Shown one piece after another: positions 1 to 64,000 of a stretch of DNA of 64,000 nt (position 1 is the first letter of the stretch; each line of letters opens with the position of its first letter). The stretch is from an uncultured Verrucomicrobiae bacterium (GTDB lineage Bacteria; Verrucomicrobiota; Verrucomicrobiia; Chthoniobacterales; JAFAMB01). The stretch spans positions 288,001-352,000 of the forward strand of contig CAVXLD010000003.1 in NCBI GenBank assembly GCA_963762565.1, read 5' to 3'. The notes beneath the pieces are model-generated. The model did no database searches, was not told the DNA's origin, and worked only from the letters and a program-made list of their open reading frames with translations. Made by a program: the position numbers and the translations under genes.

Positions 1-682
1 CATTCAAGACGCCCACAATTTAGCTTGGAAACTAGCCCGAGTTCTGGCTGGGGCTGATGCCGAGGCCCTGTTGGCCTCCTACGAAACGGAGCGGCGAGAA
101 GTAATCATCAAGACAGTCGATACTTATACCGACTTTCTGACCCGGGCGATTCTCCTCGGTCCAAGTTTTATTCGGAAGCTGGCGCCAGCGGCCCTCTGGG
201 CGCTTCCGCGGCTTGGCTTATTCTCGATAGTGGCGCCGAGGGCGGGGATGCTCGACGCTACTTATTCTCGATCAACAATTTTGTCAGGGAGAGGGCCCTG
301 GCTTGGGAAACGGGCTCCAGACGGCAATTTGATTGATCCCAGGGGCAAGAGTTTACGGCTGTTAGATCTGGTTGGCCCTGGTCCCGCGCTTTTATTGTTT
401 GATGATGGGAGGCTACCAAGTTGGAACCAAGGTGAGATAGCGCAGCTTTTTCAGGACATACATGATTTAAGGGTCGCTGCGCTGTTTCCCGGCGAGAAGA
501 TTAGAAGAGACGGAGCGTACGCGTGCGCTGGAGGGGGTGCTCTTTGGAAACAATGGGCGGTCGGCGGCGGCAGTGCAGCGTTACTCCGGCCAGACGGCTA
601 TGTCGGCTGGATGGGACGTCGGCCGACTCCGGAAGAGCTGGATTCAGGGGTAAGGCAAGCGTTGGGGATGGTGGCGGGGTAG
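1..682 (+). CDS. FAD-dependent monooxygenase (PheA/TfdB-like), C-terminal part, truncated by window start
   Basis: Frame from base 2 reads IQDAHNLAWKLARVLAG...LLASYETERR, the hallmark of aromatic-ring FAD monooxygenases; C-terminal LLRPDGYVGW thioredoxin-like tail. Confidence 0.85.
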   Translation, partial: IQDAHNLAWKLARVLAGADAEALLASYETERREVIIKTVDTYTDFLTRAILLGPSFIRKLAPAALWALPRLGLFSIVAPRAGMLDATYSRSTILSGRGPWLGKRAPDGNLIDPRGKSLRLLDLVGPGPALLLFDDGRLPSWNQGEIAQLFQDIHDLRVAALFPGEKIRRDGAYACAGGGALWKQWAVGGGSAALLRPDGYVGWMGRRPTPEELDSGVRQALGMVAG

Positions 683-698
683 GGGAGGCGACGCCGTG

Positions 699-909
699 GT
701 AGGGCGAGGCTCCCGAATGACCTGAAGGTATTCGCGGAAGCCATCGGTATTCACCTGACGAAGGATACTGCTGCATCCTAGGCGCGCCGAGCCGTGGTTC
801 AGCGCTGGGCCATGGCTCGGCGCGTTTATCGGCCTAACCCGTCGACGTCAATTGGCATATGCGGATTTCCCTGCCGAAACCTTACGGCCATTCGGGAGCC
901 TCGCCCTAC
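699..909. repeat. REPIN-like palindrome, family A
   Basis: GTAGGGCGAGGCTCCCGAATG ... CATTCGGGAGCCTCGCCCTAC terminal inverted repeat with central CGCGCCGAGCCGTGG/CCATGGCTCGGCGCG hairpin; related copies at about 10776, 33035 and 46550. Confidence 0.85.
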
Positions 910-936
910 GAATCACTTGAGCGCATCCCTACCAAC

Positions 937-1422
937 CTACTCCTCCCGTCGACGCCGAAAGAGTCTTCCGAATATCGCGTCCAGGGAGAACCATCCGGGG
1001 CCGAAGCAGAGGACAATCAGTGCTGCCAGGAAGAACGGGAATGGGGCGGCGTTTAGAAATTTGTCCGGATGACCCCAGATATTTAGGATGGCATTGCCCT
1101 GGTCTGGGACCCACAAGGCAACGGCCATGGCAATTGTTACCGGGATCGCCGCAAGTCGTGATCCTAGGCCGGCCACGATCAGGATACCGCCGAAACACTC
1201 GGTCGCACCGACGACGTACGCGCTGATTTCCGGATAAGGGATCCCCAGCTTCGTGAAAAACCCTATCGGCGTTTGGATGTGCTCCAGTTTAGCTCGTCCA
1301 ATTTTGAACAACTGCCAGAAAAAATAGATTCGGATGAGAAGTAGTAGAACTGATTGACAAAATCTACCAAACCCCCCCGACGAGGAAGACGTGCGAGTTA
1401 CTGGTTGGGCTTCTGTGCTCAT
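937..1422 (-). CDS. DoxX family membrane protein (MNIO operon, BufD-like)
   Basis: Four hydrophobic segments, LLLLIRIYF...FFTKLGIPYPE...ATECFGGILIVAGLGSRLAA...GPGWFSLD; overlaps upstream gene stop. Confidence 0.85.
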   Translation of the reverse strand: MSTEAQPVTRTSSSSGGFGRFCQSVLLLLIRIYFFWQLFKIGRAKLEHIQTPIGFFTKLGIPYPEISAYVVGATECFGGILIVAGLGSRLAAIPVTIAMAVALWVPDQGNAILNIWGHPDKFLNAAPFPFFLAALIVLCFGPGWFSLDAIFGRLFRRRREE

Positions 1423-2378
1423 CGTGATAAAGAAAACCAGCCGAGTGCAGTCCAGGTATCAAAACAGTTTTTAATGGTATCTGTCCAATTCAAATCGGTC
1501 TTAGCGCTTTGCGAGATCGCTGCCTCACAGGCAGCCGCCACGGTTTCGCCGCGACTAATGGCAGTTAGTATTTGGTACTCCTCAGGTTCCAGGCGCTTTG
1601 AGTAGACCTGATTTTCGTAGCGATGCACAGCCAGGAAAATCTGCTGCTTCTTAGGAAGCCGCACCGGCTTGCGGCGGCCGGAAGCCCGGGGTGCGGAATG
1701 GATCGCGTTGCTGGCTTCTGTCCGCAATGCGTCTTCGTCATTTTTCTTCACTCCGATCAAGAAATCGTCCACGGCGTAGTTTAATAGTAATAGCGAGAGA
1801 TAGGGTTGTAGAGAGAGGGTTAGTTCGTCCGGCGATGTGCCCAGGATATCGTCCGCCGTTACTGGGCGCTTCGATGGGTCGTCGAAAGCTACCGTCTGGG
1901 CCCATTCGAATTGAGCCATGTCCACGGCCAAAAGTTCATGTGGAGTTGTCCAACCCGGCTCTTCCCGGATGAATTGCTCCAAGCGATCGCCCAGGTCGCG
2001 TAAGGTATAAGAATTCGATTGGTATTTCGTCAGATAGGCGGTCGCAAGACGAGTAAATTTCTTGGTACCAAGGATCGAGCGTAACCCCGGGTAATCGTCG
2101 TGCAGGCAATCTAAGACCCGGAACCAGTATTGCCGGTTGTAGATTTCCAGTCGCTCAAACGAACTGAGCCGGTCGTTCGGCTTGATAAACTCGGCTGCTA
2201 CGTGGCGAGTAGGCCGTCCATCCGTCCAACTTTTCTGCATTCCCCAGCGAGGAGTTAGTGGCCGAAAGAGAGCGCTAGCCATGGTTCGCTGCAGCTCGCG
2301 TAAATCGTCGCGAGAGTGCACGGGCTTAACTGGCGGCGATGACGGATTCGCGGAATTTGTTGGCTTTGAGCGCTTCAT
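1419..2378 (-). CDS. DUF2063-type MNIO partner protein (BufC/HvfC-like)
   Basis: ERLEIYNRQYWFRVLDCLHDDYPGLRSILG...DMAQFEWA motif; lies directly downstream of DUF692; start uncertain. Confidence 0.8.
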   Translation of the reverse strand: MKRSKPTNSANPSSPPVKPVHSRDDLRELQRTMASALFRPLTPRWGMQKSWTDGRPTRHVAAEFIKPNDRLSSFERLEIYNRQYWFRVLDCLHDDYPGLRSILGTKKFTRLATAYLTKYQSNSYTLRDLGDRLEQFIREEPGWTTPHELLAVDMAQFEWAQTVAFDDPSKRPVTADDILGTSPDELTLSLQPYLSLLLLNYAVDDFLIGVKKNDEDALRTEASNAIHSAPRASGRRKPVRLPKKQQIFLAVHRYENQVYSKRLEPEEYQILTAISRGETVAAACEAAISQSAKTDLNWTDTIKNCFDTWTALGWFSLSR

Positions 2379-3171
2379 GGTGGACCTCATCAAAGGTAGG
2401 AATCCGATCGTCCCATTCAAGCAAGGTAGCGGTGTTTCCGATTCGCTTCATCGCGTGCCCGTACATCTTCCAAACGGGGTCGAGTACGGGATTGTCGTGG
2501 GTATCCAGGATGTATTTCTCGAATTTAGAATGCCCGGCAATATGCACCTGCCCGACGCGATGATGGGGGATGTTATCCAGGTAGTCGTAAGGATTGAAGT
2601 TATGATTCTTAGACGAAACATAAATGTTGTTTACATCTAACAGAATTCCGCAATCAGCCAGTTCAACGACCTCACTGAGGAACTCCCATTCGGTCATTTC
2701 CGAGGCGTGATACTCAGCATAGCTGCTGACGTTCTCGACGCAGATTGGTACTTCCAGATAGTCACGGGCTGCCTTGATCTTTTCCGCGGTATGCTTAGCG
2801 ACCGCAAAAGTGTATGGCATCGGCAAAAGGTCGTGGGTGTAGCGGCCATCAACGCTTCCCCAGCAGAGATGATCGGAGAGCCAGGGAGTGTTTGTCCGGC
2901 GAACTAACCGTTTAAGTTTCTTCAGATGCGTTTTGTCCAGATCGTCGGCGGACCCGAAGTAAACAGCAACGCCATGTTGGACGACTCGATACTGCTCCAA
3001 GATTTGATCCAACACTTCCAATGGGCGACCGGCGTCGACCATGAAATTTTCAGAGATGATCTCGAACCAATCGACGACCGGCTTCTTCGCCAGAATATGC
3101 CGATAGTGAGGAACGCGCAGGCCGATGCCGATTCCGTAGTCAGTAAATCCGTTAAACTCGTTGGCAGGCAT
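2326..3171 (-). CDS. DUF692 multinuclear non-heme iron oxidative enzyme (MNIO)
   Basis: GIGLRVPH, WFEIISENFM, QHGV, WLSDHLCW, HDLLP, ENVSSY, LLDVNNIYVS, HIAGH, DTH, LLEWD motifs of DUF692. Confidence 0.95.
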   Translation of the reverse strand: MPANEFNGFTDYGIGIGLRVPHYRHILAKKPVVDWFEIISENFMVDAGRPLEVLDQILEQYRVVQHGVAVYFGSADDLDKTHLKKLKRLVRRTNTPWLSDHLCWGSVDGRYTHDLLPMPYTFAVAKHTAEKIKAARDYLEVPICVENVSSYAEYHASEMTEWEFLSEVVELADCGILLDVNNIYVSSKNHNFNPYDYLDNIPHHRVGQVHIAGHSKFEKYILDTHDNPVLDPVWKMYGHAMKRIGNTATLLEWDDRIPTFDEVHHEALKANKFRESVIAAS

Positions 3172-3219
3172 TTTGGAGGTGGGAAGTGAGAAGGTGAGAG
3201 GTGAGAGGTGATGCGCGCT

Positions 3220-3318
3220 GGAGGGGAGCCGCTTTGTCGGTTGGCAGGTCTATCGATTGGCAGCCGCCGAAAGGCTTCGGGGTGGACAGGCGGCTCCCGG
3301 GAATTACCCAGGGTATTT
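3220..3318. repeat. Half copy of family B palindrome
   Basis: GGAGGGGAGCCGCTTT...GGCGGCTCCCGGGAATTACCC, one arm only. Confidence 0.7.
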
Positions 3319-3415
3319 GAGTAATCAGTAATCAGTGATTCAGTAGGGAGGGCGGTAGGAGGGATTCAGATTCTTGTGGCTCCGCACGGTCGTTCCCAGA
3401 GTTCACGCCGATCCC

Positions 3416-3476
3416 CGCGCTGACGGGGTTTCCTAAGGGCGCCGCCGAGGTAATCGGGCGGCGCCCTGTCAGCGCG
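3416..3476 (-). terminator. Strong GC hairpin downstream of the precursor gene (terminator or RNA stabiliser)
   Basis: CGCGCTGAC...AGGGCGCCGCC-GAGGTAATCG-GGCGGCGCCCT-GTCAGCGCG; no long U-tract. Confidence 0.45.
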
Positions 3477-3525
3477 CTATAGTTTTAGAACACCAGAAGA
3501 CAGAATGATGCTGTTCTGAATGTTT

Positions 3526-3792
3526 TTAGCCTTTTTTGTTGGTGGCGCATCCACCCTTGCCCTTGCAAGAGTTCTTACCTTTGCAGCCATTATCGCTAGT
3601 CTTGCATCCGCCTTGGCCTTTACACGAATTTTGGCCCTTACAGGAGTGCGTTCCCTTGTCGGAGTCGGCAAGAGTGCGGACGGAGGTTCCAGCCTTGCCC
3701 TGGACGCTGGCTGCGTACGTTTGCACTGCAAGAGACCCGGTCAACAAACCGGCAACGGCAGCGCCGGCGATCATCGCTTTTGATGGCTTCAT
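3526..3792 (-). CDS. Secreted Cys-rich MNIO RiPP precursor (bufferin-like), 88 aa
   Basis: Signal-like MKPSKAMIAGAAVAGLLTGSLAVQTYA, then CKGQNSCKGQGGC-KTSDNG-CKGKNSCKGKGGC; first gene of the DUF692/DUF2063/DoxX operon. Confidence 0.88.
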   Translation of the reverse strand: MKPSKAMIAGAAVAGLLTGSLAVQTYAASVQGKAGTSVRTLADSDKGTHSCKGQNSCKGQGGCKTSDNGCKGKNSCKGKGGCATNKKG

Positions 3793-4130
3793 GTTATGAT
3801 TTTTTCGATTTCTGAGGTGTTGTGTTGAACTGCTTTTCAATTTCCAGGAGCCTAAGCTCCGAGGAAGATGATCCGATCCAGCATAATCTTATTCCCGAGA
3901 ATCGAGAATTCGAGCTTAAGGTTAGAAAACAGTGAATTACAAACCACGGTTGATACGAGTAGGAATAAGAGGGCTGCCCAACCTGTTCTATTGATAGCAT
4001 CGCTGATGTGGGTCGAATCGAATAGAAGGGTTTGAACCGCTGGCAAGTTCGTCGAACCATCGAAGCAAAAGCCTAACTCCCTATGTATATTTATAGAGCT
4101 CGACGCCGCCCAGGTTCGTTTAAAGATCAC

Positions 4131-4868
4131 ATGCAACGGACCCGGTACCCATGGTTGCGACCTTTCTTCGCGGCTGAATGGATTTGGGAGTGGCTATCGT
4201 ATCTGCTCGGGAATTGGTCGTTTCTAGAAGTGCTAGACTACCTCGGCACCTTCTCCATCCTTCTAGGGGTCATTCTGTATTTCGCCGAGAGCGGTGACCG
4301 AGAGAAACAGAAGCAGTATCAGGCTTGGCAGGTGATTAACACGGCGCAGGGCAAGGGGGGCAGCGGTGGCAGAAAAGAGGCTCTCCAGGAGTTGGCAGCT
4401 GACCATGTCGACCTAGTCGGAGTCGATGTTAGCGGTGCGTTCCTACAAGGGGTCCAGCTGCAGCGGGCGAATCTGGCGCGAGCGAGTCTACGGAGCGCTG
4501 ATCTACGATCCGGCGTTTTTGATCGGGCTGATCTGGACTATGCCGATCTAACCTCGGCTAATATTAGAAATGGCTCGTTTGTGAAAACCAGTCTCCAATA
4601 TGCCATGTTGGCTGACGCCGATCTCACCGGTTGCAACTTGGGTGGCGCCGATTGCGAAGATACGGACTTTAGCCGGGCCGATCTGCGCAATTGCGATCTG
4701 AAGGATATCAAATGGAAAGGAATCAAGGGGCTCAAGCTAGCGAACCTACTGAGCGTTAAAAACGCTCCGGAAGGCTTTGTTGCTTGGGCGTTGCAACAAG
4801 GAGCCGTCCAGGTGGAGTCCGATAGCGAATGGGAGAAGCTGATCGAGAATTCTGGCGCCGGGAAGTAG
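4131..4868 (+). CDS. Pentapeptide repeat protein with N-terminal membrane segment
   Basis: A(D/N)Lxx repeats (ANLAR ASLRS ADLRS...ADLDY ADLTS ANIRN); AWQVINTAQGKGGSGGR linker. Confidence 0.85.
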   Translation: MQRTRYPWLRPFFAAEWIWEWLSYLLGNWSFLEVLDYLGTFSILLGVILYFAESGDREKQKQYQAWQVINTAQGKGGSGGRKEALQELAADHVDLVGVDVSGAFLQGVQLQRANLARASLRSADLRSGVFDRADLDYADLTSANIRNGSFVKTSLQYAMLADADLTGCNLGGADCEDTDFSRADLRNCDLKDIKWKGIKGLKLANLLSVKNAPEGFVAWALQQGAVQVESDSEWEKLIENSGAGK

Positions 4869-5028
4869 GCGAAAGGGGGGGGCGAAACGGCGAAAGGGCG
4901 AGGGTCGGTGGGAGGAAACGACGGCAGTGGCGGGGCAACGGATAGGACCTATGGGACCTATATGACCTATAGGTCCCAGTGGAGCGCAGCATTCGCCGGT
5001 GCGCCGGCTCGCCCTTTCGCCGTTTCGC

Positions 5029-5796
5029 CTAATGATGGATCTGTTCCCGAGCCTCACGCATCTCGTGAAGCACAAGGTTCATGAGTTCGTCGATCGAAGT
5101 TTCTTTGGTGGCGCGATCGAAAGTGATCTTGCCATTCTGCAAGAGATTAACTCGGTCGCAGACATCAAAGACGTGGGCGTAGTTGTGGGCAACGATGATC
5201 ACTGCCACATTCGCCGTCTCCTTGAGCTGACGGATCACATCTAAAATCATCGCGCTCTCTTTAACGCCCATCGCGGCGGTGGGCTCATCCAGCAGTAACA
5301 CCTTGGCGTTGGCATAAACAGACCGCGCCACCGCAATTGCCTGGCGCTGCCCGCCCGAAAGCTTCGAAATCTCGACGTCCACGGAAGGAATATTAACCCG
5401 CATCTGTTTCAAGTGTTCCTGCGCTTGTCTTCGCATCTCCCGATCGTCCAGGATTTGGAAAAACTTGTTCGACATCAATTCCTTCTGCAGAAACATATTC
5501 CGATAAACATTGACATCGTTGATGAGAGCCAAGTCTTGGTAGACCGGTTCGATTCCCAACGCTCTGGCATGGCTGACGGATTTCAGCTCGATCTCCTTAC
5601 CCTCAAAAAAGATCTTTCCGGTGCTAGGCTTGTGAAAGCCGGTCAGGATTTTCATCAAAGTCGATTTGCCGGCGCCATTGTCACCGAGAAGCCCCAAGAC
5701 CTCGCCCTTCATTACGCGAATCGAAACATCTCGAAGAGCGGTGACACGGCCGAACGACTTAGAAATACTTTCCGTCCGCAAAGCTTCTTCGCTCAT
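5029..5796 (-). CDS. Sugar ABC transporter ATP-binding protein
   Basis: Walker A GDNGAGKS, LSGGQRQ signature, LLLDEPT. Confidence 0.95.
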   Translation of the reverse strand: MSEEALRTESISKSFGRVTALRDVSIRVMKGEVLGLLGDNGAGKSTLMKILTGFHKPSTGKIFFEGKEIELKSVSHARALGIEPVYQDLALINDVNVYRNMFLQKELMSNKFFQILDDREMRRQAQEHLKQMRVNIPSVDVEISKLSGGQRQAIAVARSVYANAKVLLLDEPTAAMGVKESAMILDVIRQLKETANVAVIIVAHNYAHVFDVCDRVNLLQNGKITFDRATKETSIDELMNLVLHEMREAREQIHH

Positions 5797-6827
5797 TTCC
5801 CACCTCCTGCAGCCCGCAGTTTACTGAGGCGAACATTAATGATCATTGTGACCAGGATGGCTCCTCCCAGGATCATATCGAACGTATAAGCGCTAACGCC
5901 TGACAGGGTGAACCCATCGGATAAGATACCCAGCACGACCGCACCAAGGAAGGCGCCAATCACTGTTCCCGAGCCTCCGGTCAGAAGGGTTCCACCGATG
6001 ACAGCCGAAGCCGTAGCCCTGAACATATAGTCGGTTCCACCAGCCAGCGGATCCGCCGAGCTGATCCGGAAGGTGTCCAGGATCCCAGCAAAGGCGCCGA
6101 GCATGCTGCAGATCATAAAGTTTCCAATCTTGATGCGGGCGATTCTGATGCCGACCTCGGCGGCGCCAAGCAGATTGCCGCCCGTGGCCACCGTATGCAA
6201 TCCCCAGCGCGTCTTGACCAGAATGAACTGGAACAAAGCGGTGATTGCGACTGCCCAGAGCAATTGAGAGACCGGAAAACCACTGAGGTTGCCCCCAAAG
6301 ACAGCGAAAATCAATGGGTCCGGCTCAGGTTGGACCGGGAAGCCACCGGAGATCGTCAGGGTGAACCCGTTGATCATGAAGAGGGTTCCTAAGGTGGTGA
6401 TAAACGACGGGATCTGGAGTCCCACGGTGATCAGCCCATTGATTAGCCCAACGACTGCCCCCGCTGCCATCCCTAGTACAATCGCCAAGACGTATGGCAC
6501 CCCAGCTTGATGTGCATAATACATCACAAAAGGCGCGAGGGCGTAGACCATACCAACCGAAAGGTCAAATTCGCCGCTGATTATGACCATGACCTCGCCG
6601 GCTGCGAGGATGGCCACGGCTGCGGCAAAGGTGACCAAATTTCCGATATTGCTCCACGACAGGAAAGCTGGCGCAGTGCTCTGAAAATAGATCACCAAAA
6701 GGATGCCGGCGATCAGAATGCTGGCTTCGCGGGAGTGTAAGAATGAGCGTCCGAGCACGCCCAAGCGACTGGGTCGCTTGGGCGTAGCTTGGGATTCCGC
6801 TACAGATTTAGGCGGTTCTGTGGGCAC
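5793..6827 (-). CDS. Sugar ABC transporter permease (RbsC-like)
   Basis: GEFDLSVG, IPSFITTLG, ATGGNLLGAAEVGI, VIGGTLLTGGSG. Confidence 0.93.
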   Translation of the reverse strand: MPTEPPKSVAESQATPKRPSRLGVLGRSFLHSREASILIAGILLVIYFQSTAPAFLSWSNIGNLVTFAAAVAILAAGEVMVIISGEFDLSVGMVYALAPFVMYYAHQAGVPYVLAIVLGMAAGAVVGLINGLITVGLQIPSFITTLGTLFMINGFTLTISGGFPVQPEPDPLIFAVFGGNLSGFPVSQLLWAVAITALFQFILVKTRWGLHTVATGGNLLGAAEVGIRIARIKIGNFMICSMLGAFAGILDTFRISSADPLAGGTDYMFRATASAVIGGTLLTGGSGTVIGAFLGAVVLGILSDGFTLSGVSAYTFDMILGGAILVTMIINVRLSKLRAAGGGK

Positions 6828-6845
6828 AGCGGAAGATCCGATTTT

Positions 6846-7925
6846 CTAGTAAGCGCCCGTATGCGGCAACACCTTTTCCTGCGCGCTGCTGCCCTCGTAC
6901 CGGCTCTGAGTGCTCAAATACGGATCGACGCTGTCTTTGGTGACGAATTTCAATCCTGTGTTGATTTCCGCGGACCCGCACAGCCCACCGGAGATCTTGA
7001 TCATGAAAAGAACCATCGTTGTATAGAATCCCTGGAGATAAGGTTGCTGGTCGATGGTGAAGTCCAAATCGCCTTTCTTGATTGCGGACAACGATACCGG
7101 CAGCAAATCAAAGCCACCAGCGTGAACGCCCTTGGCCGCCAAACCGTTTGCCGCCATCGTTTGGGCAACGCCCTGCGTACTACCCGCGTCCACCGCAAAC
7201 ATCCCTTTGAGATCGTTATGACCGGTGAAATAGGCTTGGATTCGCGTAAGCTCTTCGTTGACGGTCGGTCCGGTCGCGATCTCGGTCAGATTAATGTTTT
7301 TGCCTGACTCCTTAATCGCTTCTTTGGCGCCATCTAACCGAGGCTGAATGTTCAGCTGACCAGGCGTCGCGATGAAACCCACGACGTCGCCTTCCCCAAC
7401 GGATTGAACAATACGTTCGCCGAGTCCCTTACCGGACGCAAAAAGGTCCTGGCCGATGTAACACATGCGGTTGTTGCCTTTCGCATCCGCATTGTAAGAC
7501 ACGACCGGAATACCGGCTTTTAAAGCAGTATCAGTCGGATCATTGAACGCGGTCTGATCAACCAGACAAACCGCGATTCCGTCTGCCTTTGCTGATATGG
7601 CCGTATTCATGGAGTTGACCATATCGGTGGCGATCGATTTCTCTGACCCAGTCCATTGATAGCTGCAGCCCAGAAGTGCGCAGGCATCCTCCGCCCCGTA
7701 ACGGGTAGGAACAAAGAACGGGTTGGTGGTTACGTGGTTTACAAACACGAATTTCCATTGGGGATGCTTGGGGAACTTGCCCAGGGCTTCCTCGGCTGCC
7801 TCCGCGCTGGTTACTCCAAATCCTGCCAACGAGGAAAGCGAGGCCAGAACGCCGGCGCCCGCGGCGCGGCGGAGGGCCTGCCTACGAGTGAGGCCGGTGC
7901 TGGGTGAGAAATCGGTTTTTTTCAT
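6846..7925 (-). CDS. Sugar ABC substrate-binding protein with Tat signal
   Basis: TRRQALRR twin-arginine leader; NPFFVP, YIGQD, GGFDL, IDQQPYLQG periplasmic binding protein motifs. Confidence 0.92.
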   Translation of the reverse strand: MKKTDFSPSTGLTRRQALRRAAGAGVLASLSSLAGFGVTSAEAAEEALGKFPKHPQWKFVFVNHVTTNPFFVPTRYGAEDACALLGCSYQWTGSEKSIATDMVNSMNTAISAKADGIAVCLVDQTAFNDPTDTALKAGIPVVSYNADAKGNNRMCYIGQDLFASGKGLGERIVQSVGEGDVVGFIATPGQLNIQPRLDGAKEAIKESGKNINLTEIATGPTVNEELTRIQAYFTGHNDLKGMFAVDAGSTQGVAQTMAANGLAAKGVHAGGFDLLPVSLSAIKKGDLDFTIDQQPYLQGFYTTMVLFMIKISGGLCGSAEINTGLKFVTKDSVDPYLSTQSRYEGSSAQEKVLPHTGAY

Positions 7926-8041
7926 ACTTTTGTTTATGGGGGTAGTTATGATGGATGACTATTAGCTCCAAAAGGTCGTTTGGCGAGCGAATCGGCGCGC
8001 CAGCGAATTATTTCGGTAGCTGATTTAAATACCCTAGCATT

Positions 8042-8773
8042 ATGCATCAGGATTGGACAACGCAGAATATTGTGGTCACCGGGGCGGCTTCCGGGCTGGG
8101 GCGTGCAATTTGCGCCCGGTTCGCCCATTTGGGTGCACAGGTCCGGGGCGTCGATACCAACGAGATCGCGCTCCGAGAGCTGCAATCCAGCCTTGGCAAC
8201 TTCGCGCCGGTGGTTTGTGATGTCACCCAGTTGGAACAGGTAACGGCAGCGTTTACCCAGGATCTGGTGATTGACGTACTAGTCAACAGCGCCGGCATTA
8301 CCGGTAAAACCAATATCAAGAGCCCGGAGACCGACCCGGCTGACGTGGAGCAGGTCTTCCGGGTTAACTTTTTTGGTTCTTATTTCACCAGCAAAGCCGC
8401 GTTGCCGGGCATGATCAGCCGCGGCTACGGACGGATACTTCATATCGCTTCCATTGCCGGTAAAGAAGGCAACGCCGGGATGTTAGCCTATTCCGCTTCT
8501 AAGGCGGCAGTGATCGGAATGGCGAAAGTCCAGGGTAAAGAAGTCGCCGGTACGGGTGTTACCGTGAACGCTCTCGCCCCGGCGGTGATTGAGACACCGA
8601 TGGTGGCGGCGATGCCGTCGGAGCAAGTAAAATACATGACCGCCAAGATTCCCATGAACCGTTGCGGGTCGTTAGAGGAGTTAGTGGCGATGGTGGAGTT
8701 CATCGTCTCGCCGGCGTGTAGTTTTACTACCGGATTTACGTTCGATCTGACGGGCGGCCGAGCGACGTATTAG
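8042..8773 (+). CDS. SDR family oxidoreductase
   Basis: VVTGAASGLG, VNSAGI, YSASK catalytic motif. Confidence 0.93.
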   Translation: MHQDWTTQNIVVTGAASGLGRAICARFAHLGAQVRGVDTNEIALRELQSSLGNFAPVVCDVTQLEQVTAAFTQDLVIDVLVNSAGITGKTNIKSPETDPADVEQVFRVNFFGSYFTSKAALPGMISRGYGRILHIASIAGKEGNAGMLAYSASKAAVIGMAKVQGKEVAGTGVTVNALAPAVIETPMVAAMPSEQVKYMTAKIPMNRCGSLEELVAMVEFIVSPACSFTTGFTFDLTGGRATY

Positions 8774-9032
8774 TGGGGTGAGTCAGGGGGGTGGGTGAGA
8801 GATCGGTGGGGCGAGCGCTGCGGCGTGGTGGGGATACGACCTATATGACTTATAGGACCTATATGTCACCACCATGGTGGGTTGGCGGGATGTCTTATAT
8901 CGACGATAAATCGCGCGGTGTGCATGGGCGCTGTGTTCGGCGATATTCGCCTGTGCGCCCTTTCGCCCCTTCGCCATATCGTCCTTTCGCTGTCCCTTGA
9001 CACCGGGGGATTTGCCGCATACCGACCACTTC

Positions 9033-10688
9033 ATGCAATCAGAATGGTGGCGAGGAGCAGTTATCTATCAGATTTATCCTCGGAGCTTCTTTGACGGGAA
9101 CGGGGACGGGACCGGTGATATCCCTGGAATCAATGCCAAGCTCGATTACATCCGCTCGCTGGGTGTTGACGCCATCTGGGTCTCTCCTTTCTACAAATCG
9201 CCCATGCGTGACTTCGGATATGACGTCGCCGACTATCGCACTGTCGATCCGATCTTCGGCAGCAACGCCGACTTCGGCGTCCTGATCGCGGGCGCGCACA
9301 AGCGAGGGATCAAGGTCATTATCGACCTGGTATTACCGCACACCTCGGATGAACATCCCTGGTTTAAAGAGAGCCGCCAAAATAGCAGTAAGCCGAAGGC
9401 TGATTGGTATGTTTGGGCAGATCCCAAACCGGACGGTACACCGCCGAACAATTGGCTTTCGGTGTTTGGTGGCTCCGCTTGGCAGTGGGATTCCCGGCGC
9501 CAGCAATATTATCTGCACCATTTCTTGCGCAGCCAACCCAATCTCAATTGGCACCATCGCCCGGTCGTTGAGGCCATGTTTGCTGAAGCGCGTTTTTGGT
9601 TGGATGCGGGCGTGGACGGGTTTCGTCTTGATGCGATCACGACGCTGGTGCATGACCGCGATTTAAGAGATAATCCGGCTCGCCCGGCCGATGCTCGGCC
9701 TTTGCGGTTCGCTGATTCCAACAATCCATTTTCCTGGCAGGAAGCGATCTACACCCGGGATCAACCGCATACGCTTGAGCTATTAGCTGAGCTCCGCGCT
9801 CTCATTGACTTGTACCAGGACCGTTATCTTATCGGGGAAATCGCTGATGTGGATATGATCACTGTCAGCGCGAAATACACCCGCACGGGCCAGCATCTCC
9901 ATAGCTGTTACAACTTCGAGTTGATGCAACTGGTCTTCAGTTGCGGCTTTCTGCGAAGCGTCATTGAAAAGACCGAATCGGTTCTAGGGACGGGTTGGAC
10001 GACCTGGGCTATGAGTAACCACGACAATATACGGGTGGTTAGCCGCTTCGGAATACTAGGCGAGCTTAGCGGCGACGATCGTTCCCTGGCTAAGTTGCTC
10101 CTGGGCATTATGCTTTCGCTGCGAGGCGGCGCCTGTCTGTATCAAGGAGAGGAACTAGGCTTGCCGCAAGCCGATGTCCCATTCGAAGACTTGCAAGACC
10201 CGTACGGCATCGAGTTCTGGCCTGATTTCAAGGGTCGCGATGGCTGTCGTACGCCGATTCCATGGACATCGGACTTGCCAAATGCCGGGTTTAGCGGCGT
10301 CAAACCGTGGTTGCCGGTCTCCCCAGTGCACAGAGCGCTGGCGGTGGATGCACAGGGAGAAGACCCGAATTCTGTTCTGCGCTTTGCTCGCCAGTTCATC
10401 GGGTGGCGTAAACAGCACCCCGCAATCATACAGGGCTCCCTCGCGCTCTTGCCTGTCCGCCCTGGCCAGGATGGCGGCGGCGGAAGTTCTACGGATCCAG
10501 TTCTGAGCTTTGAGCGAATCTACGAAGAAGAACGGATTCTCTGCGTTTTCAACCTTTCAAATAAAGAAACCTCAAAGCCGATTACCGACGGCTGGCGACA
10601 GATCGAGGGTCACGGATTTCAGTCGGAGCGAGTAGGCGCTAAATTGGGGCTGCCTGCATTTGGGGCGGCATTCTTTCGCTGGGAGTAG
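9033..10688 (+). CDS. GH13 alpha-glucosidase
   Basis: WWRGAVIYQIYPRSF, DFGYDVADY, GVDGFRLDAI, GEI, SNHD, YQGEELG, GRDGCRTP. Confidence 0.93.
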   Translation: MQSEWWRGAVIYQIYPRSFFDGNGDGTGDIPGINAKLDYIRSLGVDAIWVSPFYKSPMRDFGYDVADYRTVDPIFGSNADFGVLIAGAHKRGIKVIIDLVLPHTSDEHPWFKESRQNSSKPKADWYVWADPKPDGTPPNNWLSVFGGSAWQWDSRRQQYYLHHFLRSQPNLNWHHRPVVEAMFAEARFWLDAGVDGFRLDAITTLVHDRDLRDNPARPADARPLRFADSNNPFSWQEAIYTRDQPHTLELLAELRALIDLYQDRYLIGEIADVDMITVSAKYTRTGQHLHSCYNFELMQLVFSCGFLRSVIEKTESVLGTGWTTWAMSNHDNIRVVSRFGILGELSGDDRSLAKLLLGIMLSLRGGACLYQGEELGLPQADVPFEDLQDPYGIEFWPDFKGRDGCRTPIPWTSDLPNAGFSGVKPWLPVSPVHRALAVDAQGEDPNSVLRFARQFIGWRKQHPAIIQGSLALLPVRPGQDGGGGSSTDPVLSFERIYEEERILCVFNLSNKETSKPITDGWRQIEGHGFQSERVGAKLGLPAFGAAFFRWE

Positions 10689-10691
10689 GAT

Positions 10692-10910
10692 CAAAGTAAT
10701 CAGTAATCAGTAGGTCAGTAAACAGTTTCAGGAGCGAGGAGCTAGAATCTAGGAGCTAGGAGAGGGCAACTTTGCTGGGGCGAGGCTCCCGAATAATCCC
10801 AACCTTCGAGCGAACCGATTGGTACTGTCATGCCATGTCATGCTGTTAGGTCTTAAATCGCGCCGAGCCGTGGTCTGTTGTGGGCCACGGCTCGGCGCGT
10901 CTATCGGCCT
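10692..10910. repeat. Heptamer arms plus left arm and central hairpin of a family A palindrome
   Basis: (AGTAATC)n, GGAGCTAGAATCTAGGAGCTAGG, then GGGGCGAGGCTCCCGAA and CGCGCCGAGCCGTGG/CCACGGCTCGGCGCG. Confidence 0.75.
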
Positions 10911-11200
10911 TGCTTACTCATCCCTTGGCGTTCGTACGGTCTACCGTTCCAACCCCGCGCGGTCGCAGGGTGCAAATCGGGGAGGGCGCGCTGCCTGTCC
11001 GACATAGCCTGAGGCAACCAAATCGATTTTTCTCCCAGCGCGGCGACGTCGGATCCCCGCGGGCCGAGAGGACTTGCCACAACCCAAAAGCTGTATTTTT
11101 GTCCACGATTACGACACGTTCTCAGCTTCGTTGACAACGGATCGCGAGGACGCGATCCCTCCCGGGCGTTGGGCGGCACGCATTCAAAGGACGAAGCGCC

Positions 11201-11686
11201 TCACGAGCCCTCACCCCTGGCCAAGAACTGAATCGCAAAAATCACTGCGATCGTTCCAATGATTACCAGAAACACCCCGACTAACAGATGCAGAAGCGAG
11301 TCACCAAGGTTTCCCATCGAGCCAGGGAGCCGCATATCGGCCGGATCGTCTCTTAAGTACTCGACGTTCAAAGACTGGCCCTTATGCAGGTTTTGCCAGA
11401 GCCCGGCGTAAACCGATAACCTCTTGTCGTAATTAACTTTCCCAGGGCCGCTTAATAATAACCGACAATCGACAAAGAAGTCGTTCGGCCCAGCCCGCAC
11501 TTTACCTACGATTTCGGCGATGCCGGTAGTTGAATTGGTCAGGAATTTGTACTCTTGGGTCAGAGCGCTGCCTCCTCCAGCCGTAAAGATCAAGCCGAAA
11601 AGCAGCGCCATGCCGCCTCCGATGAGCAACAAAATTGCTTCTCGGTACCCAATAACAAAAGCGTTATGTAGCGACCGGATCCGCAT
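11201..11686 (-). CDS. DUF3592-like two-TM membrane protein
   Basis: N- and C-terminal TM helices flanking a soluble domain ending in LHKGQSLNVEYLRDDPAD. Confidence 0.65.
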   Translation of the reverse strand: MRIRSLHNAFVIGYREAILLLIGGGMALLFGLIFTAGGGSALTQEYKFLTNSTTGIAEIVGKVRAGPNDFFVDCRLLLSGPGKVNYDKRLSVYAGLWQNLHKGQSLNVEYLRDDPADMRLPGSMGNLGDSLLHLLVGVFLVIIGTIAVIFAIQFLARGEGS

Positions 11687-11845
11687 TGGCCAAAAGTAAT
11701 CAGTAATCAGTAGGTCAGTAGGTCAATCGCTGGGCTCTGCGGGAGCCTCGCCCACCAAAGCCCCTACCAGCGCCTCTCCTAGCTTCTAGATTCTAGCTCC
11801 TTTACTGATTAATGCTTTCAGACAAAAGAGGAGCCTCGCCCTACC

Positions 11846-11877
11846 AAAAAAACAGCGCCGGTCGGGTGACCGGCGCT
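11846..11877 (-). terminator. Rho-independent terminator
   Basis: AGCGCCGGTC-GGGT-GACCGGCGCT stem, followed on the minus strand by a T-run; downstream of the 11915-12442 gene. Confidence 0.75.
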
Positions 11878-11914
11878 AACAAAACTTCGGACGAGTTAAT
11901 CGTCTTGCCGTTAG

Positions 11915-12442
11915 CTATTCCCCGTTTTTCGCGGCGTGATCGCCTTCTTTGATGGCGTCCGCTTCGCTCATGTACTTACCTTGCTTGGTCTTACCATAGA
12001 ACCGGGAACCGGCCTTGTGGTAGACATGTGAGTCGGTATTAACCCAGACTTGACCGTTGCCAGGAGTACCTGGGTTGCTGGCTGCCGGAGCTTGCGGCTG
12101 GTTTGCAACCGGCGCCGGAGTCGGGCTGGCGTGCAAGAAACCAAACATCGAGTGCTTTGCGGTTGCGGATGGCGCCGGCGTGGCAGCCGGCGCAGCCGGA
12201 GCAGGAGTGGTCGCAGGAGAGGCAGCCGCAGTGGCTTCCTTCCTGGACCGTTTCTTAGGAGTCGCACTTGCCGCAGGGGTGGCATTGGTTACGGCGGCCG
12301 CCGGACTGGGGCTGGTACTGGCTTTGTGCGACCGCTTCTTTGGACTAGCCGAAGCGGCCGGACTTGGAGTTGCGTTTTGGGAGTACGCCAGCGGCGTGGC
12401 CGCGATAGCTAATAGGGCGAGGAGGCAGAGAAACGTGCGCAT
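11915..12442 (-). CDS. Secreted Ala/Pro/Thr-rich protein with conserved-looking C-terminal VWVNTxSxVYH...YGKTKxGxYM domain
   Basis: Signal peptide MRTFLCLLALLAIAATPLAYS; low-complexity linker; terminator downstream. Confidence 0.75.
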   Translation of the reverse strand: MRTFLCLLALLAIAATPLAYSQNATPSPAASASPKKRSHKASTSPSPAAAVTNATPAASATPKKRSRKEATAAASPATTPAPAAPAATPAPSATAKHSMFGFLHASPTPAPVANQPQAPAASNPGTPGNGQVWVNTDSHVYHKAGSRFYGKTKQGKYMSEADAIKEGDHAAKNGE

Positions 12443-12564
12443 AAAACACCTCTTGTACCTTGATTTGATGCCGCTCGGCAATCCTGGAAGTGTTAAAAAG
12501 GGGGAATTTAGGGGGGTGTGCCGGCCTGGAGGGCGTCGATAAAAGCCCCAGGGTACCCAGGGGT

Positions 12565-12820
12565 CGGTAGGGCGAAAACCCGACTTCGCAAAGCCTACGT
12601 CGCGGCCAACCTTTAGGCGTGACACGATGCAGAACAGGCCGCGCCAAAGCGTAGCGGCGGCGGGTCTCGGCGCGCCATGAGGGAAACGGCGAAAGGGCGC
12701 ACCGGCGAATCGGCTAAGAGATGGATGAGACGGGCGGGCGTTGGGCCTGTTCGCCGTGTCGCTCTCGGCGCCCCGAGATTTTACGCCCTTTCGCCCCTTC
12801 GCCGTCTCGCCGTTTCGCTT
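12565..12820. repeat. Degenerate family C palindrome with (GGCGAAA)-type arms
   Basis: GGTAGGGCGAAAACCCG...GGCGCCCCGAGATTTTACGCCC resembles the copies at 18390 and 21700. Confidence 0.5.
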
Positions 12821-12821
12821 A

Positions 12822-13673
12822 CTATCGGCCTTGGTCTCGAATCAAATTCGACGCCACCGCGAAATCCTGCTGTGACCAGCCTTTGCCATCGGCTTCAGCA
12901 AAGAGGCGGTTGACCGTTTCAGCCAGAGGGAGCTGTACCCCGAGGCTTTTGGCCAGATCCAGCGCCAGGCGCGAATCTTTGAACATATTCATCAGCGAAA
13001 AATTGGGGTCAAAGTCTCGGGCGATGATCGCTTTGAGCTTGAAATCACTGACCCCTGAACGGCACGCATTGTTCTCGATAGCGGCGACTAATTCTGCCGA
13101 ATCGATGCCGGCGCGTTCTGTTATGGTGAGGGCCTCCGTCAATGCTTGCACGATGGCAGCTGTAACCATGTTAGTTGCAATCTTAATGAGGCTAGCATCT
13201 CCAAACCGGCTGAAGTAAACGAGCGTTTTGCGCGAAGCTTCCAGCACAGGTTCTGCCCGCTCCAGGTCAACCTTGTCGCCTGCCAGATAATACACAATTT
13301 GACCATTCTCCGCGGCTCCTTTGCTTCCGGTGAAAGGCGCATCGACCAGGTGTGCGCCGGTTGACGCCACTGCCTCTTTTGCTTTGCGCACGGTCTCTGG
13401 CGAGATCGTCGAATGAATCAAGAGAAGATGATCTGCTGTTAATGCGGGGCGAAGCGCCGCCAGCGTTTCCAGAACCGCGGCGTCGTTGGAAACAAAGATT
13501 TGAATGATCTGCGCAGCCTTCGCCACCTCAGCCGGTGAACTCACGAAATTTAGTTCAGGTTTCGGCGTCCGATTCCATACATAAACGTCGAACCCTTTCT
13601 TCCGCAGATTTTTGGTGACCCGCGACCCGATGATCCCGAGCCCAATTACGCCAACTCGAATTGGAGTACTCAT
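12822..13673 (-). CDS. NAD(P)-dependent oxidoreductase, 3-hydroxyisobutyrate dehydrogenase family
   Basis: VGVIGLGIIG, VWNRT, DAPFTGS, KIATN, KDSRLA. Confidence 0.9.
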   Translation of the reverse strand: MSTPIRVGVIGLGIIGSRVTKNLRKKGFDVYVWNRTPKPELNFVSSPAEVAKAAQIIQIFVSNDAAVLETLAALRPALTADHLLLIHSTISPETVRKAKEAVASTGAHLVDAPFTGSKGAAENGQIVYYLAGDKVDLERAEPVLEASRKTLVYFSRFGDASLIKIATNMVTAAIVQALTEALTITERAGIDSAELVAAIENNACRSGVSDFKLKAIIARDFDPNFSLMNMFKDSRLALDLAKSLGVQLPLAETVNRLFAEADGKGWSQQDFAVASNLIRDQGR

Positions 13674-13759
13674 AGTCGAAACCTACGTGGCCTAATGAGC
13701 GTTTCTAGCGATCTTTAGGGTCGGTTGGCGGTAATCCGTTGGGGTATGTGGAGTGCCCA

Positions 13760-14150
13760 ATCGTCGTCGTCCTCGTCCGCGAAAGAGCGTGGGTCGATGC
13801 GACGTGCGATCGCCCAGCGTTTGGAGGGGAGCCGCTTTGGCGCGTATCACAGGACCTCGCAATATTTGTTTCAGGCTCCGTTCGGACCAAAGAATGTTGC
13901 AACGGGCGGCTCCCGGGAATAGCCCAGCGCCATGAATTTACCCATGGATTCCGATTGGTTCAGACACGAACTATCGAGCTGGGATCCGATGGGTCCTTCC
14001 CGGGAGCCGCCTGTTTTCGCGCGTTCCGGCTGGACTAGCGTTGGGGCGAAAGTTGCGAGAGGAACAATATGCACGCCAAAGCGGCTCCCCTCCAGGCGCT
14101 GGGCGACCGCACATCGCATCGACCCGCCAAACCGCGATCGAGGACGAGGA
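13760..14150. repeat. REPIN-like palindrome, family B
   Basis: TGGAGGGGAGCCGCTTT..GGCGGCTCCCGGGAA..TTCCCGGGAGCCGCC..AAAGCGGCTCCCCTCCA with outer TCGTCCTCG/CGAGGACGA arms. Confidence 0.88.
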
Positions 14151-14434
14151 TGCGTCGCTTAGCGATGGCATGTTTCCCTTGCGAAGAGCACGATTTCTTG
14201 CGAATTGCGCGCATCCATTGTGAGAGTGATTCTCATAAGGGAGCGAGCCCTTGTGCCGCTGCGGAGCCCGTGTTTTTCTTTATTTGTTAGTTTGAAAGTT
14301 GGAGTTAGGGACTGGCGGCCTGAGACGGGAAATTGCGCGGAATGAGATGCGCGGGGCGAAGTGGCTTCGACTAAAATCGAGGGGACTTCAGTGACAGGAC
14401 GTCGGTAGGGATTCAATCTTGCAAGGAAGTATCA

Positions 14435-15103
14435 ATGCAGCGCAAACCAGACCGTTTGTCCCCGCCGTGTTCTACGGCTTCTGAAGAAATAGGTTCCTCC
14501 AGGCGTCGTTTTATTTCTCAGCTAGCAGCCTTATCTGCCGGGTTGAGCGTGGTAACGCCGATGTCCCGTGGAGTTAGTGAGACTACCGAGCCAGCCCGAG
14601 GACCGGATCAAGGTCCGGAACAAGATACTCTTGTCGACATCACACTTCGGATAAATGGGGCCACTCGAAAACTGCGGGTGGATCCACGAGTGACACTGCT
14701 AGATGCGCTACGGGAGCGGCTAGACCTCCCGGGCACTAAGAAAGGCTGTGACCAAGGTGCGTGCGGCGCTTGTACTGTGTTAGTAGATGGTACCAGGGTG
14801 GTTTCCTGCCTAACGCTCGCGGTGATGTCTCAAGGAAAAGAGATCACTACCATCGAGGGCTTGGCTAAGGGTGACGAATTGCATCCGGTTCAAGCTGCGT
14901 TTGTTACCTGTGACGGATTTCAGTGTGGATATTGCACACCCGGCCAAATCATGTCGGCCGTCGGATGCATTCGGGAAGGCCATATTAAGACAGACGCCGA
15001 GATCCGGGAGTTCATGTCCGGGAACATTTGTCGATGTGGCGCTTATCCGAACATCGTCGATGCCATCAAGCTGGCGGCGGCCAACGGAAAGGGGGCTGCT
15101 TAG
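14435..15103 (+). CDS. paoA: PaoA-like 2x[2Fe-2S] subunit of aldehyde oxidoreductase, Tat signal
   Basis: SRRRFI leader; GTKKGCDQGACGACT and QCGYCTPGQ...NICRC motifs. Confidence 0.88.
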   Translation: MQRKPDRLSPPCSTASEEIGSSRRRFISQLAALSAGLSVVTPMSRGVSETTEPARGPDQGPEQDTLVDITLRINGATRKLRVDPRVTLLDALRERLDLPGTKKGCDQGACGACTVLVDGTRVVSCLTLAVMSQGKEITTIEGLAKGDELHPVQAAFVTCDGFQCGYCTPGQIMSAVGCIREGHIKTDAEIREFMSGNICRCGAYPNIVDAIKLAAANGKGAA

Positions 15104-15105
15104 TC

Positions 15106-16080
15106 ATGAAAGCTTTTGCCTACAAAATGGCGGGATCGACCCAGGAAGCGATTTCTACCGGAACACAAACTGCCTTTATCGCCGGCGGTACCAATCTCGT
15201 CGATCTCATGAAGATCGATGTGATGGACCCGAAGCAGCTGGTCGATATCAACCAGTTGCCGATGCGAGGTATCACCCTCGACGCCGCTGGGTTAAGGATC
15301 GGGGCTTTGGAGAAAATGGCTTACGTTGCCGAGCAGCCTGAAGTTGTGGAGCATTTTCCAGTCGTCTCGCAAGCTCTCTTGAAAAGCGCGTCGGCCCAGC
15401 TTCGGAACATGGCGTCGATTGGCGGGAACCTTATGCAGCGGACCCGTTGCGCCTATTTCCGCGATGTGGATATGCCTTGCAACAAGCGCGTTCCGGGCAG
15501 CGGTTGCCCGGCGTTTTCTGGGGAGAACCGGATGCATGCCATTCTGGGGGTTGGTAACGCTTGTTGCGCGACGCATCCAAGCGATTTAGCTGTGGCGTTA
15601 GTGGCTCTGGACGCGAGCATCAAACTGCAGGGACCCAAAGGAACTAGATCGATCAAGCTGGACGATTTTTATCTGTTGCCGGGTGATACCCCCGATCGCG
15701 AACATGACATCGAACCGGGAGAGCTCATCACGGAGGTCACTGTCCCGTACACGGGTTGGTACCAGCGTTCCGCCTATCTCAAGATTCGAGACCGCGAGTC
15801 CTACGAATTCGCGCTTTGCTCGGCAGCTATTGCGCTCGATCTCGACGGCCAAACCATTCGGGACGCGCGAGTTGCCGCCGGCGGCGTCGGGACCAAACCC
15901 TGGCTGCTACCGGAGGTGGCGCAGGCGCTCATCGGAAAGCAAGCCGGCCAAGATACCTTCCAGCGTGCCGCGGAGGTCGCCAGCAAGGGAACGCGGCCGC
16001 TGGGTCAAAACGCGTTCAAAGTAACTTTGCTTAAACGGACGCTAACGCGTGCGCTGATACAGGTAGGAGGTGCAGCCTGA
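15106..16080 (+). CDS. paoB: PaoB-like FAD-binding subunit
   Basis: AGGTNLVDLMK, QLRNMASIGGNLMQRTRCAYFRD...CNKR..GSGC ([4Fe-4S] insert), KIRDRESYEFA. Confidence 0.9.
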   Translation: MKAFAYKMAGSTQEAISTGTQTAFIAGGTNLVDLMKIDVMDPKQLVDINQLPMRGITLDAAGLRIGALEKMAYVAEQPEVVEHFPVVSQALLKSASAQLRNMASIGGNLMQRTRCAYFRDVDMPCNKRVPGSGCPAFSGENRMHAILGVGNACCATHPSDLAVALVALDASIKLQGPKGTRSIKLDDFYLLPGDTPDREHDIEPGELITEVTVPYTGWYQRSAYLKIRDRESYEFALCSAAIALDLDGQTIRDARVAAGGVGTKPWLLPEVAQALIGKQAGQDTFQRAAEVASKGTRPLGQNAFKVTLLKRTLTRALIQVGGAA

Positions 16081-16082
16081 GT

Positions 16083-18329
16083 ATGGAAAAGAATTTTTCT
16101 ACCAGCTCTGTTGATCGAGTTGACGGTAAATTGAAGGTGACGGGCCGCGCGCTTTACCCGGCGGATCACGCGGTGCCGAACGTTTGTTACGGGTATCTTC
16201 TGCAGAGCTCGATTGCCAAAGGCCGAATTCAGTCGATGGACGTTACGGCGGCTCAGAATAGCCCCGGCGTATTGGCGGTTTTTACGCCCTTTAATCCGGT
16301 GAAGATCTATGCGCCACTCACGGGTAGCGATGAAGGCGCGAACTCGGGCGATTTCCTTCCGCTTCTCCAAAACACGGTGGTTTCTTATTTTGGTCAAACG
16401 ATTGGACTAGTTGTGGCGGAGAGCTTTGAAGCAGCCAGAGATGCAGCTCGGCTGGTAAAGACCCTTTACCAGACTCAGCCCGCGGTGGTTGACATGCAAG
16501 CGGGTATGGACAAAGCGTATGCGCCGAAATCCGTAGCCGGTATGGACGCGACCGTAGCGATTCTGGATGAGGGAGTGTCGTCTATCGATGAGGTGTTTCG
16601 AAAAGCGGAGGTCCTGGTTTCAGCGACCTACAACAGCCCGATCGAAAATCATAACCCGATGGAGCCGCATGCAACCCTCGCGGTATGGAATGGTGATCGG
16701 TTAACGATCTATGATGCGACTCAGTGGGTTCAGGGACAACAGCGGAATCTCGCAGCAGTATTGGGCATTGATGAGGCGGATGTGCGTGTGCTCTGTCCGT
16801 TCGTCGGAGGCGCTTTCGGTTGCAAAGGCTCAATGTGGATGCACTCGCCGCTGACCGCGGCTGCGGCCCGGGTATTGAACCGGCCGGTGAAAACGGTACT
16901 GACGCGAGAGCAGATGTTTACGTCGGTCGGCCATCGGCCCTCGGTCAGACAAATCGTGACTTTAGGCTCGAGCAAACAGGGGACTCTAACAGCGCTTAAG
17001 CACGAAGCGTATTCGTCGAGCTCGCGGGTGAAGTTCTTCGCGGAGGTCGCCGCTCATCGAACATCATTAGCTTTGTACAAATCGCCGAATATCCTGGTGA
17101 GCCATCAGATCGTCCCACTCGACTATGCGCCGGGCACCTTTATGCGTGCTCCGGGAGTCGCACCCGGCATGTTCGCCTTGGAATCGGCGATGGACGAGCT
17201 CGCGATTAAGCTTGGCCTGGATCCGCTTGAGCTTCGTCTCCGAAATTACGCGACCGTCGACCCCGTTGAGAAGTTGCCCTGGTCATCGAAGCATTTGGAC
17301 GAATGTTACCGAGTAGGCGCAGACAAGTTCGGCTGGTCACGACGAAATCCGCAGCCTCGGTCGATGCGGGACGGCGATTGGCTAGTTGGCCAAGGAATGG
17401 CCACTGCTCTTTACCCCGCACACCGAAGGCGTGCTGAAGTAAAGATCCGGTTTGAAAGCGATGGGAACGTCAGCGTGTCCAGCGCAACGCATGATCTTGG
17501 GACTGGTATGTACACGGTCTTGGCCGTCGTTGCTTCGGAGGAGCTTGGCATCCCGATAGAACGGATACGACCCTACCTCGGCGATTCGGCATTAACGATC
17601 TCTCCGGGAGCGGGTGGTTCGACTTCGACCGCGAGCGTTTCACCCGCCGTGTTGCCTGCGATTGAAGCGGCCAAGAAAAAGCTGATCAGCGTCGCGATCA
17701 ATGGTCCCAAGTCGCCGCTCTTTGGCCTGAAAGCGGATCAGGTTTCTTATTATAACGGCGTCCTGCGTGCAGGCGACAAATCGGTTCCTTTCGAAACCGT
17801 CTTGTCGGCGTTGGATCGTTCCGCCGTAGAAGGCACCGGAAGCGCGTCTCCGGGTGAAGAAGAACATCAGTACGGTTTTCTTTCGTTCGGAGCACAATTC
17901 TGCGAGGTCCGCGTGAACGAATGGACTGGCGAAGCCCGAGTCAGCCGTTTCACCAGTGTCATGGACGCCGGCGCCATTGTTAGTCAGAAGACCGCGCGTA
18001 GTCAGGTAATTGGCGGCATCGTATTCGGCATCGGGATGGGATTGCTCGAGGCGACAAAAGTCGATCGCAACAACGGTTGCATCACTAATCGCAACCTGGC
18101 CGAGTATTTGGTGCCAACCAACGCCGACATTCCTCACATCGACGTCGAGTTCCTCAATTTTCCGGACACGACCTTCAATCCGCTCGGCGTCCGGGGGATT
18201 GGCGAAATCGGGATCGCGGGAGTGCCGGCAGCAATCGCTAACGCGATCTATAACGCCACCGGGATCCGGGTCAGAGATTTGCCCATCACGCCTGAGAGCC
18301 TGCTGGTGGAGCAGAAGGGACTGGTGTAG
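16083..18329 (+). CDS. paoC: PaoC-like molybdopterin-binding subunit
   Basis: RVDGKLKVTGRA, HNPMEPHA, FVGGAFGCK, MRAPG, DLGTGMYT, GIGEIG. Confidence 0.9.
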   Translation: MEKNFSTSSVDRVDGKLKVTGRALYPADHAVPNVCYGYLLQSSIAKGRIQSMDVTAAQNSPGVLAVFTPFNPVKIYAPLTGSDEGANSGDFLPLLQNTVVSYFGQTIGLVVAESFEAARDAARLVKTLYQTQPAVVDMQAGMDKAYAPKSVAGMDATVAILDEGVSSIDEVFRKAEVLVSATYNSPIENHNPMEPHATLAVWNGDRLTIYDATQWVQGQQRNLAAVLGIDEADVRVLCPFVGGAFGCKGSMWMHSPLTAAAARVLNRPVKTVLTREQMFTSVGHRPSVRQIVTLGSSKQGTLTALKHEAYSSSSRVKFFAEVAAHRTSLALYKSPNILVSHQIVPLDYAPGTFMRAPGVAPGMFALESAMDELAIKLGLDPLELRLRNYATVDPVEKLPWSSKHLDECYRVGADKFGWSRRNPQPRSMRDGDWLVGQGMATALYPAHRRRAEVKIRFESDGNVSVSSATHDLGTGMYTVLAVVASEELGIPIERIRPYLGDSALTISPGAGGSTSTASVSPAVLPAIEAAKKKLISVAINGPKSPLFGLKADQVSYYNGVLRAGDKSVPFETVLSALDRSAVEGTGSASPGEEEHQYGFLSFGAQFCEVRVNEWTGEARVSRFTSVMDAGAIVSQKTARSQVIGGIVFGIGMGLLEATKVDRNNGCITNRNLAEYLVPTNADIPHIDVEFLNFPDTTFNPLGVRGIGEIGIAGVPAAIANAIYNATGIRVRDLPITPESLLVEQKGLV

Positions 18330-18389
18330 GCGTGTGGGCGATTGGGCGATTGGGCGAAAGGGCGCACCGGCGAATGGGCGAAACGGGGC

Positions 18390-18610
18390 CGGTAGGGCGA
18401 AAATCTCGGCGCGCCCATGACACGCCATTTCTATCGATGCCTACGCGCCGGATTTGAGCCATGCGTACGCGCTGCCACATCGAGCACGTCATCGTTCTCA
18501 GGACCATCGAAGCCAGGGAGGTAGGAACCCCACGACGCGGCTCAAATCCGGCGCGTATACACCTGATCTGAATGGTCCGTCCATGGCGCGCCGAGATTTT
18601 CGCCCTACCG
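18390..18610. repeat. REPIN-like palindrome, family C
   Basis: GGTAGGGCGAAAATCTCGGCGCGCC...GGCGCGCCGAGATTTTCGCCCTACC with inner CGCGCCGGATTTGAGCC/GGCTCAAATCCGGCGCG. Confidence 0.88.
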
Positions 18611-18617
18611 CCTCGCC

Positions 18618-18938
18618 TTACCTCCGTTGCGGCGTTCTTCCGGAACGCAGCGCCGGGCTCCCCGGAGAACGCGGAGGTGCCTGCGGCATCTGATCCTCAA
18701 CGATCTTGGCGTGTGACGGCTCACCGTCCGCCGGTTTGACCGTCTCAACTTCGCCGCCGCGCTTGCGTACTATTTTAGCAGCCACAGTGAAACACATGGT
18801 CCGGTAGGGGTTGAGCCCGTCGTCAACAAGGACTAGCCGCTTACCCCTAAGATCTTTGCGGCCTCCTTTTTTTTCGGGAGGGAGACCAAGGTTTTGTAGC
18901 ATTGACTCGGCGTGCGTCTGAGCGCGTTTCCAGGACAT
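18618..18938 (-). CDS. Small hypothetical protein with a PRPP-binding-motif-like segment
   Basis: DLRGKRLVLVDDGLNPYRTM...AAKIVRKRGGEV resembles the type I PRTase loop; ATG at 18938. Confidence 0.45.
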   Translation of the reverse strand: MSWKRAQTHAESMLQNLGLPPEKKGGRKDLRGKRLVLVDDGLNPYRTMCFTVAAKIVRKRGGEVETVKPADGEPSHAKIVEDQMPQAPPRSPGSPALRSGRTPQRR

Positions 18939-18993
18939 ATCAGTGGCCCGGAAACTAGGACTACTGGGCGGCTGTCGCCAGAAAAAACTCCGT

Positions 18994-20103
18994 TCAAGCC
19001 GCGCTTGGCGCCGGACCGAGGGCCCGTACGGGTACGCTTCGAGCTTTCCAGTATTCCAATGACAGGCCGACCACAAATGCGATCAGGACCTGAATGAACA
19101 ACAGGAAGGTTGCAAAGGCGTCCACCGAGTGATGCCGCACGCTGATCCAGCCAATCACAAAGATCGATAAGCAGACTTCGGTGGAGAAGATCGGCAGCAT
19201 GTTTTGACCCACGGCGCTGAGAGGCCGCAAGTACTCTCTCCACCGGCGCAGGTACGGCAGGGCCTTAGCTGCAAACCAAGCCACTAAGAAGAAGTCGAGC
19301 AGTCGCAGGGGGCCGAGGTGCCACTTGTCGAGAAACCAGAACGTGCCACTCGCATCCACATTGAAATAGGCACAGGTCCATCGGCTGAGCGTAAATCCGA
19401 TCGTGATCACAAGTAGGACGGTCTCGGTGCGTCGCGAGAAGCGGAGAATGGGTTTCTCCTGCTGAAGCGAGCGCCCAAACATCAACCCGGTGACCCAAAG
19501 AAATTGCCAGGAAAAAAGATCAAATGGCCCAATTTGGACAAAGGCCAGGTCCCGGATCGGCGCCGTCAGGAACTCCCGCATATTAAACTGTGAGAGTGCC
19601 CAGACACCCAGGCTAGTCGCGAACACCGCTCTCCAGCTGAACCGGTCTGCCACCCAAAACGCCAGCGGTGTGAGCAGTGAAAAAATGACGTACATCGGCA
19701 AAATATCGAGCAACGGCGGTTGGAACAACAACGCTACGGACCCCGCCACTGCGAACGTCGGCGAATCAAAGAATTTATTGAGGATGTAGCGAATACCGGG
19801 CACCTCCGCCAAAAAGAGGCTCCCGACCGCGAACACGACAAACAACGTTATCAAATGCGCCCGGTAGATGCGTAGCGCTCGCTGCAGAGTAGCGGCTCGC
19901 GCAGCGGCGAAGCCTGACTTTTCTCTGCGCTTTTGGAAGATCAAGCCTGCCAAGAGCGCCGAAATAAAAACGAAAGGCTCGGCCGTGGAAAAGAATCCGA
20001 CCGCCTGGTCCGTGATCGCGCGTAGCGGGGTAGGCGAATGGTTAACCACCATCATCAGCAGCAGAAAACCCCGCAGAACGTCTAGTTCTACCATTCGCTT
20101 CAT
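18994..20103 (-). CDS. OpgC domain membrane protein (glucan succinyl/acyltransferase-like)
   Basis: LDVLRG...VVNH, GFFSTAEPFVFISA, LDILPMY, FDLFSWQFLW, LDKWHLGPLRL. Confidence 0.85.
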   Translation of the reverse strand: MKRMVELDVLRGFLLLMMVVNHSPTPLRAITDQAVGFFSTAEPFVFISALLAGLIFQKRREKSGFAAARAATLQRALRIYRAHLITLFVVFAVGSLFLAEVPGIRYILNKFFDSPTFAVAGSVALLFQPPLLDILPMYVIFSLLTPLAFWVADRFSWRAVFATSLGVWALSQFNMREFLTAPIRDLAFVQIGPFDLFSWQFLWVTGLMFGRSLQQEKPILRFSRRTETVLLVITIGFTLSRWTCAYFNVDASGTFWFLDKWHLGPLRLLDFFLVAWFAAKALPYLRRWREYLRPLSAVGQNMLPIFSTEVCLSIFVIGWISVRHHSVDAFATFLLFIQVLIAFVVGLSLEYWKARSVPVRALGPAPSAA

Positions 20104-20488
20104 AACAATCAGAAGTATTGAGATAGGCAGGACTTGTGCCATTCCGGCAGAGCTGATTCTTCCCCGTAACTCATGCCTTGAATTGTCCAGTCAGGTTGTA
20201 AATATCCTTCTTTCGATTGCGTTTTGCCACCCGCAGTTCGGCTGCCCAGTACTCCACTGCTGACGCAGAAACCCGCGTTGGGTCACAAAAGAGTTATGAT
20301 TTGCGGTTCACAGTTTGCGGTTGCCAGTAATGCGTCCAGGACGCAAGAAGCGAATATAGCACACGGTGGCATTGAACCTATAAGACTTTAGGATTACAGC
20401 GACGTTCACCAGAAAGGGTGAATGGCCCGAGGCTGACCGTGAACGGCCAAAGGCTAACTGCAAACCGCAAACTGCCAGCCCTGAACCC

Positions 20489-21256
20489 TTACTGCGTGGC
20501 CAGGTGTTTGGCGAAGTCGTCGCGCAGGAACTGGGCAATATCGCGCCGCAGGATCTGGTAGCCGTCGGTGCTGAGATGGAGCTGGTCGTTTCGGAAGAGC
20601 TTGATCAGAGGCTTCTTATCCGGCCCAAGTAAATCCGAATAGAGATCGATAAAATCGCAGCCAGGTTGTTGACTAATAAACTCGCGGACCAAAGCATTAT
20701 ACCGTTGGATGCTGGCCAGAAAACGCATTCGAGCGGGACACGCCTTTACTGACACAAAAGCAATGAACGGCTTCTGAGAACTATCAGCACCGTCACGTAG
20801 AATATGAAAGAGTTGGCAGAACGAATCGAATGCTTGTTCGGCCGATATCCCCAACGCCAGATCGTTGTCGCCGGCATAGAGGACCACGGCGGAAGGTTTG
20901 AGAGGTAGGATTAGGCGCGGCGCGAAGGTAACACAGTCGGCAATGCAGGCTCCGCCGAACCCGCAGTTCAGCACTTCATAAGACCGAAAGTCTTGTTCCA
21001 GGGATTTCCAGAGGCGAAACGAAGAACTGCCATAAAAAACGATTGGGCCTGGGGGCGGATCAAAGATGTTCGCCTCCAACCGCTCGATCTCTCTCTCGAA
21101 TCGGCTGCTATCGATCTGAGACTCAGACCATGTGTTACTTTCCTGACCGAGTAGGCGTCCTGCCCAAAGGAAAGTCAGTACGAGCAGGCCGGCGCTGCCT
21201 CCAAATACGAGGCTTCGTCGAAAAAGGCTTTGTTTTGAGGGGACCTGGCGAACCAT
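20489..21256 (-). CDS. SGNH/GDSL hydrolase
   Basis: FYGSSS, NCGFGG, YAGDND, DQLH blocks; start uncertain. Confidence 0.88.
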   Translation of the reverse strand: MVRQVPSKQSLFRRSLVFGGSAGLLVLTFLWAGRLLGQESNTWSESQIDSSRFEREIERLEANIFDPPPGPIVFYGSSSFRLWKSLEQDFRSYEVLNCGFGGACIADCVTFAPRLILPLKPSAVVLYAGDNDLALGISAEQAFDSFCQLFHILRDGADSSQKPFIAFVSVKACPARMRFLASIQRYNALVREFISQQPGCDFIDLYSDLLGPDKKPLIKLFRNDQLHLSTDGYQILRRDIAQFLRDDFAKHLATQ

Positions 21257-21698
21257 CGTTTCGTTTTCCGCGTACTCCACTGCATGCCGGTTTTGCCAGC
21301 AGGCAACACGTAGCAAGCGGAACCGCCCCCTTTTATAAGGGCAGACTTCTTCGCATGCAAGCGGACGCTGAACACAATTAATCGGCTATTTTCGCGCAGC
21401 GAGCGGTCGATGTGCAGGAGTCACCGCGCCTCGAGTCTTTGAGCGATCGCATCCACGACCTTTCGCTCAAGAACGCCTTTGCTTTGGAGCGGCAAATTTC
21501 AGCCTTGCCGTATTGGAACCCCAATTCATCCGGCGATTCGGCGTAAGCGGCGAGCTCGGTTAGCGGATGAGTCACGTCTCCGAGCGGCCACAGTCATCAG
21601 CGTGCGTGTCATGCTGCCGGTCTTACAAGAAATCGGACGGATTGGCGAAGGCGAACTGGTCAGTAAGCAGTAAGCAGTGCAGGAGCCAGGAGGTGGCG

Positions 21699-21924
21699 GG
21701 CCGGTAGGGCGAAAATCTCGGCGCGCCCGGGATGGACCACTTCTCTCGACGTTTACGCGCCGGATTTGAGCCAGGCGTGCGCGTTTCAACATCCAGGACA
21801 GCGTCGTTCCAGGACCATCGAGGCCAGCGAGATGGCAACTCCACCGTGCGGCTCAAATCCGGCGCGTATATGCGTGATCTCAATGGTCCGTCCGGGGCGC
21901 GCCGAGATTTTCGCCCTACCGGCC
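21699..21924. repeat. REPIN-like palindrome, family C
   Basis: Same TIR and inner stem as 18390-18610, flanked by (AGTAAGC)/(TTACTG) heptamer arms. Confidence 0.88.
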
Positions 21925-21998
21925 GCCTCCTCCTAGCTGCTAGCTCCTAAACTGGTTACTGTTTTACTGATCACTGATTACTGACTTTATTTGACGCT

Positions 21999-23117
21999 AT
22001 GAAAGCCGCTGTCCTGCAGGAGATGGGCCGCTCACGACCCTACATTGACTCAAAGCCGTTGATCATTGAAGAAGTCGATTTGGAACCTCCTGGGCCAGGT
22101 GAATTGCTTCTGCGGATTAAGGCCACCGGGCTCTGTCATTCGGATTTGTCAGTGATAAACGGAGATCGGCCGCGGCCGGTCCCGATGGTGATCGGACACG
22201 AGGCGGCGGGTGAGGTCGTTGAGTGTGGTGATGGAGTCACCGATTTACGGCCAGGGGATCAGGTGGTTCTGGCGTTTGTCCCGTCGTGCGGGGCATGCGT
22301 TCCCTGTATGGAAGGGCGTCCCGGATTGTGTGAACCGGCCGCAAAAGCGAACGTGGCGGGCACCCTCCTGTCTGGCGCCAAACGGATCTCCCGACATAAG
22401 GAACCGCTTTATCATCATTTAGGTGTCTCAGCGTTTGCCGAGTACGCAGTCGTTTCGCGCCGTTCCGCCGTGAAGGTAGACAATACCCTGCCGGCTCGGG
22501 AAGCCGCTCTCTTCGGTTGTGCGGTAATGACGGGCGTCGGCGCGGTCGTCAACACTGCGAAAGTGCCGGCTGGTTGCAACGTGGCGGTGGTTGGTCTTGG
22601 CGGGGTCGGATTATGCGCGTTATTGGCTGCTAATGCGGTAGGGGCCGCCGATATTGTCGCGATCGATACCAATCCGGAAAAGCTTACCGTCGCCGCGAAA
22701 CTAGGAGCGACCCGCACGGTTTTGGTGGGTCCCGATACAGTTAATGAGGTCCGCGACTTAACCCGGGGCGGGGTGGACTTCTCTTTTGAAATGGCGAGTT
22801 CGGTGCCTGCCTTGAAGCTCGCTTATGAGGTCACGCGAAGGGGCGGTACAACGGTGACTGCGAGCCTGCCGCATCCGACACAGCAATTGTCGATTTCGCC
22901 AGCCCAATTAGTGGCTGAAGAACGGACTTTGAAAGGGAGTTATGTGGGTTCCTGTGTGCCGGCTCGCGATATCCCAAGGTATATCGCTCTTTATCAGCAA
23001 GGAAAATTACCGATCGATAAATTATTGAGCGAGACCGTCGGCTTGGAAGAGCTGAATGAAGCGTTCGACCGTCTGGCAGAGGGTAAGTCCATACGGCAGG
23101 TGATGTGCTTCGCTTGA
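21999..23117 (+). CDS. Zinc-dependent alcohol dehydrogenase
   Basis: GLCHSD, GHEAAG, CGACVPC...C structural Zn site, GCAVMTG, GLGGVG. Confidence 0.93.
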   Translation: MKAAVLQEMGRSRPYIDSKPLIIEEVDLEPPGPGELLLRIKATGLCHSDLSVINGDRPRPVPMVIGHEAAGEVVECGDGVTDLRPGDQVVLAFVPSCGACVPCMEGRPGLCEPAAKANVAGTLLSGAKRISRHKEPLYHHLGVSAFAEYAVVSRRSAVKVDNTLPAREAALFGCAVMTGVGAVVNTAKVPAGCNVAVVGLGGVGLCALLAANAVGAADIVAIDTNPEKLTVAAKLGATRTVLVGPDTVNEVRDLTRGGVDFSFEMASSVPALKLAYEVTRRGGTTVTASLPHPTQQLSISPAQLVAEERTLKGSYVGSCVPARDIPRYIALYQQGKLPIDKLLSETVGLEELNEAFDRLAEGKSIRQVMCFA

Positions 23118-23302
23118 TTAGTGAGAAGTGATTGGTGAGAAGTGAGAGGTTGTCCAGGGCGAAACTAGTCAGTGGTAAGACCTAAGCGCAGTATCTCTGA
23201 TGACGAATAGGACCTATGGGACCTATACGACCTATAGGTTGGCAAAGCCGCGATACGCCGCCAGGGGCTACCAATCACCAATCACCAATCACCAATCACT
23301 TC

Positions 23303-24268
23303 TCACCGCGGAGCGGCCTCACCGCGCAGCGTGAGCTCCCACGTCTCCGATGTCACCCGGGGCCCGAAATCCTCGTTACTGTAGGCGCCGATTAGTTTGA
23401 AACCGGCTTTCTTATAGATTGCTCGAGCGGCAGTAAGGACGTCCTGGGTCCAGAGCATGATCTTCTTGTAGCCTGTTTCCCGCGAAAAACGGATGCATTC
23501 TTCGACCAAACGTTTGCCGATGCCAAGGCCGCGAGCGGATGGTTCAACCAGCAGGAGCCGCAACTGGGCGACTCGTTTGGATTTTCTGACGAGCATGACG
23601 CAGCCGAGGATTTCGCCGGATCGTTCCGCTACCCAGCAGCGTTCGCAGGTCGGGTCGTAGTTCTTAAGAAAGGCGGCTGCGATCTCCATCACCAACTCTT
23701 CAAAGCCTTGGTGCCAGCCGTACTCTTGGCTGTAGAGAACAGCGTGCCGATAAACAATCCAGGCTAGGTCACCCGTACGATGGGTCCGGATAACATAAGG
23801 CTCGCTTGCTGGCGGCGGATCTCCGAGTGTGGATTGGATCCGGGACATGGCTTGCAAGACCCCGGCTAGCTGAGGATCGGTTAACCGCGCAAGCAGCGCA
23901 CCGGCTTGGTCCTCAGAGCGCGAATCCAGGGCGCTAACCGTTTTTTTCCCTTTGGCCGTCACTTGAATCACGCGTTGGCGGGCGTCTTGCTCTGCCGGAG
24001 ATCTCTTAATGAGCTCTTGTTCCTGAAGTTTGGCGAGAATGCGGCTGAGATAGCCCATATCGAATCCGAGGCTGGCACTGATCTCGCTAGCGGTGGTTTC
24101 CTCCCGCTGGGCTAACTCGTACAGGACGCGCGCCTCGGCCAAAGAAAACGGGCTTTGGAGATAGCTGTTTTCGAGGACGCCTATTTTCTGAGTGTAGAAA
24201 CGGTTAAATCGGCGAAATGCAGCGATGCGGGAGTCGGCTGGCGAAAGAGTAGGCGCTGGTGCAATCAT
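23303..24268 (-). CDS. Bifunctional MarR-HTH / GNAT N-acetyltransferase
   Basis: RRFNRFYT...EARVLYEL...DMGYLSRIL HTH; QLRLLLVEPSARGLGIG acetyl-CoA motif. Confidence 0.9.
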   Translation of the reverse strand: MIAPAPTLSPADSRIAAFRRFNRFYTQKIGVLENSYLQSPFSLAEARVLYELAQREETTASEISASLGFDMGYLSRILAKLQEQELIKRSPAEQDARQRVIQVTAKGKKTVSALDSRSEDQAGALLARLTDPQLAGVLQAMSRIQSTLGDPPPASEPYVIRTHRTGDLAWIVYRHAVLYSQEYGWHQGFEELVMEIAAAFLKNYDPTCERCWVAERSGEILGCVMLVRKSKRVAQLRLLLVEPSARGLGIGKRLVEECIRFSRETGYKKIMLWTQDVLTAARAIYKKAGFKLIGAYSNEDFGPRVTSETWELTLRGEAAPR

Positions 24269-24284
24269 GGCGATAAAGTAAATA

Positions 24285-24324
24285 TAGTTGATAGAGTCAA
24301 CTAAATAGTTGACTAAGTCAAATA
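24285..24324. promoter_or_regulatory. Tandem palindromic operator, probably bound by the MarR-GNAT protein
   Basis: TAGTTGA-TAGAG-TCAACTA (24285-24303) and TAGTTGA-CTAAG-TCAAATA (24306-24324), AT-rich, just upstream of the ATG. Confidence 0.7.
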
Positions 24325-24384
24325 ATTGAGAAGACCGCCTGCTCGTTTCGAAGGAGCTAGGAGGCCGGTAGGGGCGCGCCACGG

Positions 24385-24552
24385 GCTCGTAATCGTCCTC
24401 GTCCTCGTCCTCGAGACGTGTGTTTTATGTGGGTATTTTCGAGTTACCGACGAAACTTGATCCTCGCGAATACGTCTCGGTTTGTCACATCGGTGCTCCT
24501 AGCGCGCGCCTTATCGAGAACGAGGACGACGACGAGGACGAGAACGATTTCT
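24385..24552. repeat. (TCGTCC)n / (GACGAG)n inverted tandem repeat element
   Basis: TCGTCCTCGTCCTCGTCCTCGA ... TCGAGAACGAGGACGACGACGAGGACGAGAACGA. Confidence 0.7.
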
Positions 24553-24571
24553 AAAGCGCCTCTCCTCGCTC

Positions 24572-25870
24572 CTAGATCCTAGCTTCTAGCTCCTCCGGAC
24601 GAGCAGGCGCTGGTGCCGGTTCAGGCTGCAAAGTTAACTGCGGCACCAATTTGCCGGTGCGACCTTGGAGATAGACCAGGAAGTAAAAGAGCTTCATCAC
24701 CAATTTTTCCTGGATCGTCCGTGGTGGGTTACCTCCTAGAACTGAGTTCACTATCGGCACCATGTTCAACATTTCCCGCGGATGGAGAAAGATCTCGATG
24801 AACTCTTTGGTGTACCAAGCCGAAGTTAGCTTCAGGTATGAACCCAAGCGTTTTTGCACTGCGCGATCGTACCGGCGATAGGCAGCGCTTTTCTTCCCCG
24901 GATCGTTTAGCACGGTATTGATGGTCTCACCGGCTTTCTCGCCGGAATAAATGGCGATGTAGATGCCACTGCTGAAAACCGGGTCCAGGAAGCCCGCGGC
25001 ATCTCCGGCCAAAAGCCAACGGTTTCCCGTGAGCTGGCTTACCGCATAGGAGAAATCCGCCGTCGCAAACACCGGCATGTAGCGGGTCGTATTTTCTACC
25101 CATTTCCGCACCTCGGGTTGCTCTTCGATGGTTCGATTAAGAGCGTCCTCCGGGGAAAGTTTGAGCCGGTTGAATTTCTCTAAGTCCATCACCACGCCAA
25201 CGCTGATTTTTCCGTCGGCGATCGGGATGACCCAAAACCAGCCTTCGGCGCCTCGGATCATGCGGGTGTAGGCGTCCTCCGGGTCGTTCGATTTTGTGCT
25301 CCGTTGATAGTAAGAAAAAACAGAGAACTTCTTCAGATGAGGGAAAGGTTGCTTGAGGCGAAACCGGTTAGCGAGCAAGCTGCTTCTCCCAGTGCAGTCG
25401 ATCACGTAAGAAGCGTGAGTGGGTGCCGGATTATCCTTACATTGGAGGGTCGCGCCTTCGGGGGTGAACTCGACCGACTCTACCCTGGTCTCTTCCCTGA
25501 CTTCGCAGCCTAAGCTCTGGGCGTGCCTGAGCAGGATATCGTCGAAAGTCATCCGATCGATCTGATAGGCCGTTTTCCAGCGCGGATTGAGCGCGTTACG
25601 GAAGAAGAACTTTGCCCGGGCGCCGCCACAAGCTGAAACGATCTCACCGCCGTGCTTGGTGAGAAAACCGGCTTGGTCAATCTTCTCTTTGACCCCGATC
25701 CTTTGCAGTGTCTCTAAGCTGGCTGGAATGGTGGATTCGCCAACCTGAAATCTGGGAAATTTTTCCCGCTCAAAAATGACGACGGTACGTCCGTGTCGAG
25801 CCAGCACTGACCCGGCGACACTCCCAGCCGGACCTCCTCCAATAATTGCGACATCAAAATGAGAAGACAT
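24572..25870 (-). CDS. Flavin-dependent halogenase-like NAD(P)/FAD oxidoreductase
   Basis: IIGGGPAG, FPRFQVGES, GFLTKHG, GWFWVIP, GDAAGFLDPVFSSG. Confidence 0.8.
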   Translation of the reverse strand: MSSHFDVAIIGGGPAGSVAGSVLARHGRTVVIFEREKFPRFQVGESTIPASLETLQRIGVKEKIDQAGFLTKHGGEIVSACGGARAKFFFRNALNPRWKTAYQIDRMTFDDILLRHAQSLGCEVREETRVESVEFTPEGATLQCKDNPAPTHASYVIDCTGRSSLLANRFRLKQPFPHLKKFSVFSYYQRSTKSNDPEDAYTRMIRGAEGWFWVIPIADGKISVGVVMDLEKFNRLKLSPEDALNRTIEEQPEVRKWVENTTRYMPVFATADFSYAVSQLTGNRWLLAGDAAGFLDPVFSSGIYIAIYSGEKAGETINTVLNDPGKKSAAYRRYDRAVQKRLGSYLKLTSAWYTKEFIEIFLHPREMLNMVPIVNSVLGGNPPRTIQEKLVMKLFYFLVYLQGRTGKLVPQLTLQPEPAPAPARPEELEARI

Positions 25871-26220
25871 TCTCGCGAGAAAATAGAGGAGGAGAGGGCG
25901 GCAGTCGAATAAAGTAATCAGTAATCAGTAATCAGAATCAGTAATCACTAATCGGTGATTGGTGATTGGTGATTGGTGATTGGTGGCGGGACGTGGTCGA
26001 AGGTTCACGGTGATATCGGCGTTGATGGCGTTCTCTATCAGCGATACATAGGTCACATCAGTCCCATTAAGCCTGCCGCGCCGTAGGCTTGGCGGAGGCG
26101 GGTCCCATCCGGGCCAGACCTGCGAGTCTAGTTTTACACATAATGTCCCGATTCCAGTGAGTTGTTCGTCGTCTCCGTGAAAGGACTGTGGGTCCAACAG
26201 ACAGAGAAACCAGAATACTT

Positions 26221-26697
26221 ATGCAAAAAAAGATCATTCCATTTTTGTGGTTCGATGACCAAGCCGAACAGGCAGCGAATTTTTATGTCTCAATTTTCAA
26301 GAACTCCAAGGTGTTGAGTATCAATTATTACCCAAAGGAATCCGGCGGAAAAGAAGGGAGGGTAATGACCGTGAAGTTTGTGCTCGATGGCGAAGAATTC
26401 GTGGCCTTGAACGGCGGACCGCACTTCAGTTTTACCGAGGCCATCTCGTTTTGGGTCAAGTGTGATACCCAGGAGGAGATAGATTATTTTTGGGAAAAGT
26501 TGTCCGAAGGGGGGGAGACAAGTGAGTGTGGCTGGCTAAAGGACAGATACGGGCTGTCTTGGCAGATCGTTCCTTCCTCGATTGAAGAATTAATTTCAGA
26601 AGAAGATCCAGCGCGAAAGGACAGAGTGCTGAAAGCAGTGTGGCAGATGCAGAAGCTGGATATTGCCACGCTGGATAAGGCGTACCGCGGGGAGTGA
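26221..26697 (+). CDS. VOC family protein (PhnB / 3-demethylubiquinone-9 3-methyltransferase-like)
   Basis: PFLWFDDQAEQAANFY, ALNGGPHF, CGWLKDRYGLSWQIVP. Confidence 0.92.
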   Translation: MQKKIIPFLWFDDQAEQAANFYVSIFKNSKVLSINYYPKESGGKEGRVMTVKFVLDGEEFVALNGGPHFSFTEAISFWVKCDTQEEIDYFWEKLSEGGETSECGWLKDRYGLSWQIVPSSIEELISEEDPARKDRVLKAVWQMQKLDIATLDKAYRGE

Positions 26698-26849
26698 GGG
26701 AAGTGATTGAGCGAGTGAGTCGTGCGAAAGGTCGGTGAGCGGTAGAGCGGTAGGCAGTTCGACCAAGGCTGAACGGCCGAGGGAGCCGCCGTACTACTGT
26801 ACTACTGTACTGCTTACCGCTTACCGCTTACCGCCCTTCGACCACGCCC

Positions 26850-27878
26850 TTAGGTAGTCAAACCAGCTCCCGCTCTGCTGCCTGCAAGAACGGTGCAATC
26901 TCCGTTAACCAGGTCGCCGAAGGTGGCAAAATCGACTTGCTGTTGGCCATCGCTCAAGGCTTCAGCGGGGTTAGGATGGACCTCGATTAGGAGGCCGTCT
27001 GCGCCCACCGCGACGGCGCCGCGACATAGCACCTTTACTAAGTCCGCCCGTCCACAGCCCTGGCTGGGGTCAACGATGACGGGAAGATGAGATTCTTTTT
27101 TGGCAACGGCGACGGCGGAAAGATCAAGAGTGTTACGAGTATAGGTTTCGAATGTCCGTATACCTCGCTCGCAAAGGAGGACGCGAGAATTGCCGTTTGC
27201 CAGCAGGTATTCGGCGGCAAGCATCCATTCTTCAATTCTCTGGTTCATGCCGCGTTTCAAGAGCACCGGTTTCTGGGACCGAGCACACTCGATCAGGAGC
27301 TGGAAATTTTGAGCGTTACGGGCGCCGATTTGGAGGATATCAGCGACTTCTGCCACGTGTTCAACGTCCCGTTCGCTAAGGACTTCAGTGATGATCTTGA
27401 GTCCGGTTTCCCGGCGAGCCACGTCCAAGATGCGCAGACCCTCCTTACCTAATCCCTGGAATTCATAAGGCGAGGTTCGCGGTTTGTAGGCGCCGCCGCG
27501 CAGAATGCTGGCGCCGCGTTTGCGAACCGCCCGAGCGGTAGCCAATAGCTGGTCTTCGGACTCCACGCTGCAGGGGCCCGCCATTATCACGAAATTCTTT
27601 CCTCCAACTTTAATTCCGTCGACGTCGACCACGGTATCGGTTCCGGCTGATTCTCGGCTGACGAGTTTGTAACGTTTTTGGACTCGCAGCACACGCTCTA
27701 CTTGAGTCAATGCGTTGAGCGATTCGAGTGTCTGATGAAAGCGTTCGTCGCCGATTGCCGCTACCACGGTTTGCAAAGCACCCCGGATCGGGTGGGGTGT
27801 ATAACCCAGCTTTGCCACCTCCTCTATAACGTCCTGGATCTCTTTCTCGGTCGAATGCGGCTTAAGGATAACAATCAT
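26850..27878 (-). CDS. aroF: 3-deoxy-7-phosphoheptulonate (DAHP) synthase, class I-beta
   Basis: AGPCSVES, RGGAYKPRTSPY, QIGARN, LLKRG, CERGIRTF, DPSQ, IEVHPNP; N-terminal regulatory domain; last ~16 codons look frameshifted. Confidence 0.93.
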   Translation of the reverse strand: MIVILKPHSTEKEIQDVIEEVAKLGYTPHPIRGALQTVVAAIGDERFHQTLESLNALTQVERVLRVQKRYKLVSRESAGTDTVVDVDGIKVGGKNFVIMAGPCSVESEDQLLATARAVRKRGASILRGGAYKPRTSPYEFQGLGKEGLRILDVARRETGLKIITEVLSERDVEHVAEVADILQIGARNAQNFQLLIECARSQKPVLLKRGMNQRIEEWMLAAEYLLANGNSRVLLCERGIRTFETYTRNTLDLSAVAVAKKESHLPVIVDPSQGCGRADLVKVLCRGAVAVGADGLLIEVHPNPAEALSDGQQQVDFATFGDLVNGDCTVLAGSRAGAGLTT

Positions 27879-28126
27879 GCGGAACCGAGCTCTTAGCACG
27901 AGAGCCCGGTTGTGAGAAGTGAGAAGTGATTGGTGAGACGTGAGAAGTGTGCTGGCGGTCACCTGGACGGTAGAGTGCTAGGAAACGGCAAGACTGATTA
28001 GTCCTAACCGCTTGCTTCGTGCTACCTCTCACTTCTCACTAATCACTTCTCACTTCTCACGCGTAAGCTCCCCTTGTGCTCCATCGCACACATCGGTATG
28101 ATCCTTGCTCCCCCCTTCAAATTCTT

Positions 28127-30067
28127 ATGAGCGATCCCATTACGGCTCCCCCAGTAGAAAAACCATCGACGAATCTCAGCAAGCGCCCCCGTTTCTTACC
28201 GGCCATTGGGTCGCGTGGCTACTATCTGCTGCTGGCGATAGTTGCCATATTCATCCTGGGCCCTCTGGGAGGTATCTCGGCGGCGTTCATGAATTTTTCG
28301 ATCGGGTTTTTCGTGGGTGGCCAGGTTTTGGCGGGGATTCTCGGGAGTGCGGTGACGTTGGGATATGGGCCGGAGGGAAAGCATGGGGCCAACTATATCC
28401 AGACTATGGCGGCGTCGGTGGCTGGTATGTGCGGGATGGCAGTGCTGGCGCAGGCCATGACGTGGCTGGGCTTACCGCAACCACCAGCCTGGGAAATGGT
28501 GCTCTACTTTATGTGTATCGGGATGTTCGGCGTTGGTGTTGGAATGCTTTATACGCCGATCTTGGTTGATCGAATGCAGCTTATGTTCCCGTCCGGGTTC
28601 GCGGTTGCGAATATCCTGCGGGCGCTAACTGATCGCGAGCTGCTTAAGCGATCGGTCGCGAAATTGGGCGGCGGTATGGTCAGCGGCTATGTCATCGGGG
28701 TATCCTCGCTCAACCTCTCCTTTTTCACGCGTTTTGGTCTTTCCACCTCGGGTGTTGGCGTGCTGGAGAAAGCCGGTATTTCTGCGTCCACGCTAGGTGC
28801 CGGCATGATCGTTGGAGCGCGGATCGCAATTCCGGCGCTTGTGGTCGCGCTGATTGGAGTCTGGCAAACCCCTCATTTGGTGGCCATGGGTTGGCTTGGC
28901 CCGCATGATCCGTTTCGAAAAATCGGTTTCATTATCTCGCTGGGCACAATCTTGGGCGCCGCGATTATCGATATTACCCTCATTCTGATTCAGGCCGTGC
29001 GGCGGTTCATAGAAAAGAGCGGTGAAGCCGTGGCGCAGGAAGATTGGAAACGGGTCAACCAGGTCGGACTTTTAGTGTGGGTCTTGTTCTGGGGAATCGC
29101 CATTGTTGTGGTCGGTAGCCAGGTCTTGCATCAGCCCTGGTACTTTTTGGTGATCGCCGTCCTGCTCTCTTTTCTCTTTGTTCTCGTTAATGGTATTTCA
29201 CTGGGGATTTCGGACTGGAACCCGATTTCCAGCGCCTTCGTACTGAGCATTTTTTTGATGGTAGCCTTGGGATTACGCGACCCTGGAGTCGGTCTATTGG
29301 CTGCTTCAATCGTTCTGATCGCCTGCAGCGAAGGGGGTGATATGCAGCAGGATCGATCGACCGGCTGGCGTCTTGGCACGAATCGGGTGCTACAGTTTCG
29401 CTACCAAGTTATTGGGATCGCGATGGGCGCGGTCCTGGCCGTTGTCTTAGCTAAGCTCTTCATGAGCGCTTACCCAATCCTGACTCAAGATCAGTATAGT
29501 AATCCGCATCTGCCGGGGGCTGAGAAGTGGCAATCTGCCATGACTTACAAGTTTGTTGGCGCCCTGAGAGGAATTACCACCTCGCAACCGTATGTGATGA
29601 CCGCATTGTGGCTGGGGATTGGGCTTGGCCTTTTGATTCAGATCTGTCGCAAACTGATAAAGGGCAACGGTGGATACAAGCAGTTCGTGGACGGGTCACG
29701 TACTGGCAAAGTGACTGATTTTCTTTTGGATGCCGTCTTTTTATCGAGTCCTTATGCATCTTCCTTCGGTGGATTTGTCGAGATACCAACCGTCCTTTGG
29801 TGGACTGCCGGCGGTGTGATCTCTGCCCTTTACAATGGGTTAACGTCATTTCTCTCCGCTCGGCGGTCGGCCGCTTTGCGAGACAGTCAGGCTTCGGACG
29901 GTTCAAACGATATTCTAGGTGTCCCCGCCGCGTGTGCCACCACTGCAGCCCAGGGACTTCCGTCTGATATGAGTACCACTTCGCTCGTAGGAGGAGGCCT
30001 GATTGCAGGCGACTCGCTGGCCGCTCTAACCGTAGGCATTTACGGGCTACTTCACACCATCCTGTAG
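28127..30067 (+). CDS. OPT/YSL family oligopeptide transporter
   Basis: Many TM segments; NYIQTMAAS, FPSGFAVA, SDWNPIS, DMQQDRSTG, GGLIAGDSL. Confidence 0.82.
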   Translation: MSDPITAPPVEKPSTNLSKRPRFLPAIGSRGYYLLLAIVAIFILGPLGGISAAFMNFSIGFFVGGQVLAGILGSAVTLGYGPEGKHGANYIQTMAASVAGMCGMAVLAQAMTWLGLPQPPAWEMVLYFMCIGMFGVGVGMLYTPILVDRMQLMFPSGFAVANILRALTDRELLKRSVAKLGGGMVSGYVIGVSSLNLSFFTRFGLSTSGVGVLEKAGISASTLGAGMIVGARIAIPALVVALIGVWQTPHLVAMGWLGPHDPFRKIGFIISLGTILGAAIIDITLILIQAVRRFIEKSGEAVAQEDWKRVNQVGLLVWVLFWGIAIVVVGSQVLHQPWYFLVIAVLLSFLFVLVNGISLGISDWNPISSAFVLSIFLMVALGLRDPGVGLLAASIVLIACSEGGDMQQDRSTGWRLGTNRVLQFRYQVIGIAMGAVLAVVLAKLFMSAYPILTQDQYSNPHLPGAEKWQSAMTYKFVGALRGITTSQPYVMTALWLGIGLGLLIQICRKLIKGNGGYKQFVDGSRTGKVTDFLLDAVFLSSPYASSFGGFVEIPTVLWWTAGGVISALYNGLTSFLSARRSAALRDSQASDGSNDILGVPAACATTAAQGLPSDMSTTSLVGGGLIAGDSLAALTVGIYGLLHTIL

Positions 30068-30317
30068 GGCTCGCCTTAGGCTCGCCCTGTGAGAGTGAGA
30101 GGTGAGACGTGAGAGGTGAGAAGTGATTCGTGATCGTTCGTGCTGGTACGCCAGGGAACGTCACAGCCATGTCCCATAGGCCACATAAGTCTCCGTCGCG
30201 CTGCCACCCCGGCGGACCCCACCAATCACTTCTCACCAATCACCTCTCACTTCTCACCAGGCGAGCCTAAGCGAGCCCCAGGGTTGCGGAGGACCCAATC
30301 TCGTTCTAGATCTGGGC

Positions 30318-31391
30318 GTGCAAGATTTTACGGCGGGTGGGATACACGCACTGCATGCAGCATTTGCGTCGTCCGGGGATGAAGAGTTCGATCGGCGTAT
30401 CCGGGAGTTGTTGGTGGACTGGGGAGTCAAGGACTCGCCGGAGTTGATCGCAGAAATGATTGTGACGGCTTTGCGCATGGGCCGTGACGCTGTGCCGGTC
30501 GCTGATCTCAAGATGATCAATCGGTCTTTAAAAGAGCTGCGAGTAGCGTCGAAGGTTTTTGCTCCCTATCAGGGAGTGCGCAAGGTCGCCGTCTTTGGGT
30601 CTGCCCGGACCGCGCCCACCGCTCCCGAGTTTTTAGCGGCCGAAAAGTTTGCTTCGGCGATGCGAAGCGAGGGCTACATGATCGTCACTGGAGGTGGGGA
30701 CGGGATCATGGGAGCGGCTCAGCGGGGTGCCGGGCGGGAGCACAGCTTTGGCCTGAATATTCGTTTACCGTTTGAACAGCGAGCAAACGAGATCATCGAC
30801 GGCGACCCGAAACTTGTGAATTTTAACTACTTCTTTACCCGGAAACTCAACTTCCTGAAGGAAAGTCACGCGTTGGCGTTGTTCCCGGGCGGGTTCGGCA
30901 CGATGGATGAAGGCTTCGAATGTCTGACGTTAATGCAGACTGGGAAATCCCGAATCATACCGATGGTCCTGGTTGATAAACCCGGAGGGGACTACTGGAC
31001 GACATGGATTCATTTTCTTCAGGACCATCTCTTGAAGGAGGGTCTGGTTTCGGCGGATGATTTTCATCTGTTCAGCGTTACAGACGATGTGACCGTCGCA
31101 CTGAAGGAAATCGTGGGGTTCTACCGGAATTTTCATTCCTACCGCTGGGTTGGTGAGCAGCTCGTGTTCCGGTTGCAGAAACCCCTTACCGATCAAGCAG
31201 TAGAACGCTTGAATCAGGAATTTGCCGATCTTTTTGAGAAACGTCCATTGGCGGTTACGACCCCGTTAAAACCGGAGAAGAACGAGCCGGATACTCTCCA
31301 TATGCCAAGGCTAATCTGCGGTCCCCACCGCCGGAATTTCGGCCGGATGCGTCTGTTGATTGATGGAATTAATGCGGCCGCGGAGCGGTAA
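30318..31391 (+). CDS. LOG family (TIGR00730-like) nucleotide-binding protein
   Basis: VFGSAR, TGGGDGIMGA, YFFTRK, FPGGFGTMDE motifs. Confidence 0.9.
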   Translation: MQDFTAGGIHALHAAFASSGDEEFDRRIRELLVDWGVKDSPELIAEMIVTALRMGRDAVPVADLKMINRSLKELRVASKVFAPYQGVRKVAVFGSARTAPTAPEFLAAEKFASAMRSEGYMIVTGGGDGIMGAAQRGAGREHSFGLNIRLPFEQRANEIIDGDPKLVNFNYFFTRKLNFLKESHALALFPGGFGTMDEGFECLTLMQTGKSRIIPMVLVDKPGGDYWTTWIHFLQDHLLKEGLVSADDFHLFSVTDDVTVALKEIVGFYRNFHSYRWVGEQLVFRLQKPLTDQAVERLNQEFADLFEKRPLAVTTPLKPEKNEPDTLHMPRLICGPHRRNFGRMRLLIDGINAAAER

Positions 31392-31474
31392 TTTGTGACC
31401 CACTTTGCTGGGCCCTCTTTTGGTAGATGCCATGGTGTTGTCAGGCTGCCGGATCAACAGCAGCCTGACAAACA

Positions 31475-32581
31475 ATGATTGAATACAAACTCAAGGCGGC
31501 ACCGACCGCCGTAAGCCAGGAAAAGAACAGCCAAAAGGAAGCGAAGGCAAACCGGATCGTGCTGGGAGTCGATGCGCACCTAAAGAGCTATCAGGCGGCC
31601 CGCAAGATCGATAACGGGGCTGTGGGAGTAGCCCAGACATTCGGGAGCAAGGAAGCGTTGTTGCTTTACGTTGAGAAGCAGCGAGAGCAAGCCAAGGAAG
31701 TGGTGGTGGTCTACGAAGCCGGGCCGCTGGGGTACTCGCTGTATCGGCAGTTAAAGGCAAGCGGGATTGAGTGCCTGGTCTGTGCACCCCGCAGCGGAGA
31801 GCAGAAGAGGAAGCGGGGCAAGAACAACTCAATTGATGCGCGAACCTTAACCAGTGATCTGAGCAATTATCTCAATGGCAATGAGCAAGCGCTGCAACTG
31901 GTCAGAATACCGAGGGAGGCTCAAGAGCAGGCTCGAGTGGAAAGTCGCCAGCACGATGCGCTGGTGCAAGAACGCCAGCGCATCGGCGTCATGGGCAACT
32001 CCCTTTTGCTGAGCCAGGGCTACCAGAGCTGGAGCAATTGGTGGCGGCCCAAAGCTTTTGAGCACTTAAGCAAGGGGGTGGCGCCTTGGATTGTAAAACA
32101 TCTTGGTCGCTGGGTTGGGATATTACGCGAGCTAGACCAGCAAATTGAGCAAGCCAAGGCAGAGCTAACCAAGCAGTACCAAGGCCCACGGCCAAAGGGG
32201 ATGGGAGCTCCCAGCTTGGCGCAATTGAATGCTGAAGTACTGGATTGGAATCTTTACTCAACTGAACGCAAGATCGGCTGCTTAGCCGGGATGGTGCCCA
32301 GTGAATGGAGCAGCGGAGAGAGCCAACGCTTGGGTGCAATCACCAAAGTGGGACTACCGGCTCTGCGGCGCATCATCACCGAGATGGTCTGGCGGATGAT
32401 CCTCTTCCAGCCCGAGTATAAAGCGGTGCAAAAATGGCGTGAGCTACTGGAGGGCTCTAACCGAGGACTGAAGAAAAAAGCCGTGGTGGCCATCGGCCGG
32501 CAACTGATCGTCGATATCTGGCGGCTACAAACCGGTCGTATTACTGCCCAGCAATTGGGTCTCATCATGATCGAGGGCTAA
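31475..32581 (+). CDS. IS110-family transposase / bridge recombinase
   Basis: RuvC-like VLGVDAH, YEAGPLGY, KNNSIDA; C-terminal AGMVPSEWSSG...GAITKVG with catalytic Ser; KKAVVAIGRQL. Confidence 0.93.
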   Translation: MIEYKLKAAPTAVSQEKNSQKEAKANRIVLGVDAHLKSYQAARKIDNGAVGVAQTFGSKEALLLYVEKQREQAKEVVVVYEAGPLGYSLYRQLKASGIECLVCAPRSGEQKRKRGKNNSIDARTLTSDLSNYLNGNEQALQLVRIPREAQEQARVESRQHDALVQERQRIGVMGNSLLLSQGYQSWSNWWRPKAFEHLSKGVAPWIVKHLGRWVGILRELDQQIEQAKAELTKQYQGPRPKGMGAPSLAQLNAEVLDWNLYSTERKIGCLAGMVPSEWSSGESQRLGAITKVGLPALRRIITEMVWRMILFQPEYKAVQKWRELLEGSNRGLKKKAVVAIGRQLIVDIWRLQTGRITAQQLGLIMIEG

Positions 32582-32739
32582 AACCATTTTAGAAGTGACC
32601 CGAAGACTCGGGTTTTAACTTGGGGCTCTGCCCCAAACCCCGGTTCGGGGGAAACAGGAGCAAGCTGGCGCCTCTAAAGAGGCCCCATGGTTAAGGGAGA
32701 AGCTGACACAGCACTAGACTAAACATTTTAACTCTGGAC

Positions 32740-32920
32740 TTTGGAACGGCGCGCGCTCGTGCTCGCCCCTGGGCTTTAAAAGCCCGTTGGTAGATTGGGC
32801 GCGCTCGTTCCTCTTGAGCGATGCGTATAGAGCATCTTGCGCTGTCAAACCCTGACAGGCCGGATAGGAGGCTGCCTTGTCCCAATCGAGCTCGGAGACA
32901 TGAGCCACAAGAGGAAACGT
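32740..32920 (+). ncRNA. Predicted bridge/seek RNA core (target- and donor-binding loops); transcript ends unknown
   Basis: Loop 1: CTCGCCCC / hairpin / TTGGTAG matches both halves of the target. Loop 2: GCATCT / hairpin / ATAGGAG matches both halves of the circle junction. Closing stems are present. Confidence 0.75.
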
Positions 32921-33034
32921 ACCAACCGTCGCAAACCGGCTCGATCTCTGAACTAAAAATTTTGGCAACTACGTTGCTCTACAAAAGATGACAAACCGCT
33001 AAAAACACGCTGGGTAGCTTGACAACACCATAGG

Positions 33035-33250
33035 GGGGCGAGGCTCCCGAATGACCCTACGATCTTCGCGGAAGGTACGAAGGTTTCCCCTAGAAGACGT
33101 GTAACCGGGACGATAAGCGTGCCGAGCCGTGTCCCAGCGCTGGGTCCCGGCTCGGCCGATTATCGTCCTAGCTGTGCCTCTCTTCTGGCGCTGGCATTTA
33201 ATCCTTCGCGAAAATCGCAAGGTCTTTCGGGAGCCTCGCCCCACCAAAAA
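33035..33250. repeat. Family A palindrome (left tip at 31418-31424, displaced by the IS)
   Basis: GGGGCGAGGCTCCCGAA...GCCGAGCCG..CGGCTCGGC...TTCGGGAGCCTCGCCCCACCAAAA. Confidence 0.85.
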
Positions 33251-33267
33251 CGGGGCTGCAACCCGAC

Positions 33268-33540
33268 CTAAGCGGCGCTACGGCCTGTCTGTTCGAGGAT
33301 ATAGTCGTGAATCGTGTTAACCGACGCTAACGCGACTCGAGCGACATCAGAGTTTGGCACTCCAACACCGAAGGCCTTTTCGATGCTGACGACCAGTTGC
33401 AAAGCGTCAATCGAGTCTAAGCCCAGGCCGTCCGGGCCAAAAAGGGGCAAGTCGTTAGCGATTTCTTCTTTTGGAGTTCGGAGCATAAGGTTTGTGATCA
33501 ACATGTCCTTGATTTGCTCCTTAAGTTCTTCTGATGGCAT
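33268..33540 (-). CDS. Acyl carrier protein
   Basis: PLFGPDGLGLDSIDALQLVVSIEKAFGV phosphopantetheine-Ser motif. Confidence 0.9.
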   Translation of the reverse strand: MPSEELKEQIKDMLITNLMLRTPKEEIANDLPLFGPDGLGLDSIDALQLVVSIEKAFGVGVPNSDVARVALASVNTIHDYILEQTGRSAA

Positions 33541-33639
33541 AAATAGAGACGCGCCCGGATGGGACCGAATAGATTTGGCGGATTAAATCTTTATTCAAGC
33601 GTAAAGTTACCAAAGAAACCTCGGAAGAAGGATCAAAAA

Positions 33640-34377
33640 ATGGCGGCCGCCAAGAAAGTTCGCCTGGACAAATTATTGGTTGATCTAGGTCATTTTGAAT
33701 CCCGGGAACGGGCACAGCGATCGATACTGGCCGGTCGGGTTCTGGTGAACGAGCGAGTATCAGACAAGCCGGGGTTATTGGTTTTGCCGGAAGCCCCCAT
33801 CCGGGTGGCCGAGCGCGAGCGTTACGTGAGTCGCGGGGGTCTTAAGTTGGAGGCGGCTCTTGATTTTTTTCAGATCGATCCGTTGGGGTGGCATTGTCTT
33901 GACGTTGGGGCTTCCACAGGTGGTTTCACGGATTGTCTCCTGCAGCGGGGGGCTGCCGACGTGGTGGCGGTAGACGTCGGGCACAATCAGCTGGCTTGGA
34001 AAATTCGTTCTGATCCGAGGGTAACTACCATCGAGGGAGCCAATGCCCGGTTTATTACCGGGGAGCAAGTTGGCGCTGGCTTCGATCTTGCCGTTGCTGA
34101 TCTCTCTTTCATCTCCTTAACCCTGGTGTTAGATAACGTTCTAAAGCTCTTGCAGCGCAACGGCGAGGCCATCGTGCTTATTAAACCCCAGTTTGAATTG
34201 GACCCCCATCGAGTCGGTAAGGGCGGCATCGTCCGCGAGGAGGCTGATCGCCTAGCCGCAGTGTCGAAAATAAAGGAGTTTGTCGTACATCAATTGGCGC
34301 GAGAGTGGCGCGGAGTCATCCCTTCTCCGACTCTGGGTACGAAAGGGAACCAGGAATATTTAGCATGTCTTCGTTGA
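33640..34377 (+). CDS. tlyA: TlyA family rRNA methyltransferase
   Basis: S4 domain RLDKLLV; YVSRGGLKL, LDVGASTGGFTD, DLSFISL, LIKPQFE, GNQEY. Confidence 0.95.
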   Translation: MAAAKKVRLDKLLVDLGHFESRERAQRSILAGRVLVNERVSDKPGLLVLPEAPIRVAERERYVSRGGLKLEAALDFFQIDPLGWHCLDVGASTGGFTDCLLQRGAADVVAVDVGHNQLAWKIRSDPRVTTIEGANARFITGEQVGAGFDLAVADLSFISLTLVLDNVLKLLQRNGEAIVLIKPQFELDPHRVGKGGIVREEADRLAAVSKIKEFVVHQLAREWRGVIPSPTLGTKGNQEYLACLR

Positions 34378-35234
34378 CGTTAGGGTTATACGCGCATTGG
34401 CGAAAACCAGGAGCTGGAGACTCGCTGCAGGACCTCTATCAGTGTCTGCAAAAGGTCGGCATCAAGACCTTGATTGAGGAAAAATCGGCCGAGTTAATCG
34501 GTCTCAAGGGCCTGACTGTGGATCAGCTCCGTGACCAGGTCGACCTTTTCCTGACTATCGGCGGCGATGGCACCCTGCTTCGCTTGGTGCGCGATCTGCG
34601 CGGCAAAATGAAGCCGGTTATGGGGATTAATTTCGGGTCGCTCGGTTTTTTGACCGGTTTCGGCGGCCCTAGCTTTGCCGAAGCCGCTAAAGCTTTAGCG
34701 TCAGGCGACTACCGCACGGAAGAGCGCACGTTGTTGGAAGCAACTGTGCGTGGTCCGGGTGGGCAGATCGTTTCGCGACTCGGCCTAAACGACGTGGTTG
34801 TGAGCCGGGGCGACCGTTCTCGACTGGTGCAGATCGAAGTGACGATCGATCAAGTCTGTCTCACGGAGTACAATGCTGATGGCCTGATCGTAGCAACCTC
34901 CACCGGGTCAACCGCTTACTCACTTTCTGCCGGCGGCCCCATTGTGATACCGAACTCGGGTGTTTTCGTGGTGACGCCGATCTGCCCGCACGTACTAACA
35001 AACCGTTCCGTAGTGGTATCGAACCGTTCTACGATTCGATTGAAAGCCAGCCATCGAAGCGCTCAGCAACCGATTTCGCTGAGTATCGATGGTCAGGAGC
35101 CGATTCATTTTCATATCGGAGACGACGTAACCGTCAAAGCTGCCGACGTCACTTTACCCCTGGTGTTTCCGAGCAATTTCACCTTTGCCGGCGTGTTGCG
35201 CGCGAAACTGGGTTGGAGTGGAAGCGCCATATGA
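34365..35234 (+). CDS. nadK: NAD kinase
   Basis: GGDGTLL, GSLGFL, LND, DGLIVATSTGSTAYSLSAGGP, PICPH. Confidence 0.95.
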   Translation: MSSLTLGLYAHWRKPGAGDSLQDLYQCLQKVGIKTLIEEKSAELIGLKGLTVDQLRDQVDLFLTIGGDGTLLRLVRDLRGKMKPVMGINFGSLGFLTGFGGPSFAEAAKALASGDYRTEERTLLEATVRGPGGQIVSRLGLNDVVVSRGDRSRLVQIEVTIDQVCLTEYNADGLIVATSTGSTAYSLSAGGPIVIPNSGVFVVTPICPHVLTNRSVVVSNRSTIRLKASHRSAQQPISLSIDGQEPIHFHIGDDVTVKAADVTLPLVFPSNFTFAGVLRAKLGWSGSAI

Positions 35235-35689
35235 ATCGGATCAGAGAGACATTGCTGCCCAAGCAAATCCTATTGGACGTCAATGCAACGACCCGAGAAG
35301 AGGCGATAAAGGAGGTTACCGATTCGTTGCGAGGCGATAATCGTATCGTCGACTGGCCGGGGTTTGTCGAAACCCTGGCGGAGTGCGCGCGCAGCCAAAA
35401 GGTCAATATCGGCCTTGGTTTGACCATCCCGCATAATCGCACCGATACTGTGACATCGATGGTGATGGCGTTCGGGCGTTTAGCTCAGCCCATCCGCCGC
35501 GGGCAAGCCAGCATTCGATTTGTCCTCGTGATCGGCATTCCGGAGACCATGGATGCGGATTACTTAAGGCTGGTCGGTGTTCTGATGAGGGCATTCCGGG
35601 AAAAAGAACTCCGCAAGACACTGGAGACCGCGGAGACGCCGGAGGAGGTGCTTTCGGCGTTTGAGAAAGGCGAAACGCGGCTGACCTGA
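35231..35689 (+). CDS. PTS EIIA domain protein (PtsN/fructose-type)
   Basis: IGLGLTIPHNR phospho-His motif, about 150 aa. Confidence 0.8.
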   Translation: MNRIRETLLPKQILLDVNATTREEAIKEVTDSLRGDNRIVDWPGFVETLAECARSQKVNIGLGLTIPHNRTDTVTSMVMAFGRLAQPIRRGQASIRFVLVIGIPETMDADYLRLVGVLMRAFREKELRKTLETAETPEEVLSAFEKGETRLT

Positions 35690-35885
35690 GTTTAGGAGCT
35701 AGGAGCTAGAATCTAGGAGCTAGTAGGGGCGTCATGGCCTATCAACGACCGGCGCTAGCAACCGAATGTGCCTGTGGAGCGAGTCTCACGCCGGCTCCGC
35801 TGTGCACGATCGATCGCCCCTCCTAGCTCCTAGATTCTAGCTCCTAGCTCCTGAACTGATTACTGTTTTGCTGATTGCTGACTAC
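35690..35885. repeat. Inverted (GGAGCTA)n/(TAGCTCC)n heptamer arms
   Basis: AGGAGCTAGGAGCTAGAATCTAGGAGCTAG...CTAGCTCCTAGATTCTAGCTCCTAGCTCCT. Confidence 0.8.
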
Positions 35886-35895
35886 TCTCTCTGAC

Positions 35896-36822
35896 ATGGC
35901 CCACGATCATCACCATTCCGAAGAAGGTGCCGACGCGCACAACCATGCTCCGGCTGATTTTGGTTGGCGCTTTATGGTCGGGGTCGTCTTGAACCTGGCG
36001 TTCGTCGTAATCGAAGCTGGGTTTGGGTTCGCGGTTAACTCTCTGGCCTTAGTGGCGGATGCGGGCCATAACCTGAGCGACGTGCTAGGACTGTCTCTAG
36101 CTTGGGGAGCATTCGCTTTGTCCAGGCGCGCACCGAGCGTTCGCCGAACCTACGGGATGCGACGGTCGTCGATCTTGGCGGCCCTTTTTAACGCACTGTT
36201 TCTCCTGTTCGCGATCGGCGCGATCGCTTGGGAGGCCATCCAACGATTTGGGCATCCAGAGCCGGTCTCTGGCTGGACCGTAGTGATTGTGGCGTTAAGT
36301 GGGATCGCGGTAAACGGTGTCACAGCGATGCTGTTCGCCGGCGGCCAGAAAGAGGATCTCAATGTGCGTGCCGCCTTTCTCCATATGGCGGCAGATACGG
36401 TTGTCTCTGCCGGAGTGGTTCTGGGTGGCCTCCTGATTTTAGCGACTCAGTGGTCTTGGATCGATCCAGTCTTGAGCCTAGCGATAACCGCCATCATTTT
36501 CTGGGGCACATGGGGGTTACTCCGAGAGTCAGTTGATCTCTCTTTAGATGCGGTCCCGGCTTCGATCGATCCAAAGAAAGTTAAGGCGTTCCTTGAGTCG
36601 TGGCCGGAAGTTGCCGAGGTACACGATCTGCATATTTGGCCGTTGAGTACGACCGAACCCGCGCTGACCGCTCATCTGGTAATGCCGAATCACGACTGTT
36701 CCGACGAAGAAATTCAAAGGATTTCTCAGGCGCTCGCCACAGAGTTCGGCATCCCGCATTCAACGCTGCAAATCGAGCGGGGCAGTGTGCCCTGTCCGTT
36801 CGCTTCGGAGAAAGCCTTGTAG
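35896..36822 (+). CDS. Cation diffusion facilitator (ZitB/CzcD-like)
   Basis: His-rich N-terminus, SLALVADAGHNLSD, NVRAAFLHMAAD, VHDLHIW, HSTLQIE. Confidence 0.93.
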   Translation: MAHDHHHSEEGADAHNHAPADFGWRFMVGVVLNLAFVVIEAGFGFAVNSLALVADAGHNLSDVLGLSLAWGAFALSRRAPSVRRTYGMRRSSILAALFNALFLLFAIGAIAWEAIQRFGHPEPVSGWTVVIVALSGIAVNGVTAMLFAGGQKEDLNVRAAFLHMAADTVVSAGVVLGGLLILATQWSWIDPVLSLAITAIIFWGTWGLLRESVDLSLDAVPASIDPKKVKAFLESWPEVAEVHDLHIWPLSTTEPALTAHLVMPNHDCSDEEIQRISQALATEFGIPHSTLQIERGSVPCPFASEKAL

Positions 36823-36845
36823 TGGGGTAATCAGTTTAGGAGCTA

Positions 36846-37118
36846 GTGTCCTGTCCCATAAATAACGTGGCTTTCGTTGCGATCAAAATGGGCCGCCGGC
36901 AAGGCGGGAGGAGGGCGCATATCTAGATCGATACGTAACCGACGAGCAACGCAGCCGCCGGCCCATTCTCATCGCAACCCTCCGGGCCGTGGCCAGTTGG
37001 CTGTTTTTCCGCGTTGCTCGCTCGACCCGTATGAATCAGATATGGGCGCTTCGCTCGCGCCTTGAAAAACAGCCACCTGACCGACGGCGAAAGCCACGTT
37101 ATTTATGGGACAGGACAC
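36846..37118. mobile_element. MITE, family D (273 bp, 31-bp perfect TIR, TA duplication)
   Basis: TA|GTGTCCTGTCCCATAAATAACGTGGCTTTCG ... CGAAAGCCACGTTATTTATGGGACAGGACAC|TA; second copy at 61386-61675. Confidence 0.88.
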
Positions 37119-37146
37119 TAGGAGAGGCGAACGGAGATCTATCGCA

Positions 37147-37533
37147 ATCGTCCTCGTCCTTGAAAAGCATGGTGGGCTGATGCGACGTGCGATCGCCTAG
37201 CGCCTGGAGGGGAGCCGCTTTGGCGTGTCCTAGGTGACCTCGCGATATTTGTTTCGGCGCTCCCTTCGGCCAAAGAATATCGTAACGGGCGGCTCCCGCG
37301 AATAGATCAGTGGTTTGCAGCTTTCTGGTCCGGGCTTAAACGAATCGAAAGTCACGGGTAGAAGCTTCACGCTGGGTTATTCCCGGGAGCCGCCTGTTTT
37401 TACACGCCCTGGCCGACCTAGCATTGCGACGAAATGTGCTAGGGCGGCGAGATACACGCCAAAGCGGCTCCCCTCCAGGCGCTGGGCGAGCATACGTCGC
37501 ATCGGCACACGCGCCACTTTCGAGGACGACTAC
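37147..37533. repeat. REPIN-like palindrome, family B
   Basis: Same four GGGAGCCGC/GCGGCTCCC blocks as 13760-14150. Confidence 0.88.
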
Positions 37534-37686
37534 GATAGAGCTGCGCGTGCGCTCTCCCAGCTCCTAGATTCTAGCTCCTACCTCCTAAACCGATTGCTGA
37601 CACACTGATTACTTCCCGTGCCATTTCGCGGATATGGCCTACCAAGCCGCGCTTGCCATTCGTCGCCGGTGCGTAGACCTTTGGCC

Positions 37687-38181
37687 ATGAATCGTTTGCT
37701 AGCGATTAGCTTTCTGTTCCTATCTACGGCCGGTGCGCCGGCTGTTTTTGCTGCCGGCAGCAGGTCGTTGCCTCAACCGCAACAACAAGTACCGCAAGTG
37801 CCCCAGAAGACCGCGGATGCGGTGACGCCCTACAACGAAGGCGTGGCGTTGATGAACGCCAAAAAATTCGCCGCCGCGCAGGTAAAATTCGAGGCAGCAT
37901 TGAAAGCGAATCCGAACCTGGCTGAAGCGCACAACAATCTCGCCTATTGCCTGCGGAAGCAGAGTCCGGAGAATTTTGCCAGTTCCTTGCAGCACTACAA
38001 CACCGCACTGCGGTTAAATCCAAAGCTAGCCCGAGCCTATGAATATCGCGGTGTGCTCTTTGTAGAAATGGGTAGAAAAGAGGACGCACAAAAGGATCTG
38101 GCCACGTTGAAACAACTGGATCCAAAATTGGCGGTCGCTCTCGAAACCGCGATTAAGGCTGGGAAGGATACGGATTATTAG
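37687..38181 (+). CDS. Secreted tetratricopeptide repeat protein
   Basis: Signal peptide; YNEGVALM..AEAHNNLAYCL..ARAYEYRGVLF TPR units. Confidence 0.85.
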   Translation: MNRLLAISFLFLSTAGAPAVFAAGSRSLPQPQQQVPQVPQKTADAVTPYNEGVALMNAKKFAAAQVKFEAALKANPNLAEAHNNLAYCLRKQSPENFASSLQHYNTALRLNPKLARAYEYRGVLFVEMGRKEDAQKDLATLKQLDPKLAVALETAIKAGKDTDY

Positions 38182-38336
38182 TGAGAAGTGATTGGTGATT
38201 AGTGAGAGCTGCGGCCGTGTCGAGTAAGTCCTATTGATTCTGTAAGCCCTGTTCGCTAGGATCCTTTTCGGGTCTCCCCTGCGCTCGCCGAAGCTTTACC
38301 GCTCCTGCCCACCTATCACCACTCACTAATCACTAA

Positions 38337-40343
38337 TCACTTTTCATCCTCTTCTAGCCCAACAGTCCATCCCGGGAAGCCGGCGGCATCGAAATACAGC
38401 GTGTCACCGGTTTTCTGCAAATAGACCACAGTCTGCTTGCCGTTCTTGGCTGCTGCGGAGGATTTCTTGGTTTTCGTCCATTCAACATTGGGCGGGCCGT
38501 CTACCAACGCTTCTGTCAAGACTCGGCCAGGAAGGTTCCCTTTGTACGGGATTTCGAGTTTTAGAATCGATGCTAGCGTCAACGCGACATCGGTATTTCC
38601 GACGGGCGCTTTATCCTCGAATTGTTTCTTAAAATCGGGACCGCACGCTGCCATATTATTAAATGTATCCGCTCGGTTGAAGCTGCCGTGCATCCCTTGA
38701 CCCTCCTGGAGAGTCGTGTCGCAAACCGTGACGGCGGTCATCATCGGTTTCGTGGGATCGGCAGCGAAACTACGGAAATTGATAACAAGATCCGGTGTAG
38801 GTACTGCAGTAGCGCCCTCCAAGTTGATGTCTTTGAGCAACAACGCACCCGGTACATCTTGGTAGCGCGAATTGACGAATAGACCGCTCACATAATCTTC
38901 AGTGGTCAAGAAGTCGACAATTTGCTTCAGGGTTCCCGCATCGTGATCCGGAAGATAAACGAGATCCGAACCTCCATTGGCCGCCACAATCACCTTTGCC
39001 TCAGCAGGATCGTCAACCGTCCCGGCGCCACCAATGAGTCCGTCACCAGCGACAGGCCGTTCCTCCTCGCCCTCAGGCGGTGTTTCGGATCCGGACCCGC
39101 CGACGACCTTGTAATATGAGAGCTGTCCATGACGATAGAGCGTCTTGTCCGGATCGTACAACGGAAGGTCAAGCGCATGAGCGATGTCGATCGCAACGAA
39201 ACCTGGCGGAAGATATCCTTTCGGAACGCCCTGGTAAGTCCTTTGGCTGGCAAAACTATTGGTAACGGTCGTGCCGGTGGGATCGAGATCGTGCTTAGTG
39301 ATGGTAGAAAACCCGTGATCCGACGTGACAAAGATATCAGTGTCGCGATCCAGGTTCGACATCTTCAAATAGTCAAGGATTTGCCGAAGATTGTTGTCCG
39401 CGTTCTTCACCGCTTTCTTCGAAGTGGGACCATTAATTCCGGGCTGAAGTTGATTCAGGCTGTCGCCTTGAAAATGCTGAGTGCCGTCCGGGTCTCTGGA
39501 CCAGTAAACCACCACGAATGGCTTCCCCTCTAGAGCGAACGTGGGCAAAACAGCGTCCGTCAGGCAATCAACGAAGTATTGCTGTTGCACGAAGTTGGGC
39601 GCAGAGGTTCCCGGTGTCGTACTATTACCTGGGTTCCCGTTATTCTGGTGGCTCTTTGGTTGATTGTTAGATCGGTCTGGAGCAACGCCGCCGAGACCCG
39701 CTTTCGTCAACGCACTCAGTAGTTTCGGGTCGAGCGGAATGCCTCCTGGCTTACCGGTGCTGTCGTCGATAATTACAGTATCAGGGATGGGCACGCCTCC
39801 ATCTTTGGAGGCCCCGGCAGATGCGTCTTGGATTAGCGTCGGTCCGATCTTCCCGATGGCTGCCGTTAGGAAACCGTGCTGGCGCGCGTGGTGCAACAGC
39901 GTTTCCTCGTCCAAATAATTGCCGCCGAAATGATCGTCGATGCAGCCCAACACGGCGTCGTTCTCGATAAACGGGGTCACGGTATAGGGAGTTGTTACCC
40001 CGTTGACCAAGGGAATGGGGAAACCTGGATAGAGGGTATTACTGAAATCGCCGGTATCCCCGAGATAGTGACCGGTCGCGATGGCGGACGCGTTCGGTGT
40101 CGTGAACGTGGGGAATACAGCGTGGCTGTTGGAGAAATTGGTTCCTTCCTGGCGAAGCTGGTACAAGGTAGGCGCATCCTCTGGATTAACTGAGTCGTGC
40201 CGCAGGCCGTCCGCGACAAAAATGATGACGTTCCGGGAGAATGCCGAGTCCGGGAGCCAAAAGGACAGGGCTGCCACTACCAGGATCGAAGTCGACCGAA
40301 AGCGAAGAAGATTACAAAGACGGTTCATAAGCCATGCCTGCAC
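38337..40343 (-). CDS. Alkaline phosphatase superfamily protein (nucleotide pyrophosphatase/phosphodiesterase)
   Basis: IFVADGLR, FPTFTTPN nucleophile Thr, DPDGTQH, TSDHG, GMHG. Confidence 0.88.
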   Translation of the reverse strand: MQAWLMNRLCNLLRFRSTSILVVAALSFWLPDSAFSRNVIIFVADGLRHDSVNPEDAPTLYQLRQEGTNFSNSHAVFPTFTTPNASAIATGHYLGDTGDFSNTLYPGFPIPLVNGVTTPYTVTPFIENDAVLGCIDDHFGGNYLDEETLLHHARQHGFLTAAIGKIGPTLIQDASAGASKDGGVPIPDTVIIDDSTGKPGGIPLDPKLLSALTKAGLGGVAPDRSNNQPKSHQNNGNPGNSTTPGTSAPNFVQQQYFVDCLTDAVLPTFALEGKPFVVVYWSRDPDGTQHFQGDSLNQLQPGINGPTSKKAVKNADNNLRQILDYLKMSNLDRDTDIFVTSDHGFSTITKHDLDPTGTTVTNSFASQRTYQGVPKGYLPPGFVAIDIAHALDLPLYDPDKTLYRHGQLSYYKVVGGSGSETPPEGEEERPVAGDGLIGGAGTVDDPAEAKVIVAANGGSDLVYLPDHDAGTLKQIVDFLTTEDYVSGLFVNSRYQDVPGALLLKDINLEGATAVPTPDLVINFRSFAADPTKPMMTAVTVCDTTLQEGQGMHGSFNRADTFNNMAACGPDFKKQFEDKAPVGNTDVALTLASILKLEIPYKGNLPGRVLTEALVDGPPNVEWTKTKKSSAAAKNGKQTVVYLQKTGDTLYFDAAGFPGWTVGLEEDEK

Positions 40344-40390
40344 GAGGCACTACTTTATCCGGATCTGGGAACCCAACCTTTTCGAAGTCG

Positions 40391-41407
<1,017 letters not shown>

Positions 41408-41464
41408 ATACGGGAGATAGGTAAAGGTGAAAGTTGAAAAGTGAAAGGTGAAAAGGCTCGAAGC

Positions 41465-41861
41465 TCGTTCTCGTCGTCCTCGTCACCGATAGGGCGGTGA
41501 ATCTCCCTAAAATGTGTGATCGCCCAACGTCTGGAGGGGAGCCGCTTTGGTGCGTATCTCGCCACCCTCGCGATGTTCGCCTCAAAATTAGGCCGATCTG
41601 AACGTGTGAAAACAAGCGGCTCCCGGGAACTACCCAGCGATTTGCAGCTCTGGACGGCTGGGTCTAAACGCATCGGACGCGATCAGTTGAACACCTCACG
41701 CTGGGTAATCCGCGGGAGCCGCCTGTTACCACATTCTTTGTCCAAATCGGGCGGCAGAAGAAATAGCGCGAGGTCGTGAATGACGCGCCAAAGCGGCTCC
41801 CCTCCAGGCGTTGGGAACAAACACACCTTTATCGGCGTGCTTGCCTTTTCGAGGACGAGGA
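41465..41861. repeat. REPIN-like palindrome, family B
   Basis: TGGAGGGGAGCCGCTTTGG...CCAAAGCGGCTCCCCTCCA with outer TCGTCCTCG/GAGGACGAG arms. Confidence 0.88.
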
Positions 41862-41905
41862 CACCCGGCCGTACCGGGTGCCTATCATGATATACAGGCA
41901 GCCCA

Positions 41906-42820
41906 TCACGCCTTCAGCTTCGTTGCCGATGGCAATTTCTGCTTCAGTGAAAGGACGGGAGCAAAAATATCGCCCTGCTTTTCAGTGCGAACGAGGACCT
42001 CCGCCGAAGTGAAGCTCAGCGGTTCACCGTTGCGGGCACATTGCCCCACTTCCTCCCAGAAGACCGGCGCCGATGCAGTTGGTTGTTCCTTAGCGCGCAA
42101 TGAGTAGACCGTGATAGTCGTTTTGTGGTCGTCGTTCTGGCTCCAGTCGATAAAGACTTTTCCCTGGCGAGAGCTCTTTTTCATGTTGGAGACAACGTCA
42201 CCAGGATGCTCCTCCTCTAATAGCCCGGCCAGAGTGCGGGCAAAGGTTTTGGTTTTTTCGTAAGTCGTCGGTGTATTCAACGGCACATAGACTTGCAACC
42301 CCTTAGAACCCGAGGTCTTGGCAAACGATTGCAGATCGAGTTCATCAAAGATGCTTTTAAGGCGCAGGGCTACCTCACAGCACAGGACAATGTCGGCCGG
42401 AGGACCGGGATCCAAGTCAAAAGCCATCATGGTTGGGCGATCCTCCAATGGCGCCCGATGCAAAAAAGTGTGTAGCTCTAAATCGGCGAGGTTTGCCGCC
42501 CAGACCAGCGAAGGCAAACTGTTAAGCATACAGTAGTTGATGTGAGCGCCCGACCCCTTTGCCACCTTGGTTGTTTCGATCCATTTCGGCCGGTGGGAAG
42601 GTGCCTCTTTTTCGTAAAAGTATTCGCCCTCGACACCATCGGGGTACCGTTTCATCGTGATCGCGCGATCCTTCAGATGGGGCAGCAGATACGGTGCAAC
42701 CTGGACGTAATAGTGAATCATATCGGCTTTGGTAAAGCCGGCCGCCGGATAGAAAACTTTATCCAGGTTGGTCAGCGAGAGCTTGCGCCCGTCGACCTCG
42801 ACTAAGGTTTTGTTTGCCAT
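41906..42820 (-). CDS. ligD: Stand-alone LigD polymerase (primase) domain
   Basis: LTNLDKVFYP, KRYPDGV, FDLDP, KTSGSKGLQVY, VFIDWSQN, YSLRA. Confidence 0.92.
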   Translation of the reverse strand: MANKTLVEVDGRKLSLTNLDKVFYPAAGFTKADMIHYYVQVAPYLLPHLKDRAITMKRYPDGVEGEYFYEKEAPSHRPKWIETTKVAKGSGAHINYCMLNSLPSLVWAANLADLELHTFLHRAPLEDRPTMMAFDLDPGPPADIVLCCEVALRLKSIFDELDLQSFAKTSGSKGLQVYVPLNTPTTYEKTKTFARTLAGLLEEEHPGDVVSNMKKSSRQGKVFIDWSQNDDHKTTITVYSLRAKEQPTASAPVFWEEVGQCARNGEPLSFTSAEVLVRTEKQGDIFAPVLSLKQKLPSATKLKA

Positions 42821-42823
42821 GTG

Positions 42824-44398
42824 TTATTCCCGTACGACTTCGTGGGCTTCTTTATCGGTTCGGAGGCCTAGGAAGACCGGTTGCCTTAGCTTATCGTCCT
42901 GGGTCCATTCGCTGAATTTCACTTGGCAGACGAGCTTCGGGTTAACCCAATGGCAACGGAGCATTTCAGCCGGCGTTATCGCCTGACCCCAGCGTTGGTT
43001 CCGTTTTTCAGGCAGATTAACAAAGGGGCAATCGTCACGAGCGAGTTGCTCAAATTGATGATGCAGTTCTTTAAGACTCTTCTCGGAGAATCCGCTGCCG
43101 ACTTTGGCGGCGAAGTGAAGCTGTTTGCCCACGAAATAGCCAACGATTACGGCACCAAAATACTTCCGACCTCCGCCCGGAGGTGTGTAACCGCCAATCA
43201 CGAATTCCTGGTCCGAAACCAGCTTAAGCTTGATCCAGGTACCGGTTCTTTTGCCGCTTTCGTACTGGGAACCAACTTGCTTTCCGAGCAATCCCTCCAA
43301 GCCGAATGACCTGGCTTTCTCCAACAACTCTTCCAAGTCGACGTCGAATGGAACGGAATAGCGGAGCGTTTCGGGGCCATCTTCCACCAGCTCTTTCAGA
43401 AGTGCTTTTCGTTCCGAGAGCGGTCGTGCCCGCAAATCTTCCCCGTCCAATTGCAATAGATCAAAGACGTAATAAAAAAGGGGAGGCCGTTCCTCGCCTT
43501 TCTCAAAAGCCTGCAGGTGTTGGAAAGATGGGCGGCCGGAATCGTCTAGCGCAACAATCTCGCCGTCCAGAATGGCGTCACGGCAGTCCAATTCGGCGAC
43601 GGCGTCCACCACTGGATAAAACTTTTTTCCCAAATCCTTTTCGTTTCGCGACAACAAACGAACCTCGCCGCCGCCTTTCAAAGCCAGGGCTCTGTAACCA
43701 TCAAACTTGAGCTCATATGACCAGTCGCCGGGGGGCGGCTTTGAAACGGGCTTCGCCTGCATTGGTTCCACAAACTTGGGCATGACCACCGGGCCGCTCA
43801 ACAAACGTCGTTTTTTCTTATTCCGTGCCGGTCGCGACTCCCAGGTCGCGTCCGTCTGGGCAATCTCTGCCATGGTTTTGTTTGAAAGCGCCGAGGTGTC
43901 GTCCAGTTCTTTTGAGATCGGTTTTGCGTCAGAACCGGCCTTGATCAGGAGCCATTGATTTTCTTCCGATTTCAAACGTACCAAGCCCCATTCGCCCTCC
44001 AGTTTTTTGCCATGTAGAACGATATGTAGCTGGCCGCTCTCCAAGGTTTTGGCCGGATACCGTTCTGAGAATTCGTAGGTGCCGAAGTCCCAAACCATGA
44101 CTGTCCCGCCACCGTACTGGCCTTTTGGGATTGTTCCCTCGAAGTCAGCATAGGCGAGGGGATGGTCTTCCACATGTACGGCAAGCCGTTTCTCACCTTT
44201 TATCAGAGGAATCCCTTTCGGCACGGCCCAGGACTTCAAGGTTCCGTCCATCTCCAGCCTGAAATCGTAGTGAAGGCGGGTAGCGGCATGCTTCTGAATC
44301 ACAAACCGGGATTTAGTCGACTTTTTAGCCCGGCTGCGGTCAGTTGGTTCCGCTGTTTGCTCGAAATTCCGTTTTCTTGCGTATTCCCGCAGAGACAT
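42824..44398 (-). CDS. ligD: LigD phosphoesterase plus ATP-dependent ligase domains
   Basis: QKHAATRLHYDFRLE...SWAVPKG (PE domain); ELKFDGYR, LDGEIV, FDLL, EGLLGK, WIKLK, LRQPVFLGLR (ligase). Confidence 0.92.
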   Translation of the reverse strand: MSLREYARKRNFEQTAEPTDRSRAKKSTKSRFVIQKHAATRLHYDFRLEMDGTLKSWAVPKGIPLIKGEKRLAVHVEDHPLAYADFEGTIPKGQYGGGTVMVWDFGTYEFSERYPAKTLESGQLHIVLHGKKLEGEWGLVRLKSEENQWLLIKAGSDAKPISKELDDTSALSNKTMAEIAQTDATWESRPARNKKKRRLLSGPVVMPKFVEPMQAKPVSKPPPGDWSYELKFDGYRALALKGGGEVRLLSRNEKDLGKKFYPVVDAVAELDCRDAILDGEIVALDDSGRPSFQHLQAFEKGEERPPLFYYVFDLLQLDGEDLRARPLSERKALLKELVEDGPETLRYSVPFDVDLEELLEKARSFGLEGLLGKQVGSQYESGKRTGTWIKLKLVSDQEFVIGGYTPPGGGRKYFGAVIVGYFVGKQLHFAAKVGSGFSEKSLKELHHQFEQLARDDCPFVNLPEKRNQRWGQAITPAEMLRCHWVNPKLVCQVKFSEWTQDDKLRQPVFLGLRTDKEAHEVVRE

Positions 44399-44523
44399 AA
44401 CCGACAATAGCAAATCGCAAATAGAAAATAGCAAAGGGCTGGCATTACGCCAGTTGGTACAATCGCCGGGCGCCGGCGATTTCTCAATTTGCTATTTGCT
44501 ATCTACTATTTGCTATTCCCTCT

Positions 44524-45468
44524 GTGAAGCTTTTCTACCTGAATCCCACTTATCCGGAACTCGATCTGGAGGAAACTGTACTAAAAGGAACCGGGATTGA
44601 GCTTGTCCGGTTCAAGGCCCACAGCGACGCAGACATCGCATCGGTGAGCGACCAGATTGATGCGATTCTGACCGACACGACGCCAATCACGCGAGAAACG
44701 GTAAGCTACCTAACACGCTGCAGGATTGTGGTTCGGCTTGGGGTCGGTTTTGACGTCGTCGATGGGGTTGCTTGTCGGGAACGGAGTATTGTGGTCTGCA
44801 ACGTTCCGGATTACGGCGTTGAGGAAGTGGCCAACCATGCTGTGGCGTTACTCTTTGCCGTCCATCGCCGAATCCTTTCTTACGACCGGAAGGTCAGACA
44901 AAAGGGATGGGGGTATCAAACGGAGTGGCCGATCCGCCGCCTCAGTAAACAGAAGGTTGGTGTCGTCGGGATTGGCCGGATCGGCGCCCAATTTGCTGCC
45001 AGGATCAAGCCATTCGTTCGCGAGGTGGCTGCCTATGATCCGGGGCTAACCCCGGACCAGATCGAGAAACGCGGAGCAAATCCCCAGGATTTGCGGCCTC
45101 TTCTTGAGACAGCCGATTTGATCAGTTTGCATCTCCCGCTCAGCGAAAAGACGCATCATCTTATTAATAAAGAAACCATCGGCTGGATGCAACGTCACCC
45201 GATTTTGGTCAACGTCAGTCGCGGAGGCCTAATCGATAGTGCCGCTCTGGCAGCGGGTTTGCGCGAGCGAAAGTTGTCGGGAGCGGGTCTGGACGTATTT
45301 GAACATGAGCCCGCTGTTCCCCCAGAGTATTTCGATTTGCCCGGGGTAGTGCTGAGCCCGCACATCGCCTGGTATTCTGAGGAATCGAGCGAACAATTGC
45401 GCGCTAGCGCGGTTCGCACGATTGCCGATTATCTCACGGGCAAGCCGGCGGTGAACGTGGTGAATTAG
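44524..45468 (+). CDS. D-isomer-specific 2-hydroxyacid dehydrogenase (CtBP-like)
   Basis: RLGVGFDVVD, NVPDY, GIGRIG, NVSRG, LDVFEHEP, SPHIAWYS. Confidence 0.92.
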   Translation: MKLFYLNPTYPELDLEETVLKGTGIELVRFKAHSDADIASVSDQIDAILTDTTPITRETVSYLTRCRIVVRLGVGFDVVDGVACRERSIVVCNVPDYGVEEVANHAVALLFAVHRRILSYDRKVRQKGWGYQTEWPIRRLSKQKVGVVGIGRIGAQFAARIKPFVREVAAYDPGLTPDQIEKRGANPQDLRPLLETADLISLHLPLSEKTHHLINKETIGWMQRHPILVNVSRGGLIDSAALAAGLRERKLSGAGLDVFEHEPAVPPEYFDLPGVVLSPHIAWYSEESSEQLRASAVRTIADYLTGKPAVNVVN

Positions 45469-45619
45469 GTGGGCGAAAAATCGTGCTGAGAGGTGGCCCG
45501 GAAGTAATCAGTAAAACAGTAATCAGTTAGGGCGCGTTTGGGAATAGAGCCCTCAGGCGAGGCATCAAGTTACTGATTAGTGTCACACTGATTTACTGAT
45601 TACTTTGGTGCCACCCCAA

Positions 45620-46519
45620 ATGAAGTACCTCGCGTTTACCTGGGTTTTCCTCTGTTTCGCTGCGGCCATTCCTGCTTCCGGTCAGAATACCAGCCTGCAG
45701 ATCGCCGGCTCGCAAATCGACGTCGTCTTCGATTCGCCGATATCCGACGCTCTCCGCCAGCTTGTTCTCGACAGGATCAAACTGTCGGCGAAAGCGATCG
45801 TTAACTATTACGGTCGCTATCCGGTGCAAAAGGTGCGGATCGATGTCTCTCCGCATTTCGGGAAAGGAGTGAGCGGCGGCCATGCTTCTGGCTGGGACGG
45901 AGCCCGTATCAGGCTTGGTGTCGGTAAGGAGAGTACGGCTGCTGATTTTGCCGAAGACTGGGTAACGACCCATGAGATGGTGCATTTGGCATTTCCAAGC
46001 CAGGAAGAGGAGCATCACTGGATTGAGGAAGGGCAGGCGGTCTATATTGAGCCGATCGCCAGGACTCGCATCGGTGAATTGACCCCGGAGAAAGTATGGG
46101 GCGATATGGTTCGAGATATGCCTCAAGGGCAACCGGCCGCAGGAGATCGCGGTCTGGACTATACCCATACCTGGGGACGTACTTATTGGGGAGGCGCGAT
46201 CTTTTGTCTGTTAGCGGACGTTCAGATTCGAGAACGGACCCATAACCGGAAGGGGTTGGAAGATGCCCTCCGCGCGGTGTTAGCAGAAGGTAACATCGAG
46301 TCGGAATGGCCCCTCGAACGCGCCATTGCCATTGGGGATAAGGCGACTGGCGTTCCAGTCTTACACGATCTGTACGAACAAATGAAGGCCACGCCAGTTA
46401 CCGTCGACCTCGACGGCCTGTGGAAGGAGCTCGGTGTGAATCAGCAGAACGGCCATATCGTTTTTGATGATAACGCGCCGTTGGCCGCAGTGCGACGCGC
46501 TATAACGGCGCGTCAGTGA
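45620..46519 (+). CDS. Secreted gluzincin-like metallopeptidase
   Basis: Signal peptide; HEMVH (HExxH) followed by WIEEGQAVY. Confidence 0.7.
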   Translation: MKYLAFTWVFLCFAAAIPASGQNTSLQIAGSQIDVVFDSPISDALRQLVLDRIKLSAKAIVNYYGRYPVQKVRIDVSPHFGKGVSGGHASGWDGARIRLGVGKESTAADFAEDWVTTHEMVHLAFPSQEEEHHWIEEGQAVYIEPIARTRIGELTPEKVWGDMVRDMPQGQPAAGDRGLDYTHTWGRTYWGGAIFCLLADVQIRERTHNRKGLEDALRAVLAEGNIESEWPLERAIAIGDKATGVPVLHDLYEQMKATPVTVDLDGLWKELGVNQQNGHIVFDDNAPLAAVRRAITARQ

Positions 46520-46608
46520 AACGTGATTAGTGATTGGTGATTGGTTGATGGGGCGAGGCTCCCGAATCGCCGAAAATGCTTCGCGAAGGGCACGGCTCGG
46601 TGAGCGGG

Positions 46609-46849
46609 GACACCCGTGGAGCGCGCCTTGCTGGCGAGGCCGACGGTAAGCAAGGTGGTTGGTGTGACCCGCCTATCATTTGTCGGCGCTATTTAGTCCG
46701 TGGAGCGGCAGATATCCGAAATCGAGCGCTGAAAGCAAACGCGCTTACACCACGATACTCCCTTGCTCACCATCGGCCTCGCAAGCGAGGCGCGCTCCAC
46801 GGGTGGCGACCCCTTTCGGCCTCGCAAGCGAGGCGCGCTCCACGGGTGT
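46609..46849. repeat. REPIN-like palindrome, family E, with duplicated right arm
   Basis: CCCGTGGAGCGCGCC..GCGAGGCCG ... CGGCCTCGCAAGCGAGGCGCGCTCCACGGG twice; a family A fragment precedes it at about 46550. Confidence 0.8.
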
Positions 46850-46857
46850 CACTTCTT

Positions 46858-47661
46858 TCACTTAATCCCCACTCGGATACGGTAACACCAGAACCATCGC
46901 GTGGTCCGATTACCTAAGCGTTGCTGCACGGTTTCCCGCAAGCGATCCAGGCCGATGTTGGCCTCGGTATACCCGTGTTTAAGCAAATCCGCGATGCTTC
47001 CCTGGCTCCTCACCAAACCGACGAAACGATCGCTGTCACCGGAATCCGTATTCAGACAGGCCAAATCTCGGGTGTACCGAAAATGGCCGCTCTTTTTGAT
47101 CTGTTCCAGATGCTGATTCTTGGGCCACTTTTTGGCTTTGCTGATCCCGGTTTCGGCCAACAATTCGTCCGCGTGTCGATGACACTGGGTAAAAGCGGCG
47201 TCTGCAACCGGATCACATACCGGAGGCCAATCGCAGTCGTAGGCGGCAAAGACTCCGCCGGGACGTAGGACCCGGGCGATTTCGGCCAAAGTAATTACTG
47301 GATCCATCCAATGAAACGATTGCGAAGCGGTAACGATATCGACGCTCTGCTCCGCCAGACCGGTTTGATGGGCTTCTGCGCCCACGAATTGAGCATGGGT
47401 CTCTGAATGTGCCCATTCCGGCCGTTGCGCTGCCACCGCCCGCATATCAGGTGAGGGCTCGATCCCAGTAATCGATTTTGTCCGATCCATCCAGATCAGA
47501 GTTGAGAGCCCGGTGCCGCAACCCAGATCAACGACATGATCGGCGCGATTCATTCCGGCCAATTGCAGCAAAAGGTCAGCGATGATCTCCGGCGGCTTTG
47601 GCCGGTATTGGTCGTAGATGTCGGCGAATCCGGTGAAGCGAAGAACGTTTGGATTTTCCAT
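46858..47661 (-). CDS. Class I SAM-dependent methyltransferase
   Basis: YDQYRP, VDLGCGTG, GIEPS, ASQSFHW, RVLRPGG. Confidence 0.92.
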   Translation of the reverse strand: MENPNVLRFTGFADIYDQYRPKPPEIIADLLLQLAGMNRADHVVDLGCGTGLSTLIWMDRTKSITGIEPSPDMRAVAAQRPEWAHSETHAQFVGAEAHQTGLAEQSVDIVTASQSFHWMDPVITLAEIARVLRPGGVFAAYDCDWPPVCDPVADAAFTQCHRHADELLAETGISKAKKWPKNQHLEQIKKSGHFRYTRDLACLNTDSGDSDRFVGLVRSQGSIADLLKHGYTEANIGLDRLRETVQQRLGNRTTRWFWCYRIRVGIK

Positions 47662-47669
47662 AGCGGGGG

Positions 47670-47975
47670 TAGCAGTAAGCAGTAAGCAGTGTGAGGAGCT
47701 AGAATCTAGTAGGTAATCAGGAGCCAGAAGATAGAAGCTAGGAGCTAGGAGCTAGGAGCTAGGAGCTAGGAGCTAGGATAATCTAGGAGCTAGAATCTAG
47801 GAGCTAGGAGAGTACGAGCGTGACCTCATTAGTCCCATTAGTCGCATAAGTCCTATCCAACCGCAGCGCCCACGGATTTCACGTGCGCGCACATGTCAAT
47901 GTACCCATATGCCTCTTACTAGCTCCTAGATTCTAGCTCCTAGCTCGTCACACTGCTTACTGCTTACTGACTACT
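47670..47975. repeat. Nested inverted heptamer arrays
   Basis: (AGTAAGC)n then (GGAGCTA)n ... (TAGCTCC)n then (GCTTACT)n. Confidence 0.85.
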
Positions 47976-47999
47976 CTCGCACCACTTCGCTGGTATTCG

Positions 48000-49148
48000 T
48001 TACCGAGTCCCCGTGCCACCTGCAGCACGCGAGCGCAGTGCTTCCGTGAAAATCAAGTGGCTTTGATGCGCTTCCTCGGGGGTGACACAATAGAAAGGTT
48101 GGTGCATGCCGCCTCGGCCATGCACCAGTTCATCGCAAAAGGTCGCCCACATTTGCAGGATGCTATCGGTGAAACCAAACTCGAAAATCGCACCCGTGAT
48201 CGTGGGATAAGCGCTTTGATAGCCTAGGTCGATCTGTTGCCAGGCCTGTACTCCCCCTGGTTTGTACTCCATGACTTGGAGCGTACGAGGATATTTGGTG
48301 GAGAAAGCCATCGATCTCTTGGTTCCTATCACTTTTAAGAACCAGGTATTGGTTTCTCCCGGGGCAATGCGTTTGGTGTGCAACGTGATCGGAAAAGCGT
48401 GATCACCGTGCGCTTCGACTTCGCCGAAAATAGTAGCGTTGTCCCACGTACGACAGGGCGCCATGCCTCCTTTACCGTCCGGTCTTTCCTTTACGATCTT
48501 GGTCAGTTGAGCGTGTACCCGGCGAGGGAACCATCCAAACCTTAATGGCACATGCAATGTGTGCATCCCGAGATCTCCCATACAACCGTACTCGCCGTTA
48601 AATTCTATCATGCGTTTCCAGTTGATCGGTTTTTCCGGATTCAAGTCAGACGAATGTAATAAACCGCTTTCGACTTCGACGAATTCGCCGAAGTCATCTT
48701 CCAGCAAGGACCGGATAATGGCGATTCCGCCGGGATAAAACGGAAGTTCAGATGAGCAACGGACAAAGGCTTTTGGGTGAGCGGCGATGGTGTCGTTGAT
48801 CTTTTCGTTAGCGGCTAGATCGATGCCGAATGGCTTCTCGCCAAGGAGATGTTTACCGGCCTGAATAATATCGCAGTAAACCTGAGCATGCAGATTGTGC
48901 GGGACGGCGCAATAGATGGCGTCAACCTCCGGCCGAGCGAGCAATTCGTGATAATCAGTGGTGGTAAACCGGAGAGTGGGAACGCTGGCCCGAAACCAGT
49001 CAAAAGCTTTTTCGTTGGTGTCACATGCTGCCACCAGCACCGGGCGGACATCCACATTGTTGAGATGAATCCAGCGGGCTGCGGCGCTCGCGAATTCTCG
49101 TCCCATCAACCCGAGGCCGATAACTCCAAAACGGATTTCTGTGCTCAT
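48000..49148 (-). CDS. Gfo/Idh/MocA family oxidoreductase
   Basis: GVIGLGLMG, YCAVPHNLH, GKHLLGEKP, GDLGMH. Confidence 0.9.
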   Translation of the reverse strand: MSTEIRFGVIGLGLMGREFASAAARWIHLNNVDVRPVLVAACDTNEKAFDWFRASVPTLRFTTTDYHELLARPEVDAIYCAVPHNLHAQVYCDIIQAGKHLLGEKPFGIDLAANEKINDTIAAHPKAFVRCSSELPFYPGGIAIIRSLLEDDFGEFVEVESGLLHSSDLNPEKPINWKRMIEFNGEYGCMGDLGMHTLHVPLRFGWFPRRVHAQLTKIVKERPDGKGGMAPCRTWDNATIFGEVEAHGDHAFPITLHTKRIAPGETNTWFLKVIGTKRSMAFSTKYPRTLQVMEYKPGGVQAWQQIDLGYQSAYPTITGAIFEFGFTDSILQMWATFCDELVHGRGGMHQPFYCVTPEEAHQSHLIFTEALRSRAAGGTGTR

Positions 49149-49153
49149 TGATT

Positions 49154-49990
49154 TCAGTTCTCGGCCAGGATGCCGAGCGCCTGTTTGGTATCGACACTAT
49201 CATGAACGATACTCATCAACGCGCGGGTCATCGCGGCCGGCTTTTCATGTTGGATGACGTTGCGTCCGTAAACAATTCCCTTGGCCCCCTGCCGCATAAG
49301 CTCAACCGTTCGTTCGATGATTTCCGTATCGGACGCCTTGCCGCCGCCGCGAACCAAGATGGGGATAGCGCCGGCTACCTCGACCACTCGGTGATATTCG
49401 GTGATATCAGTGCAAGGGTCAGCCTTGATGATGTCGGCGCCGAGCTCGACTGCTTGCCGCACGAGTCCCATGATCTTGTCGATATCACCGTCGACCATAT
49501 AACCGCCTGCCTTCTGATTGTCTTGCATGACCAATGGCTCAACCATCAATGGCACCCCGTATTCGTCGGCTACCGGTTTAAGCAGGCAAATGTTCTCGAT
49601 GCATTCGGCATGCACCTCGGGTTGGTCTGGCAGCAGAAACAAATTCACGCAAAGACAAGCCGCATCCAAGCGAAGTGCTTGCTTCACCGGATCATCGATC
49701 ATTCGGCTGAAAAGATAAGATGGCAACGTCTTACCGTAGACGTTCGCCACGTCGGTCCGGAGCACGAGCGCTGGCTTCTGCTTGCCACGCACTGATTGCA
49801 ACAGAGGCGCTTGACCGACGGTTAGCTGGACCGCATCGGGGCCCGCGGATAGAACCGTTTGGATAGCTGAGTGCATGTTCTCGATCCCAGCCAGGAAAGC
49901 GGCTTCATTAAAGAATCCGTGATCGATCGCGACATCGAAACATTTACCGTCAGCGGCGAAGAGCCGGTTTATTCGTGGTTTGGCGAGCAT
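49154..49990 (-). CDS. Class I aldolase, DhnA/LsrF family
   Basis: VAIDHG, ELGADIIKA Schiff-base Lys, VRGGG, GIVYGRNV. Confidence 0.9.
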   Translation of the reverse strand: MLAKPRINRLFAADGKCFDVAIDHGFFNEAAFLAGIENMHSAIQTVLSAGPDAVQLTVGQAPLLQSVRGKQKPALVLRTDVANVYGKTLPSYLFSRMIDDPVKQALRLDAACLCVNLFLLPDQPEVHAECIENICLLKPVADEYGVPLMVEPLVMQDNQKAGGYMVDGDIDKIMGLVRQAVELGADIIKADPCTDITEYHRVVEVAGAIPILVRGGGKASDTEIIERTVELMRQGAKGIVYGRNVIQHEKPAAMTRALMSIVHDSVDTKQALGILAEN

Positions 49991-50089
49991 GATGGATAGA
50001 GGTAAGGCGAAGGGTTACAAAAGGGGGTTCCGTTCGGGTCTGTACACTATTCGGGTTGGCGTTGCTAGTGTTGATGCTGGTCGTCGTCG

Positions 50090-50207
50090 CGTGGAGTGGA
50101 CTGAGTGGACTGAGTGGACTGAGTAGACCTAGTGGACGAAGTGGATGGGCGCCCAGATCTGAGGGCCACCAGGTCCACTCCGTCTACTAGGTCCACTCAG
50201 TCCACTT
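50090..50207. repeat. Inverted 9-mer tandem repeat
   Basis: (AGTGGACTG)n ... (AGTCCACT)n. Confidence 0.75.
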
Positions 50208-50242
50208 CCGTGAGAGGACGAGAACGAAGGCTCCTCGGCGCC

Positions 50243-51316
50243 TTACCCCTCCGCTAACTCCCCTAGTTTCTCGCACAAAGAAACCAGTTCCTCGTGTCCT
50301 TGAAGTCCTTCGACAAACCGTTTCGGAATCCCGGACAATCCAACCTGCGCTCCGACCAGGGCGCCGGTTAGACAAGCACGAGACATGTTTTGGCCGCCGC
50401 CGTTGATGGCATGGAGAACAGCGAGCTCAAAATTATCGTTGAACCTGGCGGCCAGGTAATAGGCTGCGGGCAATTGGTGATAAATCGCGCAAGGCATGCC
50501 GTACACGATGGAAGCCTTCCACGCGGGTTCGATGCGAATCCCTGGGTCGCGAGCCGCCTCAGCCATGTGGGATGGAGTCAACAACGCGTCAGGCGACGAA
50601 AATTTGCCGGCTCTGGGCGGGTCGGGATCACCGGGCCGAGGGACGCCCAAATCGTTACCGGTGACGGCGTGAAAAGGCAGCTGTCCGTGCTTTACCAACG
50701 CCATCAACTTATCGGAAAGATTCTCGTCGAGCGGTTCGCCGCGGACTAAGGCCGCCAAGACGCAGTTGTAGGCGGTGGACATCGCGACAATGGCTTCATC
50801 CGCTTGGGTTAGAGCGCAATGGCCTGCAACCAAACGTGCCACGGCTGCTGGATCTTTAGCGTAACGTGCCGCCAGAGGGATCGCGCGTTCTGCGGCCTCG
50901 GTAGTATCCGCGTGGCCTCCGGTTTCTTTCCAGCTCTTCTTCTGTTGAACCCGGCGTCTGAATGCTTCCCGGATCGATTGGCTAGTGTAGCCGCCTGGGC
51001 CATTCATCGGGGTGCCGTCAAGCAGGGGGAACAATTCTTCGTCGACCCGGCGAGTAAAATCTTCTTCAACATATTCACGATGCTCAACGACCGAGCGAAG
51101 TAACATTACGAGTAGCAAGCCCGTCTGGTCCAACTGGCCACCTTGCATCCCGGCATGATATCGTCCGGGCTTAGGATCCACATAATCGTCGACCCAATCT
51201 CCGTATTCCTTCCGCAGCTCAGCGAGGTCGTAGTACCAGTGAGGACCAAGTCCTAAGGCATCCCCGATTAAAGCTCCGAGGACGGCTCCAGCAGCGCGAT
51301 CAGCGATAGTCGTCAT
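50243..51316 (-). CDS. ADP-ribosylglycohydrolase family protein (acidic metal ligands degenerate)
   Basis: GALIGDALG...HWYYD; AINGGGQNMSRACLTGALVGAQVGLSGIP. Confidence 0.82.
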   Translation of the reverse strand: MTTIADRAAGAVLGALIGDALGLGPHWYYDLAELRKEYGDWVDDYVDPKPGRYHAGMQGGQLDQTGLLLVMLLRSVVEHREYVEEDFTRRVDEELFPLLDGTPMNGPGGYTSQSIREAFRRRVQQKKSWKETGGHADTTEAAERAIPLAARYAKDPAAVARLVAGHCALTQADEAIVAMSTAYNCVLAALVRGEPLDENLSDKLMALVKHGQLPFHAVTGNDLGVPRPGDPDPPRAGKFSSPDALLTPSHMAEAARDPGIRIEPAWKASIVYGMPCAIYHQLPAAYYLAARFNDNFELAVLHAINGGGQNMSRACLTGALVGAQVGLSGIPKRFVEGLQGHEELVSLCEKLGELAEG

Positions 51317-51510
51317 AGGTTTTCGGCAAATTTTTTGCGGTTGAACGAAGTATAGGTGAGTTGCTTAGCCGGTCCAATCGGCCTAAACCTGGCTCTCTAC
51401 CATTAATATCACAACGATGATAGTAGCTGTTCTGACTAGATAATCGCCTTTGCTACGAACCTCGAGTTTAAGGCGGTCTTCGCTATGGTAGACTAAGCAA
51501 GTTTCCCCCT

Positions 51511-52278
51511 ATGGACAAGAAAGCGCGTTTACTTAAGCTCGCCTGCGTCCTTATTTCGTTCGAAGTGGCGTTCATGGTTGCTTCCTTGGTCAGCGGCGCA
51601 CTGCCTGCTCCCGTCGACCTTTTGGCAGCTCATCCCGGTCCGTCGGTATTTTGGCGCGTTTCTAATGGATTCATGCTCTGCCAAAACGCGTTTGAGATCG
51701 GTTTCTATGCGATCTTCGCTTGGTTATTGGCAGCTGATAATCGTCCCTATGCAATCGCTGGCTTTCTTTCCGTGTTTATTGGACTGGCCGCGTCGAGTTT
51801 CAGTATCGTTATTGAGCTCGAACTTATGTCCGGGACGTACCAGCTGGCGGATCCTTTTGGTATCGGGTACGCGACCATCGATTCGCAGCTCGGCCTCATT
51901 GGGATATTCTCTATACTGCCGGCAAACGCCTTCTTCGCTATTGCCACGCTCCGTCATCCCCAACGGCGTCCGGTTGTGCCAGCAGTCTTGTTCATCGGAC
52001 TACCCGTTGGCCTCATCACTCTGTTCATCCCCGACGATGCGACCGGGTGGCAGCGATTCCTTGGCGATTGGATGTTGCCGTTATTTGTGGTCTGTAAGCA
52101 ACTAATCCTCCTTTGGTGGTTTCTGACGCTATTGAATCCGGAGGGCGCGCGGGAGAGGTCCTCTGTGAGGACCTTAGCGAATGGCTTATTGGGCGGGGAG
52201 GTCCCAATGCCGTTGCCGCTACGAACCAAAAATCAGGACGCTGGTAAGATAGGAACAGGTGTTCATGGCGGACGATAG
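51511..52278 (+). CDS. Hypothetical multi-pass membrane protein
   Basis: About six hydrophobic segments, ATG start, no recognised motif. Confidence 0.6.
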   Translation: MDKKARLLKLACVLISFEVAFMVASLVSGALPAPVDLLAAHPGPSVFWRVSNGFMLCQNAFEIGFYAIFAWLLAADNRPYAIAGFLSVFIGLAASSFSIVIELELMSGTYQLADPFGIGYATIDSQLGLIGIFSILPANAFFAIATLRHPQRRPVVPAVLFIGLPVGLITLFIPDDATGWQRFLGDWMLPLFVVCKQLILLWWFLTLLNPEGARERSSVRTLANGLLGGEVPMPLPLRTKNQDAGKIGTGVHGGR

Positions 52279-52876
52279 AACGAACAGGAATACTTGTTTC
52301 CGCGGAAAGCGAATCATTAACAAGGTTCGTTTAACCAAGACCACGGTGCGGCGGTTGGTAGCAACGCAAAACTCAAAAGGGCTGCAACGAAGTTTACCAA
52401 CTTCAAGACGGGCTGCTCAGCGAGTTAGCAATCGATAACGGCAAAGCTATTTGGCGAAATTCTCTCGCGCGAGTCAGGGTATCACGGCTCATCGGACCGC
52501 TTTCCAAGACGATTTCGAATAGTGAGATGGTGGCGATCGCCGCCACCGCTAGGCCGGAGTTGATCAGCACGGGTGGCGCCTCAGAAACCGAGGCGAAAGG
52601 ACTTCGGCGGGGCCTTGGGCTCCAGCTTTGTACGGCTTGAGATGAAACGATCGCCGATGAAAAGACGCGTTCCCGTTTCTCTGGCACTTGATGTTTCGAA
52701 AATATTTAGGCATCATCCGAGCAAACTTCCCCCCAGCCAGACAAAATTCCCCCCAATTTCCCCCCAAAACTATGATCGCAGCGCTCGCAGTAGCTCCGCC
52801 GGTCCGGCCCGCTTGTCGCTTTCCATCGCTGGTTTTTTACTATGGTCGGTGGAAACCAGTCGATTGCTGAAAGCCC

Positions 52877-54022
52877 ATGCGAATTTTTGTTCCTAAAGAA
52901 GTGTATCCGGGCGAAACGCGAGTTGCGATCGCTCCCGGCGGTGCTGCGAAGCTCAGCAAGCTCGGGGCCGGGGTCGAAGTGGAAAAGGGGCTTGGCGCCG
53001 GCATCAATTGGACAGATGAGGATTACGAAAAAGCCGGTGCTCGCCTGAGCGCGGATCGAATCCAATCTCTCAGAGAGGCCGAGCTGATTCTTCGAGTTCG
53101 GAAACCGCCGATTGAGGAAGTCGATTACTTAAGCCCAACCGCGATTCATGTCAGTCTGCTGGATCCGTTTAACGAGCAGAAACTGGTTTCGCGCCTGGCG
53201 GAGGCGCAGGTTACGGCAATCAGCATGGAAATGATTCCGCGAGTGACGGTTTCTCAGCCGATGGACGTCTTGAGTTCGCAAGCGAATCTGGTCGGCTACG
53301 TAGCCGTGATTTTGGCAGCGGCCGGTATCAATCGCATTCTGCCGATGATGACCACGGCTGCCGGCACGATCAAACCGTTACGGATGTTCGTCATTGGCGT
53401 TGGTGTTGCCGGCTTGCAGGCAATCGCTACGGGGCGCCGTTTAGGAGCGTGGGTAGAAGCCTTCGACACCAGACCGGTGGTTGAAGATCAGGTGAAATCG
53501 TTGGGAGCCAAATTCGTTAAGCTCGATTTGGGCGAGACCGGTGAGACCGCCGGCGGGTATGCAAAACCGTTGACGCCGGAACAGTTGCAAAAACAGCGGG
53601 AGCTCATGGCTGAGCACGTGGCCTTAGCCGATATCGTTGTCACAGCAGCACAGGTCTTTGGGAGAAAAGCGCCGATGATTGTCACTTCGGAAATGGTGCG
53701 CCGAATGCGCCCGGGCAGCGTGGTCGTAGATACAGCGGTCGAGACGGGCGGCAATGTTGAAGGCGCGGTGCGCGATCAGGAAGTGAGCCTGAACGGAGTC
53801 AAGATTATCGGATTTGGCAATCTTGCCGGTCGCGTCTCCGGTCACGCTAGCGAGATGTATTCAAATAACCTCTGCGCTTTTGTGCAGCATTTTTGGAATA
53901 AGGAAAGCAAGACCTTCGGTCTAGATCTCAACAACGAAATCCTTAAGGCCTGCGTCATAACCCACGGCGGTCAGATCGTGAGCGAAACGATTAAAGCCGC
54001 GTATGGCGCAGTGCAGGCCTAG
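52877..54022 (+). CDS. pntA: NAD(P) transhydrogenase subunit alpha, part 1
   Basis: PKE..GETRVA, MDVLSSQANL, GVGVAGLQAIA, GGYAK, GGNVE. Confidence 0.95.
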   Translation: MRIFVPKEVYPGETRVAIAPGGAAKLSKLGAGVEVEKGLGAGINWTDEDYEKAGARLSADRIQSLREAELILRVRKPPIEEVDYLSPTAIHVSLLDPFNEQKLVSRLAEAQVTAISMEMIPRVTVSQPMDVLSSQANLVGYVAVILAAAGINRILPMMTTAAGTIKPLRMFVIGVGVAGLQAIATGRRLGAWVEAFDTRPVVEDQVKSLGAKFVKLDLGETGETAGGYAKPLTPEQLQKQRELMAEHVALADIVVTAAQVFGRKAPMIVTSEMVRRMRPGSVVVDTAVETGGNVEGAVRDQEVSLNGVKIIGFGNLAGRVSGHASEMYSNNLCAFVQHFWNKESKTFGLDLNNEILKACVITHGGQIVSETIKAAYGAVQA

Positions 54023-54142
54023 CCGAAGCCAAAATAGCAAATAGCAAATAGCAAATAGCAGATAGCAAATGCGGTTGCACCGCTCTCTCACCAATCACCA
54101 ATCACTTCTCACCTCTCACGTCTCAAGTTCCCCCCAGCGAGC

Positions 54143-54454
54143 ATGCAACCTGAAATTCTATTAGCGACATTCTATGTCCTCATTCTAGCCGCATTTCTGG
54201 GCTACCAAGTTATTTCCAGGGTTCCCTCCCTGCTACACACGCCCTTGATGTCTGCCACTAACGCGATCTCCGGTATTTCATTGGTGGGTTCGTTAGTGAC
54301 GGCCGGAGCCCATCAAACATTAGTCAGCGCGATCCTGGGATTATGCGCGGTGATCTGTTCTACCACTAATGTGGTAAGCGGATTCATTCTCACAGATCGC
54401 ATGCTGAAGATGTTTAAACGACGGGTGGCGCCGCCCGTTAAAGAGGAGAAATGA
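54143..54454 (+). CDS. pntA: NAD(P) transhydrogenase subunit alpha, part 2 (membrane)
   Basis: LHTPLMSATNAISGI...TDRMLKMF. Confidence 0.95.
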   Translation: MQPEILLATFYVLILAAFLGYQVISRVPSLLHTPLMSATNAISGISLVGSLVTAGAHQTLVSAILGLCAVICSTTNVVSGFILTDRMLKMFKRRVAPPVKEEK

Positions 54455-54457
54455 TCA

Positions 54458-55834
54458 GTGGAGCCACGCATCCTTTTCACTGAGCTCAGCTATATCGTCG
54501 CGTCCGTGCTTTTCGTTCTCGGACTGCGCGGTCTCAGCCATCCGGAATCGGCCCGGCGAGGTATGCACCTGGCCGAAGTCGGGATGTTGCTGGCGATTAT
54601 CGGGACTCTGGTAAACCGTGAAATCGTCAGTTACGAGTGGATCCTGGCGGGGTTGGTTATTGGCTGCGCGATTGGGCTGCCGATGGGGTTAATGGTTCCC
54701 ATGACCGCGATGCCGCAACGGACGGCGTTGTCGCACGCTTTTGGCGCTTTGGCTGCTTCTCTGGTAGGTGTTTCCGAGTATTACTTGCACGGTGCCGGTC
54801 TCGGGCCGATCAAGATGCCGGCTCTGAGTTTTGAGGTTTTGCTCGGTTCGTTAACCACAACCGGCAGTCTCATCGCCTGCGCCAAATTACAGGGTGTATT
54901 GCCAGGTGCTCCGCTGACTTACAAGGGACAGAACATCTTTAACCTATCTCTATTGGGGATAACCGTCCTCTGTTTCATCTTGTTACAAGTTTTTCCGGGG
55001 CACGCTGAACTCTTCTATCTGATGTTGCTGCTTTCGTTCGTTTTTGGCGTTTTGCTCGTATTACCGATTGGAGCTGCCGACATGCCGGTTGTGATTGCGC
55101 TGCTCAATTCCTACGCGGGCTTAGCTTCGGCGGCCACGGGGATGGTGATCGGTAACAACGTTTTGATTATCGCGGGTATGCTGGACGGTGGGTCCGGATT
55201 CATTCTTTCCATCGTGATGTGCAAAGCGATGAACCGCTCGATCACGAATGTGTTATTTGGAGCGTTCGGCAGCGTCTCCGAGACGGTGGAGTCGGGCACG
55301 GGCGAGATGCACGCGACCAATATCGAAGATGTAGCCATCCTGTTGGCTTACGCCCGGCAGGCTGTGTTCGTGCCCGGTTACGGTATGGCTACCGCTCAGG
55401 CCCAGCACGTGCTGCGTCAACTCGCCGATGCCTTGGAAAAGCGTGGGGTCACCGTAAAATATGCGATTCATCCGGTAGCTGGACGGATGCCCGGGCACAT
55501 GAATGTTTTGTTGGCGGAAGCAAACGTTCCTTACTCACAGTTGCAGGAGCTGGAAGTGATCAACCCGGAGTTTCCCTCCACGGACGTGGCAATAGTGATC
55601 GGCGCCAATGATGTCGTTAATCCCGATGCGCGGGATAACCCGAAGAGTATCATTGCCGGAATGCCAATTCTAGAAGTCGACCGCGCCAAAACGGTTGTGG
55701 TCTTGAAACGAGGACAAGGGAAGGGGTTCTCCGGACTGGTTAATCCGCTCTTCTTTAAGCCGAACTGCGAGATGCTTTATGGCGATGCCAAGGAGTCGTT
55801 AACCAATCTCGTCCAGGCCGTTCATGTAGCTTAG
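54458..55834 (+). CDS. pntB: NAD(P) transhydrogenase subunit beta
   Basis: MTAMPQ, GAADMPVVIALLNSY, VPGYGMA, HPVAGRMPGHMNVLLAEA, GANDVVNP. Confidence 0.96.
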   Translation: MEPRILFTELSYIVASVLFVLGLRGLSHPESARRGMHLAEVGMLLAIIGTLVNREIVSYEWILAGLVIGCAIGLPMGLMVPMTAMPQRTALSHAFGALAASLVGVSEYYLHGAGLGPIKMPALSFEVLLGSLTTTGSLIACAKLQGVLPGAPLTYKGQNIFNLSLLGITVLCFILLQVFPGHAELFYLMLLLSFVFGVLLVLPIGAADMPVVIALLNSYAGLASAATGMVIGNNVLIIAGMLDGGSGFILSIVMCKAMNRSITNVLFGAFGSVSETVESGTGEMHATNIEDVAILLAYARQAVFVPGYGMATAQAQHVLRQLADALEKRGVTVKYAIHPVAGRMPGHMNVLLAEANVPYSQLQELEVINPEFPSTDVAIVIGANDVVNPDARDNPKSIIAGMPILEVDRAKTVVVLKRGQGKGFSGLVNPLFFKPNCEMLYGDAKESLTNLVQAVHVA

Positions 55835-55869
55835 TGTCCTGTCGCATGTTACTTATGACAGGACACTAG
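55832..55869. mobile_element. Minimal remnant of family D MITE (TIR tips only)
   Basis: TA|GTGTCCTGTC-GCATGTTACTTAT-GACAGGACAC|TA. Confidence 0.6.
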
Positions 55870-56488
55870 TGCGCAGGCGCACGTTCTGCGGCGCCTGCGT
55901 TAACCGGTACAAGTTTTCGTCCTTCCCTAATTCACGACGCGCAGAACAAAATAGGTAATCGATTGAAAATCCGTCGAAATTTTCGGCGCTACTGAATGAT
56001 CCGCCGGTAGTAACACTGGTCTCGTTGTAGGCGTCGGCATTGATCGGGAGATCATCCGACTCGCCCTGCAGGCTGCCGCCATGGGCCGTAAATTTGTAGG
56101 CATCACCAACCGGAAACGCCGCGGTGAGTGCGGTGTGGGTCTTGTAAAGAGCGATGCCAAAGAATTCTTCCCCTATTCCTTTCAAGGTAAAACTCTTAAC
56201 TGTGGAAACGGTAAACGACGTCGCTGTCGCCCCGGTGATGTCCGCCTGGCCGTAGACGGCGTACTTTTTGATTTCGGTTGGAACTTGGGCGTTCTCAGTC
56301 TGCTTATAGAACACCATTTTGTCTGCCCCCCAATAATAAGCCCCTTGGGCTTCCGCGCGGCCGACAACTAGCATGGCGATCCCGATTAAGACTAAGAGGC
56401 GGCCGATGCCAGGATTCCTCTTGGCCAGGATTCCGGGACAAAACGGCAGCTTAGGGAAAAAAGCATTTTTGCTCTGTATTTGTTTCAT
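55853..56488 (-). CDS. Hypothetical secreted protein, probably C-terminally truncated
   Basis: Signal-like LLVLIGIAMLVVGRAEA; beta-rich body; stop lies inside the MITE remnant. Confidence 0.5.
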   Translation of the reverse strand: MKQIQSKNAFFPKLPFCPGILAKRNPGIGRLLVLIGIAMLVVGRAEAQGAYYWGADKMVFYKQTENAQVPTEIKKYAVYGQADITGATATSFTVSTVKSFTLKGIGEEFFGIALYKTHTALTAAFPVGDAYKFTAHGGSLQGESDDLPINADAYNETSVTTGGSFSSAENFDGFSIDYLFCSARRELGKDENLYRLTQAPQNVRLRTSVLS

Positions 56489-56673
56489 GTTCTGAATTCC
56501 CGATCGTCGCGACTCCCCGCCGGGGTGTGCTTCCTTCCCGAGAGCTACCGGACCAACTCATTGCGGTGCTCCTTACAAGAATTAGGGATGACGCAACCGT
56601 AGCGATATACTCGGATTCTTAGAAAAACTGGAATTGTGGCGTGGCCGGCGGTAGGGGAATCCGAGGTGGCGCC

Positions 56674-56940
56674 TGGAGGGGAGCCGCTTTAACGCTTGCC
56701 GCAAGAACTGACGGCATCTTCTCCTGCTACGTGTTTGGACTGGGAAGGGTGAGAGCAGGCGGCTCCCGAGAATTACCCGGCGCTGTGCTTTGACCCAGTG
56801 TCTCTGCAGGATAGGCTAATAGAGCAGCAAAACGCTGGATCGTTCCCGGGAGCCGCCTGTTTCTCACCCGTTTCGGCCAGACATCCTATCGAGCAAATGC
56901 CGTCGGGTCTATAGCCATACGGCAAAGCGGCTCCCCTCCA
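56674..56940. repeat. REPIN-like palindrome, family B
   Basis: TGGAGGGGAGCCGCTTT...AAAGCGGCTCCCCTCCA. Confidence 0.85.
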
Positions 56941-57044
56941 CACGTGAATCGCGCCACATCCTCCTGGCTCCTCTCTCTGTACTCCTTTTAGGCCCACATT
57001 GACAATGCCCCACCTGTTCTATTAGCGTTCGCAAACCCCACACC

Positions 57045-58856
57045 GTGAGTTCCTCCCCAGTTTTGCCTGAATCGGCTCCTCCGAGTTCCGCAGGACGTGC
57101 CGACCTGCGACCAGAAAATATCCGCGATGCTGTCATCCGTTTGGCTGGCAATTCGCAAGACGGTATCCAGACCGCCGGCGCGTTTCTTGCCCGGCTAGCC
57201 GGGCGAAGCGCTCAAGATGTCATGACCTACATGACCATTCCTTCAACCATTTCGGGTGGCCCTTCGATTTTCCAGGTGCGAATCGGGTCCGGTGAAGTGC
57301 TTTCCGCGGGTGACGAAGCGGATTTTCTCGTAGCTTTTTACCAGCATAGCTACACGGACCACATCGATTTCCTGAAAGAAGGCGGCGTGTTGCTCTACGA
57401 TTCGGATCAAGTTCAGCCAAACCTCGACGATAAACGGTTCGTGTATGTTGGCGTGCCGATCACCGGGCTTACGGTTGAGGCTTTGGGCGGTACCGCCAAA
57501 GATAAAGGGAAGAACATTTTCGTGCTTGGTCTATTGGCCAGCATTTTCCGGCTGAACGCAGACAAGCTGAAGGGGCTGATTCGCGAGCGGTTCGGCGGCA
57601 AGGACGAGAGCGTGGTGAACACCGCGATTACCGCTTTTCAGGCAGGCTACGCCTATCCCGTCAGCAACGTTTTAACTCATCTGTACGAGTTCGAACCGAG
57701 CCCACGAAAAACGGAGCGCGCTCAGGTCACGATGGACGGAAACCAGGCCTTAGCCTACGGCTTGATCGCGGCGGGCGTCCGGTACGGAGCTGGTTACCCA
57801 ATCACACCCTGGTCGTCCATCATGGAAATGCTGCGGTCGGAGCTGCCGAAATATGGCGGCTTGTTTGTTCAGGCCGAAGATGAGTTAGCCGCGGTTTCTC
57901 TGGCTCTGGGATTCTCTTATTCGGGATGGTTAGCGGTAACTGGTAGCGCAGGGCCCGGTATTTCGCTCAAGGCTGAGGCGATCGGTTGGGCCTCAATGGC
58001 CGAGATTCCACTGATCGTAATCAATGTGCAACGGGGCGGGCCCAGTACGGGATTGCCGACGAATGTGGAGCAGAGCGATCTGCATCAAGCGGTTTTTGGA
58101 GGACATGGCGATAGTCCGCGCGTCGTTTTGGCCGCCGCTACCGTTGAAGACTGTTTTTATATCGCGATAGAAGCAGCCCGCATCGCACGTAAATACAGCA
58201 CGCCGGTTTTTATTCTGAGTGACACGTCGCTTGCGACCAGAATCGAGGCATTCGATGAACCGAATTTGTCGGAAGTAATGTTGGATCCGAAGCCGGACCT
58301 GAATCCGCGCTCGCCGGGCGTAAAGCCGTATCCGCTGGATCAGATTACTCAGCATGCGCCGCCCGGTACGCGGATGTTAGACGGAAAATATCCGGTCGTG
58401 ACCGGTCTCGAACACGACGAAATGGGCCACCCGACGGCGTCTGCCCGGCTCCATACCGCGATGACGGCCAAGCGGCGAAAGAAGTACCAACAACTGGCCG
58501 ATGAGTTGCCGCTTCCGCCGGTTCATGGCGATCCCCAAGGCGAAACGCTGTTAGTGGGTTGGGGCTCCACTTATGGTCCGATCTCAGAAGCAGTCAACCA
58601 AGCTCGAGGTCGCGGGGAGAGTCTCTCCTCCTTACATTTAAGACATCTCCATCCACTGCCCAGGGGCTTGGAAGCCATCTTCGACCGTTTCAAACGAATT
58701 GTGGTCGTAGAGATGAATGACCAGGGATTGTACGGCTACGGCCAGCTGGCTGTGCTGCTGAGAGCACGATTCTGTAACCCAAAGATTGAAAGTTTCACCA
58801 AGACCGATGGCTTAACATTCCGAGTTCGCGAAATTTTGGAAGGAGCCCTTAAATGA
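57045..58856 (+). CDS. korA: 2-oxoacid:ferredoxin oxidoreductase subunit alpha (gamma-alpha fusion)
   Basis: AGNSQDGIQ, GYPITP, QAEDE, QRGGPSTGLPT, GWGSTYG; substrate specificity inferred only. Confidence 0.88.
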   Translation: MSSSPVLPESAPPSSAGRADLRPENIRDAVIRLAGNSQDGIQTAGAFLARLAGRSAQDVMTYMTIPSTISGGPSIFQVRIGSGEVLSAGDEADFLVAFYQHSYTDHIDFLKEGGVLLYDSDQVQPNLDDKRFVYVGVPITGLTVEALGGTAKDKGKNIFVLGLLASIFRLNADKLKGLIRERFGGKDESVVNTAITAFQAGYAYPVSNVLTHLYEFEPSPRKTERAQVTMDGNQALAYGLIAAGVRYGAGYPITPWSSIMEMLRSELPKYGGLFVQAEDELAAVSLALGFSYSGWLAVTGSAGPGISLKAEAIGWASMAEIPLIVINVQRGGPSTGLPTNVEQSDLHQAVFGGHGDSPRVVLAAATVEDCFYIAIEAARIARKYSTPVFILSDTSLATRIEAFDEPNLSEVMLDPKPDLNPRSPGVKPYPLDQITQHAPPGTRMLDGKYPVVTGLEHDEMGHPTASARLHTAMTAKRRKKYQQLADELPLPPVHGDPQGETLLVGWGSTYGPISEAVNQARGRGESLSSLHLRHLHPLPRGLEAIFDRFKRIVVVEMNDQGLYGYGQLAVLLRARFCNPKIESFTKTDGLTFRVREILEGALK

Positions 58857-59794
58857 ATCCACTTGATGCTGTCCCTCCGGTGGCGCCGGAACGTGAGAAA
58901 CTGACCAAAAAGGCGGTTACCGCCGATCATCCCACCTGGTGTCCGGCCTGCGGCGATTTCGCGGTGCTGGCCTCTTTTTATAAAGTCTTAGAAAAACGCC
59001 AGCTACCTCATGAAAATATCGTGACGCTGGCCGGGATTGGCTGTTCCTCGCGATTCCCGTATTTCGTCAACACACACGGCGCTCACTTTATTCATGGGCG
59101 CTCGGTTCCGCTGGCTTCAGCGATCAGTCTGGCGCGTCCCGAGTTGCACGTCTTTCTGTTTGGCGGCGATGGCGACGGATTTTCGATTGGCGGCAACCAC
59201 TTGGAGCATGGCGCCAGGAAAAATGTCAACCTGACTTATGTCATTATGGACAACTTCGTCTATGGTCTGACAAAGAAACAGACCTCGCCAACATCGCCGA
59301 TCGGATACAAATCAAAAACCGATCCCACCGGGGCGATAGATCATCCGGTTAACCCGATCAAGAAGCTGATTGCCGCCGGCGCCACCTTCGTCGCCCGGAC
59401 TCACGCAACCCAGGTTAATCACATGATTCAAATGATCGAGCGGGCAATGGATCATGACGGCTTTTCCGTAATCGAATGTTTGTCCGAATGTATTGAGTTT
59501 TTCCCGGGGGCATTCGATGCCGGTAATCCGCGCAAAGGGGGCGAGTTCAAAGTGATCGACGAAAAGAAATGGGACGACACTCCGGAAGATGAGCCCCGAC
59601 ACGATGTAACCGACGAAATCGCCGCGTATCGGTTAGCAGACCTGGCGTTCCCCGGTCTTTTTGGGGTGTTCTATGAGATCGATCGTCCGACCAAGAATGC
59701 GCTGGAACAAAAATGGATAGAGTCCACTCGAGCCAAGCTTAATCACGCCAGCGATGTCGAGGTCCTGCAGAAGACGTTTGATCGGATGAAATAG
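58853..59794 (+). CDS. korB: 2-oxoacid:ferredoxin oxidoreductase subunit beta
   Basis: WCPACGD, GIGCSSR, HGR, GDGDG TPP motif, YGLTKKQTSPT. Confidence 0.88.
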   Translation: MNPLDAVPPVAPEREKLTKKAVTADHPTWCPACGDFAVLASFYKVLEKRQLPHENIVTLAGIGCSSRFPYFVNTHGAHFIHGRSVPLASAISLARPELHVFLFGGDGDGFSIGGNHLEHGARKNVNLTYVIMDNFVYGLTKKQTSPTSPIGYKSKTDPTGAIDHPVNPIKKLIAAGATFVARTHATQVNHMIQMIERAMDHDGFSVIECLSECIEFFPGAFDAGNPRKGGEFKVIDEKKWDDTPEDEPRHDVTDEIAAYRLADLAFPGLFGVFYEIDRPTKNALEQKWIESTRAKLNHASDVEVLQKTFDRMK

Positions 59795-59995
59795 GAAAGG
59801 AACAGAAAATCTCAGGCAAAGCCGCCAAGGGAGGACGGTGATTCGGTTGTGGAGCCGGGAAGGGGCACGGGAAAGGAATAGCCGCGAAAAGGCCGCCCGT
59901 CGCTTAAAGCTATGCTTTATTGGTCATGTTGTCTCTATCTCGCCCTGACTTGGTGTATTCCTCATCGCCTTCGAACTGTTTTCGTTTAATCACTT

Positions 59996-61378
59996 ATGAA
60001 CTCCGCCGCCACTCTCCCATCGCACACGCGAGTTTCTCCGAGTCTTATCTCACGACCTGGGTCGAATATTTACCCAGGATACATGTCCGGATTCGGTAAC
60101 GGGTTCGAAACCGAAGCTTTAGAAGGCGCTCTTCCAGTTGGGCGAAATTCGCCACAGCAATGTGCTTATGGTTTGTATGCGGAGCAGATTTCCGGTTCTC
60201 CCTTTACTGCTCCTCGGAAAACCAACGAGCGTTCCTGGTTATATCGGATTCGCCCGACCCTGGCGCATTGGGGTAGGTTCAGCAAAGTCGATAGTAGTTT
60301 TTGGAAGACAGCTCCCTGTGTGGAAGTCGAACTGCCAATTTCGCCGCTGCGCTGGGACCCGATTCCGATTCCGAATGAACCTCTGAATTTTATTACCGGC
60401 ATTCGTACGATGACCACTGCCGGAGATGCCGCGACCCACTCTGGTATGGGCGCGCATCTTTATTTCATCACCCGGTCGATGGACGATGAATATTTCTATA
60501 ACGCTGACGGCGAGATGCTGATTGTCCCACAGGAAGGAAAGCTCCGTTTTGCCACAGAGTTCGGCATCATTGACATCGAACCCGGTGAGATCGCCGTAAT
60601 CCCCCGGGGAGTTAAGATCCGAGTTGAGCTATTTGAGACCACTGCGCGCGGCTATCTGTGCGAGAATTATGGAGGCGCTTTCGCGCTTCCGGAACGCGGC
60701 CCGATTGGAGCCAATTGTCTGGCAAACCAACGGGATTTCCTGACCCCGATCGCTGCCTACGAAGATCGCGACGCGGATTCAAAGCTATTTGTCAAATGGG
60801 GTGGTTCGGTTTGGATGACTGAGATCAATCATTCACCTTTGGATGTCATCGCATGGCACGGAAACTATGCCCCGTATAAATATGATCTTCGCAAATATTC
60901 GCCGGTGGGTCCGATTTTGTTCGATCACGCCGATCCTTCCATTTTCACGGTACTAGCTTCGCCGTCGGAAACGCCGGGTACTGCCAACATCGATTTTGTG
61001 ATCTTTCCGGATCGCTGGTTAGTTACGGAAAATACGTTCCGACCGCCTTGGTACCACATGAATGTGATGAGTGAATTCATGGGCTTGATCTACGGGGTCT
61101 ATGACGCAAAAACCGGGGGTGGCTTTACTCCGGGCGGTATTAGCCTGCATAACATGATGTTGCCCCATGGTCCAGATGTCGACACATTCGAAAAGGCCTC
61201 CAATATCAAACTAGAACCGCGGCGATTAGAAAATACTTTAGCCTTCATGTTCGAGTCGCGATTTCCCCAGAGGGTGAGCTCATACGCGGCTAACTGCGGC
61301 GCCTTACAAGATGGCTACACGTTATACGGCAGAAAACTGAATAAACATTTTCATCTCAAAGGGTCCGAAGATCGCTAA
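59996..61378 (+). CDS. hmgA: Homogentisate 1,2-dioxygenase
   Basis: [64 protein letters not shown]. Confidence 0.96.
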
Positions 61379-61385
61379 GCATCTA

Positions 61386-61675
61386 GTGTGCTGTCCCATA
61401 AATAACATGGCTTTCGCCGTCGGCCAGTTGGCTGTTTTTCAAGGCGCGAGCGAAGCGCCCATATCTGGTTCATACGGGTCGAGCGAGCAACGCGGAAAAA
61501 CAGCCAACTGGCCACGGCCCGGAGGGTTGCGATGAAAATGGGCCGGCGGCTGCGTTGCTCGTCGGTTACGTATCGATCAAGATATGCGCCCTCTACCGCC
61601 AGTCCGGCTCGGACCGCCTTGCCGGCGGCCCATTTTGATCGCAACGAAAGCCATGTTATTTATGGGACAGCACAC
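61386..61675. mobile_element. MITE, family D (290 bp, opposite orientation to the 36846 copy)
   Basis: TA|GTGTGCTGTCCCATAAATAACATGGCTTTCG ... CGAAAGCCATGTTATTTATGGGACAGCACAC|TA. Confidence 0.88.
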
Positions 61676-61828
61676 TAGATTGAGTCTACGGGCGACAAGC
61701 TGGCTGAATTCCGGATTCCGAACAGCACGCATGTTATCGACATCTTCTAATGCCAAGACGTCCACATTCTTTGGCAGCGCGTGAGATGAAAGCTTGAATC
61801 TGGGAACCGATAAACGCGATAAGCAATC

Positions 61829-62347
61829 ATGAACAGGTACGCGGCAATAGCGGTTGGTGTGAGTCTGTGGGTGTCGGCGCCCTGGCAACGGGGTCTAGCG
61901 GAAGACAGCGGGATTTCTGTCCCTGACCACACGCGGATTGTGACCGCGTTGCAGGCGGAGGGAGTTCAAATCTATGAGGCAAAAGCTCAGGCAAATGGGA
62001 GTTTGGGTTGGAGCCTGGTTGGGCCGGACGCGAAATTAGAAACACTGGACGGCCAACTGGTCGGCCTGCATTCGGTGGGACCTCGCTGGAAGGCGAACGA
62101 TGGGAGCGAAGTGAAGGCAATTAAGCCGCCGTTACAGAATTGGAAATCACCGGACCCAAAGAGCGCCGCGTGGCTGCTTTTGGAAGTGAGTTCTGAAGGT
62201 AATGGCCTCTTTTCCGGGGTGCAATACGTAGCGCGGGTTTCAACGATCGGAGGAGCTGCGCCGAGCGAGACTCCGACTCAAGCCGATGAGAAGAAGAGTG
62301 TTCCGTATCGGGCTATTTATTTGTTTTTGGCTCCGGCGGGGAAATAG
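61829..62347 (+). CDS. DUF3455-like secreted protein
   Basis: AEGVQIYE..W..GPDAKL..VGLHSVGPRW..DGS..WLLL..YVARVSTIGG.AP..VPYRAIYLF. Confidence 0.8.
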   Translation: MNRYAAIAVGVSLWVSAPWQRGLAEDSGISVPDHTRIVTALQAEGVQIYEAKAQANGSLGWSLVGPDAKLETLDGQLVGLHSVGPRWKANDGSEVKAIKPPLQNWKSPDPKSAAWLLLEVSSEGNGLFSGVQYVARVSTIGGAAPSETPTQADEKKSVPYRAIYLFLAPAGK

Positions 62348-62364
62348 AGAGAAAACGGAGAAGA

Positions 62365-62662
62365 AATAGCCGCAAAAAGGCGCAAAAAGCGCAAAAAAAG
62401 AGAAGGCTTAGGGGACCTCGTGGAGCGTGCCTCGCTTGCGAGGCCGTGGTGAGCAAGGGGAATCATGATGCCACCCCATTTTGGTCTGGCTCTATGTCGT
62501 GCATAACCGGCTCTTCACACACGAAAGAGCGCACTTAGACGAGGCGATCGGCTCAGCGCTTTGTTCCCCTGCTTACCACGGCCTCGCAAGCGAGGCACGC
62601 TCCACGGGAGCCTATCCTCGCCCAACCTTTTTTGCGCCTTTTGTGCCTTTTTGCGGCTATTC
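62365..62662. repeat. Family E palindrome inside (GCGCAAAAA)-type inverted arms
   Basis: AATAGCCGCAAAAAGGCGCAAAAA - CGTGGAGCGTGCCTCGCTTGCGAGGCCG...CGGCCTCGCAAGCGAGGCACGCTCCACG - TTTTTGCGGCTATT. Confidence 0.82.
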
Positions 62663-62670
62663 CCTTCCTC

Positions 62671-63540
62671 TCACCCCTGAAACCGCATTTCCGGTAATCC
62701 TTTAACGCCGGGCTGGAAGGCGAACAGGCTGCCCGCTTGCGGCTGGGCTAACCGCTCTTTCTCCGATAACCCTTTGGACGCTGAAGTGACGTAGATGGTA
62801 TCTAAGCCACGCCCTCCGAACATTGGGCAGCTCGGCTGTTGGACAGGCATTCTTACGGTTTGATCAAGACGGCCCTTCGGATCGTAACGTCTAACTTCCC
62901 ACGCGCCCCATACCGAGAGCCAAAAGCAACCTTCAATATCGACCGTCGCCCCGTCAGGGACGCCGTCGGTTGAAGGGAGCTCGACAAAAATGCGCCGGTT
63001 TGAAATCTGGCCCGAGTCGACCTCAAAATCCCACGCCCAGACCGTGCGTTGAGTGCTGTCGGAGTAATACAAAGTACGGCTGTCAGGGCTCCAGCAAAGT
63101 GAATTGGAGATCGTGATTTGGTCAACCAGCTGCTCGCAGTTGAGGTTCGTATCTAAGCGGAACAACCCGCCGCTGGCTTCCTCTTCCAGGTCGTCCATGC
63201 TACCCGCCCAAAACCGGCCCTGACGATCCACTTTTCCGTCGTTGAAACGGTTATGGCTTGGATGACCCGGCGGCAGAACTACCGGAGTAGCCTCGCTAGT
63301 GGTTAGATTGAAGAAATAAAGTCCTGATTGCAGCGCCATCACCAAACCGCCCTTTGCTCTAACCGCCAGTGAACCGACGACCTCAGGGGTTGACCACGTT
63401 TCATCCTGGCCGGTGGCGGGATCAAAGCGGTGGATTAGCCTTCCTTTGATATCCACCCAATAGAGACGTTGATCGGTTACATCCCAGTAAGGGCCTTCGC
63501 CCAATATCGCTTTAGCATCGCAGACGCAGGTAACTTGCAC
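62671..63540 (-). CDS. SMP-30/gluconolactonase/LRE family protein
   Basis: LGEGPYW, RFNDGKVD..GRFWAG, SNSLCWSPD, PDGATVD, IYVTSA. Confidence 0.93.
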   Translation of the reverse strand: MQVTCVCDAKAILGEGPYWDVTDQRLYWVDIKGRLIHRFDPATGQDETWSTPEVVGSLAVRAKGGLVMALQSGLYFFNLTTSEATPVVLPPGHPSHNRFNDGKVDRQGRFWAGSMDDLEEEASGGLFRLDTNLNCEQLVDQITISNSLCWSPDSRTLYYSDSTQRTVWAWDFEVDSGQISNRRIFVELPSTDGVPDGATVDIEGCFWLSVWGAWEVRRYDPKGRLDQTVRMPVQQPSCPMFGGRGLDTIYVTSASKGLSEKERLAQPQAGSLFAFQPGVKGLPEMRFQG

Positions 63541-63580
63541 GGGGGAAGCGTAATGAGGAGTTCGAGGAGTTCAAGGAGCT

Positions 63581-63790
63581 TGGAGGGGAGCCGCTTTGTA
63601 ATATGGCAGATCTGTAGGTTGTTAGCAGGCGGCTCCCGGGAATTACCTATAACGCCTTAGTTCTACGTGTGGGGCGAATCTTGATTCTGAATTTCGAGAC
63701 CTCAGGGCCAAGTCAAGGCGCTGGGTATTTCCCGGGAGCCGCCTGCTAACAAGCTATAGACCTGCCAACCTACAAAGCGGCTCCCCTCCA
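63581..63790. repeat. REPIN-like palindrome, family B
   Basis: TGGAGGGGAGCCGCTTTGTA...TACAAAGCGGCTCCCCTCCA. Confidence 0.88.
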
Positions 63791-63799
63791 GACTCCTTG

Positions 63800-64000
63800 T
63801 CACGCCCCTCCTCCGATCTGGCGGGCGAACCGGTTATGCGAATTTCGCAAATGCTTTTGCATGGCTTCTCTAGCCAAATCCGGATTTCGGGATGCCAATG
63901 CGGTTACGACCAGCTTATGCTCTGCCAGAGCTTGTCTCCAGGTACGGGTGTTCTCAAAATGCTTCTGAAATTGAACTCCCATGGGAGAATGGCGAGCGTC
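63800..64000 (-). CDS. GntR/FadR family regulator, C-terminal FCD end (truncated by window end)
   Basis: ALAEHKLVVTALASRNPDLAREAMQKHL FCD signature. Confidence 0.75.
   Translation of the reverse strand, partial: DARHSPMGVQFQKHFENTRTWRQALAEHKLVVTALASRNPDLAREAMQKHLRNSHNRFARQIGGGA

Follow-up and report, generated by a model that had tools for sequence, protein, structure and literature searches.

IS621 and ISCro4 are bridge recombinases of solved structure (PDB 8wt6, 8wt9, 9t56) that work with an RNA carrying two guide modules, which pair with both strands at a 2-nt core, and both target a host repeat (PMC11208160, PMC11208158). In IS621 the left target guide occupies positions 50-58 and the right target guide positions 77-80; the top strands are cut 3' of the core, the Holliday junction is resolved via bottom-strand cleavage, and mutation of D102 abolished recombination (Hiraizumi 2024, PMC11208158). 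Among the IS1111 elements of ISfinder, bridge RNAs are predicted in 93.0%, the subterminal inverted repeats measure 7-17 bp, and in many orthologues the donor-binding nucleotides lie in a multi-loop (Durrant 2024, PMC11208160). For ISEc11, ISPa11 and ISKpn4 the published description places the seekRNA in the non-coding region downstream of tnp, in elements with subterminal repeats, and its passages on the 82-96 nt seekRNAs mention target matches and make no mention of donor matches (Siddiquee 2024, PMC11187229). According to the same source, IS1111-family transposases are 330-350 aa long and carry a C-terminal motif G-L-x-P-x4-S/T-G, and ISPa11 targets a REP. In Pseudomonas putida, ISPpu9 and ISPpu10, also of the IS110 family, sit at a fixed position in REP/BIME sequences with AG at both ends; their minicircle is described as forming no hybrid promoter, and ISPpu9 has its bridge RNA upstream of tnp, in a long transcript, and carries the small RNAs Asr9/Ssr9 and a MITE partner (Pares-Guillen 2025, PMC12288879).

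The locus described here lies in a 64-kb stretch of DNA, called the window throughout, from a host in the phylum Verrucomicrobiota, which sets it apart from ISEc11, ISPa11 and ISKpn4; its RNA is predicted. With those three elements it shares the RNA downstream of tnp, the subterminal repeats, the order of the guides, the overlap of the guide matches in the target, and, in the protein, the C-terminal signature G-x-x-P-x-x-x-x-S-G. At 368 aa the protein is longer than the 330-350 aa described, a comparison made by description. With IS621 and ISCro4 it shares the fold (a RuvC-like domain, a coiled coil and a Tnp domain), two predicted guide modules around a 2-nt core and a host repeat as target; it differs from them in having the RNA in the right end, a reversed guide order, a putative donor module in a multi-loop, the core AG instead of CT, and Asn118 at the third acidic position of the family. 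Insertion into palindromic host repeats with an AG core dinucleotide recalls ISPpu9 and ISPpu10, from which the locus is distinguished by its downstream RNA. A full-text literature search found no paper joining Verrucomicrobia, IS110 and bridge RNA.

We consider it highly probable (roughly 0.85) that the right end of this element encodes a bridge/seek RNA matching both the insertion site and the element's own ends. The coordinates of the features are collected in Table 1.

Table 1. Features of the insertion sequence, its predicted RNA and the repeat into which it is inserted (window coordinates).
Feature	Position	Strand	Basis or remark
Left target flank TTGGT + core AG	31420-31424 + 31425-31426	+	read from sequence; ATGCC follows
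Insertion sequence	31425-33034	+	junction comparison
Left subterminal inverted repeat	31432-31450	+	19 nt, 89% complementary to 33013-33031
Left-end hairpin, 12-bp perfect stem	31438-31471	+	just 5' of ATG; overlaps subterminal repeat
Recombinase (transposase) gene, 368 aa	31475-32581	+	full-length ORF
Two small hairpins, GGGG-CTCTG-CCCC and CCCC-GGTTC-GGGG	32622-32651	+	3' of stop codon
Predicted bridge/seek RNA, ~190 nt	32738-32927	+	nhmmer match 32730-32920, alignment, folds
Target-binding module: closing stem 32745-59/32796-809, cap hairpin 32771-85	32745-32809	+	consensus fold
Right target guide CTCGCCCC	32762-32769	+	complementary to top strand GG-GGCGAG 33035-42
Left target guide TTGGTAG	32787-32793	+	identical to top strand TTGGT-AG, hence pairs with bottom strand
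Donor-binding module: closing stem 32808-16/32908-16 around multi-branch loop	32808-32916	+	folds
Candidate right donor guide GCATCT	32832-32837	+	complementary to AG-ATGC, left end
Candidate left donor guide ATAGGAG	32864-32870	+	identical to right end ATAGG + core AG
Hairpin GCAAC-GTA-GTTGC, then T run	32965-32977	-	conserved
Right subterminal inverted repeat, TTGACA inside at 33019-24	33013-33031	+	inverted-repeat pair with 31432-31450
Right-junction core GG + flank GGCGAG	33035-33036 + 33037-33042	+	read from sequence
Host repeat that was hit, palindromic, intergenic, ~208 bp	33035-33242	.	36-nt arms, 89%; IS in left terminal inverted repeat

The insertion sequence and its recombinase

The insertion sequence is intact, measures 1610 bp with a single core copy included, belongs to the IS110 family with an IS1111 layout, and occurs once in the window. 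Its boundaries were set by comparison, from the uninterrupted repeat ends in the window and 11 related right junctions. The left end (31425-31474) leaves 50 nt before the ATG and the right end after the stop codon (32582-33034/36) is ~455 nt long and non-coding, with the 19-nt subterminal repeats, an IS1111 feature, lying a few bases inside each tip. The right junction reads CCATAGG (to 33034)-GG (33035-36)-GGCGAGG (33037-). The left-end hairpin is kept in the left ends of relatives, the two small hairpins are present in the right ends of all 12 loci listed (L008 included), and the minus-strand hairpin downstream of the predicted RNA appears terminator-like toward transcription coming in from the right. 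A scan of the linear sequence from 31300 to 33300 showed no sigma-70-like promoter and, by eye, none was seen at the circle junction, where the TTGACA of the right subterminal repeat has no -10-like hexamer 16-18 nt across the junction; ISPpu9 and ISPpu10 likewise form no hybrid promoter, as described for their minicircle.

The recombinase belongs to the IS110 family by profile and by fold, and the assignment to an RNA-guided recombinase family made in an earlier, sequence-only reading of this DNA is thereby upheld. The protein matched PF02371 at 46.4 bits (Pfam cut-off 21.3), with PF01548 (28.3 bits, cut-off 29) and the NCBIfam model NF033542, 'IS110 family RNA-guided transposase' (134.7, cut-off 140), falling just short. 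An AlphaFold model built from a 48-sequence alignment (pLDDT 89.4, pTM 0.80) had IS621 and ISCro4 bridge recombinases as its ten best PDB fold matches (E 6.6e-13 to 6.9e-11, TM 0.57-0.69), at an identity of 15-17%; sequence searches of the PDB with the single protein or a 19-sequence profile (E up to 10) gave no match, and IS621 was found by the fold search alone.

The catalytic positions are D33, E81, N118, D121 and S280-G281. D33 and E81 are invariant in the 48-sequence alignment, 47 members of which carry D121, while the third DEDD position holds D in 38 and N in 10, the latter including all eight members of the window's clade. A complete DEDD tetrad is thus absent owing to Asn118, which was matched to D102 of IS621 by motif position (K-T-D-x-x-D), not by residue-level superposition. 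The nucleophile loop motif is present as GMVPSEWSSG (G272-M-V-P275-SEWS-S280-G281), position 280 being S in 32 and T in 16 of the 48 sequences and G281 being kept in 41.

Among word-sharing candidates, 494 homologues were found at E<=1e-3, the best 120 of these, mostly of metagenomic origin, with 66-100% identity, and an exhaustive search gave 4068 representatives at E<=1e-3 and 126 at E<=1e-30. The exact protein sequence of the window occurs on 8 contigs. A tblastn search of a plasmid collection returned 897 records, all below 60% identity, with the best listed rows at 27-33% and none of those rows above 34%; these were rejected as a source of RNA relatives, being too distant for RNA alignment. 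As judged from these sequence comparisons, the clade has many members and stands far from the characterised elements.

Anatomy of the predicted RNA

The sequence-only reading had proposed a bridge RNA with two internal loops and four guide segments, and every coordinate and complement that it listed was found when the sequence was re-read. The ends of the predicted RNA were set from conservation and the outer helix. The target module is built from GGAACG (32743-48)/CGTTCC (32806-11) and GCGCGCTCG (32751-59)/TGGGCGCGC (32796-804), the latter forming nine pairs, two of them G-U; the donor module is built from TTCCTCTTG (32808-16)/CAAGAGGAA (32908-16) and the cap CTGTCA-AACCC-TGACAG (32842-58). 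Both closing stems are thus where they had been placed, though not both in full, TTCC at 32808-11 being common to the two; in the consensus fold stem 1 keeps ACGG/TCGT and stem 2 receives TCCTCTTG/CAAGAGGA. The second loop, read earlier as a simple internal loop, turned out in the folds to be a multi-branch loop containing three hairpins. The guide order and layout had been likened to IS1111, and this was confirmed: the complement of the top strand lies 5' of the complement of the bottom strand, with overlap between them at the core. Such an anatomy is to be expected of an IS1111-type element; bridge RNAs are predicted in 93.0% of the IS1111s in ISfinder (PMC11208160).

Over the alignment, 96.9% of cells are paired in the consensus fold versus 36-52% with the partners slid. 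The closing stem of the target module accounts for 13 pairs, with 98.6% of cells paired and two pairs showing compensatory change, to which the cap adds one; this scoring left out three pairs predicted within the target loop. The three compensated pairs, all in the target module, were reached by 19 of 500 shuffles, and the donor-module stems show no compensatory change in the alignment. In the ensemble of the naked RNA all four guides are mostly paired, with mean probabilities of being unpaired of 0.39 (right target), 0.31 (left target), 0.16 (right donor) and 0.24 (left donor), and forcing the four open costs 15.4 kcal/mol (-79.0 to -63.6).

A search of Rfam with 31300-33400 in E-value mode returned no family at its gathering score, so that confirmation by a curated model is absent; the sole hit, Ysr251, scored 17 bits where the gathering score is 100, and was rejected as chance. 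With nhmmer, the window and the 15 related loci gave no orphan copies of the RNA module beyond the 12 input copies, to be set against the MITE partner of ISPpu9. Handshake guides of the IS621 kind found no support by eye: the UG 3' of both right guides is not complementary to the neighbours of the donor or target core, one possible G-U aside.

Right target guide and insertion flank change together

Relatives were collected by scanning genome contigs with a 19-protein alignment, which yielded 15 loci with 44-83% amino-acid identity, 14 of them in Verrucomicrobiota/Chthoniobacterales MAGs and one in a MAG titled Solirubrobacterales. The RNA region could be aligned for 12 sequences (the window and 11 loci) with a mean column identity of 83%. 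Three copies (L002, L010 and L011) leave their contigs inside tnp and provide left junctions only; L013, a degenerate copy, has no right end and gave no right junction, and L008 shows no bridge-RNA-like stretch after the two small hairpins in the right end shown and no right junction.

Insertion is site-specific at 11 independent loci, with a core dinucleotide common to both junctions and no longer duplication. All 11 right junctions (the window and 10 relatives) read CCATAGG-(AG or GG)-GGCG, the core being AG in each of the 10 relatives and GG in the window only. The left junctions have AG followed by ATGCC in 10/10, preceded by GGT in nine and by GGG in one (L008). The right target guides are set against these right junctions in Table 2.

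Table 2. Right target guides and the sequences at the right junction.
Copy	Right target guide	Core + flank	Remark
Window	CTCGCC-CC	GG-GGCGAG	
L009	CTCGCC-CT	AG-GGCGAG	
L001	CACGCC-CT	AG-GGCGTG	
L003, L005, L006, L007, L014	TTCGCC-CT	AG-GGCGAA	
L012, L015	TTCGCC-CT	AG-GGCGAG	one G-U
L004 (degenerate copy)	TTCGAC-CT	AG-GGCGAA	one mismatch

Across relatives, changes in the right target guide go with changes in the right flank. Its pairing with core and flank is Watson-Crick at 85 of 88 positions, the match being 8/8 in eight of the 11 copies, interrupted by a single G-U in two and by one mismatch in one. When guides were permuted among loci, 85 was reached in 261 of 100000 permutations, a figure which serves as an illustration and not as a true probability, the copies being related. 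Complementary changes occur at three positions, one in the core (position 1, in the window) and two in the flank (position 5 in L001, position 6 in L003 and the L005 group), and it is these that substantiate the decoding of the target loop in the sequence-only reading. Copies with identical loops at unrelated sites, which would speak against that decoding, were not seen; L005 and L006, two copies in one MAG with identical loops, are inserted at different loci in the same site. The left target guide TTGGTAG is invariant except in L009 (TCGGTAG), a 5'-truncated copy whose left flank is missing, and its match to the left flanks extends over 5-7 nt.

The donor module

The lengths of core-anchored matches were compared with those in the right end (443 nt) after shuffling it 20000 times with its dinucleotides preserved. 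In the real sequence the matches of 7 nt (left target), 8 nt (right target), 7 nt (left donor) and 6 nt (right donor) were reached singly in 295, 174, 228 and 1099 shuffles, respectively, and all four together in 0 of the 20000.

The donor module is the weakest part of the reading. The donor guides and donor ends are invariant in the informative copies, and the candidate donor-loop reading is drawn from sequence matches. Ten of the 12 aligned copies keep the left donor guide unchanged, the exceptions being the degenerate L004 and L013. Within the right donor guide, GCATC is predicted to form a 5-bp hairpin with GATGC (32820-24), twelve bases upstream; this hairpin alone is worth -6.5 kcal/mol, and its five core pairs are invariant in 11/11 distinct rows. 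Guides folded into stems, which would count against the reading, were thus found in part. In the relatives the right donor guide is GCATCA, which matches G-ATGC alone (5 nt) with a mismatch at core position 1. The region of this guide differs in two lineages, the window having AGAGCATCT and L009 TGGCATCA, and each variant lengthens the match to the left end, which hints at selection as far as sequence can tell. Of the earlier donor reading, the anchored matches of 7 and 6 nt hold, and the right donor guide falls in a predicted stem. We regard the exact donor-loop pairings as read as somewhat probable. A more speculative and unlikely possibility is that GATGC, an arm mimicking the donor, keeps the right donor guide masked until the recombinase exposes it.

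The same observations would be accommodated if only the first module were a guide, as in a seekRNA, with the protein recognising the element's ends via the 19-nt subterminal repeats and with the donor matches, the GATGC/GCATC hairpin included, arising as by-products of the scaffold. The invariance of the donor stems and guide candidates, the predicted pairing of the right donor guide, its match of just 5 nt in relatives, and the description of seekRNAs by their target matches (PMC11187229) are in line with such an arrangement. Against it stand the rarity of 7- and 6-nt donor matches among the shuffles, the two lineage-specific variants AGAGCATCT and TGGCATCA, both of which extend complementarity to the invariant left end, and the multi-loop position of donor-binding nucleotides in IS1111 orthologues (PMC11208160), and we consider it improbable.

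A hybrid core in the window copy

The core of the window copy is AG at the left junction and GG at the right, so that the core AG proposed from the sequence alone stood for the left junction and failed for the right. Opposite this right-junction core position the guide carries C in the window alone and T in the relatives; in the window's core code, the left target guide and both donor guides specify AG and the right target guide specifies GG. Unoccupied sites of both kinds are present in the window: GGT-AG-GGCGAG at 698 and 11835, and GGT-GG-GGCGAG at 8805 and 33235, the last being the partner arm of the repeat that was hit. If cleavage followed the IS621 order (PMC11208158), recombination of an AG donor core with a GG target core would leave heteroduplex cores, and replication of the heteroduplex would give one daughter whose left core is AG and whose right core is GG, which is the pattern in the window. 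We infer that the hybrid junctions may record such an exchange between an AG donor and a GG target, with two independent point mutations as a possible alternative source.

A hybrid core together with an altered guide could also be decay, the matches being real and the window copy a dead relic whose RNA is no longer made or used. That the window holds a single copy despite 9 free sites, that the cores of the two junctions differ, and that no promoter was found between 31300 and 33300 would agree with this. The ORF is nevertheless full length, at 368 aa as in the listed homologues, the ends and subterminal repeats are intact, the exact protein is present on those 8 contigs, and the change in the guide is complementary to the change at the junction and not random, all of which makes a dead relic quite improbable. 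A stronger claim in the opposite direction, that the clade forms a separate 'D-E-N-D' lineage of bridge recombinases, active in nature, with an RNA of asymmetric core code, we hold to be speculative and unlikely.

Host repeats as targets

The repeat that was hit has a sister at 694-914, between ORFs ending at 682 and 937. The two units (694-914 and 33028-33249) fold into long hairpins of ~205-220 bp, with -125 and -128.1 kcal/mol, and have 36-nt terminal inverted repeats and a central hairpin in common. Their end motif GGCGAGGCTCCCG has 7 exact occurrences, and 10 when <=2 mismatches are allowed versus 3.35 expected, and a second repeat family (18391, 18599, 21703, 21910) likewise ends in GGTAGGGCGAA. 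The motif GGTRGGGCGAR has 9 free sites in the window versus 0.13 expected. In other MAGs the relatives have hit a motif of the GGT-AG-GGCGAR type at the ends of those genomes' own repeats.

REP and REPIN sequences are built on a short unit of ~20-40 nt and are associated with a RAYT transposase. The target had been called a REP-like host repeat, and it is indeed repeated, extragenic and palindromic; at ~205-220 bp it lacks the short REP unit, so that these repeats are not classical short REPs and are more MITE-like in size and terminal repeats. The elements ascribed to Partridge and Hall (2003) reportedly have as their insertion site the terminal inverted repeat of some other element, repeated or mobile; the targets here are the ends of ~205-bp host palindromes, and the two are likened by description only.

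The short matches (just 6-8 nt per guide) in a host very rich in G+C-rich palindromic repeats might in principle have arisen by chance or from a captured fragment of the target repeat, with the right end serving another role such as 3' UTR structure, but we rejected both versions as extremely improbable, given that no shuffle produced all four matches, that the target strands are split by a hairpin and not contiguous as in the repeat, and that guide and flank covary across MAGs.

Proposed mechanism and significance

In the bridge/seek RNA reading that we prefer, the steps of transcription, processing, protein binding, donor-loop pairing and chemistry are inferred. The right end would be transcribed and processed to a ~190-nt bridge/seek RNA (~32738-32927), which the recombinase would bind. 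The target module would aim the element at the terminal inverted repeat of host palindromes, whose ends read GGT-AG/GG-GGCGAR, and the joined ends of the excised circle, CCATAGG-AG-ATGCC, would be held in the donor multi-branch loop by AUAGGAG and GCAUCU. Strand exchange by the recombinase would follow at the 2-nt core, in the manner solved for IS621.

Taken together, the element is a real but ordinary further example of the mechanism described in 2024, from a divergent clade, with two small peculiarities, namely Asn118 and the hybrid core with its asymmetric core code. It adds a decoded bridge/seek RNA from Verrucomicrobiota, far from the characterised enzymes, and natural covariation confirms its target loop, which makes the element a candidate fit for use in orthologue screens. 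The strictness of the core and of the active site is a question on which Asn118 and the hybrid core have a bearing; if the 'D-E-N-D' clade were indeed a distinct and active lineage, it would tolerate, or have adapted to, core mismatch. In these genomes, as the insertions show, abundant palindromic repeats offer their ends as landing pads.

Core dinucleotide and guides of the insertion sequence

At the right junction of the IS110/IS1111-type element the core (the proposed 2-nt exchange site, window 33035-33036) reads GG, as compared with AG in 10 of 10 relatives, and the base of the right target guide (at 32768-32769) that opposes the changed core position is C in the window and T in the relatives. 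AG was retained at the left junction of the window element and in the three guides other than the right target guide.

Two of the related loci, L004 (CAWBYX010000016.1, 2956-4536) and L013, are degenerate copies from the MAG that also carries the intact L005 and L006. The left tip of L004 has been replaced, its right target guide carries one mismatch and its left donor guide a 1-nt insertion; L013 is truncated, with its left donor guide altered to CGATCGGAGG.

The two adjacent G/C hairpins (Table) are also found directly past the stop codon in L001, L003-L009 and L012-L015, being kept in all of these relatives, and might serve as a processing or termination signal. L008 has them as well, yet lacks bridge-RNA-like sequence downstream. 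The minus-strand hairpin looks like a terminator that would block outside transcription from entering the element.

Table. Hairpins and repeats in the window
Feature	Position in window	Remarks
Two adjacent small G/C hairpins	32622-32651	GGGG-CTCTG-CCCC and CCCC-GGTTC-GGGG; just 3' of stop codon
Conserved hairpin, then T run	32965-32977	minus strand; near right end of insertion sequence
Palindromic intergenic elements, one family	694-914, 10770-10915, 33028-33249, 46543-46600	~205 bp
Second palindromic repeat family, GGCCGGTAGGGCGAAAATCTCGGCGCGCC...	18387-18617, 21695-21924	
Abundant palindromic repeat family	13787-14129, 37170-37512, 41512-41815, 56669-56943, 63572-63799	~300 bp
Inverted repeat pair	36843-37121 and 61383-61678	24 kb apart

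Repeat families

Members of the ~205-bp family share terminal inverted repeats of the GGTAGGGCGAGGCTCCCGAA type and a central hairpin, GCGCCGAGCCGTGG..., and look closer to MITEs than to classical REPs. The second palindromic family bears at its ends the same GGT-AG-GGCGAA site, which is the one that the relatives' guides use. The ~300-bp family is built around GGAGGGGAGCCGCTTTGGCG and GGCGGCTCCCGGGAA, and short tandem or degenerate repeats, CTAGGAGCTAGGAG and GTGATTGGTGA, are numerous in the window. The inverted repeat pair matches over 211 nt at 97%, plus an adjoining 65 nt at 97%, and could represent a further repeated or mobile element present twice, in opposite orientations. The source genome is unusually repeat-rich.

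Recombinase active site

Alignment of 48 recombinase proteins (A3) showed Asn at the third DEDD residue (residue 118 in the window protein, gene 31475-32581) throughout the window recombinase's clade, the position being N in 10 and D in 38 of the sequences. This Asn-bearing clade nevertheless has many separate insertions, which points to a functional Asn in this group.
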